A stretch of DNA of 64,000 nt from Arenicellales bacterium. Its GTDB lineage: Bacteria > Pseudomonadota > Gammaproteobacteria > Arenicellales > JAJDZL01. The position numbers and the translations under genes are program-made. Where the stretch lies: assembly GCA_965243305.1 (NCBI GenBank), contig CBDEUN010000003.1:150286-214285 (forward strand), written 5' to 3'. Positions 1-64,000 of this stretch are shown here, in pieces; the first letter of the stretch is position 1; every line of letters begins with the position of its first letter. The notes beneath the pieces were generated by a model. It worked only from the letters and a program-made list of their open reading frames with translations, made no database searches and was not told the origin of the DNA.

Positions 1-1712
1 AAATCAGAGAGATATTGAAAAAAACGCCCAATTCGGCATTCACCCAATGGGTGAATTCGAAACGGCTCTCAGATTTCGCAAGGCTTATGAAGATTCTACC
101 ATACAACACTGCGGCAAGCTGCCACAATTTCACCTCCAGAGCCGGTCTGGTGGTGCCAGCCGAACTGCTCAAGCGCCTTGAGCTGTCACAGCTCATTGAT
201 TCGTCAATGCCCACACCCGGCAGCAATCGAGGCTACCGGCACAGCGCCATTTTCAATACCTTCATGCTGATGTTCCACGAAGGTGCGGGGTGCATCGACG
301 ATGTGCGCCACCTGCGCAGTGAACCGGCGCTGATGAAGCTGTTGGGTTTTGGGACGATTCCCTGTGCCACGACGCTGGGTGGATGGCTTCACAGAGTCGG
401 CGACAGTCGACAGATGATCTCGGTTCTCGAGCAGGTCAACCGCGCGGTGATGAAAGCGACGCTGGGTGATCGAAAGTGCGTCACTTTGGACATTGACGCA
501 TCGGCGATTCGGTCGAAGAAAAAAGACGCGAAGTGGACGTATAAGAAGCATCGCGGGTACATGCCGATGTTCGGTCACATTGCCGAGACCGGTCAGGTGG
601 CTGCGGCTGAGCTTCGCGAGGGCAATGTGCCGCCTGGGGCTGAGAATGTTGAGTTTTTCCGGCGCTGCCGCGCGGCGCTGCCCGAAGGGGTGGGTGTCAC
701 TCGCTTCCGGGCCGATGCCGCCTCCTATCAGGCGGGCATCATCAATGATTGCCGCGCACACGGCATCCGTTTTGCGATTCGGGCGAAGATGGACAGTGCG
801 GTGAAGAAAACGGTACTGGACATTAAGGATGAGGATTGGAATGCGGTTGTGAATGCCGACGGTGCGGTATTGGAAGGCGAGTATCTGGCCCGTACGCTGC
901 ATGTGATGGAAGATGTGCCTGAGGCTTTCTGTCTGGTGGTGCAGAAAAAACGGGTGCGGGACAAGCTGCCGGCCGACGCTGGGATGCCTGACGGGACTGA
1001 GCAGCTGAAGATGGTTTTCAAAAATGAAGGCCTGCACCAGGTCGATGTGCAAAGTGCGGTCAGCGGCAGGTACATCTACCGGGCGATTGCGACCGATCTG
1101 GACCTGGACCGCTTCAGTGACGGCGAGATTGTATGGTGGTACAACCAGAGAGGGGACAGCTCGGAAAACCGGCTCAAGGAAATTCGCAGTGACTTCAGCG
1201 CGGCGCATCTGCCGTGCGGCGAGTTCAAAGCCAATGTCGCGTACCTGCTTCTGTCTTCGATTGCCTTCAATCTGCTTGCGCTGATGCGCATGAAACTGCC
1301 GCAGGAGTGGTATGGCGTGCGGGCGATCAGTTTCCGTCACCGACTGTATGCGATGGCCGGACAGGTGGTTCGCCATGCGCGGCAGTGGACCCTGAAAGTC
1401 AGTGCGGCCAAACTTCCTGTCCTGGAACAGTCGCTTTGGGCCATCCGCCGCTGCAGCCTGTCCTGACTTCTCATTCGTTCTGAAACGGCTTTACACTACA
1501 GATCATGGCAGTCAGTCTACTGTCAGGGACAGGCTTGCGCCGGATTTGCTGCTGAGCCGCCAGATTCGCTTCGCAGTGGGTTCAGCCGGGTAAAATGGTC
1601 ACCGATTTCGGTGTGTGGCTTGATGGTTTGGAAAATCCTGGCGCTTCGAACCGCCAGAGTGCCGAAAATCTCGCCTTAGCCGCCGCTGGCAGTCTCTAAC
1701 TGAGGATTAGGG
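1..1712 (+). mobile_element. IS1380-family insertion sequence, copy 1 (left 46 bp lie outside the window)
   Basis: Inverted copy of 38112-39823 (position 1 maps to 39823, 1712 to 38112); ends in the terminal sequence CTCTAACTGAGGATTAGGG. Confidence 0.9.
87..1466 (+). CDS. IS1380-family DDE transposase
   Basis: LDIDAS, RFRADAA and YNQRGDSSENRLKE motifs typical of IS1380 transposases. ATG at 87 (MKILPY...TSRAGL) preferred over the TTG at 15. Confidence 0.88.
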   Translation: MKILPYNTAASCHNFTSRAGLVVPAELLKRLELSQLIDSSMPTPGSNRGYRHSAIFNTFMLMFHEGAGCIDDVRHLRSEPALMKLLGFGTIPCATTLGGWLHRVGDSRQMISVLEQVNRAVMKATLGDRKCVTLDIDASAIRSKKKDAKWTYKKHRGYMPMFGHIAETGQVAAAELREGNVPPGAENVEFFRRCRAALPEGVGVTRFRADAASYQAGIINDCRAHGIRFAIRAKMDSAVKKTVLDIKDEDWNAVVNADGAVLEGEYLARTLHVMEDVPEAFCLVVQKKRVRDKLPADAGMPDGTEQLKMVFKNEGLHQVDVQSAVSGRYIYRAIATDLDLDRFSDGEIVWWYNQRGDSSENRLKEIRSDFSAAHLPCGEFKANVAYLLLSSIAFNLLALMRMKLPQEWYGVRAISFRHRLYAMAGQVVRHARQWTLKVSAAKLPVLEQSLWAIRRCSLS

Positions 1713-1875
1713 TGTTTGCGCACACGGTTGCATCGATGAGTACATCGGGTAAAATGTCCCTCTGACGACAAAGCTTAAAATTTAAATAGAACTGGCTGCC
1801 GTCCTGCCGGCATGTTTCCTTAGAAGCATACCGCGGAATAATAATGAACAACATCATATTCGTAGGGGAATATTC

Positions 1876-2149
1876 ATGCGAGATCCTTCTCATCCGCCTG
1901 AGAAGCGCCGCACCCGCAGCACTTGGCACAACGATTTTTTCTCAGGCCATTTTCGAACACCCGAATCCGTCTCATCCCTGCTGAAGCTGGCCTTAAGCCC
2001 GGAGGAGCTTGAGCTGTTTGACCTTGACACCCTGCGGGTGGAATCCGGCAACCTGACCGATCCAGCAACTCTTCGGGGCATTCACTCCGAGCTTGTCGCA
2101 TCGGTGAGACTGAAAGACGGCGAACAGCTTACGGTCAGCGTCGTTGTGG
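1876..2149 (+). pseudogene. Rpn/YhgA-like (PD-(D/E)XK nuclease, transposase_31-like) gene, 5' part, interrupted
   Basis: HNDFF..HF / LELFDLDTLRVES N-terminus typical of Rpn proteins; AGGGGA RBS; joins in frame to 4440 through the TTGTGG direct repeat. Confidence 0.8.
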
Positions 2150-2169
2150 TTATGTTAACTTCAACATAA
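2150..2169. repeat. Palindromic recombinase core-type site TTATGTT-aacttc-AACATAA
   Basis: 7-bp inverted arms with a 6-bp spacer at the left junction; the motif recurs at 2193, 2250, 4352 and 4409. Confidence 0.6.
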
Positions 2170-2174
2170 CGATC

Positions 2175-2238
2175 AACATGTTGCGAAGTGGATTATGTTG
2201 CGAATGCTCGGTATCTATCTGATTTGCAAGCCATGAAC
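2175..2238 (+). repeat. Left 64-bp inverted repeat of the RIT-like element
   Basis: Exact reverse complement of 4371-4434. Confidence 0.95.
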
Positions 2239-2267
2239 AAAAAAAATCGCAACATAATATTCTTCAC

Positions 2268-3272
2268 TCAGAGTGAATTTAGAAAAGCCATCAGTTTGGT
2301 GTCTGGTTTCCATGGCCGCGCTGATTCCTGCACCAGGGTGTCGCAGATCTGCATGGCTTGGCTTTTCATTTCCCAGTCAATCTGTACGTAGACATTGGTG
2401 GTCTCAAGGCTGACGTGGCCCAGCCAGGCTCGGATGGTATTCAGATCAACACCGGCACGAAGCAGTTGGCAGGCGCTGGAATGTCGAATGGAATGTGGCG
2501 TTACCTTACGGTTCGCCAGCGCTGGAACGGCTGCCGCACGCCGTTCCACCAGCCTGTAGATTCCGTAGCGGGTATATGCCTGGCCAAGCTGGCTGGTGAA
2601 CACCGGATCCTCGGGACGTCTGTTCTGAATCAGTCCGGCCAGTGTTTTTTCAGTCAGTTGCCAAAGCGGACACTGTCTGGTCCTGCCGCCTTTGCCATGG
2701 AGGGTGACCAGCGCGTCGCGTCCGTTGCCCTGATCGAGCTTCAGACTGCCGACTTTGAGCTGTGTCACCTCCGACACCCGGGCGCCGGTGTTATACAGAA
2801 AGAGCAGCAGTGCGTACTCCATCTGACTTCTCTGAGATCGGGCATCGGGCTTGCCGATCAGGGCTTCCATCTCTTCCTTGTTCAGCCATGACAGGGGCAG
2901 CGGCTGCGTTTTCTTGGTCGCAATCGAGCGGATTGATGTGGCCCACTCGACAAACTGAGGCTCGCGGCTGCTGACGTAGCGGGCGAATGTGCGGATGGCG
3001 CTAAGTCTCAGATTGCGGGTCTGTACCGTACAACCCCGTTCGTTTTCGATGTGATTCAGAAATTCCAGAACCCGTGCACTCGCGATGTCCTGAATCAAAA
3101 GCCGTTCTATGGGTTTTCGAGCCTTGGTTTTGATGAAGGGCAGTAGCAGACGGAAGGTGTCGCGATAGCTGTTCCTGGTATTGACTGCAAGATTGCGTTC
3201 CGTCACAATGTATTCGGTAAAGAATCGCCGCAGCCAGGGCCCCAGTTTGGCTTGTTGATTGACGTCATTCAT
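2268..3272 (-). CDS. Tyrosine recombinase (RitC-like), apparently intact
   Basis: TGARVSE (R), GKGGR (K), HSIRH (HxxR), LGH and TNVY (Y). Start ATG 3272 overlaps the upstream stop (ATGAATGA). Confidence 0.9.
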   Translation of the reverse strand: MNDVNQQAKLGPWLRRFFTEYIVTERNLAVNTRNSYRDTFRLLLPFIKTKARKPIERLLIQDIASARVLEFLNHIENERGCTVQTRNLRLSAIRTFARYVSSREPQFVEWATSIRSIATKKTQPLPLSWLNKEEMEALIGKPDARSQRSQMEYALLLFLYNTGARVSEVTQLKVGSLKLDQGNGRDALVTLHGKGGRTRQCPLWQLTEKTLAGLIQNRRPEDPVFTSQLGQAYTRYGIYRLVERRAAAVPALANRKVTPHSIRHSSACQLLRAGVDLNTIRAWLGHVSLETTNVYVQIDWEMKSQAMQICDTLVQESARPWKPDTKLMAFLNSL

Positions 3273-3867
3273 GCCGGTCACCGTTGACATAGTGGTTGAA
3301 ACGGGAGGAGGCCTGCTGCAGCAGTTCAGGCGTCATGGACAGATACACCTGTGTCCCGTTGAGATTTTTGTGGCCCAGATAGGTTGACAGCAGTGGTAGC
3401 AGCTGCTGCACATCAGCTCCCTGCTGATACCAGGCGGTGAGTCGATGGACCGCGAACGTGTGCCTCAGACACTTTAGCATCGGACACTGGTATCCTGGTC
3501 CGTTTGCGCTGATTCCAGCAGCTTTGCGCAATCGGGCAAAGGCGAAGATCACGTTCGCCTGAGTCAGCGGCGATCCATCTCGATAGGCCAGAAAGGCTGA
3601 GTCTTCGCCGCTGGGAAATGGCCGTTGGCTGCGTACATTGATGTAGTAGGCTTTGAGCGCCTCATTCAAACGGGCGCTGACCGGTACCAGTCGGTTCTTG
3701 TAGAATTTGGTGTCTCGCACGGTGAGCACAGCATCGTCAAGATCAACATCTTCAAGGGTCAGAAAGCGAGCCTCTCTCACGCGCAGTCCGGTGCCGTAGA
3801 GCACCAGAAGAAACATGCGAAAGGTCTCGCCATCCAGCTTTGGACAATAGTTGAGACGATGAAACAA
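3265..3867 (-). pseudogene. Tyrosine recombinase (RitB-like), C-terminal catalytic half only
   Basis: YGTGLRVRE, TKFYKNRLVP, LRHTFAVHRL..WY, LSTYLGH...TQVY; N-terminal binding domain missing. Confidence 0.8.
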
Positions 3868-4295
3868 ATGCGGGTAACGTATCGATCAGACCAGCCACGT
3901 TCCCTGAAAGCATAACGTTTGAATGCCTGCAGTTCGGCATCAAACTTGTGGCGGGGCTTCGATTCAGCCAGCTGATCAATGAAACGCAGCCAGCGCAGCG
4001 AGTGATGAATGTAGCGGCGTTCATAGATGCCGGGGGACTGCGTACGGTTGCAACGTCTGATCGACTTCTGCCACTGCCTCGCCGCCTGCTCGACCTGATC
4101 ACGATGAACCAGGACACCAGCCTTTAAATCCAGACTGTTGACCAGATTCAACTGGTAATATGCGATGGAACGCAATGAATTGAGTTTGCCGCCGCACTCG
4201 GCCCAATAGGAAAGATAGCGAGTGCGTTCGTCCAGTAGCGGTGCCGACTGATACCTGTCAATGGCACGAGGACAGGAAAAGATTGTTGCGTACAT
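3777..4295 (-). pseudogene. Tyrosine recombinase (RitA-like), N-terminal half only
   Basis: AAAGGAG RBS then MYATIF...APLLDERTRYL...ERGWS, resembling RitA N-termini; no catalytic domain, runs out of frame into the RitB fragment near 3840. Confidence 0.7.
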
Positions 4296-4370
4296 GATAA
4301 GTTCTCCTTTGAAATGGAAAAACCACCATGATCGCACAAACCGTTTGAAAATTATGTTGACAAAATGTCA

Positions 4371-4434
4371 GTTCATGGCTTGCAAATCAGATAGATACCG
4401 AGCATTCGCAACATAATCCACTTCGCAACATGTT
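4371..4434 (-). repeat. Right 64-bp inverted repeat of the RIT-like element
   Basis: Exact reverse complement of 2175-2238. Confidence 0.95.
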
Positions 4435-5113
4435 TGTGGAACATAAAAGTCATCCGTACAGTCAGGTGATGTCGCAGATACTGTGGTATGTTGCCAGGCT
4501 GTATAAGGATGGTGCCAGGATTGTGCTGCCGATTCTGATATACCATGGTCGCAAGCCCTGGCGCAGGAAGAAGAGTTTTCATACGTTTCAGCATGCCAGC
4601 CTGCCGGGGGAGTTTATGGCGTGTTTTGGTCAGAGGCTGGTGGATTTTGAGGCGATTGAGTTGAGTCTGCGCGAACCGGGAATAGAGGGACGTCTGTCGG
4701 AGTTACCGCTGGTGGAGAGAGTGGTGTTGCGGGTGATGTCAGAGATATGGGAAGCCGATGCGAGCGACTATGCGCAGTGGATGGATGAGATTCGGGAGTT
4801 GCCGCACAGTCAGCAGCGCGAGTTGTCGGCGAGTTTGAGGGAGTATTTTGTGAATGTCAGCAAAGTGAATAAAATGACGGTTGTACGCGAGGTGAGGAAG
4901 ATGCACCCGGGAGATGAATATATGCAGTACGAATTGGAACTATTGGAAGATTTGACGAATGAGACGGTCGACTCTGCCGCTAAAAAAGGCCGAAATGCAG
5001 CGGTTATTGAATTTGCAAAACGGTTGATTCAGCTTGGTTCTTCGGATGAATTTATTCAAGCGGCCACGCTGTTGTCTGCGGAGGAAATTTCAAAAATCAA
5101 GAACGGCACCTGA
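4434..5113 (+). pseudogene. Rpn/YhgA-like gene, 3' part
   Basis: VEHKS...QILWY...LPILIYHG..PW and the C-terminal AKRLIQLG...IQAATLLSAEEI motif typical of Rpn proteins. Confidence 0.85.
4922..5113 (+). CDS. Putative internally translated small Rpn C-terminal protein (RpnS-like antitoxin), 63 aa
   Basis: In-frame ATG 4922 preceded by GGGAGA (4909-4914) with a 7-nt spacer; covers the C-terminal helical domain. Confidence 0.45.
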   Translation: MQYELELLEDLTNETVDSAAKKGRNAAVIEFAKRLIQLGSSDEFIQAATLLSAEEISKIKNGT

Positions 5114-5255
5114 TTGCAAGATGGGCGTCGTGCCAAAGTTTGGTTCTCTGGAAGTAGTTCGTTTTTGTCTGTAACAACGAAAATGGCGATTGAATGGTGC
5201 ATAGAATCAGACTACAACCCCGATGCAAATTGATAACAATCGGAAATTGAAGCCA

Positions 5256-5843
5256 TCACTCCAATAATCTTCTGACTTTCTTCCGAGAGACGCTGCGAAT
5301 TGGCTTACCATTAACCAAACTTAGCGGTGGATAAGGCATCTCCGGCAAGAAGCAGAAAAGTTCAACATCTACTTCAGCAACAGTCCACTCGAAGCCTGGA
5401 ATATTTTCAAAACGCTTGCCTGCAAATCGCTTGCGCTTCTCAAATTGATCATACGGTACCTCCGCTTCACACAGCAACACACAAACTTCTTCAACCGTTG
5501 AGGGAAAGACGTGAACTTCAACTGGCCTGACTGATGTAATTACACCAGTTACCGCCGCACCGGTAAGCTTTGGTGAGTACTCCGAAACCAAATCCATAAT
5601 TGACAACGCTGTTTCCAGGTACCGCTTATGCTCGACATCCCTGTTAGTTGTAAAAATCGATAACTGTTCCTCAAGAGCATTCTCAATTTCCAGGTTGGTT
5701 GGAATTGATCGATGTGTCGAAACACCGAGCCTTGAACAGGCTTTTTCCTTTGCTATTCGAAAATCGCGAACTCCCTCATCCGCCATGATGCGTGCAGCTT
5801 CATAGCGTAGCGAACGGCGCAAACGACTTGCTGACTTTGGCAC
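5256..5843 (-). CDS. Conserved hypothetical protein (nucleotidyltransferase-like fold)
   Basis: EAARIMADEG.RDF..AK.KA..RLG N-terminus and P.LTGAAV.G motif of a widespread proteobacterial family. Confidence 0.7.
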   Translation of the reverse strand: MPKSASRLRRSLRYEAARIMADEGVRDFRIAKEKACSRLGVSTHRSIPTNLEIENALEEQLSIFTTNRDVEHKRYLETALSIMDLVSEYSPKLTGAAVTGVITSVRPVEVHVFPSTVEEVCVLLCEAEVPYDQFEKRKRFAGKRFENIPGFEWTVAEVDVELFCFLPEMPYPPLSLVNGKPIRSVSRKKVRRLLE

Positions 5844-5863
5844 GATGAAACTGTGCAGGTGAG

Positions 5864-8311
5864 TTAAAAAAGTTGGCTTTCGGCTGATTCTTCAGCGGCA
5901 TCTGGTTGTTGAGATGCTTCAGGATTCAGACTGACGTGAGCAATATCCAGTAACGGCTGAGTTCCAGCAATAAATGTCTCCTGGAGTGCATCAGAGCTAT
6001 CTTCAGGTACAGCTTCTCCAGTATTTACATCGATAAACTGTGTGACTATGTTGTCTGGAGGCTCTAGAGGCGATTCCGGCACATTCTCCAACGCCGTTTT
6101 CATGTAGTCTATCCAGATCGGAAGTGCCAATCCGGAACCGTGTTCATTCCGACCCAAATCAGCTGGCTTATCAAATCCGACCCAGACAGTGGTGGCGATA
6201 TCAGCGTTGAAGCCGGAATACCACGCATCCTCAAAATCATTGGTGGTGCCGGTTTTTCCGGCAAGATCTGCACGATTGAGCGACAGGGCCCGACGTCCGG
6301 TTCCTTCCCGAACTACACCGCGTAAAAGATCGGTCATGATGTATGCATTAGCGCTGGAAATTACCCTTTCGGCGCGCTTGACAGGAGTTTGAGAAAGTGA
6401 CTCCAAATTCTCGTTTTCTGAATCCAATTGAAAAAGACAACCGCTGCAAACCTCTGTGGTCTTACCGCGCAATACAACCATGTCATGCTGGTCTTTAACA
6501 ATATCAATATAGTAAGGTTCAACGACATGACCGCCATTGGCAAACACTGCAAAGCCAGTAACTACATTCAACGGAGTTTCCTCCGCTGAACCCAGCGCGA
6601 GAGAAAACCCAATTGGAAGCGAAGTTCGATCAAATCCAAATTTTGTAATGTGATTGATGGTCGTATCTATACCCAAACCTCGTATCAGTCGAACCGAAAC
6701 CAGATTCAACGATCTTGCAAGCGCTTCCCGTAAGCGTGTTTCCCCCGTGAACTTGCCGCTATAGTTTTGCGGTCGCCACAATATTTCAGATTGTTGATCT
6801 TCGACCACAATTGGAGCACCGCTGATCAAACTTGCTGAAGTAAACCCGTTGTCAATTGCCGCAGAGTACACAAAAGGCTTGATTGAGGATCCCATCAGAC
6901 GCTTGCCCTGAGTCGCGCGATTGAACTTATCCAGGTAGTAGTCGAAACCACCCACCATCGCTAAAACGGCACCATTTTTAGGATCAATTGAGATGATCGC
7001 ACCGTTCACGTCGGGAATTTGCACCAACGTCCAGCCAGTGTCTTCAACCAGTCGTGCGAACACAATATCGCCGAGATCAAGTACATCGCTCGGAGTTTGA
7101 GGTTTTGGACCAAGCTGGCGAGCGGACTGATAGCGCCTCGCCCACTGCATATTCTCCCATTGAATGGTAATCGTCTCGAAAGACTTGTCTACTGCAGTTA
7201 CACGGTCCTCGTGCACCTCTGTAATGATTACGGGAATGATGTCTTGGCTGGGTTCAATATGTCGCAGTACATCGTAGATCTGTTCTGCTGTTCCCAGCTG
7301 ATCAAGATCCCAATTTCGAATTGGGCCGCGAAAACCATGACGCCGGTCGTATTGAATCAATCCCTCACGCAGACTCTGACTAGCCGCCAATTGATTTGTG
7401 GAAATGATTGTCGAATAGACGCTATACCCGTCTTCGTAAGCCGCCTCACCGAAACGATCAAACATCTCTCTTCTAATCTGTTCAGCGACATAAGGTGCTT
7501 TCAATTCCACTTCAGAAATGTGCAGTTCCGCTGTCAGTGATGATTCGACGTAGTCACTGAATTCGGTCAGAGAAACAAATCCCAAATCTCGCATGCGACC
7601 GAGTATGTAATCGCGCCTTGTTTTAGCATCTTTCGGATTGCTTAACGGATTAACACTAGATGGTGCTTTCGGCAATGCTGCAAGCATCGCATACTGAGGA
7701 ATTTCAAGTTCACCAAGCGGTTTGCCATAATAGACATTTGCCGCCGCACCGAATCCGTAAGCACGGTGTCCAAGAAATATTTTGTTTAGATACAGCTCCA
7801 GAATTTCATCTTTGGTCAGGTACTGCTCCAACCGAAGAGCAAGTAGAGCCTCCCGTGCTTTACGAAGATAAGTTCTCTCTTTTGTCAGGTAGTAATTCCG
7901 AGCAACCTGCATGGTAATCGTGCTGGCGCCTTGTGCTCTGCTGCCGGAAACGAAGTTGGCGTACATTGCACGCAACACACCGCGATAGTCAACACCGGCA
8001 TGCTGATAATATCGATCATCCTCCGCAGAGAGCACCGCGGCAATCAGTGCCGGTGGTGTGTCGGCAATCTTGATGGGAATTCGCCGCTGGTCACCAAATT
8101 CTCCGAGTAAAAGCCCGTCGCTCGAATAGATGCGAAGCGGCACCTTGAGTTGCAGAGTTTTGATTGTCTCTATGTCCGGTAATCCGGGCACTAATAACAT
8201 TACCACAATGACAACCACAGCCAGCGCCATCATGAACAGATTGCTGAACGTGCTCAAAGCAATGGAAATAACTCTGGCTGCGCCATGCCTTTTGTGCGCT
8301 TTCACGAACAT
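5864..8311 (-). CDS. mrcA: Penicillin-binding protein 1A
   Basis: Transglycosylase motifs EDDRYY.H.GVD, GASTITMQVARN, RKARE; transpeptidase SSIK, SLN, KTG. Confidence 0.95.
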   Translation of the reverse strand: MFVKAHKRHGAARVISIALSTFSNLFMMALAVVVIVVMLLVPGLPDIETIKTLQLKVPLRIYSSDGLLLGEFGDQRRIPIKIADTPPALIAAVLSAEDDRYYQHAGVDYRGVLRAMYANFVSGSRAQGASTITMQVARNYYLTKERTYLRKAREALLALRLEQYLTKDEILELYLNKIFLGHRAYGFGAAANVYYGKPLGELEIPQYAMLAALPKAPSSVNPLSNPKDAKTRRDYILGRMRDLGFVSLTEFSDYVESSLTAELHISEVELKAPYVAEQIRREMFDRFGEAAYEDGYSVYSTIISTNQLAASQSLREGLIQYDRRHGFRGPIRNWDLDQLGTAEQIYDVLRHIEPSQDIIPVIITEVHEDRVTAVDKSFETITIQWENMQWARRYQSARQLGPKPQTPSDVLDLGDIVFARLVEDTGWTLVQIPDVNGAIISIDPKNGAVLAMVGGFDYYLDKFNRATQGKRLMGSSIKPFVYSAAIDNGFTSASLISGAPIVVEDQQSEILWRPQNYSGKFTGETRLREALARSLNLVSVRLIRGLGIDTTINHITKFGFDRTSLPIGFSLALGSAEETPLNVVTGFAVFANGGHVVEPYYIDIVKDQHDMVVLRGKTTEVCSGCLFQLDSENENLESLSQTPVKRAERVISSANAYIMTDLLRGVVREGTGRRALSLNRADLAGKTGTTNDFEDAWYSGFNADIATTVWVGFDKPADLGRNEHGSGLALPIWIDYMKTALENVPESPLEPPDNIVTQFIDVNTGEAVPEDSSDALQETFIAGTQPLLDIAHVSLNPEASQQPDAAEESAESQLF

Positions 8312-8491
8312 CCACCTTACTCCGTTAAATTTGCCAAAGTTCTGACATGAATAATACTACGAAGTACCCGACCGATACCGATAGGGATTTAATTTTTTTT
8401 GGCAAAGATCATTCTTTAGAACATTGTAAAAATGGGATCAATGCGTCTAGAGTCACAAATTTTTAACACTGTGCTCTTCGGACTCTCGGTG

Positions 8492-8980
8492 TCAGTTCTT
8501 TTTTATGCGAAATTTCGAGTGACAAGCACGACAACCTTCTTCACCCATTTGCTTGACTGCTGTCGATATTTGAGCTTCATCTTCGGACGAGAATGCAGCT
8601 TTCAAACCCGTTCCAAGATCGACCAACCGCTCCGAAGCAGATGTAAAGTCATCCCATTTTTCCCAGATGATTGGCTTCGCCTGACTCTCTTTGTTGTGGT
8701 TCAATCCGGTATCTGGCGGAAAGTGTGATGGAAGTTCTGGGGCCAGTTCGATGATTCTGGTCGCTTTTTGGACTAAATCCGCTAAATCACCCTCACCCCG
8801 TTTCACAAACTTTCCGAACGCCTTCATGATGTCGCCAAGTTCATTCATGTAAACATGGCGTTTCTCGTAAACCGGACCACCGCCATGAGCATACGCTGAA
8901 TTACTCACAGCTAGAGAAATTAAAGCAACCAATATTGCAAAAATAGTTGATTTGAAATTTGAAGGTTTGTAATCACACAT
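8492..8980 (-). CDS. Cytochrome c'/c556-like class II cytochrome c
   Basis: Signal peptide (AYA/H), A.P.IW..WDDF motif and C-terminal CRACH heme motif. Confidence 0.85.
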   Translation of the reverse strand: MCDYKPSNFKSTIFAILVALISLAVSNSAYAHGGGPVYEKRHVYMNELGDIMKAFGKFVKRGEGDLADLVQKATRIIELAPELPSHFPPDTGLNHNKESQAKPIIWEKWDDFTSASERLVDLGTGLKAAFSSEDEAQISTAVKQMGEEGCRACHSKFRIKKN

Positions 8981-9264
8981 AGAATTGTCTATTTATCAGC
9001 AAGTGACCTGCTAATCGACAGTATGTCTCACTCTGATCTGTCATTCGCACTCTTCGATTATCGAAGTACAACGAAATCGGTTAGAAAAGATTCTATTAAT
9101 TTAATTTTAATTGCTACAGTTTGATCAGAAGTCGTTAACAAACGGATTCACTTGAACACCATTATTTACTTAACGAATAAAATGGCTGGATACGTGTCCT
9201 GCAATACGACTCGTATTGATCAATTCGACCCACTTGATTAATCTGCATTGAATTAATTACCGCC

Positions 9265-9822
9265 GTGAGTGACAAATCTCAATTGGAACAAAGAATCGCG
9301 TCCTATCGACTATCTGACCCGATGATCATTCTGGTCGGCCCTATGGGTGCCGGTAAAACGACGGTTGGAAACCGTCTGGCAAAAAGACTGCACCTAAACT
9401 TTGTTGACATTGATCACCAAATAGAAAAGATTGCGGGTCAGTCAATTAAAAATATTTTTGAGCAGGAGGGCGAAAAAGGATTCAGAAAGCGTGAAACCGA
9501 GGCACTTGAGGCATACTGCTGTCTCAGCGGAACAGTCATATCGACTGGCGGTGGCGCAATTCTGTCAGAAACCAACCGACGAATGATGCGTAGTGGAATT
9601 GTCATATATCTTCATACAACACCAACCCAGCAATATCAACGCATCAGAAACCGTAAACACCGACCAAATTTTGATCCGGATAGACCCATTGAAAAACTCT
9701 CGGAATTGATGAAAATACGCGAACCCCTTTATCGTGCAGAGGCCGATTACGTAGTAACCTCTGATAATCAAACGGTAGATTCACTAACCAAGAAGATTGA
9801 GGAATACTTAGTCAATCAATGA
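9265..9822 (+). CDS. aroK: Shikimate kinase
   Basis: GPMGAGKTTVG, EGE.GFR.RE, STGGG. Confidence 0.95.
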   Translation: MSDKSQLEQRIASYRLSDPMIILVGPMGAGKTTVGNRLAKRLHLNFVDIDHQIEKIAGQSIKNIFEQEGEKGFRKRETEALEAYCCLSGTVISTGGGAILSETNRRMMRSGIVIYLHTTPTQQYQRIRNRKHRPNFDPDRPIEKLSELMKIREPLYRAEADYVVTSDNQTVDSLTKKIEEYLVNQ

Positions 9823-10913
9823 AGACAATCACTGTAAATCTCGATGATCGGAAGTACCCGATTTATATCGGTCGCGATCTGCTCCAAAATGTCGAGTTGT
9901 TTCAACCACATGTGAGCGGAAACCGGGTGGTGATCATCAGCAATGAAGTCGTTGCACCTTTATACGCAAATGCGATTTCCAAGACTATAAGCCAGTTTGC
10001 TCTTGTTGAAGAATACCATTTGCCCGATGGTGAGATTTACAAAAACTTGACTTCAGTCAGTCAGATTTTTGACCACATGCTATCAATTCCTTGTGATCGC
10101 AAGACAACGATCATTGCGCTTGGCGGTGGTGTTGTTGGAGACATTTCAGGATTTGCTGCTGCATGCTATCAGCGCGGCATACCCTATATTCATGTTCCAA
10201 CCACCCTACTCGCACAGGTCGATTCTTCAATTGGTGGGAAGACGGGGGTAAACCACCCGTTAGGGAAAAACATGATTGGGGCGATCTATCAGCCAAAATG
10301 CGTGATCGCAGATATTGATACCTTGAAGACGCTTCCAGAACGTGAACTCCTCGCTGGTCTTGCTGAAGTGATCAAATATGGCTTGATTCGAGATCCTGAG
10401 TTTTTCGATTGGCTGGAAGACAATGTCGACAGTTTGCTGTCGAGGAATTTAGATTCTCTTGCCTATGCGATTGAACGCTCCTGCGCAAACAAGGCAGAAG
10501 TTGTTGAACTTGATGAAAGAGAATCGGGACTGAGAGCGTTGCTTAATTTCGGACACACATTCGGCCATGCAATCGAAAATAAGCTGAACTACAAGAGCTG
10601 GCTACACGGTGAAGCCGTTGCTGCAGGAATGGTTATCGCGGCAGAATTTTCACGACGTTTGAACCTGATTGACTCGGAGCAGCAATCAAGAGTCGAACAA
10701 ATTATTCGTCGCTTCAAACTGCCGGTTCTACCACCAATTGGTATGACAGAGAGTGACTTTCTGGATGCCATGGCTGTCGATAAGAAAGTCGAAGCTGGAA
10801 AAATTCGGTTCATAGTTCTGGAAGAAATAGGAAAGGCAATCGTGATCGATGACTACCCAATGCCAGTTCTGAAGGAAATGCTCACTGATATTGTCAGACA
10901 AAACTCAAACTGA
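9819..10913 (+). CDS. aroB: 3-dehydroquinate synthase
   Basis: ALGGGVVGD, PTTLLAQVDSSIGGKT, LNFGHTFGHAIE. Confidence 0.97.
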   Translation: MKTITVNLDDRKYPIYIGRDLLQNVELFQPHVSGNRVVIISNEVVAPLYANAISKTISQFALVEEYHLPDGEIYKNLTSVSQIFDHMLSIPCDRKTTIIALGGGVVGDISGFAAACYQRGIPYIHVPTTLLAQVDSSIGGKTGVNHPLGKNMIGAIYQPKCVIADIDTLKTLPERELLAGLAEVIKYGLIRDPEFFDWLEDNVDSLLSRNLDSLAYAIERSCANKAEVVELDERESGLRALLNFGHTFGHAIENKLNYKSWLHGEAVAAGMVIAAEFSRRLNLIDSEQQSRVEQIIRRFKLPVLPPIGMTESDFLDAMAVDKKVEAGKIRFIVLEEIGKAIVIDDYPMPVLKEMLTDIVRQNSN

Positions 10914-11761
10914 TTCGATCACTTGAACTAGCAAAGTTATATTTTGCTTTAAGCCGATAAATTTTCACTGTAGAGTTATTGGCTCTATAGATATCGCTTT
11001 AACATTTTCACTATTTATGGTGTTTTCAACGAATGCTGAAAAACCTTGTTTCAGTGAAAAATCAACATCCGCGCTGTTTAAGCGGTTCGCGATTTGCTCC
11101 GCTACGTGACGAGCGTGCAGGTCGAATCCATCGAGTATGAGTGAAAAATAGGCCTGAGTATGACATAGACAGACTGTTTGCGTTGACCCACGGTAGCGGC
11201 GACTAGTCACCCATCATCGAGTTGAGGTCGAACTGAATACCGCTGCTGCGCTCAACTCAAGGATTGAGGCAGTAGTGGATGAACGGTTATCCTGTCAAGA
11301 TAGATTGTAGGAATTGGATTGTGAGCTGATAACAAAATGGGTGATGTCTGGGTTGAACTAAGATTACGTGGAAGCCGCAACTCAGATAGGAATCCGGCGC
11401 GTGAAAATCATCATGGCTCGGGGATGTTGAACTCAAATCCCCATTGACGAAACTGAATATAGACCGCACCCCAATTTACTCATCGTTTCGCAATCCCAAC
11501 TTGCAATTCGAGAGGATTCCATATAAAAATCGCTGATCTGTCAGAGTTGGAAGAGTACTCAAAAATTTTCTTCAGAATCAATACGACAAACCATGACGAA
11601 TTTTGAATTTAAGTATCGATATCGTCGTTTATTCTGGTATTCCCACGGTGTAGACTATTAAGAATGTTCGGTTGAATTCTTCTCAAGAATTGTAGACTTG
11701 AGACAAGAGCCATCAGTGGCAAAAAAAATTAAACAAAGCCAAGTATAGGGAGATTGGAACA

Positions 11762-13894
11762 GTGAAAGAAACTTACTATTGGGTTCCATGGTTCAGGGCG
11801 CTATCAAGAAAGATTGCGGAACTTGAGGATGGTCGTCGAAGTGAATTTTTGGATAAAGTAAAACAAATTGATTGGGACGATGGCGGAAAAGTCAAGGGTC
11901 ATGTTGAAAGATTGAAAGAAGATTTTGACCCTTTCACTCTCATTTATATGGTCGCCAACAAACATGGAACTAATAGCAGGGAGCAAGTATATAGAAGCAT
12001 TAGTGAAGTATTTGAATTACACCCGCCACTAGTAGAGAACAGCGTAGTTGAATACGTCACAGCAAATGATCTGATTTTTCCAATACCCTCTGCCCGTCGT
12101 CTTCGATTTATGGACGATAGACATCCAAATGAGCGCAATCCAAACGTACTATGGAGACTGTTCAAATCTGCTGTTGAAGGATTGAACCAGATCAATTCAA
12201 ATGACTTTTCGGAAGCGTTAAAGATTCCGGGCGTTGGAGTAACCAACTTTACACAAGCTCTCACTTTGATTAATGCGGAGCAATTTCTGTCTACAGACCC
12301 CAAATTAGTGTCACTAAAACTAGACGAATTCGCTCAAGTACCCACCACGAGATATCAAAGAGAAAACTTTTCCTTAGACATTTACATGGAAATATTGGTT
12401 TCAATCAGAGAGATTTTTCCGGATTGCGAATTGTATGAAATAGGGAGGTTTGCATATGAGCTGTTCAGTGACAGAGAAAATCAATTCCGAACCAATCTTT
12501 CGAAACACTTTCAAGTTAGCACCAACGTACTGAATGACGGCAAGGATGAATGGACAACTTTCAAAAAAAACAACTGTGTATTTACGGGTGGTGAGTATTC
12601 AAAACTCTTTGAAGCAGACAGAGGCAGCTTAGTGGTTGTAAGAAATGGAGAATACAATTTCTACGGGATTGGCGTAGTCATTGAGAACGAATACCTGGAA
12701 TCGGAAGAATGGGATGAAGATAGGAAAATTCATGTAATTTGGGTTAACAAACACAAAGGCACGCTTGCGGAACGCTCAGGATTGCAATCTGGATTTACAC
12801 GTGTGTGGAATTTAGACAAAATCAAAACATTAGAGCCTTATCGCCGGACAATTGAACAGTTAGAAAAGTTGATTCCTCCACCCCTTCCACCCCCTCCTCA
12901 ACCTAGAAACCAGATTCTTTACGGTCCACCTGGAACTGGCAAGACATGGCATACCGTCAATCTGTCGCTTGCGATTGTGCTTGAAAAGAATATTGAAAAA
13001 GTCAATGACGAAGACCGCAAGCAATTTGATGAATTTCTGTTCAATGTGAGCGATGACGGTGCTGATGATAGCGGGCCAATCGCATTCACAACGTTTCACC
13101 AAAATTACGCTTATGAGGACTTCATCGAAGGTATACGTCCAACAGTAGAAGGCGTTGAGGTTCGCTATGAGATTCGCGACGGCATCTTCAAAAGACTGGC
13201 AGATGCGGCGAGGGACAATCCTGATAAGCCTTACGTGTTGATCATTGACGAAATCAACCGAGGCAACATCGCCAAGATTTTCGGTGAGCTGATCACTCTT
13301 ATCGAAGACTCCAAGCGTCTCGGTGAATCTGACGAAAAAACGGCGATACTCCCTTACTCGCAAAACTCCTTTGGCGTACCACCGAACCTGTACATCATCG
13401 GCACGATGAACACGGCCGATCGTTCGATTCAGATTTTGGACACTGCGCTGCGCCGCAGATTCACATTTTTGGAAATGATGCCGAATACGTCGCACGAAAA
13501 AATCCCAACCGATATCGAAGGAGTCAATTGTCAAGAAATCCTGGAATGCATGAACCGGCGTATTTTCGCTTTGCTGGACCGCGAGCGTCAAATAGGGCAT
13601 ACCTATTTCTTTGATGTGGCAAGTGTTGATCAATTGGCTGAAGTGTTTCAGAATCGAGTCATTCCCCTGCTGCAAGAATACTTTTTCGATGACTGGTCGA
13701 AAATCAAGGCGGTTCTGGGAAACAACGCATTTGTGCGGGACAGAGCCATAGATGACCGAAATCTCGCTGAGTATCGCGACAGTACCGACAAGTATTACGA
13801 ACGGCTTCCAGCTGATGACTACAGATGGAATGAGTCTGAGGAATACAGAAAAATTTACCAGAATTGGAAAGTCCATCAAATCAGTGAACATTGA
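11762..13894 (+). CDS. mcrB: McrB-family AAA+ GTPase, paralogue 1 (long N-terminal region)
   Basis: GPPGTGKT, IIDEINRG, McrB signature MNTADRS; about 375-aa N-terminal region ending in a Pro-rich linker. Confidence 0.9.
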   Translation: MKETYYWVPWFRALSRKIAELEDGRRSEFLDKVKQIDWDDGGKVKGHVERLKEDFDPFTLIYMVANKHGTNSREQVYRSISEVFELHPPLVENSVVEYVTANDLIFPIPSARRLRFMDDRHPNERNPNVLWRLFKSAVEGLNQINSNDFSEALKIPGVGVTNFTQALTLINAEQFLSTDPKLVSLKLDEFAQVPTTRYQRENFSLDIYMEILVSIREIFPDCELYEIGRFAYELFSDRENQFRTNLSKHFQVSTNVLNDGKDEWTTFKKNNCVFTGGEYSKLFEADRGSLVVVRNGEYNFYGIGVVIENEYLESEEWDEDRKIHVIWVNKHKGTLAERSGLQSGFTRVWNLDKIKTLEPYRRTIEQLEKLIPPPLPPPPQPRNQILYGPPGTGKTWHTVNLSLAIVLEKNIEKVNDEDRKQFDEFLFNVSDDGADDSGPIAFTTFHQNYAYEDFIEGIRPTVEGVEVRYEIRDGIFKRLADAARDNPDKPYVLIIDEINRGNIAKIFGELITLIEDSKRLGESDEKTAILPYSQNSFGVPPNLYIIGTMNTADRSIQILDTALRRRFTFLEMMPNTSHEKIPTDIEGVNCQEILECMNRRIFALLDRERQIGHTYFFDVASVDQLAEVFQNRVIPLLQEYFFDDWSKIKAVLGNNAFVRDRAIDDRNLAEYRDSTDKYYERLPADDYRWNESEEYRKIYQNWKVHQISEH
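12908..13830 (+). repeat. 923-bp imperfect direct repeat (GTPase domain), copy 1
   Basis: Colinear with 14332-15254, with long identical stretches. Confidence 0.9.
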
Positions 13895-13992
13895 TTTGAA
13901 CAGGATTGACGACATTCAACGTGGACTGTTGCCGAGTTTACCAGCGTTACCTATTCCAGCAATTGCCCAAAATTTAAACTGCATTTGAATCC

Positions 13993-15318
13993 ATGGAACA
14001 AAAGCATAAACTGCAGAATTTGAGTGATCCAAATGCGGTGCTCAAAGCTATAGACGAATGGAATGAAATTGGAGAATCTGAATTTCTAAAAATATTTGGC
14101 TTTGAACAGTCGACAAAATTTGATCTCGTATATAGAGGGAAGAGATATCCACCCAAAGCTATTGCTGGTGCAGCTTATTTTCACCAATTTGGCGTTAAGT
14201 TTAGAGGGTTTAATGGGGGTAGACCGACGAATGGCAAACTAGAAGAATTGGGATTCACTATAGAGAAAAAAGGTAGTGAAACTCATACTCTAGAACCTGA
14301 TTTTTCAGCTAGCAATACAATTCACCCAAAGAACCAGATTCTTTACGGTCCGCCCGGAACTGGCAAGACATGGCACACCGTCAAACTGTCGCTTGCAATT
14401 GTGCTTGAGAAAAAGACTGAAGATGTCAATGATGAAGACCGAGAGGAATTCAATGACCATCAATTCAATATCGGTGATAGCAGTTCTGGTAGCAATGGGC
14501 AAATCGCATTCACAACGTTCCACCAGAATTACGCCTATGAAGATTTCATCGAAGGAATACGCCCAACGGTGAAAGGCAGTGAAGTTCGCTATGAGATACG
14601 CGACGGTGTTTTCAAACAGTTGGCAGATGCAGCGAAAGACGACCCAGATAGGTCTTATGTTCTGATCATTGACGAAATCAATCGAGGCAACATCGCTAAG
14701 ATTTTCGGTGAACTGATTACTCTGATTGAAGACTCCAAGCGTCTCGGTGAGTCTGACGAGAAAACAGCGATTCTCCCTTACTCGCAAAACTCCTTTGGTG
14801 TGCCGCCGAACCTGTACATCATCGGCACGATGAACACGGCCGATCGTTCAATTCAGATTCTGGATACTGCGCTGCGGCGGAGATTCGCGTTTGTGGAAAT
14901 GATGCCCAAAACGTCCCACGAAAATATTTCAACCGATATCGAAGGAATCAATTGCCAGCAAATCCTGGAATGCATGAACCGGCGTATTTTCGCTTTGTTG
15001 GATCGCGAGCGTCAAATAGGGCATACCTATTTCTTTGATGTCAAGACTGTTGATCAATTGGCTGAAGTGTTTCAGAATCGAGTCATTCCCCTGCTGCAAG
15101 AATACTTTTTTGCTGACTGGTCCAAGATCAAAGCGGTTCTGGGAGACAATGCATTTGTCCAGGAAAGAGCCATAGATGACCGAAATCTCGCTGAGTATCG
15201 CGACAGTGCCGACAAGCATTACGAACGTCTTCCAGCTGATGACAACAGATGGAAGAAGCCTGAGCAATATAAAAATATCTATCGTGTGAGTGAGGTAAAG
15301 GAACCCGACTTAGAATGA
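13993..15318 (+). CDS. mcrB: McrB-family AAA+ GTPase, paralogue 2 (short N-terminal domain resembling the ScoMcrA head domain)
   Basis: Same GTPase motifs; N-terminus AVLKAIDEW..IGESEFL..FGF...YPPKAIAGAA...F.GG......L..LGF. Confidence 0.9.
   Translation: MEQKHKLQNLSDPNAVLKAIDEWNEIGESEFLKIFGFEQSTKFDLVYRGKRYPPKAIAGAAYFHQFGVKFRGFNGGRPTNGKLEELGFTIEKKGSETHTLEPDFSASNTIHPKNQILYGPPGTGKTWHTVKLSLAIVLEKKTEDVNDEDREEFNDHQFNIGDSSSGSNGQIAFTTFHQNYAYEDFIEGIRPTVKGSEVRYEIRDGVFKQLADAAKDDPDRSYVLIIDEINRGNIAKIFGELITLIEDSKRLGESDEKTAILPYSQNSFGVPPNLYIIGTMNTADRSIQILDTALRRRFAFVEMMPKTSHENISTDIEGINCQQILECMNRRIFALLDRERQIGHTYFFDVKTVDQLAEVFQNRVIPLLQEYFFADWSKIKAVLGDNAFVQERAIDDRNLAEYRDSADKHYERLPADDNRWKKPEQYKNIYRVSEVKEPDLE
14332..15254 (+). 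repeat. 923-bp imperfect direct repeat (GTPase domain), copy 2
   Basis: Colinear with 12908-13830. Confidence 0.9.
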
Positions 15319-16568
15319 ACAAAGTAGTTACTGTCAAAGAATACGAGCGCATTCAACCAGGATCGCAATTACAACAATCTGACATTGATGAGCTGAAAGA
15401 TTGGGGTGGTCATGCATTTTCTATTTGGGATGGTCACTTGAAGGCGACCAACTACGTCGGGATATACACAACAAGAAGCGGAGCAGTAATTGAAATCCTT
15501 CCCAAATTTGATCTCGGTGTTGAGCCAGAAGATCAGAATAAAGAGACTCGGGAAATTTTTCTGTCCATGTTGAGACATTGGCGCGGTAAGGGGTTCAGAC
15601 AATTGTCCGACAGTCAGATTCGATCGCTACGTAATTTTCCAATGCTTGAAGCGTTCGTCTATCTGTTTTTGGCTAATGTTCAGGAACTGGTGCATCGAGG
15701 ACTTGCCAGGCAATATGTTCAAATGGAAGAAAACCTGACCTACTTGCGAGGGCGTTTGCTTTTTGCTGAGCACATCAAGGAAAACTTGGTTGACCGGTCA
15801 AAATTTTTTGTGTCTCACGATGAGTTCAGTGAAAATCGACCGGCGAATCGACTGATTCGAACAGTCCTTGAACTCTTGACTTCTCTAGTTTCAGATTCCA
15901 CAAATTACCAAAGCTTACAACAGGTAAAGATTGCCTTTACTGACATACCCGCTTCAAAAAACATACACGCAGATTGGCAGAACCACAATATTGACCGAAA
16001 CATGCAAAACTACGAAAGTGTAATGCGGTGGGTTAAGTTGTTCCTATTTCGTGAAGGTCTGACCACTTATTCAGGCACACATGAAAATGTGTCATTGATG
16101 TTTCCTATGGAAGAGGTGTTTGAAGATTTTGTTACGTACAGCTTCAGGCGATACCAGCACAAATATCGTGTGCACCCGCAAGGACCGAAGAAACATCTCG
16201 TAACAAAAGACAAAAAACCAGCTTTCCAAATGAAACCTGATATCTCATTAATGTCAGGAAAGACGGTTCGTTTCATATTGGATGCCAAATGGAAAAAAGT
16301 CGATACGGGATCCGACGGTCAAAAACACAACATTGATCAGCATGATATGTATCAACTCTTTGCATATGGTAAGAGTTATCGATGCAAGGCAGTCGCATTA
16401 GTATTCCCGCAAACTAACCAATTCAATGAGCCATTCAAATACAAATTTGCTGACCAAGAATTGATTCTGATATGTTTGCCCTTTGACGTCGAGAATCCAG
16501 AAGTGAGTGTCAGCAAGTGTATGACTGAGATAGAAAAATATTGGACTGTAACTACTCTCCCTCCCTGA
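15315..16568 (+). CDS. mcrC: McrC-family PD-(D/E)XK nuclease subunit
   Basis: NYVG...IEILPK, FEDFV, KPDI...ILDAKWK, DMYQLFAY; ATGA overlap with mcrB2. Confidence 0.92.
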   Translation: MNKVVTVKEYERIQPGSQLQQSDIDELKDWGGHAFSIWDGHLKATNYVGIYTTRSGAVIEILPKFDLGVEPEDQNKETREIFLSMLRHWRGKGFRQLSDSQIRSLRNFPMLEAFVYLFLANVQELVHRGLARQYVQMEENLTYLRGRLLFAEHIKENLVDRSKFFVSHDEFSENRPANRLIRTVLELLTSLVSDSTNYQSLQQVKIAFTDIPASKNIHADWQNHNIDRNMQNYESVMRWVKLFLFREGLTTYSGTHENVSLMFPMEEVFEDFVTYSFRRYQHKYRVHPQGPKKHLVTKDKKPAFQMKPDISLMSGKTVRFILDAKWKKVDTGSDGQKHNIDQHDMYQLFAYGKSYRCKAVALVFPQTNQFNEPFKYKFADQELILICLPFDVENPEVSVSKCMTEIEKYWTVTTLPP

Positions 16569-16763
16569 CTGGTGGGCGAGTTGCAAAATGATTTGTATGA
16601 TTAACCATAAGCGCCAAATTTGACAAAACCCGCCATTTATTGATTCAAACTCTGATCAAATGCAGCCGAAAATCGCTGATTTTCGTTACTCTGTCGTAAA
16701 ATTTAGTCGGCAGCATTGTACTAACGCCAGACTCACCGCTCGCGTAAGCGCTTAACCAAACAG

Positions 16764-22729
<5,966 letters not shown>

Positions 22730-22742
22730 CGATCATCGGACG

Positions 22743-23471
22743 ATGAACAGCACCGCTATCAGCGAAAGACTCATTGTCGCGCTTGATGTTCCCACAGGCA
22801 GACAGGCACTCGAACTCGTTGCCGAGTTAGAAGACAGCGTGAGATTCTTCAAAGTCGGGTTGGAGTTGATTGCAAGTGGCGATGGACTGAAGGTAATCGA
22901 CCGACTGGCAGACATGGGGCATCATGTATTCGCCGATTTTAAGTTGCTAGACATCCCTCAGACTGTCTACCGCTCAGTCAACAATCTGAATCGACGAGGA
23001 ATTCGGTTTTTGACGGTCCATGCAGACCCTCAGACCATGCAGGCAGCAGCTAAAGCCGCCAATGGCATTTCGATTCTAGCAGTAACTGTACTGACGAGTT
23101 TGAATGACAAAACGCTTCAAATGACTGGGATAACAATGAGCACCGCCGAACTGGTTAAGATGCGTGCAAAGCAAGCACAGAAAGCTGGATGTGCTGGGGT
23201 CATTTCCTCACCGAGAGAAGCTCAATTAATCCGAGAAAACCTGGGCCAAGATTTTTTGATCGTTACACCGGGAATTCGAAATAGCAAGTCCTCAGATGAT
23301 CAGGAACGCACAATGGGCATTAATCAAGCACTGGAAGCTGGTTCAGATTTTGTTGTTGTTGGCCGGCCAATTCGTGATGCTGAGTGTCCCAAACAGACGG
23401 CTCTCGAATTTCAAGCGGCGATTTTTGATTTTGAACAATCCCGTCAAGCCGTCGCAGATGTCTCAACCTGA
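22743..23471 (+). CDS. pyrF: Orotidine-5'-phosphate decarboxylase
   Basis: LIVALD, KVGLEL, DFKLLDIPQT, VTPGIR, VVGRPI; start ATG 22743. Confidence 0.95.
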   Translation: MNSTAISERLIVALDVPTGRQALELVAELEDSVRFFKVGLELIASGDGLKVIDRLADMGHHVFADFKLLDIPQTVYRSVNNLNRRGIRFLTVHADPQTMQAAAKAANGISILAVTVLTSLNDKTLQMTGITMSTAELVKMRAKQAQKAGCAGVISSPREAQLIRENLGQDFLIVTPGIRNSKSSDDQERTMGINQALEAGSDFVVVGRPIRDAECPKQTALEFQAAIFDFEQSRQAVADVST

Positions 23472-24528
23472 TCACATGCGACTGGCTGATAGCCGATTTA
23501 TGCGTGCACTGCGCAGGCAGGATGTTGATCGAACTCCAGTGTGGATCATGAGGCAGGCAGGTCGTTATCTGCCAGAATATCGTGCAACAAGATCTCGTGC
23601 CGGTGATTTTCTCACTCTTTGTCGTACGCCTGAGTTGGCTTGTGAGGTGACGCTTCAACCTCTGCGACGCTACCCTCTGGACGCTGCGATCATATTTTCT
23701 GACATACTCGTAATTCCTGATGCCATGGGTCTGGGTTTGTCATTGGTCGAGTCAGTAGGTCCAGTATTTGACAATCCAATAACCTCTGTCAATCAGATTG
23801 GAAAGCTCGGGATTCCGGACCCCGAAGATGATTTGGGTTATGTATTGGAAGCGGTACGTACGACTCGACGAAACCTGGATCAGTCCATTCCGCTGATCGG
23901 TTTCGCTGGCAGTCCCTGGACACTGGCAGTCTACATGATTGAAGGTCGATCAAAAACTGATTTCAGCAAGGTGAAAGCGTTTGCCAGGGAAAATCCGTCC
24001 GCCATTCATTCGCTGCTGGATATCCTTTCCCGCTCCGTAAGCGCCTATCTCATGGCCAAGGCTCAAGCGGGAGCCTCAGTGCTTATGATTTTTGATACCT
24101 GGGGTGGAATCCTGAATACAGATGACTACGAGAATTTATCGTTGCGATACATGGCGGATATTGTGCACCGCATCAAAGATCACAGAGCCGATGTTCCCGT
24201 CATTCTATTTACCAAAGATGGTGGGTATTGGGTGCAAAGCATCGCTGAAACTGGTTGCGATGCGATTGGGCTCGATTGGACTGTCAACATCGGTGACATA
24301 AGGCAACTGGTTGGTTCCAAGGTTGCGCTGCAAGGGAATCTCGATCCGGATACACTCAGGTTAAACGACGAGGAGATTGAACAGGGAGTGGAAAGCGTTC
24401 TGCGATCGTTTGGCAAAGGGAACGGTCACATCTTTAACCTAGGACACGGCATCAAACCTGATATTGACCCGGACAAGGTCACTGTGATGGTTGATGCAGT
24501 TCACCGACTCAGTCAAGCCTATCATTGA
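23458..24528 (+). CDS. hemE: Uroporphyrinogen decarboxylase
   Basis: PVWIMRQAGRYLPEY, FSDIL, LQGNLDP, IFNLGHG. Confidence 0.97.
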   Translation: MSQPDHMRLADSRFMRALRRQDVDRTPVWIMRQAGRYLPEYRATRSRAGDFLTLCRTPELACEVTLQPLRRYPLDAAIIFSDILVIPDAMGLGLSLVESVGPVFDNPITSVNQIGKLGIPDPEDDLGYVLEAVRTTRRNLDQSIPLIGFAGSPWTLAVYMIEGRSKTDFSKVKAFARENPSAIHSLLDILSRSVSAYLMAKAQAGASVLMIFDTWGGILNTDDYENLSLRYMADIVHRIKDHRADVPVILFTKDGGYWVQSIAETGCDAIGLDWTVNIGDIRQLVGSKVALQGNLDPDTLRLNDEEIEQGVESVLRSFGKGNGHIFNLGHGIKPDIDPDKVTVMVDAVHRLSQAYH

Positions 24529-24534
24529 GACCAA

Positions 24535-25437
24535 TCACTTCCGAAGTCTATATTCACTGTACAGATCTGGTTCCCCATTGCACAACACCCTTCCTTCCTC
24601 CCACAATTTAATCAGGGTGGCAAACAGGGAACGAGAGGCGGCAGGATAAAGAGACTGGATGATTTCCTGATAGACATCCGTTACCAGTTCTTGAATTGTC
24701 GTGTTACCGGTCTTCAGACTTCGAATCACTTCTCGCTCTCGCTCGTATCGATGCTCGATGCATGCGCTTACATAGCGGTGTGGATTGTTGATCGCGGGAC
24801 CGTGCGTGGGGTAGTAAATTTCATCGTCGGTAAGAAGCAGCTTATTGAGGCTTTCCAGGTAAGCCTTCATGGAACCGTCAGGCGGGATGATGACTGAAGT
24901 CGACCATCCCATTACGTGGTCTCCACTGAAAAGTGCACGCTCTTCAGTGAGTCTGTAGCAGATATGATTTGACATATGTCCGGGTGTGTGAACGCACTCC
25001 AGGGTCCATCCGTCACCCTCAACTACATCTCCATCTGAGACTTCCACAGTTGGAGTAAAACCGTGGTCAAATTCTTCCTCAAACTGCTGATCATCGCTAT
25101 CATCAATGAGTTTCAATGATCGGCCGTATATTGGAGCTCCGCAAATTTGCTGCAGAGGTTTGGCCGCGGATGAATGGTCGCTATGAGTATGCGTAACGAC
25201 AATGTGTGAAATGACTTCATCGCTCAAAGCATCAACAATGGCGGTAATGTGCTGACCCAGGTTGGGGCCCGGGTCAATGACTGCGACGTTTCCGCGGCCT
25301 ACGATATACGTGCCGGTGCCCTTGTAAGTAAACAGACTTGGATTAGGCGCAACTATTCGTCGAATAAGTGGAGATACATCCTCCAGTTCCCCATAAACGA
25401 CCTCGTCCTCGAACTGAAATGGAATATGAACTTCCAA
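24535..25437 (-). CDS. MBL-fold metallo-hydrolase
   Basis: THTHSDH, HTPGH, FSGDH motifs. Confidence 0.88.
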   Translation of the reverse strand: MEVHIPFQFEDEVVYGELEDVSPLIRRIVAPNPSLFTYKGTGTYIVGRGNVAVIDPGPNLGQHITAIVDALSDEVISHIVVTHTHSDHSSAAKPLQQICGAPIYGRSLKLIDDSDDQQFEEEFDHGFTPTVEVSDGDVVEGDGWTLECVHTPGHMSNHICYRLTEERALFSGDHVMGWSTSVIIPPDGSMKAYLESLNKLLLTDDEIYYPTHGPAINNPHRYVSACIEHRYEREREVIRSLKTGNTTIQELVTDVYQEIIQSLYPAASRSLFATLIKLWEEGRVLCNGEPDLYSEYRLRK

Positions 25438-25461
25438 GGGAGCGCAATATTTTGGAATTGA

Positions 25462-28101
25462 TCAGGCAGCTGACTCTGTCAATTCGACGCTAGCCTGAAT
25501 AAATTCAAACTTGCCGTCATCCCAGATCACTTCAATCGTTTCACCAGGGGTGAATAGACCATCAAGAATTTTTCTCGCTAACGGATTTTCGATTTCACTT
25601 TGTATTGCTCTTCGCAATGGTCGTGCACCGTAAACCGGATCAAATCCGACTCTGGCAATCTGATCCAGTGCATCTTCACTAATCTCGAGTGTCAAACCTC
25701 GGCTAGCGAGCCGATCATGCAGATACTTGATCTGATTACGCGCAATTTCTCGGACATGTTCACGAGACAGGCTATGAAACACGATGATGTCATCAATCCG
25801 ATTGATGAACTCTGGTCGGAAATTCCTCTCAACGACAGCGAGTACCGCCGATTCCATTTTCTTGTAATCATCCCTACCGTTTTGAACCTGTTCGACGTTT
25901 CCTGTCACGCGTCCACTCATTTCCTGAATCAAGTCCGACCCAAGATTTGAAGTCATTACAACAACTGAATTGCGAAAATCCACCGTTCTTCCATGACCAT
26001 CCGTTAATCGACCGTCATCCATCACCTGCAGCAGCACGTTGAAAACATCCGGATGCGCTTTTTCAATTTCATCGAGAAGTATCACGCAGTACGGCCGTCT
26101 TCTAACCAACTCAGTCAGGTGTCCTCCCTCTTCATATCCGACATATCCGGGCGGTGCTCCGATTAATCGCGCAACAGAGTGCTTTTCCATGAACTCTGAC
26201 ATGTCAATTCGAATCAAGGAATTTTCATCATCGAACAAAAATTCAGCGAGTGCCTTCGACAATTCGGTTTTACCAACACCCGTGGGTCCAAGAAACAGGA
26301 ATGTTCCCGTCGGCTGGTTGGGATCAGACAGTCCGGTTCTTGAACGTCGAATGGCGTTCGCCACGGCCGATATGGCCTTCTCCTGCCCAATCACTCTCTC
26401 ACCAATCTTGCTTTCCATTTTGAGAAGCTTGGATCGCTCACCTTCAAGCATCTTGCTGACCGGAATTCCCGTGGCACTTGAAATGACTTCGGCGATTTCA
26501 TCTTCGGTAACGCTGCTTTTCATGAGCTCAAACTCACGCTTTTCATCCGACCTTGAGTACTCCAGTTGACGCTCCAAATCTGGAATGGTCTGGTTGTGCA
26601 GCATAGCAAGCCGCTCCAAGTCTCCATTTCTATTGGCATTGACTGCTTCAATGCGTGCCGCTTCCAGCTGCTCCATGATGTGCTGAGAGCTCATAACGGA
26701 GGCTTTTTCGCGATTCCAGACCTGGTCAAGTTCGGAATACTCGCGCTGTAAATTAGAAAGTTCAGTTTCAAGCTTGCTCAAGCGCTTTTTCGACTCCTGA
26801 TCAGTCTCATTTTTGAGAGCCTCGCGCTCGATTTTCAATTGAATGATCTTTCGATCAAGCTTGTCAAGTGCTTCCGGTTTTGAATCGATTTCGATACGAA
26901 TCCGGCTTGCCGCCTCATCAATCAAGTCGATTGCTTTGTCGGGAAGATTGCGATCGGTAATGTAGCGTTGAGACAGATTCGCTGCCGCGATGATTGCCGG
27001 GTCGGTGATATCAACACCGTGGTGAATTTCGTATTTCTCCTTAATGCCGCGAAGCATTGCAACAGTGCTCTCTATGCTGGGTTCCTGGACAATAATCTGC
27101 TGAAAGCGTCGCTCCAAAGCGGCATCCTTTTCAATGTTTTTACGATACTCGTCCAGAGTCGTGGCGCCAACACAATGAAGTTCGCCGCGCGCCAGCGCCG
27201 GTTTGAGCATATTGCCGATATCCATTGAACCTTCGGCTTTACCCGCACCAACCATCGTGTGCAGTTCATCGATGAACAGAATTATCTGACCTTCCTGACC
27301 CGACAGATCTTTCAGTAAACCCTTGACCCGTTCTTCAAATTCACCGCGGAATTTGGTTCCTGCAATCAGCAGACCCAAGTCAAGTGCCAGCAATCGTTTG
27401 CCTTTCAGACCTTGTGGGACTTCACCATTCACAATTCGCTGTGCCAGACCCTCAACAATTGCCGTTTTACCGACTCCAGGTTCACCGATCAGTACCGGGT
27501 TGTTCTTCGTGCGTCGCTGCAATACCTGAATGGTTCTGCGTATTTCATCGTCTCGCCCGATTACAGGATCGAGTTTGCCTTGCTCAGCTCTTTCGGTGAG
27601 ATCAATCGTAAACTTCTCCAGCGCTTGACGCTGATCTTCGTCGGAGGCATCTTTGACCTGCTCACCTCCACGCATCTGATCAATCTTTTGAGACAGAATG
27701 TTGGGGGTGGTACCGGAATTACGAAGAATGGCACCGCAGCGTTTTTTGTCATCAAACGCGGCGAGAATCACCAACTCACTGGAGATAAATCGGTCTCCGC
27801 GCTCCTGAGCCAATCGATCAGCTCGATTTAACAATTTTGCCAAATCGTTGGAGATATGCATCGCTCCATCTGAGCCCTCCACCTGAGGAAGACTGTCAAG
27901 ATACTTGCTCATCTCAGACTGAAGTTTCAGCAGGTTAACTCCTGACTGTGTCAACAGATGTGAGACGGTGCCGCCCTTTTGGTTGACGAGTGCAACAACA
28001 AGGTGAGCCGGTTCTATGAACTGATGGTCTCGACCTACAGCAATGCTCTGTGCTTCAGCTAGCGCGTTTTGTAGATGCTTTGTAAATTTTTCTGGATTCA
28101 T
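25462..28101 (-). CDS. clpB: Chaperone ClpB
   Basis: Two AAA domains ([16 protein letters not shown]) with a coiled-coil middle domain. Confidence 0.97.
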
Positions 28102-28246
28102 CAATACCCTTACTGAATTTCATGGTAATCTTGCTAAATTCAGATATGGGGTGGATTAAAAAAAATTCAATGAATCCCAAATTAAGAAGGGGTTTCAGCA
28201 AGGTACTGATTACAAGGCGATTTCATGCCTCGCTCAAAACCGGAAT

Positions 28247-29806
28247 CTATGCTATTTCATGTGCATCAAACTCATCCCGGAGCTTGGTCAACGCGGTTTT
28301 TCCAAGTGCCGTTCTCGGCAAATCCTCAATCACTGCACAACGGACTACATGATTGTGTGATGATGTATGGGTATTGAAATCTTTCAGGATTTCTTTAGCC
28401 CGCGGTCCGCATTGTTCGGGATCGTCCATCGCAAAAACAACCGCTGGTCGCTGATCAACTTCGATGATACCGGCCTCTTTGACTCCGTCATAGCGCTCAA
28501 GCAACGTTTCGAGTTCTTCCGGATACACGTTTTTTCCAGCTTCGGTCACGATGATGCGTTTCAGCCTGCCGGTCAGGCACAGATTACCCGATGCATCTAT
28601 ACGACCAATGTCACCCGTGCGGAACCATTCACCTTTCATCACTTCATTTGTGAGCGCTTCATCCGAGTATCCCAGCATTACATTGTGTCCTCGAACCAGA
28701 ACCTCTCCACTACCCAAATCGTCTGGTTCATCAATGGAAACTTCAACGCCTTCAAGCGCATAGCCAACACTATCAAAATTCGCAGGAAAAGCTTCCTGTA
28801 CACAAGTCACTGGCGAAGTTTCGGTTAGCCCGTATCCCTGTCGCAGACTGATTCCCAGTTTGCGAAAAAACCTGGCGATGCTGGGGTCGAGGCGACTCCC
28901 GCCGCTCACCCAATACCTTAAATTCGGACTCAACTGCTTACGCAGTGGCGCATTCAGTACGCGCCGGAGACCTAACGGTAGCGCTCCGAGCAACGAAATG
29001 TAGCCGCGTAGCAGAAAACTGCCTTCGCTGAACTTTTTCTCCATGCCATTTTTGATGTTTCGATAAAGCCTCGGTACAGCCAGTACAACTGACACCTGTT
29101 CTTCTTTCATTGCATCAAAAACTTCCTGAGCAGTCAGCACCTTGGGTAGAACAATCGAGGCTCCACAATACAGGGGAAGAAGCATTCCGCCCACCAGTTC
29201 AAAGGTATGGGAGAGAGGCAGCAAGCTTAGAAACTTATCTTTTTCATTAATGGTGACAATCTTGCTGCAGGCTGTAAAGTTTGAAGAAATGTTCGAGTGA
29301 GAGAGCCGTACAATCTTTGGTGTACCTGTGGAACCAGAGGTATATATCCTCAAGCATTCTTCTGAACTTAAATCGTTCAAAGGTTCGCCTAATTCCTGCC
29401 CGGCAAGTTCCGAACTGATCTCAATGTCTACAATCTGAAATTCGACTCCGTCCAATTTTGAACCGGGTTGATGCGCGAGAATCAACTTTGGCTGCACTAC
29501 CTCCAACTGGGTACGAATGTCGGCTTCGCTGTTACCAATGTGAACAGGGGACAATACAGCGCCGATTTTCCACACCGCAAACGAAGCGACACCCCACTCT
29601 GGGCCGTTTGGGCCAACCAAGGCAACTGTATCCCCTTGGGCAACGCCAAGTTGACGAAGCTTGGCAGCCAAATTTAATGCACCATCATGAATTTGACCAT
29701 AGCTGTAATTGGTTGAAGGGGCATTCTTAACTCGTCGCGTCCAGGCGACATTTGACTTATTCGACTCAAGTCGAGGAGCCATTACTTTCCATAAATCTTG
29801 CGACAT
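28247..29806 (-). CDS. AMP-binding long-chain acyl-CoA synthetase-like protein
   Basis: YTSGSTGTPK, QGYGLTETSP, FRTGDIG, GKNVYPEELE. Confidence 0.88.
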   Translation of the reverse strand: MSQDLWKVMAPRLESNKSNVAWTRRVKNAPSTNYSYGQIHDGALNLAAKLRQLGVAQGDTVALVGPNGPEWGVASFAVWKIGAVLSPVHIGNSEADIRTQLEVVQPKLILAHQPGSKLDGVEFQIVDIEISSELAGQELGEPLNDLSSEECLRIYTSGSTGTPKIVRLSHSNISSNFTACSKIVTINEKDKFLSLLPLSHTFELVGGMLLPLYCGASIVLPKVLTAQEVFDAMKEEQVSVVLAVPRLYRNIKNGMEKKFSEGSFLLRGYISLLGALPLGLRRVLNAPLRKQLSPNLRYWVSGGSRLDPSIARFFRKLGISLRQGYGLTETSPVTCVQEAFPANFDSVGYALEGVEVSIDEPDDLGSGEVLVRGHNVMLGYSDEALTNEVMKGEWFRTGDIGRIDASGNLCLTGRLKRIIVTEAGKNVYPEELETLLERYDGVKEAGIIEVDQRPAVVFAMDDPEQCGPRAKEILKDFNTHTSSHNHVVRCAVIEDLPRTALGKTALTKLRDEFDAHEIA

Positions 29807-30001
29807 CTCTAATCTCCTCCAGATTATCGCTGGCTAGAGGCGATAATCGTGGTCAACACCTTGTGCACATTTTTTTTTCGGCACTTCTCAAATTCTACAC
29901 GAATAGAATAAGATTTAAAAATGTTCGTCGAATTCGATTGATGTACCAATCGGAATCGTACGCATTTCAGAATTGGCAAGGTAATTTACACCGATTGATG
30001 T

Positions 30002-30850
30002 ATGCAGAAATTAAAACTGCCAGACGATCTATCTAAAGTAGTTAAGACTGCACTTCGAGAGGACATTGGGCCGGGCGACATAACCGCTTCACTGATTGCA
30101 CCAGGCATTCAGGCATCCGCTCGTGTCCTGGTCCGGGAATCAGCGATTCTATGCGGTTCGCCCTGGTTTAACGAGGTGTTCAATCAAATCGATGACTCGG
30201 TGAAGCTCGAGTGGTTGGCTGAAGAGGGCGACAAAATTTCACCTGGTCAAACAGTTTGCAAATTAAGCGGTGATGCAACTTCCCTACTGAGCGGCGAACG
30301 CACAGCATTGAATTTTCTTCAAACCCTTTCCGGCACCGCAACTGCTACTCGAAAATTTGCGGATGCAGTTGCAGAATTTGGTGTTCGTATCCTAGATACT
30401 AGAAAAACGATCCCAGGCTTAAGAACTGCCCAAAAGTATGCGGTCCGCATAGGTGGTGGTACCAACCACCGGCTGGGACTTTATGACGGTGTACTAGTCA
30501 AAGAAAACCATCAATACATTTTACAATCAACGAAATCAATCGTTGACCAGATGGGTCAACGTCACATCAAGGTGAATTTAGTCGAAGTAGAAATTGAAAA
30601 GCTTGATGAGCTTGAAAACGCAATCGCAAGTGGTGCCAACCGAGTGATGCTGGACAACTTCAGTGTTTCTGACATAGAAGCGGCTGTGCGTCAAAACAAT
30701 CGCAGAGTTGAACTTGAAGCATCCGGAAATGTTGATCTGGATTCCATCCAGGCAATCGCTGCGACCGGCGTTGATTTCATTTCAACAGGTGCGATCACCA
30801 AACATCTGCAGGCCATCGATTACTCGATGTTATTTGATTCGGAAGACTAG
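30002..30850 (+). CDS. nadC: Quinolinate phosphoribosyltransferase
   Basis: ERTALNFLQ, DTRKT.PG.R, NHRLGLYD, MLDNF, EASG. Confidence 0.96.
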   Translation: MQKLKLPDDLSKVVKTALREDIGPGDITASLIAPGIQASARVLVRESAILCGSPWFNEVFNQIDDSVKLEWLAEEGDKISPGQTVCKLSGDATSLLSGERTALNFLQTLSGTATATRKFADAVAEFGVRILDTRKTIPGLRTAQKYAVRIGGGTNHRLGLYDGVLVKENHQYILQSTKSIVDQMGQRHIKVNLVEVEIEKLDELENAIASGANRVMLDNFSVSDIEAAVRQNNRRVELEASGNVDLDSIQAIAATGVDFISTGAITKHLQAIDYSMLFDSED

Positions 30851-30864
30851 CGCCTGATGCTCAA

Positions 30865-31407
30865 CTATGAGCGATTGGAGTACACTTCAAACAGATTCTT
30901 CAGTTCCGAAATTAGCGAATCTTTTGTTGTAGCGCCAACCTTTGTGTAGACGATTTCACCGTCAGGTGAAACAATGAATGTGGTTGGTAAACCTTTGAGT
31001 GGTTCAAACGGAATGAGAGGGCTTTCCCCAACCCGTAGAATGAGGTAGTTGATTTTCAAACCCTCAATAAACTTCTTGAGCCTGGCAGTCTCAATCTCTT
31101 CAAAATCGATTCCAATCACCACCACTGGAACGGGATCGCTCAGTTTTGAAATTTCGATTAAATCTGGAATTTCTTTAAGGCAGGGACTACACCAGGTTGC
31201 CCAAAAATTGACAACCACCCACTCTCCACGAAAATCAGACAAACTATGCATTTGCCCATCGGGGTCTGGCAAGGTAAAGTCAACTGCCTGGTTGGACCAT
31301 ACACTGCCTGAGTACAACAGCAAGGCAGCGCATAGAAATATCCCAGTGAAGTCACTTCGCGAGTCTTTCAGCGATTTTCTACTTCCGAGTTCCATCAATT
31401 CACCCAA
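30865..31407 (-). CDS. TlpA-family thiol:disulfide reductase (start uncertain)
   Basis: VNFWATWCSPC and GLPTTF motifs after a signal or membrane segment. Confidence 0.88.
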   Translation of the reverse strand: MGELMELGSRKSLKDSRSDFTGIFLCAALLLYSGSVWSNQAVDFTLPDPDGQMHSLSDFRGEWVVVNFWATWCSPCLKEIPDLIEISKLSDPVPVVVIGIDFEEIETARLKKFIEGLKINYLILRVGESPLIPFEPLKGLPTTFIVSPDGEIVYTKVGATTKDSLISELKNLFEVYSNRS

Positions 31408-31492
31408 CTCAAATCATTACGTCATTAGATGGAATTGAATTCAATTTTGTGTCATTCTCACTAGCAGCAATCCCTGACTTCTCGGCGATATT

Positions 31493-31521
31493 TTGACAAT
31501 CTTAAATAATTCACTTATGAT
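31493..31521 (+). promoter_or_regulatory. Sigma70-like promoter
   Basis: TTGACA-17 nt-TATGAT upstream of the rhodanese gene. Confidence 0.55.
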
Positions 31522-31613
31522 ATAAGAATTCGAAAGTTTAACCTCGGGCTACAGACACCTGAGATTGAGCTAAAGCAGAATTGATAACTGATACTCTTTG
31601 GAGGGTCTAAATA

Positions 31614-32270
31614 ATGCACAAACAATGTATAGCAATTCTAAGCGGCATCTTCATGGCTGGAGCGGCGCTGGTTACCTTTGCTGAATCTAAACCTGTTGGA
31701 ATTACTCCCGAAATCATGTCGATCCCGGTAATGATTGACGGTGCCACAGTAGAATTCAAACGAAATCAAGACAACAACAACACCGTAAATCCGGCGTTCG
31801 CGAAGACATCTCGGCCCTGCCCGCCTTTCTGCATTCAACCCTCAAACCTCGCATTTGGCGTCGAAACGATTGGTGAAGTCGAACTGATGGGTTATGCGAA
31901 ACAGATGAATGAAGGCGATAGCAGCATTATCGTCATTGACTCAAGAACTCCAGATTGGGTTGAGCGTGGTACTATTCCAACAGCATTGAATATTCCATGG
32001 ACCAATCTGAATCCTGCAAAAGGTGCAACTCCGCTGGAAATTGCAGAAATTCTTGAAACCCACTTCAATGTTACCGAAAGTGAAGGACTGTTTGACTTCT
32101 CGCAATGCCGAACTGCAGTCATGTTCTGCAACGGCATGTGGTGCGGACAATCACCAAATAACATCAAAAATCTATTGCGACTGGGTTACCCATCCAATAA
32201 GATCAAATGGTATCGCGGCGGAATGCAGGACTGGGAAATTCTCGGACTGACTACCACAGCGTCCAATTAA
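31614..32270 (+). CDS. Exported rhodanese-like domain protein
   Basis: Signal peptide, CPPFC, IDSRT..W...TIP.A.NIP, FCNGMWCGQS, WYRGGMQDW. Confidence 0.85.
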   Translation: MHKQCIAILSGIFMAGAALVTFAESKPVGITPEIMSIPVMIDGATVEFKRNQDNNNTVNPAFAKTSRPCPPFCIQPSNLAFGVETIGEVELMGYAKQMNEGDSSIIVIDSRTPDWVERGTIPTALNIPWTNLNPAKGATPLEIAEILETHFNVTESEGLFDFSQCRTAVMFCNGMWCGQSPNNIKNLLRLGYPSNKIKWYRGGMQDWEILGLTTTASN

Positions 32271-32293
32271 GTTCGCTTAACATTCGTTAACTG

Positions 32294-32333
32294 AAAAAAC
32301 CGCTCTTGGCTCAACGGCCAAGAGCGGTTTTTT
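32294..32333. terminator. Bidirectional intrinsic terminator
   Basis: AAAAAACCGCTCTTGGC / GCCAAGAGCGGTTTTTT hairpin between convergent genes. Confidence 0.8.
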
Positions 32334-33282
32334 TGTTGGATTCAAAATTAGTGGAATCATCTTTCAGCGCCAAAATTAGCTCCCGCATATCCTGCGGCAC
32401 TCCCGATTCCCAATGACGTCGCTCACCCGATTGCGGATGATTCAGTTCCAACAACTCCGCGTGCAGAGCCTGCCTGCTAAATTTGGTCAAAATCTGAACT
32501 AAGGATTCGCTTGCCCCTACAGGAATCCTGGGACGTGTACCATAATCGGGATCACCAACAACGGGAATCCCTTCGTGTTTGAAATGCACCCGGATCTGGT
32601 GAGTTCGGCCAGTTTCAAGCGTTACCCTAACCAGTGTGTGAGCTCGGAAGCGAGTAACAACGCGGTAATGACTGACCGCCGGCTTGCCTGAACCGGCAGT
32701 CATGCGCTTTCGATCATGGCGATACCGCCCGACTGCCACATCAATCGTACCACCTGAAATCAGCCGTCCTTCCACGACCGCGATGTAACGCCGTCCTGCC
32801 GTTCTGGCTTTGAACTGTTTGATCAGGTTAATACGAGCTGCTTCGGTTCTTGCAACCACGAGCAACCCTGATGTATTCTTGTCCAGTCGATGAACAATTC
32901 CTGCACGCGGCAATCTCTCGAGCGACTGGTCGTGATTGAGCAAGCCGTTCAACAGCGTTCCATACGCATTTCCGGCGCCAGGATGCACAACCATACCTGC
33001 AGGCTTATTCACAACGATGACCGACTCGTCCTCAAATACAACATCAATTGGAATATCCTCTGCAGTCCATTCGCCTGCTGCAACTTCGGGAACGTCAATT
33101 TCGACAGATTCTCCTCCTGAAACAGCCACTCTCCGATTAGGCTGAGCACCGTCGAGTTTAACGCGCCCTGAATCCAGCCAACCTTGAATTGTTGTGCGCG
33201 AATGGTCAGGTATCAACGATGCAAGTGCCTTGTCCAGCCGTTGACCCCTACACTCTTCCGGGATTGTTAATTTAATGCGCAC
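32311..33282 (-). CDS. rluD: 23S rRNA pseudouridine synthase D
   Basis: S4 domain, NKPAG.VVHP, HRLDKNTSG, GRTHQIRVH; divergent from bamD. Confidence 0.95.
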   Translation of the reverse strand: MRIKLTIPEECRGQRLDKALASLIPDHSRTTIQGWLDSGRVKLDGAQPNRRVAVSGGESVEIDVPEVAAGEWTAEDIPIDVVFEDESVIVVNKPAGMVVHPGAGNAYGTLLNGLLNHDQSLERLPRAGIVHRLDKNTSGLLVVARTEAARINLIKQFKARTAGRRYIAVVEGRLISGGTIDVAVGRYRHDRKRMTAGSGKPAVSHYRVVTRFRAHTLVRVTLETGRTHQIRVHFKHEGIPVVGDPDYGTRPRIPVGASESLVQILTKFSRQALHAELLELNHPQSGERRHWESGVPQDMRELILALKDDSTNFESNKKTALGR

Positions 33283-33457
33283 TTGATTCTTTTATTGAGT
33301 TGCTATCAGATGACCAAGTTTTAAATGAGCACGGTCAAATAGAAAAGTGACTCTCACTCCAAATCAATATAATTGAATCGAATTCGATATTACGAAGGTT
33401 CCGTAACCCGCAAATCCCTCAGCCATCCGGCGTAGAAATAAACTGCGAGCAAAATAT

Positions 33458-34261
33458 ATGAAAAGAATAACCCGGTTAGCTATTATTCTGGCAGTCATTC
33501 CCATCTTGATGCTGCCCGGCTGTGGGAAAAAGGACGTTATCAAGTCCGAACGGGAAATGTATGAATCTGCATATAATGCCCTGTCCCGCGCCCGCTATGA
33601 AACGGCTATTGAACGTTATGAAGCACTAAGAGCAGCCTATCCGTATGGAGAGTTGTCGACTCAGGGCGACCTTGAGATCTGTTATGCCTACTACAAGACG
33701 AAGCAGTTCGAGTTGACGGCACCTTGTATAGATCGATTCCTGGCAGACCATCCAACACATTCACAGATTGATTACGCGTACTACCTGAAAGGTCTTGCCC
33801 TGCTTCCAGTGCGTCCCCCAAAATTTGGCGAGACTTTTTTTCGAAGCAAATCTGATTTGACCGATCACGATGCCGAAACGGGACGAGAAGCATACGCAGC
33901 CTTTACCGAAGTCATTGAAAGATTTCCGTTGAGCGAGTACGCGGACGCTTCTCGGGAAAAGCTGGTTCAATTGATTAACGTATTTGCGCGTCACGACCTT
34001 CAAATTGCTCTGTTTTATCTGGAAAGGAAAGCATACATCGGTGCGGCTAATCGTGCATCGCGCGTGCTCAAACGGTATGAATCATCACCCTATACCGAAG
34101 AAGCGCTTGCGATTCTTGTCTATGCTTACGACAGGATGAATTTGCCGGAGCTGTCAGCCGATAATCGGCGAGTCCTTCAGTTCAATTACCCAGCCAGTAT
34201 CTACCTGACAGACGTGAGTGCGATATTTGATGACGCAGCACTAGAGTCTGATATCGAGTAA
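33458..34261 (+). CDS. bamD: Outer-membrane assembly lipoprotein BamD
   Basis: Lipobox LPGC, TPR-like repeats, HPTH..IDYAYYLKGL; canonical position opposite rluD. Confidence 0.9.
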   Translation: MKRITRLAIILAVIPILMLPGCGKKDVIKSEREMYESAYNALSRARYETAIERYEALRAAYPYGELSTQGDLEICYAYYKTKQFELTAPCIDRFLADHPTHSQIDYAYYLKGLALLPVRPPKFGETFFRSKSDLTDHDAETGREAYAAFTEVIERFPLSEYADASREKLVQLINVFARHDLQIALFYLERKAYIGAANRASRVLKRYESSPYTEEALAILVYAYDRMNLPELSADNRRVLQFNYPASIYLTDVSAIFDDAALESDIE

Positions 34262-34321
34262 AACGGGTAACATCAAACCCACAAAACCTGCTCCAGTCAA
34301 CAAAACGACTGGACTCAAACA

Positions 34322-35944
34322 TCAGAACTTGCTGGTGATCGGATAACGTCTGTCGCGTCCAAATGCACGTGAAGTAATCCTCACCCCAGGCGGGGCCTGC
34401 TTGCGTTTGTATTCGTTTCGATTGATCATCCTGACAACGCGGCGAACCGTTTCGAGCTCGAACCCATCCTCAGCTATTTCTTCGATTGAACGAACATCCT
34501 CGACATATGCCTCAATTATTGCATCCAGTTCTTCATAAGGCGGTAATGAATCGCTGTCCTTCTGATCATCCGCGAGTTCCGCGGTGGGTGGTCGATCAAA
34601 CACCCGTTGGGGAATAACCGCTCCAAATTTAGCATTTCGATATCTGGCCAGTTCGTAAACCATCATTTTCGGCACATCCTTTATTGCAGAAAATCCACCA
34701 GCCATATCGCCGTAAAGTGTGGAATATCCAACTGCGACCTCACTTTTGTTTCCAGTCGTAATCACAATTGAATTGCTCTTATTGGAGATGGCCATGAGCA
34801 GAGTTCCTCGACAGCGAGCCTGAACATTCTCCTCAGTTACACCGACGCTGTATCCCTCGAACCTTGGGCGCAACTGATCGAGAAATGCTTGAAAAATCGG
34901 TTCAATGGAAATGATTGTCCACCTCACTCCAAGCGCCTCCGCTTCAGATTTAGCATCGTCGATACTCATTTGCTGGGTATAGCGCGACGGCATGAGTACA
35001 GCTTCCACATTTTCAGGACCCAAGGCATCGGCCAGAATTGCAAGGGTCAACGCTGAATCAATTCCACCCGACAATCCGATTACTGCACCTCGAAAGCCAT
35101 TTTTTTGCACGTAGTCCCGTACACCCAGGGTAATCGCACTATATATGCTCTCCACAGGGTTGGGAGTTGGTTCAACTGTACCGGATAGGCACTCCACCCG
35201 GTCACGATGTGCGAACCGAGTTGGTACCACAGCCTCCTCAAAGTGTTTGGCGCGAAACCGGATTTCTCCACTTGGGTCGGTTACAAGCGAACCGCCATCG
35301 AAAACCAATTCGTCCTGACCACCAACCAGATTGACATAAACAATACTGACTGCGTTTTTCTTACTGCGAGCCGCGACAATTTCGTTTTCCCGGTATTCAA
35401 TTTTGCTGGTATCGAATGGCGAACCGTTGAGCGTGAAAATGATCTCAGCTCCACTTTCAACACAGCGTTCTACCGGCCCGTCTTCCCAAACGTCTTCACA
35501 GATGGTGAGGCCTATGGGAATGTCATCCACCTTAACTACCTCCGTCCTGTCGCCCTGAGCAAAATAGCGCTTTTCGTCAAAAACACCATAGTTGGGCAAG
35601 TGGTGCTTGTGGTAGGTAGCAAGAATTTTTCCAGAGTCGATCAGCGAAGCCGAGTTAAACAGCTTATCTTCCGAGCGGCACGGGTGACCGACAACGAGTG
35701 TGATTCCCGAAACCGCCTCAACCAGGCGACTCAACGCTGATTCACAATCGGAGAGAAACTCTGATCGCTGAAGCAGATCTTCGGGAGGATAGCCGCAAAT
35801 TGCGAGCTCCGGAAATACAACGAAGCGACAGTTCAATCCATCGCGGGCGTAGACCGCCGCATCAGTGATTCGACCCACATTGCCAGCCAGGTCGCCCACC
35901 ACCAAGTTCAATTGGGCTAACGCCACTCCAAAGTCTTCACTCAT
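34322..35944 (-). CDS. nadE: Glutamine-dependent NAD+ synthetase
   Basis: Nitrilase domain (FPEL..GYPPED, ICED) plus SGGIDS, TGNKSE, GYSTLYGD. Confidence 0.95.
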   Translation of the reverse strand: MSEDFGVALAQLNLVVGDLAGNVGRITDAAVYARDGLNCRFVVFPELAICGYPPEDLLQRSEFLSDCESALSRLVEAVSGITLVVGHPCRSEDKLFNSASLIDSGKILATYHKHHLPNYGVFDEKRYFAQGDRTEVVKVDDIPIGLTICEDVWEDGPVERCVESGAEIIFTLNGSPFDTSKIEYRENEIVAARSKKNAVSIVYVNLVGGQDELVFDGGSLVTDPSGEIRFRAKHFEEAVVPTRFAHRDRVECLSGTVEPTPNPVESIYSAITLGVRDYVQKNGFRGAVIGLSGGIDSALTLAILADALGPENVEAVLMPSRYTQQMSIDDAKSEAEALGVRWTIISIEPIFQAFLDQLRPRFEGYSVGVTEENVQARCRGTLLMAISNKSNSIVITTGNKSEVAVGYSTLYGDMAGGFSAIKDVPKMMVYELARYRNAKFGAVIPQRVFDRPPTAELADDQKDSDSLPPYEELDAIIEAYVEDVRSIEEIAEDGFELETVRRVVRMINRNEYKRKQAPPGVRITSRAFGRDRRYPITSKF

Positions 35945-36000
35945 CTATGAATATACTCTTAGAGAATTAGCATCCCAAAATCGCCTTAATGGAGTGATCA

Positions 36001-37206
36001 TTGGCTACAGAGATATCAGAACAAGAAAATTCGCTGGCATTTGAAATTGTGGACTCAATTGGCCAAATTAACGCACGAGACTGGAATCGCATCGTGCCCG
36101 CGGATTACCCGTTTCTGTTCCATGAATTTCTCCACGCACTGGAGGAATCAGGCTGTGTTTCGAAAAATACCGGTTGGGCACCGCAACACATTTTAATACG
36201 AAATCTAGCGAGTCAGAATCAGGAAGTCATCGGAGCAGCACCGCTTTACCTAAAAGGCCATTCCTGGGGTGAGTTTATATTTGATTTTAATTGGGCGCAC
36301 GGTTATGAGCAGGCGGGACTGAACTACTATCCAAAGTTGATCTCCCACACACCCTTTACACCGGTCACGTCTCCTAAACTACTCGTTCCGGATGACCATC
36401 GAGCCCCGAAGACCCGAAAGTTAATCGTCCGTACTGCACAAAAAATAGCTCGACAGTTTAATTTGTCGTCGACTCACTGGCACTTCATTTCTGAAGAAGA
36501 TTCCAAGACACTGGATTCGTTAGAATTTTTGAGTCGCGCCAGCACGTTTGAGTACATCTGGCACAACCAGGGCTATAGTTCTATGGACGACTTTCTTGGC
36601 GAACTCTCCAGTCGAAAGCGCAAGAAGATCAGAAGCGAGAGGCGTTCAATTGGCGAACAGGGAATTACTATCGATGTTGTACAAGGTGAGGAGCTTGAAC
36701 CGTCGCACTGGAAACTGATAGATCTCTTCATTCAGCAAACCGTTGAAAAATACCGTTCTCATAAGTACCTCTCCTTGGATTTTTTTCAAAGAATTGGACA
36801 AACGATTCCAGAGAATCTGGTGCTTTTTCTGGCGCACATCGATCAAAATCCAGTTGCTGGATCATTTTGCCTGCAAGGGAAAAACAAACTATTCGGCCGC
36901 TATTGGGGAACTCTAGCGGAATTTCGAAACCTTCATTTTGAAATGTGTTACTATGCAGCAATTGAATATTGCATCGATAGAGGCCTGAGCGAATACAGCG
37001 CAGGTGTGCAGGGAGATCACAAACTGAGCCGTGGATTCCTGCCCAGATTGGCCAGATCCAGCCATTCATTCCTGTCCCCATCAATTGAAGTGGAAATCGG
37101 TCACTATATTGACCGTGAAACTTCCCATATGCAAGCTTACTGTCAGGCACTTGATTACTATTCTGCATACGCCAAAAGGCCGACAGAGTCTGCTCTTCAT
37201 GAATAA
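36001..37206 (+). CDS. GNAT / FemAB-related (DUF482-like) protein
   Basis: PLYLKGHSWGEFIFD, YYPKL, LFGRYWG, LHFEMCYY, QGDHKLSRGF. Confidence 0.88.
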   Translation: MATEISEQENSLAFEIVDSIGQINARDWNRIVPADYPFLFHEFLHALEESGCVSKNTGWAPQHILIRNLASQNQEVIGAAPLYLKGHSWGEFIFDFNWAHGYEQAGLNYYPKLISHTPFTPVTSPKLLVPDDHRAPKTRKLIVRTAQKIARQFNLSSTHWHFISEEDSKTLDSLEFLSRASTFEYIWHNQGYSSMDDFLGELSSRKRKKIRSERRSIGEQGITIDVVQGEELEPSHWKLIDLFIQQTVEKYRSHKYLSLDFFQRIGQTIPENLVLFLAHIDQNPVAGSFCLQGKNKLFGRYWGTLAEFRNLHFEMCYYAAIEYCIDRGLSEYSAGVQGDHKLSRGFLPRLARSSHSFLSPSIEVEIGHYIDRETSHMQAYCQALDYYSAYAKRPTESALHE

Positions 37207-38056
37207 ACTTGTCTCAAATTCTTCACCGGTAAAACGCTTTCCAGATCCACGCAAGGTGCGAGGTGACGCACCTTTGACCATCGATACCGATCTATCGGTC
37301 GCAGCCCTGCTTGAGGCGTATCGTCTTGGCTTTTATCCTAAGCCGGAAAGCGCGCTGGATCAGGTCACCTGGTGGTGCCCTGATCCGCGTACCGTCCTCT
37401 TCCTGAATGACTTTAAGCCGTCTAGAAGCCTACGCAAAAGTGTTAAAAACCGAAATTACTCCGTTACTCTAAACCAGGCTTTTGGAAGGGTCATTCAACA
37501 TTGCGCGGAGCGGTTGCCTCCCAGGAAGTTCAGTTTTGCAGTGCCAGATAACCTCATGGAACAGCGCAAACTGGATTGGTTGCTGGACTACCATAAAGCT
37601 GGACATCTTAAAGTCGATTTTCAGGAAGGTGTGATGACCTTGGAGTGCGAATCTCGTGAGCAGAGTTACGAAATATTTGGACCTTTACCAACCTGGATCA
37701 GCCAAGAAATTATTGATGCCTATCAGGATCTACACAGACATGGACATGCACATTCGGTAGAAACGTGGCATAACGGCGATCTAGTTGGAGGCCTCTATGG
37801 TGTCAGTCTAGGTCGTATCTTTTTTGGCGAAAGCATGTTTTCTTTAAAGTCGGACGCATCTAAAGTTGCTCTCTATCACTTGATTCATCACCTTAGACAC
37901 TCGGGTTTTGAATTGATTGATTGCCAGGAACCGACGCCATTACTTTTTAGTTTAGGTGCGAGAGAAATTTCTCGAAACTCATATCTTGACATTCTCGAAC
38001 GATCGGTAAATTTGAGTTCATCTTCTTCCGTTTGGCTTGACTGGTCAACCCCCTAA
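37199..38056 (+). CDS. aat: Leucyl/phenylalanyl-tRNA--protein transferase with internal insertion
   Basis: FPDP, WWCPDPR, TWI, AHSVETW, LVGGLYGV, FFGESMFS...DASKVAL, IDCQ. Confidence 0.92.
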   Translation: MNKLVSNSSPVKRFPDPRKVRGDAPLTIDTDLSVAALLEAYRLGFYPKPESALDQVTWWCPDPRTVLFLNDFKPSRSLRKSVKNRNYSVTLNQAFGRVIQHCAERLPPRKFSFAVPDNLMEQRKLDWLLDYHKAGHLKVDFQEGVMTLECESREQSYEIFGPLPTWISQEIIDAYQDLHRHGHAHSVETWHNGDLVGGLYGVSLGRIFFGESMFSLKSDASKVALYHLIHHLRHSGFELIDCQEPTPLLFSLGAREISRNSYLDILERSVNLSSSSSVWLDWSTP

Positions 38057-38111
38057 ATCTTTAGTGAAACAGAATTTACAAATTGCACTAAACATCAACA
38101 GAATTACGATT

Positions 38112-39869
38112 CCCTAATCCTCAGTTAGAGACTGCCAGCGGCGGCTAAGGCGAGATTTTCGGCACTCTGGCGGTTCGAAGCGCCAGGATTTTCCAAACCA
38201 TCAAGCCACACACCGAAATCGGTGACCATTTTACCCGGCTGAACCCACTGCGAAGCGAATCTGGCGGCTCAGCAGCAAATCCGGCGCAAGCCTGTCCCTG
38301 ACAGTAGACTGACTGCCATGATCTGTAGTGTAAAGCCGTTTCAGAACGAATGAGAAGTCAGGACAGGCTGCAGCGGCGGATGGCCCAAAGCGACTGTTCC
38401 AGGACAGGAAGTTTGGCCGCACTGACTTTCAGGGTCCACTGCCGCGCATGGCGAACCACCTGTCCGGCCATCGCATACAGTCGGTGACGGAAACTGATCG
38501 CCCGCACGCCATACCACTCCTGCGGCAGTTTCATGCGCATCAGCGCAAGCAGATTGAAGGCAATCGAAGACAGAAGCAGGTACGCGACATTGGCTTTGAA
38601 CTCGCCGCACGGCAGATGCGCCGCGCTGAAGTCACTGCGAATTTCCTTGAGCCGGTTTTCCGAGCTGTCCCCTCTCTGGTTGTACCACCATACAATCTCG
38701 CCGTCACTGAAGCGGTCCAGGTCCAGATCGGTCGCAATCGCCCGGTAGATGTACCTGCCGCTGACCGCACTTTGCACATCGACCTGGTGCAGGCCTTCAT
38801 TTTTGAAAACCATCTTCAGCTGCTCAGTCCCGTCAGGCATCCCAGCGTCGGCCGGCAGCTTGTCCCGCACCCGTTTTTTCTGCACCACCAGACAGAAAGC
38901 CTCAGGCACATCTTCCATCACATGCAGCGTACGGGCCAGATACTCGCCTTCCAATACCGCACCGTCGGCATTCACAACCGCATTCCAATCCTCATCCTTA
39001 ATGTCCAGTACCGTTTTCTTCACCGCACTGTCCATCTTCGCCCGAATCGCAAAACGGATGCCGTGTGCGCGGCAATCATTGATGATGCCCGCCTGATAGG
39101 AGGCGGCATCGGCCCGGAAGCGAGTGACACCCACCCCTTCGGGCAGCGCCGCGCGGCAGCGCCGGAAAAACTCAACATTCTCAGCCCCAGGCGGCACATT
39201 GCCCTCGCGAAGCTCAGCCGCAGCCACCTGACCGGTCTCGGCAATGTGACCGAACATCGGCATGTACCCGCGATGCTTCTTATACGTCCACTTCGCGTCT
39301 TTTTTCTTCGACCGAATCGCCGATGCGTCAATGTCCAAAGTGACGCACTTTCGATCACCCAGCGTCGCTTTCATCACCGCGCGGTTGACCTGCTCGAGAA
39401 CCGAGATCATCTGTCGACTGTCGCCGACTCTGTGAAGCCATCCACCCAGCGTCGTGGCACAGGGAATCGTCCCAAAACCCAACAGCTTCATCAGCGCCGG
39501 TTCACTGCGCAGGTGGCGCACATCGTCGATGCACCCCGCACCTTCGTGGAACATCAGCATGAAGGTATTGAAAATGGCGCTGTGCCGGTAGCCTCGATTG
39601 CTGCCGGGTGTGGGCATTGACGAATCAATGAGCTGTGACAGCTCAAGGCGCTTGAGCAGTTCGGCTGGCACCACCAGACCGGCTCTGGAGGTGAAATTGT
39701 GGCAGCTTGCCGCAGTGTTGTATGGTAGAATCTTCATAAGCCTTGCGAAATCTGAGAGCCGTTTCGAATTCACCCATTGGGTGAATGCCGAATTGGGCGT
39801 TTTTTTCAATATCTCTCTGATTTTACAGGGCTTTATCATTTTCTGCAACTTTTTATTTGCGGATCAGGG
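38112..39869 (-). mobile_element. IS1380-family insertion sequence, copy 2 (complete, 1758 bp)
   Basis: Imperfect terminal IRs (CCCTAATCCTCA / CCCTGATCCGCA); 5-bp target duplication CGATT at 38107-38111 and 39870-39874. Confidence 0.93.
38358..39737 (-). CDS. IS1380-family transposase (same protein as copy 1)
   Basis: Translation identical to 87-1466 in the ORF track. Confidence 0.9.
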   Translation of the reverse strand: MKILPYNTAASCHNFTSRAGLVVPAELLKRLELSQLIDSSMPTPGSNRGYRHSAIFNTFMLMFHEGAGCIDDVRHLRSEPALMKLLGFGTIPCATTLGGWLHRVGDSRQMISVLEQVNRAVMKATLGDRKCVTLDIDASAIRSKKKDAKWTYKKHRGYMPMFGHIAETGQVAAAELREGNVPPGAENVEFFRRCRAALPEGVGVTRFRADAASYQAGIINDCRAHGIRFAIRAKMDSAVKKTVLDIKDEDWNAVVNADGAVLEGEYLARTLHVMEDVPEAFCLVVQKKRVRDKLPADAGMPDGTEQLKMVFKNEGLHQVDVQSAVSGRYIYRAIATDLDLDRFSDGEIVWWYNQRGDSSENRLKEIRSDFSAAHLPCGEFKANVAYLLLSSIAFNLLALMRMKLPQEWYGVRAISFRHRLYAMAGQVVRHARQWTLKVSAAKLPVLEQSLWAIRRCSLS

Positions 39870-39964
39870 CGATTCAAATTCCAAAGAAATTAAATTAATC
39901 CTACTATAATGAGATTGAAAACAAATACTTTTTATCTAATCGCGAAAGTTAAAGGCTTGCCAAT

Positions 39965-40426
39965 ATGTTCAAAACAAGAAATCTGATTAGTGTTCGTTTG
40001 GTGATTTTGGGCTTAATTTCTCTTTTCGCCCTATCGATTGCCGCCTGCGCTCCAAGAGCAGTAGAACCGGAAGTTGTAGAAGAACCACCACCAATGGAAG
40101 AGGAGGTTGTCGAGGTCATGGAAGAGGTCGTCGCACCTTTGGTTGTTTCAGATGACACTCATGTCGTATCAGCAGGTGAAAGTCTGTGGTCGATTTCAGG
40201 TTTGACTTCCATATACAACGACTCGTTTCGCTGGCCACTAATTTACAGTCGCAACAAAGATATTGAGGATGCCGACCTGATTCATCCGGGTCAGGAACTG
40301 GCCATTCCGCGCGACCTTGTTCGCGCTGATATCGATGCAGCTGTAGCACATGCCAAGAATCGAGGTGCTTGGGCAATTGGAGTGATTGAGGAATCTGACA
40401 TGCAGTATCGTGCAAACTCAATGTAG
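39965..40426 (+). CDS. LysM-domain lipoprotein
   Basis: Lipobox IAAC, acidic linker, HVV..GESLWSI...IY....WPLIY..N.....DLIHPGQ.L. Confidence 0.88.
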   Translation: MFKTRNLISVRLVILGLISLFALSIAACAPRAVEPEVVEEPPPMEEEVVEVMEEVVAPLVVSDDTHVVSAGESLWSISGLTSIYNDSFRWPLIYSRNKDIEDADLIHPGQELAIPRDLVRADIDAAVAHAKNRGAWAIGVIEESDMQYRANSM

Positions 40427-40527
40427 TGATTGCTGACGGCTAATTCGCGTTCAATTTGGAGTAGTTCCGAAAGGATGCGGTTAACTACTCAGAGAGTTAA
40501 TTCTCACTCAATAACCAAACTCGCTCA

Positions 40528-40567
40528 TAACTGGGCAGAAGAATCTGCGAATTCTTCTGCCCAGTTA
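40528..40567. terminator. 17-bp perfect hairpin (probable terminator or processing stem)
   Basis: TAACTGGGCAGAAGAAT-ctgcga-ATTCTTCTGCCCAGTTA. Confidence 0.6.
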
Positions 40568-40616
40568 GTTTAGCGTGTCCGGCAAATCTGGCACCCTGAC
40601 TCACAAGTAGTCTTTT

Positions 40617-42599
40617 ATGCGCCACCTGTACTCAGCGCCTCGTCGATGGTGCGTAATTGCACTCATGAGTGTATTGTGGTTTGTCGCAATCCCCACTCAT
40701 GCCAACACATACCTCAATGAGCAACGCTCAACTTATCTTGATGCTAATTCGTTGCTGAACCAAAAAAGAGTATCAGCCTGGCTGAAATTGAAGCCCGAGC
40801 TGAAAGACTACCCGCTCTACCACTACCTCATCATTAAAGAAGTCCGAGCAACTCACTCGGATTACTCAAACAGACAAATTGACCGAATAATTTCGAGGGT
40901 CGATGTTCCGCTGCCAAGCAGATTTAAAAATTGGTGGCTGGATCGATTGATTGTGCGAAACGACTGGGAGTTGATCATTAAGCACTTCTCAGATTCAGAT
41001 ACGACAGAAACAAAATGTACTGTAGCTAGGGCCGTATTGAATACCGGGTCGCGCGAAGAGATCATGCGCCACATTGAGCCCCTTTGGCTGGTTTCTCGAT
41101 CTCAACCCAAACAATGTGACCCGTTGTTTGACTACGCACTCAAACACGGATTGATTGATGACGATCTGATTTGGCAGCGAATACTTCTGACCTCACAAAA
41201 AAATCAGTCAAATATGACGAAGTATCTCCGTGGTTTATTACGCTCCGATGAGGTAAAGAATTGGGTCAAGCGTTTAAATCAGACTCATAGAAATCCGCGA
41301 ACAATGCTCAGAAAAAATATCGACCAATGGAGTCTGTCTCACTACGGACGACAGGTCATCACTTTCGGCATGGTAAAAATAACCAGGAAGGACTCTGATG
41401 CTGGTTATGCATTCTGGCAGGAACTGAAGTCCAGAGAACCTACAGCTGTCAAGAGACTTGCAGAAACCGAGAAACGGATCGCACAGATTCTGGGCTGGCG
41501 ACGTCACCTTCACGCTTACAGCATGTTGACCAAATTGCCGGAATCTTTACACAATAAGAGTACTCTGGAACTGATGGCCAGAAATGCATTGGCAAGAGAA
41601 AACTGGGAACACTTACTGAATGCTATCAACCGGATGTCAGATAGTGACGCGCAGAGTATTGAGTGGCGTTATTGGCGTGCCCGAGCACTTGACGAGACCG
41701 GACATCGTCGGGAAGCAGTGGAATTACTCACATCAGTTGCAGAAGAAAGACACTTTTATGGATTTCTTGCGGCAGACCAGTTGGGGTTGCCTTACAAACT
41801 GTCCCAAGCTAGACCGATTTCTGAGTCGAGAGATCTGGGTTCCTTACTGGGAGCCGAACCTGCTATCGCGCGCATTCGTGAATGGCTTGCGTTCAACAAA
41901 CCATACAGTGCGCGAAGCGAGCTGACTCATTTACGAAAAAAGCGCGCAGGGGAATCGGATTTCTGGGTCCAGGCTGCAATGTTGTTTCATACCTGGAATT
42001 GGCACGATGGCGCAATTCGTGCCATGTTTGCATCTGGTCGGTCTTCAGAATTTGAAGTCACGCTCTCCCATCCTTCACCGTTTATTAGAGTAGTGCGAAA
42101 AGAAGCAATCCGGCATCGAGTCCCAGAATACTGGATTTTGGGAATCATGCGACAGGAGAGCTTGTTTATTCACGATATTCGTTCAGGCGCCGGTGCTGTG
42201 GGCTTACTGCAGTTGATGCCGAAAACCGCTCATAACGTTGCAATAAAGAATCGCCTTAAGAAACCGTCAAGAAACGACCTGTTGAGAGTGGCACTCAATA
42301 TTCATTTGGGTACTTCATACTTTCGATCATTGCTTGATCAGACGGAAGGCAACGCAGTCCATTCGCTTGTGGGATACAACGCCGGACCAAGGCGAATTAA
42401 ACAATGGAAGGAAATGATTCCTGCCAAGGATCCGGCTGCATGGGTCGAGTCGATCCCATTTACAGAAACTCGCAACTACGTTAAAAAAATTCTCGTCAAC
42501 TTCATCATTTACGAGAAAATTTTCACCACCCAGCACGCCCGTATTAGAGAATACCTTCCGGTCCCGAATTGGCAGCATGCTTTGAAAGCAAATGATTGA
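40617..42599 (+). CDS. slt: Soluble lytic murein transglycosylase (Slt70-like)
   Basis: L.DYPLY.YL N-terminus, FYGFLAA, RQES, GA.GLLQLMP.TA, YNAGP, IPFTETRNYV. Confidence 0.93.
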   Translation: MRHLYSAPRRWCVIALMSVLWFVAIPTHANTYLNEQRSTYLDANSLLNQKRVSAWLKLKPELKDYPLYHYLIIKEVRATHSDYSNRQIDRIISRVDVPLPSRFKNWWLDRLIVRNDWELIIKHFSDSDTTETKCTVARAVLNTGSREEIMRHIEPLWLVSRSQPKQCDPLFDYALKHGLIDDDLIWQRILLTSQKNQSNMTKYLRGLLRSDEVKNWVKRLNQTHRNPRTMLRKNIDQWSLSHYGRQVITFGMVKITRKDSDAGYAFWQELKSREPTAVKRLAETEKRIAQILGWRRHLHAYSMLTKLPESLHNKSTLELMARNALARENWEHLLNAINRMSDSDAQSIEWRYWRARALDETGHRREAVELLTSVAEERHFYGFLAADQLGLPYKLSQARPISESRDLGSLLGAEPAIARIREWLAFNKPYSARSELTHLRKKRAGESDFWVQAAMLFHTWNWHDGAIRAMFASGRSSEFEVTLSHPSPFIRVVRKEAIRHRVPEYWILGIMRQESLFIHDIRSGAGAVGLLQLMPKTAHNVAIKNRLKKPSRNDLLRVALNIHLGTSYFRSLLDQTEGNAVHSLVGYNAGPRRIKQWKEMIPAKDPAAWVESIPFTETRNYVKKILVNFIIYEKIFTTQHARIREYLPVPNWQHALKAND

Positions 42600-42879
42600 A
42601 GCGCGTAAATATACCGTTTCAGGTCTGGTTCAAGGCGTCTGGTATCGTCGACATGCGGCTGAAGCCGCTACCGAAATTGGAATTCAAGGCTGGGTGCGAA
42701 ACATACCGGAAGGCAAAGTAGAACTTCTTGCCAAAGGTGACCATGAACAATTTGATCAATTACAGCTAGCTCTGTGGAAAGGATCACCGATGTCGAACGT
42801 CACTGATGTTGTATTTGAGCCTGCGGAGGATTTTACTGCTGAGGGATTTACAATCAACTGGGTAGAACCGCCCAATTGA
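42592..42879 (+). CDS. acyP: Acylphosphatase
   Basis: VSG.VQGVWYR, GWVRN..EGKVE. Confidence 0.92.
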   Translation: MIEARKYTVSGLVQGVWYRRHAAEAATEIGIQGWVRNIPEGKVELLAKGDHEQFDQLQLALWKGSPMSNVTDVVFEPAEDFTAEGFTINWVEPPN

Positions 42880-42885
42880 TAACCC

Positions 42886-44592
42886 TTATTGACTGATTCG
42901 CTGCAGCAGCACTTCAGTCAGACCGTCGAGTGAAAGGTGTTCTACAGCCTCTTTGCCGCGCCTCTTGTATTCAATTTGTTCGTTGGCAATACCGCGATCA
43001 GACACGACAAGCCGATGCGGGATACCAAGCAGATCCATATCGGCAAACTTAACACCCGGACGATCATCGCGATCATCCAGCATCACTTCAACACCTGCTT
43101 GCGTCAGTGCGTCGTGAACTTCCAGTGAAACCCTGGTGACATCCGCCGATTGCTGAAAGTTGATTGGCACAATACACACCAGGAAAGGTGCAATCGGTTC
43201 CGGCCAAATGATGCCAGATTCATCATTGTTCTGCTCGATGGCAGCAGCAACGATGCGAGATACCCCTATGCCATAGCAACCCATCCACATCATAGCATTC
43301 TCACCACTGGAATCGAGGCAGGTTGCATCAAACGATTCGCTGTACTTGGTACCGAGTTGAAATACATGTCCGACTTCAATGCCGCGTTTGACAGTTATGG
43401 ACTTGGTCGGATCAGTTGGGCACGGATCGCCATTTACAGCTTTACGCAAATCGACAAACTGTGGTTCTGGCAAATCACGGCCCCAGTTTACGCCGGTATA
43501 GTGATGTTCGAGCTGATTTGCTCCACATACAAAATCTGACATTTCGCGAGTAGCGTAATCTGCATACACCGGAATTTCTAGTCCGATCGGTCCGACAGAA
43601 CCGGCTTGAACTCCGGTTGTTTTTTCTATTACATCCGCGCCAGCCATCTGTAATGGACTTTCGATTTCTGGAACTTTCACAGCCTTAAGCTGGTTCAATT
43701 CATGATCACCGCGGAGCAATATTGCGACAGGTCCTTTCTCTCCTTGTACCAAAAGTGTTTTCAGGGTTTGAGATGACGGAACTGACAGATATTTACACAG
43801 ATCTTCAATTGTCCGAACTGCCGGGGTTTCGACTAAGACTAATGATTCATTCGCCGGCTTTGGCGGCCCAGAAATTGGCAAATCAATCATTTCAACATTG
43901 GCTGCGTAATTAGCATCAGTATTGATACCGATGCCATCCTCACCAGAATCGGCCAACACATGAAATTCAGTGGATACACTACCACCAATGGCACCTGAAT
44001 CAGCCGCAACTGCAACAAAATCCAGCCCCAAACGTTCAAACACCTTGCAGTAAGCGTCGTACATGACCTGGTAAGCCTGTTCCATCCCCGCTTTGTTGAC
44101 ATCGAAAGAATAGGCATCTTTCATGAGAAATTCGCGGCAACGCATCACTCCAAATCTAGGTCGAACTTCATCGCGAAACTTCCACTGAATCTGGTAAAAA
44201 TTAGCCGGCAATTGACGGTAACTGCGAACTTCATTTTTGATCAGCGTCGTGATCACTTCCTCATGAGTCGGACCTAAACAGAAATCACGTTTATGGCGAT
44301 CTTGAAATCGAAGCAATTCCGGTCCAAAAAAATCCCAACGATCAGACTCTCGCCAAATTTCTGCCGGCTGAACAGACGGCATAAGCACTTCTTGAGCACC
44401 AGCCCGATTCATCTCTTCTCGAACAATGTTCTCCACTTTTCTTAGCACTCGCAAACCGGTCGGAAGCCAGCTGTATATGCCAGATGCGAGTTGCCGAATC
44501 ATTCCTGCTCTCAGCATTAGCCGATGGCTGATGATTTCCACATCCGCCGGCACCTGCCTCACCGTCGCTAGCAAATTTTCCGTTGACTTCAA
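42886..44592 (-). CDS. proS: Prolyl-tRNA synthetase
   Basis: SHRLMLRAGMI, LGPTHEE, KFRDE.RPRFG, MGCYGIGVSR. Confidence 0.97.
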   Translation of the reverse strand: MKSTENLLATVRQVPADVEIISHRLMLRAGMIRQLASGIYSWLPTGLRVLRKVENIVREEMNRAGAQEVLMPSVQPAEIWRESDRWDFFGPELLRFQDRHKRDFCLGPTHEEVITTLIKNEVRSYRQLPANFYQIQWKFRDEVRPRFGVMRCREFLMKDAYSFDVNKAGMEQAYQVMYDAYCKVFERLGLDFVAVAADSGAIGGSVSTEFHVLADSGEDGIGINTDANYAANVEMIDLPISGPPKPANESLVLVETPAVRTIEDLCKYLSVPSSQTLKTLLVQGEKGPVAILLRGDHELNQLKAVKVPEIESPLQMAGADVIEKTTGVQAGSVGPIGLEIPVYADYATREMSDFVCGANQLEHHYTGVNWGRDLPEPQFVDLRKAVNGDPCPTDPTKSITVKRGIEVGHVFQLGTKYSESFDATCLDSSGENAMMWMGCYGIGVSRIVAAAIEQNNDESGIIWPEPIAPFLVCIVPINFQQSADVTRVSLEVHDALTQAGVEVMLDDRDDRPGVKFADMDLLGIPHRLVVSDRGIANEQIEYKRRGKEAVEHLSLDGLTEVLLQRISQ

Positions 44593-44616
44593 AATTTTCT
44601 CCTGTTCGGTGTCCGC

Positions 44617-45105
44617 TTACCAGCGCTCTTTGTCCCATCTTTCCGGGTTAGCCCAATTCTTCGCATTCAACCACTGTGGAACCGGTTTATAAGACTCAAG
44701 ACTAAACTCGTACCACTGAGGTTCGTCGGACCCGAATTGCTTTGGACTGATCATTCGCATTCCCTGAGCTATCGCATGATTGTGGTTGTATCGTAGCAGC
44801 ATTTTCTGAGGCACCATCACCCAAAGCACCTTGGCATGCAAGTCGCGCAACATACACACCAATTGCTCTGCCAGATCGACATCCATGCGGTTCAGCAAAT
44901 CGGCAACAATAACAAAGTCATATCGCCCCAAAGGCAAAATCGATTTCTCAATACTTTCAAAGTCTGTGTGCTCAAACTCAATTTCAGGAGCACTTTCCAG
45001 GCAACTTGCTAGACCGGGTGGGACTTCCGGAGATATCAGCAACAAGGAATCTGGCTTTTTTGCGACGAGCCGGTCGATCAAAGTCTGTTCAAGTTCAACT
45101 TCCAC
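44617..45105 (-). CDS. Conserved hypothetical protein (DUF6231-like)
   Basis: C-terminal YK.VP.WLNAK.WANPE.W motif. Confidence 0.65.
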   Translation of the reverse strand: MEVELEQTLIDRLVAKKPDSLLLISPEVPPGLASCLESAPEIEFEHTDFESIEKSILPLGRYDFVIVADLLNRMDVDLAEQLVCMLRDLHAKVLWVMVPQKMLLRYNHNHAIAQGMRMISPKQFGSDEPQWYEFSLESYKPVPQWLNAKNWANPERWDKERW

Positions 45106-45171
45106 GAGTCAAAACGACCGCTTAGGAATTTAGATTATCGCTCGCAGCATATCAATCAGCACGGGAATTGA

Positions 45172-46008
45172 CTAGTCTTCTTCTCTTGTCCCGGAAATTC
45201 TTGCATAGGCGGAATGATTATGAATTGATTCGAAATTTTCCGATTCAACTGTATACGAAACAACCCGTTCATCCTGAATGAGTTCACCGGCAATATCACG
45301 AACCATATCCTCTACAAACTTCGGATTGTCATAAGCCTCTTCTGTTACATACTTTTCGTCAGGCCGTTTCAAAAGTCCATAGAGTTGCGAGCTTGCATTG
45401 GACTCTGCAATATCAATCAACTCCTCAATCCAGACAAATTCTTCTGCAAGAACGGTAATCGTCACATGAGAGCGCTGATTGTGAGCGCCATAACTAGATA
45501 TCTCCTTTGAGCACGGACATAGGCTGGTAACTGGAACAATGACTCGGGTCGTGATGTGCACCGCATCGTCCTTCAATACACCAAACAGCGTAACTTCGTA
45601 ATCGACCAAGCTCTTTACTCCCGTCACCGGTGCACTTTTCTCACGAAAATACGGAAAAGTCATCTCGATACTACTCGTCTTAGATGCCAGTTTATCGGCA
45701 ACCTGCTTGACAATATCTTTAAACGAATGTACTGAAATCACATTTTCGTGGTCATTCAGAACCTCAACGAATCTAGACATGTGAGTGCCCTTGAAGTTAT
45801 GGGGCAATCCGACATACATATTGAAAGTGGCAACGGTGTATTGATCGCCATGCGCGCGATCACGTACTTTCACCGGATGGCGGATTTCACGAATACCGAC
45901 CTGGTCAATGGCGAGCTTCCGAGTATCCTGCTTCGCCTGAATATCTGGAATTGAACTTTCAGCTGGTTCCAAGGGAACCGGAACCAATTGTGGAAACTTC
46001 ATATGCAA
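45172..46008 (-). CDS. folE2: GTP cyclohydrolase IB
   Basis: [35 protein letters not shown]. Confidence 0.95.
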
Positions 46009-46013
46009 TTCTC

Positions 46014-47885
46014 CTATGCCAGATCGAGAGATTTTATCTGTTCTATGATTGAATCGGGGTCTATCCCAGATTCGACAAACACATCTTTTGGGTTACCGTG
46101 ATCAAAAATTCTGTCGGGAATTCCTAAATTGATGATTTTCGTGGGCAATTTATGTCTGGTAAGAACTTCATTCACCGCAGACCCTGCTCCTCCTGCGACG
46201 ACGTGCTCTTCCACAGTTAACAGCCATTTATGCGACTTCGCCATTTTCAATACTGTATCTTCATCGATAGGTTTGACGAATCGCATATTGACCACAGTAA
46301 CATCAACCTGCTCAGCTACGGCTTTAGCAGTGGCCAGCATACTACCGAACGCCAGAATTGCAACACCTTTTTTCTTGGAGTCGCTCCGTTCACGAATAAT
46401 TTCGGCGACTCCGATCGGAATCTCCTGCATTTCTTCCTGTTGTTCTGCTCCGATTCCTGCGCCGCGTGGATAGCGTACCGATGCTGGACCCTCGTGCATA
46501 TAGGCTGTAAACAGCATATCTCGCGTTTCTGCCTCATCCGAAGGAGCCATCACAACCATGTTAGGAATGCACCGAAGGTAGGCATAATCATAGTGTCCTG
46601 CATGAGTAGCCCCATCACCTCCGATGTAACCGGCCCGGTCAAGGGCAAAAGTGACATCAAGGTTTTGAATACAGACATCATGAATCAGTTGATCATAGGC
46701 ACGCTGCAAAAAGGTCGAGTAAATGGCAACCACGGGCTTTGCTTTTTCGCAAGCAAGCCCCGCAGCGAAAGTCACTGAATGCTGTTCTGCGATTCCAACA
46801 TCAAAGTAACGTTCGGGAAACCTGGTTTGAAATTCAACCAGTCCTGAGCCTTCGCGCATGGCCGGTGTAATGCCAAACAATCGGTGGTCTTTTTCCGCCA
46901 TATCACAGAGCCATTTACCAAACACCTGGGTGTACGAAACAGCGCTGGCGGTTTTTTTCTGCATTTCTCCGGTCGCAGGTTCAAACGGCGATACACCATG
47001 ATAACGAAGCGGGTCGGATTCTGCAGGTTCGTACCCCTTACCTTTTCTAGTGATAATGTGCAAGAATCTGGGGCCCGAAATTCGTGACAGATTCTTGAGC
47101 GTTTTCAGAAGCGTCGGAATATCGTGTCCATCAATTGGGCCAATGTAGTAGAACCCCAATTCCTCAAACAGAGAACTCGGCAGAATTAGTCCTTTGGCAT
47201 GTGATTCTATCCGATTGGAAAGCTCCTGAACTCCTCGCGGCATCACGCCGAGAACTGATTTTCCACCTTCCCGGATTGACATGTACGTTCTGCCCGACAT
47301 GAGTCGGGCCAGGTAATTGGAAACAGCACCCACATTGGGTGAAATTGACATTTCGTTATCGTTCAGAATGACTAGCAGGTCCGATGACGAAGCGCCTGCA
47401 TTGTTGAGAGCTTCGTAGGCGAGGCCGGCAGTCATTGCACCATCGCCTATTACTGCAACTACATGTCGCTTTTCTCCCTGTGCTGCCAGGGCTACCGACA
47501 TGCCAAGAGCAGCAGAAATTGAGGTGCTTGAATGACCGGCACCAAAAGTGTCATATTCACTCTCATCCCGTTTCAAAAACCCGCTCAGTCCGCCAGGCTT
47601 TCGAATGGTGTGCATCATCTCCTTGCGGCCCGTAAGAATCTTGTGAGGATAGGCCTGGTGTCCTATATCCCAGACTAATCTGTCTCTTGGTGTATCGTAC
47701 AGATAATGCAGTACTACGGTTAATTCAACCGTGCCGAGTCCTGCAGCCAAGTGGCCTCCTGTTTTTGAAGTTACCTCGACCAGGAAGTCGCGCACTTCTG
47801 ACGCGAGTTGCGGTAGCTGACTCTCAGATAAATTTCTGATGTCTGAAGGAAAATCGATTTGACTTAAGAGTTCGTAGTTGTCCAC
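46014..47885 (-). CDS. dxs: 1-deoxy-D-xylulose-5-phosphate synthase
   Basis: [40 protein letters not shown]. Confidence 0.97.
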
Positions 47886-47956
47886 ACCAATTACTTCCGT
47901 ATATGCTTTGGCCTTAGTTGCAGTAAATCACGAGTTAGCAAGACAAAGTATTCCAT

Positions 47957-48775
47957 TTACATTTCACGTGAAACTACAAAATTTGCCAGTTTTTCCAAAT
48001 TCTCAATATCCCTATTGACAGTGTGAAGATATCCGACTGCCCGGTCGCGCATTTCAATTGCCTTGCCCAGCGGATTTTCAACCAACGCATCATCATCAAG
48101 TTGATCGTCTTTAAATTGAAATGCCAAACCGACACACTCTCCATAATCGCTGAGCGCTTGAAACTCGTCCTCAGAAACGGAATCGCTTACTTGTGCGCCC
48201 ATTTGAACACTAGCCTGTATCAAACGTGAGGTCTTCAGCTGATGAATAGTCATTGGGTCGATTTCCCCTGACGACGAATTTTCAAACTGAATATCCAAAA
48301 CCTGACCGCCAACCATACCGTTTGAACCGGCTGCTTTCGCTAAAGTTGATATAAGAGTTCCTCTTCTTTCCTGTAAGTTTATCAAACTTTTATCTGACGC
48401 CAATATTTCGAACGCTAATGTCTGTAGTGCATCACCAACCAACACTGCAGTCGCTTCATCATACTTCCTGTGGCATGAGGGCATTCCACGACGAAAATCA
48501 TCATCATCCATACACGGCAAATCGTCATGAACGAGGGAATAGGCGTGAATACACTCAATGGCCGCAGCCGGTGCCTTCAATCGTTCCAGGCTTGTACCAA
48601 ATATTTTTCCGGTCATCATCACCAGTACTGCTCTGAAGCGCTTGCCTCCATTTAGAGTCGCATAGCGCATTGCCTCATGCAATTGCTTTGGAGATTGAGT
48701 AACCGGAGGAAGTCTGTCTTCCAGTGCTTGAACAGCCGCTTCCTGCAGCTGACGCCACTCCAGGTCAAATCCCAT
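47957..48775 (-). CDS. ispA: Farnesyl diphosphate synthase (short C-terminus)
   Basis: GGKRFR, SLVHDDLPCMDDDDFRRG, GQ.LD, LAFQ..DD.LD; lies between xseB and dxs. Confidence 0.9.
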   Translation of the reverse strand: MGFDLEWRQLQEAAVQALEDRLPPVTQSPKQLHEAMRYATLNGGKRFRAVLVMMTGKIFGTSLERLKAPAAAIECIHAYSLVHDDLPCMDDDDFRRGMPSCHRKYDEATAVLVGDALQTLAFEILASDKSLINLQERRGTLISTLAKAAGSNGMVGGQVLDIQFENSSSGEIDPMTIHQLKTSRLIQASVQMGAQVSDSVSEDEFQALSDYGECVGLAFQFKDDQLDDDALVENPLGKAIEMRDRAVGYLHTVNRDIENLEKLANFVVSREM

Positions 48776-48783
48776 TGATTTCC

Positions 48784-49047
48784 CTATTCTGAATCAAATG
48801 ATTTTGTCTGTACTTGCCCATCAGCAGCTTTAGTCAGTGATTCAACTCGCTGCTCGGCATCACTCAGCATTTTTTGGCACTCACGGACAATTTTTATGCC
48901 TCTTTCAAATTCGGCAATCGAAGTTTCCAGTGACTGAGTACCACCAGACATTCGCTGAATGATCGCTTCAAGTTCCTGAACAGCATCTTCGAAAGATAGC
49001 TCTTTCGCGGTTTCGGACTGGTGTTCTGCTGATTCAGTATTACTCAT
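48784..49047 (-). CDS. xseB: Exodeoxyribonuclease VII small subunit
   Basis: SFEDA..ELE.I...M..G..SLE.S...FERG...CQ..L..AEQRV. Confidence 0.93.
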   Translation of the reverse strand: MSNTESAEHQSETAKELSFEDAVQELEAIIQRMSGGTQSLETSIAEFERGIKIVRECQKMLSDAEQRVESLTKAADGQVQTKSFDSE

Positions 49048-49361
49048 CAATTGAGAACTCTTGCGAAGTCGGAAAATTCATTATATTCCTGAATTTGCCT
49101 GAAAAATATTCGTGGCGAGTCGAATTGATCAACCATGCGTTTCAGCTGCGTTGGCAGAGAATCACCAGAAAATTCACATATCTTGGAGATGTAGCGAATT
49201 TTTGCATATTACACTACTTGACCATTGAAAATAGTAGTCCAGAACTTATCTGCAATTGAACGAATATTTATTGAATAATTCCTAATTATCACTAATTATA
49301 AGTGTAGTTTATGGATTAATAAGATCAACATAAACGATTGATAATATAGGGATAATACACG

Positions 49362-49590
49362 ATGAAACGAATTCTGTCCAGTTCCAGTAAGGCCTCGGCC
49401 TCAATGCATTTCTGGGCCGCTGCGGCGACGAGGAAAATGCTTCGAAGCCCTGTTTGAATTGCGCTGACCGACGGCTTCATCTGCCCGAACTGCGGTCAAG
49501 ACAAAAGCTGTCACCTAAACACCCGCAAACTTCGCCAATACTACCGGTGCCATCGCCAGACCTCGGTGATTGCCGACACCATCTGCAATA
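49362..49590 (+). pseudogene. Decayed IS1595-family transposase N-terminal fragment
   Basis: Piecing frames together gives VQFQ*GLGLNAFL...CFEALFELR*P.GFICPNCGQDKSCHLNTRKL...RCHRQTSVIA.TI (zinc-ribbon region) with stops and frameshifts. Confidence 0.7.
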
Positions 49591-49833
49591 CATGGACCGA
49601 ATCAGACAATCACAAAAATACTGAACAAACGGACGAAAAAAGAGTTAATTAATTACAAATGAAATCTGGAAAGGATCACTGCCGCGAAGCATAAAATGCC
49701 CTCGCGTCCCAATAAATTAGAATACGCATCAGAAGCATGCCTTGGAATTTGAGTCTGGTTTTCCCGCAGTCCGTTTTCACCTGAAACAGCAGACTGCACG
49801 AGCGGCTGAAGGCGTCAAGGCCATGTGCATTCC

Positions 49834-49867
49834 AAAAAAGGCGTTCCCCTAAGGGAAACGCCTTTTT
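49834..49867. terminator. Intrinsic terminator downstream of katG
   Basis: AAAAAAGGCGTT...AACGCCTTTTT hairpin. Confidence 0.8.
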
Positions 49868-49899
49868 GCAAGCAAGTGAATTGAGTTCAGAAGATCGTT

Positions 49900-52113
<2,214 letters not shown>

Positions 52114-52451
52114 TCAAAATGCAAGTTTGTTGAATACAATCTCCTTCTATCCAGGAGACGATCGCTAATATTCAAATCTTCCAATACACAGAATTGTATT
52201 GAGAATGGCAACAGGCCGCCATTCGCCAATCATGAGCATACGATTCGCCTAACGAACCGGACCCATGAAACCGGCTCGGTCGCAGCAGCATAAGACGCTG
52301 CTTTAGCCCGCTCGAATTGCACATTGCAACGGCCGTGTCCCACTCTGGTACAGGGCAAATCATTATACGAGACATGGTGTGCAGCGCACAGAAAAATTCC
52401 CAGAAGAGGGTTTTTCGTTGGAGCAATTTTTTTGGGAATTATAAACAAAGG

Positions 52452-52480
52452 TTGACAAATCATTCAAAATAGTTTATAAC
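52452..52480 (+). promoter_or_regulatory. Sigma70-like promoter from the left IR, facing the transposase
   Basis: TTGACA-17 nt-TATAAC. Confidence 0.65.
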
Positions 52481-52518
52481 TTAACTCAACTGGAAGACAC
52501 ACCAAACGAGATTAAGTC

Positions 52519-53484
52519 ATGACAAAGAAGGCCCCCGGAAAGTCCCACAGAGAAGGTATCAGTCTTATTGATTTGTTTGCCATGTTTCCTAATGAGCAGA
52601 CTTCGATTAAGTGGTTTGAAAGTGTTGTATGGCCGCACGGTCGATACTGTCCACATTGCGGGTCGGTTAGAACTGGTAAAGCAAGTCATAAGAAAATGCC
52701 TTACTGGTGCACCGATTGTCGCAGTTATTTCAGTGTCAAAACAAACACACCGATTGCCAATTCCAAAGTACCGATGCAGAAGTGGTGCATAGCGATTTAC
52801 CTTTGTCTTACCAATCTTAAAAGCATTTCGAGCATGAAACTGCACCGCGATATTAAAGTGTCGCAACCAACGGCATGGTTCATGTTGCATCGTATCCGTG
52901 AAGCATGGATGGATGATTCTGATGATGACTTTCACGGACCTGTTGAAGTGGACGAATCGTATTTTGGCGGAATCGAAAAGAACAAACATGCTGATAAGCG
53001 ACTTCATGCAGGTCGCGGAGCGGTCGGCAAGACTGCGGTTGTTGGAATCAAAGACCGCAGGACTAACGAAGTTCGTGCGGAAGTGGTTGAAGATACAACG
53101 GCTGATACATTGCAGGGTTTTGTTGCTGATAATGTTAGCTATGACGCAACTGTTTACACTGATGATTCTACCGCTTACAGCAGTCTTCCATACGAACATG
53201 AATCGGTCAAACACTCGGTTGGTGAGTATGTTGACGGACAGGCTCATATCAACGGAGTTGAATCGTTCTGGTCTACGCTCAAAAGAGCGCATAAAGGCAC
53301 ATTTCACAAAATCAGTCCCAAGCATCTTGACAGATATGTTCATGAGTTTGCGGGTAAGCACAACATTCGCAACCTGGACACATTAGCACAGATGCGTGAT
53401 ACTGTCGCCAGGCTTGTCGGTCGCAACCTGCTTCACAGAAGGCTCACGGCGGACAACGGGCTTTCCTCCCACGCGCGGAGTTAA
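52519..53484 (+). CDS. IS1595-family (ISXO2-like) transposase
   Basis: CPHC...CTDC zinc ribbon, AWFMLHRIRE, VEVDESY, YTDD, NGVESFWS.LKR...G.FH. Confidence 0.95.
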   Translation: MTKKAPGKSHREGISLIDLFAMFPNEQTSIKWFESVVWPHGRYCPHCGSVRTGKASHKKMPYWCTDCRSYFSVKTNTPIANSKVPMQKWCIAIYLCLTNLKSISSMKLHRDIKVSQPTAWFMLHRIREAWMDDSDDDFHGPVEVDESYFGGIEKNKHADKRLHAGRGAVGKTAVVGIKDRRTNEVRAEVVEDTTADTLQGFVADNVSYDATVYTDDSTAYSSLPYEHESVKHSVGEYVDGQAHINGVESFWSTLKRAHKGTFHKISPKHLDRYVHEFAGKHNIRNLDTLAQMRDTVARLVGRNLLHRRLTADNGLSSHARS

Positions 53485-53559
53485 TAACGCCTTTGCCAGT
53501 GTTTCGGGTGTAGCACCTTTCAAGTCTCGTTGCGGGTCGAGTTTTCGTCTGTATTTCAT
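53383..53559 (-). CDS. Small hypothetical protein (58 aa), antisense-overlapping the transposase 3' end
   Basis: ATG overlaps the MTase-HNH stop (ATGA) and is preceded by GGAGG. Confidence 0.5.
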   Translation of the reverse strand: MKYRRKLDPQRDLKGATPETLAKALLTPRVGGKPVVRREPSVKQVATDKPGDSITHLC

Positions 53560-54854
53560 TGTGCGGCCCTCCATTCAGCCATCGTTTTACCGCTCTTGCT
53601 CCGGTTACAACCGGAGCAGAGTAGTTGTAAATTGTCTTCATGATCTGTTCCGCCTCTTGACTTTGGCAGGATGTGATCAACGTCCATTACCCGAAATGGA
53701 AAGTGAGTATCGCAACCGATACAGACACCTTCCTGTTCGCCATATAGTCGATGTCGATGTGTTCGATAGTTTGGCAGTTTGCCCAAATCAGTTCGTATTG
53801 GAGACGTATCAAGTGCATTCGCGCCACCAAACAGACCGCGATCTTCACTGATGCGTTCATTCACCAGTTTGATTGCAAGTGGCGATAAGTCAATCCCCGC
53901 CCATTTTCTTTGCAATCTGTCAGCTGCAACAAGCGTGGTCGCACAGCCACAGAACGGGTCAAATACCATATCGTCTTTATTAGTAGATGTTCTAATGATT
54001 CGTTCCAATAATGGCAATGGCTTTTGAGTCGGATAGCCTGTGCGCTCTTTTGACCGACCATTCAAAAGCGATAAATGCCAAACGGCAGATATTGCTTTTC
54101 CTTTTGGGTTGGGTACATCATAGACAGATCGACCTTCCTTAGCCCATTTCGCAAGATTCTCATCGGTTACTTTCTTTCTGTCATAAATGCGTACAATCTT
54201 TATTCCCTTGCCTGTTGACCCCAAGTTATACCCCTGTTTGATCAATGCTTTCTGTCGCGCAGTTAATGACCCATATTGTTTGTTGAAAGTGTTGTCATCA
54301 CACTTTGCATAAAACAAAATTATGTCGTTGTTGCGTTGAAAATAACGAGCTGCATTAGTCCATTTCTCATAAGCCCAAACAATCTCATTTCTGAAATTAT
54401 TTCTGCCAAATATTGAATCCAGCAGCAGTTTGAGATAGTGCGAGGCAGTCGGGTCGCAGTGAAGATAGATTGAGCCTGTTGGCTTCAGAATGCGATGCAT
54501 TTCAAGCAGTCGCACTGCCATCATAACCAGGTAGGATTGCATGGATTTTCCATGAGCCTGCCGGGCTGCTTCAATGACAGAGTAAGCAGCCTGGTTTCTG
54601 TCAGCCAGTTCACCATGTTCATGAACATCAATATCAGAAAGCGTCCAGGTATCTTTGAACGCTGCACCTGCGGCTTCTGATCCAATTGGCGCTGAATAGT
54701 TTTTGTTGCTGTTGAATGGCGGATCCAGGTAAATCAGATCAACCGATTCTGAATTCATGCCCCGCATGACTGGCAGATTGTCGCCCGTCCAGATCGTACC
54801 ACTGGCGAAATTGGCCTGACTGCGGAATGATGATTCTCGCTGAGGGGTGATCAT
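53556..54854 (-). CDS. N6A/N4C DNA methyltransferase (beta-class motif order) fused to a C-terminal HNH nuclease domain
   Basis: DLIYLDPPF precedes YPTQKP and DPFCGCATT; C-terminal CIGC...VDHILPKSRGG....NLQLLCSGCNRSK. Confidence 0.9.
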   Translation of the reverse strand: MITPQRESSFRSQANFASGTIWTGDNLPVMRGMNSESVDLIYLDPPFNSNKNYSAPIGSEAAGAAFKDTWTLSDIDVHEHGELADRNQAAYSVIEAARQAHGKSMQSYLVMMAVRLLEMHRILKPTGSIYLHCDPTASHYLKLLLDSIFGRNNFRNEIVWAYEKWTNAARYFQRNNDIILFYAKCDDNTFNKQYGSLTARQKALIKQGYNLGSTGKGIKIVRIYDRKKVTDENLAKWAKEGRSVYDVPNPKGKAISAVWHLSLLNGRSKERTGYPTQKPLPLLERIIRTSTNKDDMVFDPFCGCATTLVAADRLQRKWAGIDLSPLAIKLVNERISEDRGLFGGANALDTSPIRTDLGKLPNYRTHRHRLYGEQEGVCIGCDTHFPFRVMDVDHILPKSRGGTDHEDNLQLLCSGCNRSKSGKTMAEWRAAQ

Positions 54855-55252
54855 AAATCTGAAATGTCCAAAGACTTAATGACTATTTCGACCATCCGGG
54901 TGACAGTGCTGCTAATCGCTGCAGTGGTGATGGCCTGGTTGGTTTTCCTGAGATAACTGATGGCTTTCCCGTAGTGATTGCCAGCATGTCTCACATATTC
55001 ACCGCCTGAAGGCGACAATCCGGAAAGAAATCCAATCACTAATGATGACCCTTCAAAGGCCTTGATTTCTTGATAGTCTCCGACTAGCAATCCGGTTTGG
55101 ATTGCACAAATAATCGAGTAATCCACATCGCATTGATCTTTGCCTGGAAATGCTGCGTAAATATCAGAAACCTGCAGATTCGCTGGATATGGGACTTCAT
55201 CTTTAGCAAAATAACGTAGGATTTCTAGAGTTAAATCAGGTTTTTCAATCAT
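54851..55252 (-). CDS. Hypothetical protein (possibly winged-helix, DUF2513-like)
   Basis: 133-aa ORF with ATGA coupling to the MTase; DL..EIL and L+..G.EY pattern; family assignment weak. Confidence 0.6.
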   Translation of the reverse strand: MIEKPDLTLEILRYFAKDEVPYPANLQVSDIYAAFPGKDQCDVDYSIICAIQTGLLVGDYQEIKAFEGSSLVIGFLSGLSPSGGEYVRHAGNHYGKAISYLRKTNQAITTAAISSTVTRMVEIVIKSLDISDL

Positions 55253-55299
55253 AGCCCCCAACCCCGCTTCTGGCGTGGACACCATCACTGAAGAAACAG

Positions 55300-55515
55300 G
55301 GTTGCCGTGAAATCAAGGCAACGACGATCGAAAGAAAGTATTCTGATGGCAATGCGTCGGAAGTGAGGCCGTTAATTCCATGGTGACCTGGGTCCCGAAT
55401 TATAGTTTGGTCCGCTCCGCAGTCATTGCCTATCACTGGTGGCGCCGTAAGGCGACCCCGTTTCAAAGATTGTTCGAGACTCAATAGCGGAGTATCCGAC
55501 GCAGCCATCAAAGTG
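55300..55515 (+). ncRNA. Candidate IS110 bridge/guide RNA
   Basis: Stems by inspection: 55301-06/55317-22, 55344-61/55495-510, 55415-20/55487-92, and CGCC-GTAA-GGCG at 55443-54; located in the IS110 non-coding end. Confidence 0.6.
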
Positions 55516-55541
55516 TTGAATACAACGAAAGGGATTGTAGC

Positions 55542-56924
55542 ATGAAAAAGACGGCGAGGAATTTAATGAGTGTTGTTTATCCGAGAAGTGCCGGTATTGA
55601 TGTCGCGAAAGATATCCATTATGTGGCGTTGCCGGCGGATGACAAGGGCAGGCAGGATGTCAGATCATTTGGCGGCTTCACCGGGGATTTGCACAAAATG
55701 GCTCAATGGTTGAAGAGCCATGGCATTGAGCAGGTTGCGCTTGAGTCGACCGGGGTGTATTGGATCAGTTTGTTTGAGGTTCTTGATGCCGGTGGTTTTG
55801 ATGTGTGGCTGGTCAATCCGGTTGGATTGGCAAGGCCTGACCGTCGCAAGAGTGATGTGTTGGACTGTCAGTGGATTCAGCAGTTGATGAGTTTGGGGAT
55901 GCTGAAGCGTTCTCACCGTCCGGTTGACAGGATATGCGAGTTGCGAAGTTATGTGCGCGACCGTCGCCGGGCGATTGAACAGCGAAGTCAGTGTGTGCAG
56001 CGCATGCAAAAGGCGTTGGAGCAGATGAATCTGAAACTGGGGACGGTGTTAAGCAACATTGCCGGTAAAACCGGCATGCGAATCATCCATGCGATTGTTG
56101 AAGGCGAGCGCAGTGGGGAGGCGTTGGCGAAGATGCGTGATGGTCGGGTCAAGGCTGATGAGGCGGCGATTGCGGCTGCGCTTGAAGGCAACTGGCGCAC
56201 TGAGCATTTGTTTTCTCTGCAGCAGGCGCTTGACAGTTATCGTCACTACGACAGGCAGATTGAGCAGTTGGAGGTGCGCATTGAACAGCTTGTCAGCAGG
56301 ATGAATGAGGCAGACGGTGAGGATGACAGTGGTGAAGCTGATGCCGGTGAGGGTTCAGTTGGTGCGGGTCACAGTGGTGTGAATTGGAAGGTGGCGATGA
56401 GAAAAAACATGCACGATGCGTTTGGCGTGGATTTAACGAAGGTTCCAGGCGTTGGACTTGAGACGGTGTTAACACTGCTGTCTGAGGTGGGCAGTGATTT
56501 TTCAGCGTTCCCGACAGTGGGTCAGTTTGGTCAGTGGCTGGGACTGGCGCCCGGGACCAACATCAGTGGTGCCAAGCGGTTATCGGGGGCCAAGTCCCGC
56601 GGCTGTCAGGCAGCCGGTCAGGCGCTTCGCCTGGCAGCGGTGACGCTTCGCAGGGATTCGAGTTTGCTTGGCGCTGCACACCGGCGCCGGTGCATGCGCA
56701 TGGACCCGCCCCGAGCCATCAAGGCAAGTGCCTATCAGTTGGCCCGCATCATATACGCAATGGTGACCAATGCCCGAGAGTACACTGAAGAGCCGATGCG
56801 TGCGGCTGAAGCTGATCGACACCAAAAGAAAGTCGACCGACTCAGGCAGAACGCCTTACGGCTGGGCCTGCAGGTCGTCGATCTGGAATCTGATGATGTT
56901 GCACAATTTCAAGCTGTTGCGTGA
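55542..56924 (+). CDS. IS110-family DEDD recombinase/transposase
   Basis: AGIDVAK, ALESTGVYW, KSDVLD, VPGVG, WLGLAP...SG. Confidence 0.95.
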   Translation: MKKTARNLMSVVYPRSAGIDVAKDIHYVALPADDKGRQDVRSFGGFTGDLHKMAQWLKSHGIEQVALESTGVYWISLFEVLDAGGFDVWLVNPVGLARPDRRKSDVLDCQWIQQLMSLGMLKRSHRPVDRICELRSYVRDRRRAIEQRSQCVQRMQKALEQMNLKLGTVLSNIAGKTGMRIIHAIVEGERSGEALAKMRDGRVKADEAAIAAALEGNWRTEHLFSLQQALDSYRHYDRQIEQLEVRIEQLVSRMNEADGEDDSGEADAGEGSVGAGHSGVNWKVAMRKNMHDAFGVDLTKVPGVGLETVLTLLSEVGSDFSAFPTVGQFGQWLGLAPGTNISGAKRLSGAKSRGCQAAGQALRLAAVTLRRDSSLLGAAHRRRCMRMDPPRAIKASAYQLARIIYAMVTNAREYTEEPMRAAEADRHQKKVDRLRQNALRLGLQVVDLESDDVAQFQAVA

Positions 56925-57020
56925 CCGATACTTCTCCCAAAAAAGGGGTGTGCTAAGATTTGTTTCTTCAAAGGAGGAATACATTGAATAACTGTTGCAG
57001 GATATTTATTGATAATCGGC

Positions 57021-57049
57021 ATTTTATTCACTCACCCCTGTATTGTCAA
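57021..57049 (-). promoter_or_regulatory. Sigma70-like promoter from the right IR, facing the cargo operon
   Basis: Minus strand TTGACA-17 nt-TAAAAT. Confidence 0.65.
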
Positions 57050-57368
57050 CCTTTATTTATAATTCCCTAACATAAGCTATGTTTCAAGAGCTTTTCAGGC
57101 ATGGGCAGTGTTCTCAGGGCAACGTAAGTCAGTCTCAGGATCAGGTCCGGCAGACTGTATCGCCGATGGAAGAGCAGCATGAATTAGATGGCACTGTATT
57201 GTCGAGCGACTTTAAATCTAGAGCGCGCGACAGCAGCAGTGTCTTTCATTCCACAAACGTCTATCTGTCAGAGCATTTTGACAAAAAATTTAACGTGGAA
57301 AACACCTAGGCAATTACTGCCAAAGTGTGCACGCCTGCGTGCCAAGAGTCCGATTTCAGTGGTTCCGG

Positions 57369-57670
57369 TTAGGATGTAACCTGATCCGCAACTGCCATGC
57401 TCTGGTTGATTTGGACACAGAACCAGGTGACCAGCGAACCCAGTGACACCCAGAATATGGCATTCGCGATGGCATAGGCATAGACAAACTGGCCAGCAAG
57501 CGCTTCGAGTGCCTTTGCCGCTTCCGGGCTTTGGTCAAGAAACATCGGACCTTCCGGATGCGGTGCGCCGATAAGATACGGGACCACGATGATCAGCGTG
57601 GCGATCCATCGCCAGGGTGCAGGGACGAAAGCAAGTCCTCCGACCCCAACTATCGCACAGACCACGCAAA
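57369..57670 (-). pseudogene. C-terminal fragment of a CbtA-like cobalt transporter membrane protein
   Basis: P.LIGAPHP...LA.QF.......NAIFW..LG motif; 5' part absent, fragment abuts the guaA stop codon. Confidence 0.65.
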
Positions 57671-59257
57671 TTACTCCCACTCAATCGTTGCTGGTGGCTT
57701 GCTTGAAATGTCATAGGTGACTCGGCTAATTCCAGGAATTTCGTTGACAATACGGCTGGCAATTAGTTCAAGAATTTCAAACGGAATACGCATACATCTG
57801 GCAGTCATGAAGTCCTGTGTCTGAACCGCCCGTAAACTTACCACATACTCATACGCCCGATTGTCACCGACCACACCCACAGACTTAACAGGTAAAAACA
57901 CTGCAAAAGCCTGGCTCGCTTCGTAATACAAATCATTCCTGACCAGTTCTTCCATAAAGATTGCGTCCGCAAGTCGCAGTAATTCTGCATACTGTTTTTT
58001 AACTTCTCCAAGAATTCGAACACCAAGACCTGGTCCTGGAAACGGGTGTCGATAAACGATCTCCGGTGGCAGTCCAAGTTCCACACCCACCTCTCGAACC
58101 TCATCCTTGAACAACTCCCGAAGCGGCTCCAGAAGTTGCAGATGCATTGAATCCGGCAGACCGCCCACGTTGTGATGCGACTTGATGACTTTAGCCTTTT
58201 GTGTATGTGCACCTGCCGATTCGATGACATCCGGATATATCGTACCTTGAGCCAACCACTTGATGTTCTGCAGTTCTCTGGCTTCTTCCTGAAATATTTC
58301 AATAAATTCCCGTCCAATGATCTTGCGCTTTTCTTCAGGATCAGAAACACCTGACAACGCGGTAAAGAATCGGTCCTCCGCCTTAACTGTCACGACATCC
58401 ACACCGAGTTTTTCGACCATATTCTTGCGCACTATCTGCGCTTCATTCAAACGCAGCAAACCGTTATCGACAAAAATGCAAGTTAACTGTTCTCCAATCG
58501 CCCGATGCAGTAAAGCTGCACATACTGATGAATCGACTCCTCCAGAAAGAGCCAAAATCACCCTGCCAGTTCCGACGGTCTGTTTGATGCTGTCAATCTG
58601 TGCATCAATTATTGATCCTGTCTGCCAGTCAGATGAACACCCACAGATGACATGAAGAAATCGCTGGAGAATTTCTTTTCCTCCCTCTGTATGTGTAACT
58701 TCCGGATGGAATTGAAGCCCGTAGAGATGTCGACTTGTATCAGCTATTGCCGCATAGGGAGAGGCGGCGGATTCAGCAATGGATTCAAAGCCTGGTGGCA
58801 TTTCGATCACTCGGTCTCCATGACTCATCCACACATTCATCGTGGTAGATGCCTCACTCGCCGGTCCGGTATCGGTCAACAACTCCGATGTGCCAATCAG
58901 ATTCATTTCGGTATGTCCGTATTCGCGTACCAGTGCATTTTCAACCTGACCACCAAGCTGTGCCACAATGGTCTGCATTCCGTAGCAGATGCCAAGTACA
59001 GGCACCCCCAGTTTTAGAACTTCTGGTGCAACCCGAGCAGTAAATTCTTCAGTTACTGTGGCTGGACCACCAGAAAGGATGACTCCGGTCGGTTTAAACT
59101 TAAAAATTGAATCGACGGGTGTATCGTAGGAATAGATCGCACTGTATACACCACACTCGCGCACGCGTCGCGCGATGAGTTGTGTGTACTGGGAACCAAA
59201 ATCCAGAACCAGAATACGTTCTGTTGGCAATTCCAGTGTGTGAGTGTCTGCAACCAA
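57671..59257 (-). CDS. guaA: GMP synthase
   Basis: [44 protein letters not shown]. Confidence 0.98.
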
Positions 59258-59375
59258 TTCTACGTATTGGAATGAATTGCCTTGCTTTTTTCGGCAGCAA
59301 CCAATGAATTTTCAGATCGATTCAACACCTGTCGAAGTTTCACTCTACGCCAGTCGAAGGAATACGATTGCAAAC

Positions 59376-60866
<1,491 letters not shown>

Positions 60867-61070
60867 TCAGGCAAAGAACTACGCCTTTTTCTATGAATAT
60901 CACCGATCGTGCATCTGGTTGCTATTCCATTTATTCGCTGGAAACGTTGACTGAATTAAAATGGGTAAGCGAACTTCATCCTCACTTTCACAAAAGGAAG
61001 ACATCTCGTCTTGTGCCAGTCATTCAATTCACTTTAGACGTCTGAAGTGCAACTAACTTGAGGAAAAATC

Positions 61071-62537
61071 ATGGACCAGTTTCAGCAGTATATTGACGGT
61101 GGCTTCCAAAACGGCAGCGACACGTTTGAAACAGTTAACCCGGCGAACGGAGAACCATGGGCTTTGATGCCCGAAGCTCGTAGAGAGGACGTCAATAATG
61201 CTGTCGCCTCTGCGGCAAGAGCACTACACGATCCGAGGTGGGCAGGACTGAGCGCTACGCAACGCGGCAAACTGCTTTACCGACTTGCAGAACTGCTTGA
61301 AAAGAATGCCAAGGCAATAGCAAAGATCGAAACTCGCGATACTGGAAAAATAATTCGAGAGACAAGTGCACAAATTAACTATGTCGCAGATTTCTACCGT
61401 TACTATGCGGGTCTTGCCGACAAGATGGAAGGAGCTCATCTGCCAATCGACCGACCTGACATGGAGGTATGGCTCAAACGAGAACCCGTTGGTGTCGTTG
61501 CAGCCATTGTTCCGTGGAACAGTCAGTTGTTTTTGTCCGCTGTCAAACTTGGCCCTGCATTGGCTGCTGGTTGTACAGTTGTCCTTAAAGCATCAGAAGA
61601 CGGTGCGGCTCCGGTTTTGACATTTGCACGGCTGATTGATGAAGCCGGATTCCCACCCGGAGTTGTCAATGTCATCACCGGTTTTGGACCGGAGTGCGGT
61701 TCCGTTCTGGCATCCCATCCCCAGGTCTCCCGCGTTGCATTTACGGGCGGACCTGAAACAGCTCGACACATCGTGCGACATTGTGCGGAAAATCTCGCGA
61801 GTTCCTCTCTTGAACTGGGAGGCAAGTCACCCTTTGTTGTGTTTGAGGACGCGGACATTGAAAGCGCCACCAACACACAAGTTTCCGCTATATTTGCAGC
61901 CAGCGGACAAAGCTGCGTCGCCGGTTCACGATTGATCATCCAAAGGTCAATTAAGGATGCCTTTATTGAAAGACTGAAGCACACCGCTCAGAATGTGATC
62001 GTTGATGATCCATCTGACATGCGCACGGAAGTCGGACCGCTTTGTACCCTAAGACAGCGAAACTGGATCAATGAAGTCGTGGAATCCACCATTGATGCTG
62101 GTGCCAAACTAGTTGCAGGTGGTGCTAATATCGACCGGCCGGGATTTTTCTATCAGCCAACCATACTGGACTGTTCCGAGCATCCCGATGCACCTTCTGT
62201 TAGAAAGGAACTCTTCGGACCTGTGCTTTCGGTTCTCACATTTGACACCGAAGAAGAGGCTGTCGAAATGGCCAACGATACTGAGTATGGACTTGCTGCC
62301 GGTGTGTTTACCCGCAGTCTCGCCAAGGCGCATCGTATGATCAATCAGATAGACGCAGGAATTATCTGGGTCAACTCCTACCGCTCTGTCTCTCCAATCG
62401 CACCATTCGGTGGACATGGTCTATCAGGATATGGCCGAGAAGGAGGAATTGAAGCGGCACTGGAATATACAAAGGTAAAGAGTGTCTGGCTAAACACTTC
62501 AGAAGATACCATTCCAGACCCCTTTCTGATGCGTTAA
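61071..62537 (+). CDS. NAD(P)-dependent aldehyde dehydrogenase
   Basis: PWN, FTGG, LELGGKS, GQSCVAG, ELFGPV, YGLAAG. Confidence 0.93.
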   Translation: MDQFQQYIDGGFQNGSDTFETVNPANGEPWALMPEARREDVNNAVASAARALHDPRWAGLSATQRGKLLYRLAELLEKNAKAIAKIETRDTGKIIRETSAQINYVADFYRYYAGLADKMEGAHLPIDRPDMEVWLKREPVGVVAAIVPWNSQLFLSAVKLGPALAAGCTVVLKASEDGAAPVLTFARLIDEAGFPPGVVNVITGFGPECGSVLASHPQVSRVAFTGGPETARHIVRHCAENLASSSLELGGKSPFVVFEDADIESATNTQVSAIFAASGQSCVAGSRLIIQRSIKDAFIERLKHTAQNVIVDDPSDMRTEVGPLCTLRQRNWINEVVESTIDAGAKLVAGGANIDRPGFFYQPTILDCSEHPDAPSVRKELFGPVLSVLTFDTEEEAVEMANDTEYGLAAGVFTRSLAKAHRMINQIDAGIIWVNSYRSVSPIAPFGGHGLSGYGREGGIEAALEYTKVKSVWLNTSEDTIPDPFLMR

Positions 62538-62595
62538 ATCTTCTGTGCTTCCTCTATCAAAATCCCTGAATCTCCTCTGAATCGGAATCGGACTG

Positions 62596-63942
62596 TTGTC
62601 AGAGAACAAAATCTACTCTGTCAGTGAGTTGAATGCTCAGGCAAAGGAGCTGCTGGAAAACAGTTTCAGTCAGATTAGTTTGTGCGGCGAGGTTTCAAGC
62701 ATCACAAAGTCAAATGCGGGCCATTATTATTTTTCGCTGAAAGACAAATCTGCCGAGATTAGTTGCGTGCTGTTTGCCCGTACTGTCTACCGAAACAAAA
62801 TTCGGCAGATTCCTGATCATGGCAGAGAGGTTGTTCTTGAAGGCTACCTTACGATTTTTTCTCAAAGAGGAAGTTACCAGTTTTTTGTTGAAAATGTTCA
62901 AATCGAAAGTTCAAAGGAAGGTGAACTTTACCAAGAGTATTTGCGGCTTAAAAAGGAACTTGATGAGTTGGGATACTTTGATCCAGAGAATAAAAAGAGT
63001 TTACCCACATTTCCACGTCGAGTTGGAATCATAACATCACCAACTGGCGCAGCTGTACACGACATCATTCAAGCATTCAAACGCAGAAACCCAACAATTC
63101 AATTGACGCTTTTTCCAACCTCAGTCCAAGGCGAAAATGCACCCAAAGAAATCACGGCGGCGATTGAACTTGCGAATCAGCTAATGAATGTTGACGTACT
63201 TCTCATCAGCCGGGGTGGCGGCTCACTTGAAGACCTTTCGGTGTTCAATGATCGATCCGTAGCAGACGCAGTTTTCTTGAGCAGAATTCCGATAGTAAGC
63301 GGGATAGGACATGATACTGACGTGACAATTGTTGACTGGGTGGCAGATAAACCAATGCCGACACCTACCGCTGCGGCTGAGATGATCAGCACACCCTCAA
63401 TAAATGAAATGCTTCTGAAACTGTCGACGTTCGAAACAGATTTACAAAATAGAGTTCTTTCCAGACTGGGCGAATTCACACAACAGATCGATCTGGCAGA
63501 GGCAAGGCTTGTACACCCGAAAGAAAGAATTACAAATTTGAAAAGTCAGTTCAGTGCCTATGGTAAACGGCTTGTTTCGGAGATCAGCCGCACCGTCGAT
63601 ACGCAAAGCGGAACGGTCAAAGTCAACTACCAAAGACTGTTGAATCAATCACCGACGCCAAGAATTGATCAGTATTCCAAAGATCTCGTTTCTGCTGCTG
63701 ATCGCCTCATGCAATCAACTACAAACTTACAGGATAAATTCGCCGCCCGGGTTGAATCGCTTGTAACACAATTGGAAACCATGAATCCGCAAGCAACACT
63801 CAATCGCGGCTACGCGATTGTTCGAAGCAAAAAGGATAACACCATCCTGACAGACGCAAATTCTGTTTCACCAGGTGACAAAGTCAAAGCACAACTTGCC
63901 AAGGGCGCGCTTGATCTTGATGTGGAATCAATCAGTTCCTGA
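62596..63942 (+). CDS. xseA: Exodeoxyribonuclease VII large subunit
   Basis: SVSELN, GHYYFSLKD, ITSPTGAA, RGGGSLEDL, GIGHDTD, TPTAAAE, LNRGYA. Confidence 0.96.
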   Translation: MSENKIYSVSELNAQAKELLENSFSQISLCGEVSSITKSNAGHYYFSLKDKSAEISCVLFARTVYRNKIRQIPDHGREVVLEGYLTIFSQRGSYQFFVENVQIESSKEGELYQEYLRLKKELDELGYFDPENKKSLPTFPRRVGIITSPTGAAVHDIIQAFKRRNPTIQLTLFPTSVQGENAPKEITAAIELANQLMNVDVLLISRGGGSLEDLSVFNDRSVADAVFLSRIPIVSGIGHDTDVTIVDWVADKPMPTPTAAAEMISTPSINEMLLKLSTFETDLQNRVLSRLGEFTQQIDLAEARLVHPKERITNLKSQFSAYGKRLVSEISRTVDTQSGTVKVNYQRLLNQSPTPRIDQYSKDLVSAADRLMQSTTNLQDKFAARVESLVTQLETMNPQATLNRGYAIVRSKKDNTILTDANSVSPGDKVKAQLAKGALDLDVESISS

Positions 63943-64000
63943 GTAAAGATTCAGCGCTTAGAATCAAAGGGATTTTTACCGGAGCGAAAGACAACGCGCA

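Follow-up and report, generated by a model that had tools for sequence, protein, structure and literature searches.

A deletion derivative of a RIT element interrupts an rpn gene at its E-x-K motif in a sponge-associated bacterium

Introduction

In a sponge-associated bacterium, a gene of the Rpn nuclease family is split inside its E-x-K motif by an element that encodes tyrosine recombinases, and precise removal of the element restores the reading frame. Has the gene been knocked out by a recent insertion, or is the element a recombinase-gated on/off switch for a toxic nuclease? Both readings were offered in a preliminary description of the window, the whole 64,000-nucleotide stretch of DNA that was analysed. 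The insert resembles RIT (recombinase-in-trio) elements, tyrosine-recombinase transposons for which Ricker et al. 2013 is also cited. In the available text of the 2012 survey, RIT mobility was awaiting experimental proof and the ends of the elements were unclear (Van Houdt et al. 2012, PMC3414803). The 2017 account gives no experimental demonstration of mobility (PMC5737581), and the comparison table of a 2023 article marks the RIT properties as not formally tested (PMC10214605).

Results

The rpn frame is restored exactly at a 6-bp repeat

The hexamer TTGTGG occurs at 2144–2149 and at 4434–4439, as first reported, and a scripted join of 1876–2149 to 4440–5113 confirmed the seamless 948-nt, 315-aa reading frame proposed at the outset. 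The join deletes 2,290 bp and gives 315 codons and a stop in frame, with no internal stop. The break falls after the first base of the Glu codon in the E-H-K motif, and the rejoined sequence reads VVVEHKS, as do the uninterrupted orthologs and an intact 331-aa Rpn paralog of the same genome (...LTVSVVVEHKSYPY...). Since the paralog and the orthologs are unbroken across the junction, the restored frame is not a chance product.

Both halves of the gene match PF04754 above its Pfam cut-off of 21 bits (26.4 bits over profile positions 3–71 and 25.5 bits over 76–195, thus contiguous), which places the split gene in the Rpn family. The tail scores 30.7 bits against TIGR01784, below the whole-protein cut-off of 52.1. 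The read-through contains the PD-(D/E)XK motif as S-E-L...V-V-V-E-H-K, with an acidic residue about 25 residues before E-x-K. The Glu and Lys of E-x-K, to which a catalytic role is assigned from the superfamily motif, are invariant in all nine homologs aligned, and the middle residue is His in eight of the nine. The present-day C-terminal ORF starts at ATG 4430, inside the end of the element. Further downstream, a candidate tail ORF of 70 aa is left untouched by the insertion, and three stand-alone cassettes beside an Rpn paralog start at the same Met as this ORF. The features are collected in Table 1.

Table 1. Features of the interrupted rpn locus (positions in the window)
Feature	Position	Strand	Evidence
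rpn N-terminal part, codons 1–91 and first base of the E-x-K Glu codon	1876–2149	+	PF04754, 26.4 bits; identical to database protein P0014
Left TTGTGG, probable crossover (central) region of the recombination site	2144–2149		Single in the uninterrupted gene of G002; X5 joint with 6 letters fitting either side
Terminal 7-6-7 palindrome E, TTATGTT-N6-AACATAA, at one element end only	2150–2169		One-sided palindrome of the same kind in 22 of 25 RITs
Inner 6-mer CGATCA (complementary strand, TGATCG), separating E from the inverted repeat	2170–2175		Sequence
Left terminal inverted repeat, 88 nt	2175–2262		90% complementary to right repeat
ritC, intact, 340 aa, tyrosine recombinase	2268–3290	-	PF00589, 92.8 bits; Xer-like; 65% identity to RitC of intact trio
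ritB remnant, C-terminal catalytic domain only (RitB residues 127–316)	3268–3854	-	Match to intact trio; out of frame with ritA remnant
Junction of 1,170-bp internal deletion	3854–3855		X10 contig longer here; X7 contig crosses as the window does
ritA remnant, N-terminal ~161 codons, without catalytic domain	3855–4337	-	RitA residues 1–149 matched at 40%
Right terminal inverted repeat, 88 nt	4347–4434		90% complementary to left repeat
Right TTGTGG copy	4434–4439		Sequence
rpn C-terminal part, 224 codons from the Glu codon	4439–5113	+	PF04754, 25.5 bits; TIGR01784 tail; identical to P0010 residues 19–242
Candidate internal small ORF, 70 aa, like an RpnS-type C-terminal tail	4901–5113	+	ATG 4901 after Shine-Dalgarno-like GAGG/AGGA

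The insert is derived from a RIT element by internal deletion

The ORFs of the insert are collinear with the ritA-ritB-ritC trio of an intact RIT, L032, and in the same order (RitA 40%, RitB 56–59%, RitC 65%). Intact trios in genomes of the same genus show gene overlaps of 4 and 8 bp, the L032 proteins measure 416, 316 and 331 aa, and an annotated public plasmid record carries the same trio. The window copy does not have three adjacent, overlapping rit genes; it is a deletion derivative of a RIT, not an intact one. The initial label 'RIT-like' is to be corrected: ritC is whole, the two other recombinase genes are remnants, and no trio is present. RitC keeps the conserved R, H-x-x-R, H and Y positions (invariant columns), and the Rit proteins score best against XerC/XerD models. 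The window copy also has the inverted repeats, recombinase-site motifs and one-end palindrome of a RIT. Within the window, five of the seven ATGTTGCG motifs lie in the 88-nt inverted repeats, the left repeat having copies at 2178 and 2195, plus one in inverted orientation at 2248. A bipartite module (BIM) was also considered and rejected, because the second gene of a BIM is not a recombinase, as described in the accessible text of PMC3414803, whereas the extra ORFs here are ritA and ritB remnants.

The full-length form is present in another sample. An X10 contig follows the window from 2209 to 3854, continues with 1,170 extra letters and resumes at 3855–4400, with one other letter; an X7 contig covering 2661–3891 crosses the deletion junction as the window does. 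The deletion removed the catalytic domain of RitA and the N-terminal domain of RitB, and the ORF at 3777–4337, which holds the ritA remnant, continues out of frame into ritB sequence. The element is single-copy in its genome, where whole-genome tblastn detected no helper RIT, only two single recombinase genes about 27% identical. No excisionase-like gene is present among the ORFs of the element. Searches for close RitC relatives gave none in public genome contigs and only 27–45% relatives in metagenome contigs, and hence yielded no other site at which precisely this element has inserted.

Uninterrupted alleles occur in relatives and other samples

The insert is present in none of four related genomes. 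In G029, G013 and G030, the ortholog is uninterrupted and syntenic, with about 20 kb collinear at about 90% identity, and the uninterrupted ortholog of G002 holds exactly one TTGTGG at the site. A 442-nt contig from sample X5 joins 2143 to 4434 with no other letters, and is an empty site with flanks identical to those of the window. Database protein P0010 crosses the junction without a break and is identical to the left and to the right of it, while P0015 reads through it with identical flanks and then carries a frameshift of its own. Within the natural population, the insertion is a young polymorphism. These alleles and the empty syntenic locus support the suggestion that the insertion was recent. 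The preliminary description had counted a lack of empty-site molecules as grounds against itself; those grounds fall away because an empty-site allele exists. This empty site is equally compatible with an ancestral allele and with a product of excision.

In X5, the empty site and element sequence occur together, the full-length form being indicated by a loose end behind 3854; their joint presence also fits excision. Contig cover is absent in X5 over E and the repeat region, and X10 shows the full-length RIT without rpn flanks, over which it has no contig cover; uncovered parts were not counted as evidence of absence. The public-run data are contigs from which rare variants are dropped, and hence are silent on low-frequency excision or circles. 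No circle junction is among the joints listed, and contigs could hardly show one. An X7 joint of 1713 to 4832, with a shorter side of 22 letters, resembles a copy of an IS next to a further sequence of the Rpn-tail kind and was set aside.

The 6-bp core and a possible link to a second Rpn gene

A second exact before/after pair was found in a RIT nested in the ritB of another RIT (L033 versus L032), where the empty site has a single TCGTCA and the filled one has it at each border. In the rpn gene, the crossover probably took place within the 6-bp TTGTGG core. Both borders of the window copy equal the target 6-mer, but its inner 6-mer differs (TGATCG), whereas the three 6-mers of other RITs are the same or a single base apart. 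This pattern is unlike that predicted for simple one-step integration with a mismatched core. Among identical RIT copies, the inner 6-mers vary.

TGATCG followed by AACATAA occurs once in the 3.9-Mb genome (0.12 expected), at the homologous codon of an intact Rpn paralog, L006. The coincidence was found post hoc, with a chance probability that we estimate at ~0.001–0.003, and hints at real targeting of Rpn genes. The only L006 ortholog found, in G013, is uninterrupted and without a RIT. The earlier notion of a 'targeted' insertion is plausible only in a limited sense, that of a 6-bp core and one coincidence at an E-x-K site. The possibility that AACATAA beside the right border is a required half-site was rejected: it is absent from the far end of eight other RITs, as judged by eye, and from the second exact pair, and it is retained here solely within the coincidence at L006. 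Flank searches in five genomes each gave no empty sites for the RIT copies L032, L039 and L033. A degenerate target pattern had one match, in G025, which is suggestive only.

The suggested search for RITs in Rpn genes of other genomes yielded no second case. A six-frame HMM scan of 90 loci, with about 85 further RIT sites, showed none within an Rpn gene; one RIT has an Rpn-like 59-aa fragment about 0.9 kb away.

Discussion

The locus probably arose by recent insertion at a specific site, which knocks out the long, toxic form of Rpn and spares its C-terminal, antitoxin-like part. A RIT would have integrated within the Glu codon of the E-x-K motif by site-specific recombination across the 6-bp core, which would leave TTGTGG at both borders; recombination between the two copies would restore rpn exactly. 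The full-length, potentially toxic putative nuclease would be lost, and an RpnS-like C-terminal reading frame kept. In the part of the RpnS study available, RpnS is a small C-terminal protein made from an internal start, an intragenic antitoxin of the Rpn toxin (Zhong et al. 2023, PMC10400941). The system described there resembles the present one in its PF04754 N-terminal PD-(D/E)XK domain with an E-x-K motif, in a variable C-terminal tail with a candidate internal start, and in small tail genes that stand alone next to a paralog, one of them containing a four-residue repeat. In contrast, the gene is interrupted in this genome and is known here from sequence alone. The Rpn knock-out would be the functional consequence of the insertion. 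With RitA and RitB truncated and no helper RIT, the deleted copy is most likely immobile. On the other side, it keeps an intact RitC, its two 88-nt inverted repeats and an entire core-like site adjoining E, and it may be excised by RitC acting by itself or with the help of a full-length copy from a co-resident strain. The deviating inner 6-mer, the coincidence at L006 and the joint presence of empty site and element in X5 also weigh against the plain insertion account.

The switch proposed in the preliminary description would keep the element as a gate in rpn, and its controlled, exact removal would bring back the toxic nuclease on demand. The gene-splitting elements known for programmed excision, such as the skin element in sigK, the nifD element and phage regulatory switches, recur in the same gene from strain to strain and retain a working recombinase system. 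The window locus is like them in that a recombinase-bearing insert splits a gene that exact excision would restore, but it is without the first of these properties and probably without the second: the insert is in none of the four related genomes, uninterrupted alleles of the same sequence exist, and two of the three recombinases are truncated with no other RIT in the genome. Seamless excision across TTGTGG, two undecayed rpn halves, the existence of an empty-site allele, and an intact ritC with both inverted repeats would all suit a switch. However, the element is without an excisionase-like gene, no other RIT sits in an Rpn gene among the loci scanned, and the frameshift that breaks a sister allele fits loss rather than gating. 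We consider this reading very improbable, and the switch is not supported. Since other samples carry the uninterrupted gene, an ordinary recent knock-out is favored over a built-in switch. By analogy only, a disabled remnant is also argued for by the GInts, in which all four genes are needed for recombination according to the excerpted text of PMC10214605.

It is unlikely, though less so, that the element moves actively by cut-and-paste between Rpn paralogs, as a RIT lineage specialised for the site that codes for E-x-K, with the empty sites as its excision products. The inner 6-mer would then record a former stay in another paralog, and full-length copies in the population would move the deleted copy in trans. 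The unique TGATCG-AACATAA at the homologous codon of L006, the intactness of that paralog, the co-occurrence of the full-length form and the empty site in X5 and the variable inner 6-mers of identical RIT copies are consistent with such movement. Against it, the coincidence is post hoc, the sole L006 ortholog is uninterrupted, the full-length RIT of X10 appears without the flanks of this rpn gene, no circle junction was seen among the contigs, and the ancestral allele is the simpler account of the empty sites. That the lineage hops between paralogs by exact excision and integration dependent on the 6-bp core is doubtful; if it did, the inner TGATCG would either record the site of the other paralog or be the core cognate to it, and in sponge symbionts the element would serve, at the level of the population, to turn toxic Rpn nucleases off reversibly. 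An assembly artefact, a mis-join at a repeat by which the insertion would be real in no cell, is hardly credible. Public-run contigs do break at the inverted repeats, and neither border is bridged among the contigs listed. However, the genome consists of three contigs with the insert in single copy, a 227-aa product beginning in the end of the element is encoded on a 4,115-nt contig of another assembly, a 97-aa split product is found on two contigs of other assemblies, and at least half of the sampled words of the window recur in ten runs.

Compared with RITs as described in the part of the survey to hand (PMC3414803), the likeness to the window element lies in the ritA-ritB-ritC order, with short overlaps in intact relatives, in Xer-like tyrosine recombinases, terminal inverted repeats and a one-end palindrome, and in its ancestral length of about 3.46 kb. 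The survey also reports truncated combinations, and RITs that have inserted in other genes (radC, a transposase gene). The window copy differs in having a single complete gene and two remnants that are fused out of frame, and in the exact empty and filled alleles and full-length sister copy available here. As in dif/XerCD sites, two arms flank a 6-bp central region, and the outer arm of E, TTATGTTAAC, agrees at nine of ten positions with the XerD-side 11-mer of many gammaproteobacteria, going by the portion of that study available (Carnoy and Roten 2009, PMC2731167). Unlike dif, the other arm of E is only weakly alike, and the palindrome is common to two inverted cores; a strict pattern found no dif site in the host, its one match being weak and with a substitution. 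SE elements, GInts and Tn554 likewise have several tyrosine recombinases, 6 bp at their joints and target specificity, but add a fourth gene (Srap, GinD or TnpC type) and cargo, whereas RITs have three recombinases only, as far as the consulted text of PMC10214605 goes.

As a gene-interrupting insertion, the locus is otherwise ordinary. It provides a naturally occurring pair of empty and filled sites whose flanks are identical, along with a sister copy of full length and a derivative shortened by deletion, and together with the second exact pair leads to a testable rule for RIT ends: target, 6-mer, palindrome, inverted 6-mer, repeat, genes, repeat, 6-mer, target. One rpn gene has been lost by two independent routes, RIT insertion and frameshift, in keeping with decay of, or counter-selection against, a toxic defence gene; the host genome carries 55 IS copies.

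An Rpn gene is split by an internally deleted RIT element

In the window, an rpn gene lies in two pieces, separated by a 2,290-bp insert with the same 6-mer at both borders. When 1876-2149 and 4440-5113 were spliced by script, they formed an in-frame 948 nt (315 codons and a stop), so that the TTGTGG pair and restored ORF of the preliminary description are borne out by the repeat positions and the joined reading frame. The insert interrupts a Glu codon just behind its first base; this codon encodes the E of an E-x-K motif whose E and K are invariant in all nine homologs aligned. In Pfam, both halves exceed the PF04754 (YhgA-like, Rpn) cut-off at abutting profile coordinates (3-71 and 76-195). 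Among the NCBIfam models, the first half gives weak RpnA-type matches and the second half matches the tail of TIGR01784. Four PF04754 genes lie elsewhere in the same genome, and a 331-aa paralog there, with ~85% DNA identity, retains an unbroken VVVEHKS.

Coordinates of the features (window positions unless a locus is named)
Feature	Location	Details
IS1380-family element	1-1712	
Its transposase ORF	15-1466	NF033539, 286.7 bits
First rpn ORF	from 1876	97 codons
Second rpn ORF	end at 5113	227 codons
TTGTGG border copies	2144-2149 and 4434-4439	
Inverted repeats bounding the insert	2175-2262 and 4347-4434	88 nt each, 90% complementary
ATG of candidate tail ORF	4901	70 aa
Nested RIT, L033 (genome G025)	3493-6938	complete, other subfamily
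ritC insertions, L039 (genome G022)	4995-6793 and 7413-8714	~1.8 kb and ~1.3 kb
Candidate unoccupied target, L043 (G025)	~1500-1545	intergenic
Inverted 'toprim' genes beside the trio, L133 (Sagittula plasmid record)	1165-2220 and 5495-6547	
Rpn tail cassettes, L007 (this genome)	G000:C2:1161831-1162785 (L007 1-1005)	78, 82 and 94 aa

The insert is a single copy in the genome, and three reading frames on its minus strand resemble tyrosine recombinases or portions of them. Intact RIT (recombinase-in-trio) trios are present in same-genus genomes; that of locus L032 (416, 316 and 331 aa, overlaps of 4 and 8 bp) has the overlapping arrangement described for RIT elements in the available text of PMC3414803. 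Against this trio, the 186-aa ORF of the window matches only the first ~149 residues of RitA, the 200-aa ORF matches RitB residues 127-316, and the 340-aa ORF matches the whole of RitC (65%). Because the RitA and RitB matches are partial and that to RitC is whole, the insert is an internally deleted RIT, neither a pair nor a trio. The RitA and RitB remnants are fused out of frame, and the loss predicted from the protein matches is ~1,175 bp.

Contigs from public metagenome runs confirm the internal deletion. One 3,362-nt contig of run X10 consists of 2209-3854, 1,170 other letters and 3855-4400, with a single other letter besides. A contig of X7 spans 3854|3855 in the window's own arrangement, and contigs of X5 end at this point, one of them continuing into unlike sequence. 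Whole-genome tblastn with RitA, RitB and RitC revealed no second RIT, and the only other matches were two single recombinase genes of ~27% identity. The deleted RIT copy is probably now immobile in this genome.

The uninterrupted gene in relatives and public contigs

Three genomes of the same genus (G029, G013 and G030) are collinear with the window surroundings over ~20 kb at ~90% identity, and rpn is unsplit in all three. Relative to them, this genome carries two additional segments, the 2,290-bp insert and an IS1380-family element whose end lies near 1712-1724. A fourth genome, G002, bears the closest rpn copy, in which TTGTGG stands exactly once at the insertion site. A 442-nt contig of X5 runs, with zero other letters, from 1732 to 2143 and then from 4434 onward, omitting exactly 2,290 bp, and six letters at the joint fit either side. 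Several positions of this stretch are different in the paralog, so the contig represents the window's own rpn gene lacking the insert. The uninterrupted state is real.

Judged by sequence, the protein database collection independently supports the uninterrupted allele. P0010 (242 aa, cut at the contig end) spans the junction, its residues 1-18 being the end of the first half and its last 224 the second half. P0015 comprises the first half and 40 residues of the second, followed by the +2 frame, while P0014 is the first half, ending there; split rpn products were also found on other contigs. Given the X5 contig and these proteins, at least three rpn states (whole, RIT-split and frameshifted) are in circulation. 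P0015 and P0008 are encoded on a 9,306-nt contig from a different assembly, where a RIT-free rpn is frameshifted after residue 131 (91 + 40) and a separate C-terminal ORF has a tail like the paralog's. This frameshift is either an independent inactivation or an assembly error.

The preliminary description had left two readings, a recent insertion or a recombinase-gated switch. The uninterrupted alleles and relatives favor the former, and the insertion is best read as a recent, site-specific RIT event of an ordinary kind. A programmed excision switch in rpn is not supported: the insert is not conserved in the related genomes and its recombinase set is incomplete, but assembled contigs could miss rare excision. 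The recent insertion also provides an exact natural before/after pair for a RIT, a type of element whose movement is without experimental demonstration in the available text of PMC3414803, PMC5737581 and PMC10214605.

Architecture of the RIT ends

Terminal repeats were searched in 39 long loci and three added copies. Seventeen were excluded, twelve without a repeat pair and five with spans outside 3.3-4.0 kb, and 25 were kept. A 7-6-7 inverted repeat (≤1 mismatch) adjoins exactly one repeat arm in 23 of the 25; the L061 case is chance by eye, which leaves 22, of which 9 lie towards ritA and 13 towards ritC. None of the 25 has the palindrome on both sides. The chance rate of any such palindrome in a 48-mer is 0.073. 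The arms conform to WWATGTK...MACATWW, a motif recurring within the repeats, and the palindrome is on opposite sides in identical same-genome copies (L032 vs L039, L058 vs L066, L099 vs L100).

A second exact before/after pair is formed by the L033 RIT, which lies within ritB of a RIT that is unbroken in L032. The empty site has a single TCGTCA, whereas the filled site has one at each border of the 3,446-bp insert, and the L033 6-mer between palindrome and repeat is TCGTCA inverted. The host RIT of L033 shares 99% identity with a RIT of G022.

The L039 RIT, otherwise identical to the L032 copy, bears two additional ritC insertions, which, from their sequence, look like IS insertions; the flanking matches overlap by 7 bp and 5 bp. 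Long inverted duplications (535-830 nt) flank some RITs (L072, L073, L075 and L080), and in the annotated L133 plasmid two 'toprim domain-containing protein' genes in inverted orientation bracket the trio. In L043, a tandemly repeated CTACCGATT motif precedes GAAATTTCCC, like the joined flanks of three L032-type RIT copies, and this stretch is a candidate unoccupied RIT target.

We infer the layout target, 6-mer, palindrome, inverted 6-mer, repeat, genes, repeat, 6-mer, target. The circular form would carry two inverted arm-6-arm cores with the palindrome in common, each resembling the Xer-family dif layout (11-6-11) in the available text of PMC2731167; the Rit proteins are closest to this family. 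Strand exchange would occur in the 6 bp as the central region, and the choice of core would place the palindrome on one or the other side of the genes, for which inversion between the repeats would account equally well. On this reading, the 6-bp repeat is a regular RIT feature, and excision would therefore restore the target exactly.

The window departs from this layout in its 6-mers: the target's TTGTGG stands at both borders as against an inner TGATCG, whereas in other RIT elements the three are equal or one base apart. The 3.9-Mb genome has a single TGATCG with AACATAA behind it (0.12 expected), and this lies at the matching E-x-K codon of a further Rpn paralog, which is intact; five other distinct 6-mers occupy that codon position among Rpn homologs. 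By a post hoc estimate, the chance of this match at an Rpn codon is roughly 0.001-0.003. The paralog's site may be the cognate or previous site of the window RIT lineage. The sole ortholog found of this paralog is uninterrupted.

RIT elements and Rpn genes

A RitC-relative profile search of genome contigs returned 80 loci in many phyla (L053-L132), with RitC relatives of 45-64% identity in MAGs. Many of the loci are from MAGs titled as sponge-associated lineages, suggesting that RITs are widely spread among sponge-associated communities. These 80 and 10 other loci were scanned in six frames (13,621 ORFs ≥35 aa) using an HMM derived from an alignment of nine Rpn sequences. The only positive place (L034, duplicated as L086) is a 59-aa fragment ~0.9 kb off the RIT, and, after duplicate removal, none of ~85 distinct places has a RIT inside an Rpn gene. 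That the window RIT lineage may favor Rpn genes is a lead arising from the analysis.

Consequence for the cell and neighboring features

According to the available text of PMC10400941, full-length Rpn proteins are toxic nucleases able to protect against phages, and internally initiated small C-terminal Rpn proteins block them. The insertion separates residues 1-91 from the remainder, and therefore the full-length Rpn nuclease cannot be made. The insertion thus knocks out what is predicted, from its family, to be a toxic defense nuclease gene, in an IS-rich genome. An internal ATG with a Shine-Dalgarno-like stretch opens a candidate tail ORF that the insertion leaves intact.

Downstream of the intact 331-aa paralog are three tandem stand-alone cassettes, each encoding the Rpn C-terminal tail from the same Met, with four GYIQ repeats in one. 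They resemble the small RpnS-like genes and four-residue repeats in the available text of PMC10400941. The IS1380-family element, ~160 bp upstream of the rpn start, has no counterpart at this position in the three syntenic relatives. This genome has 55 near-full-length copies of 99.9-100% identity, and public-run contig depth on the element is 200-500.
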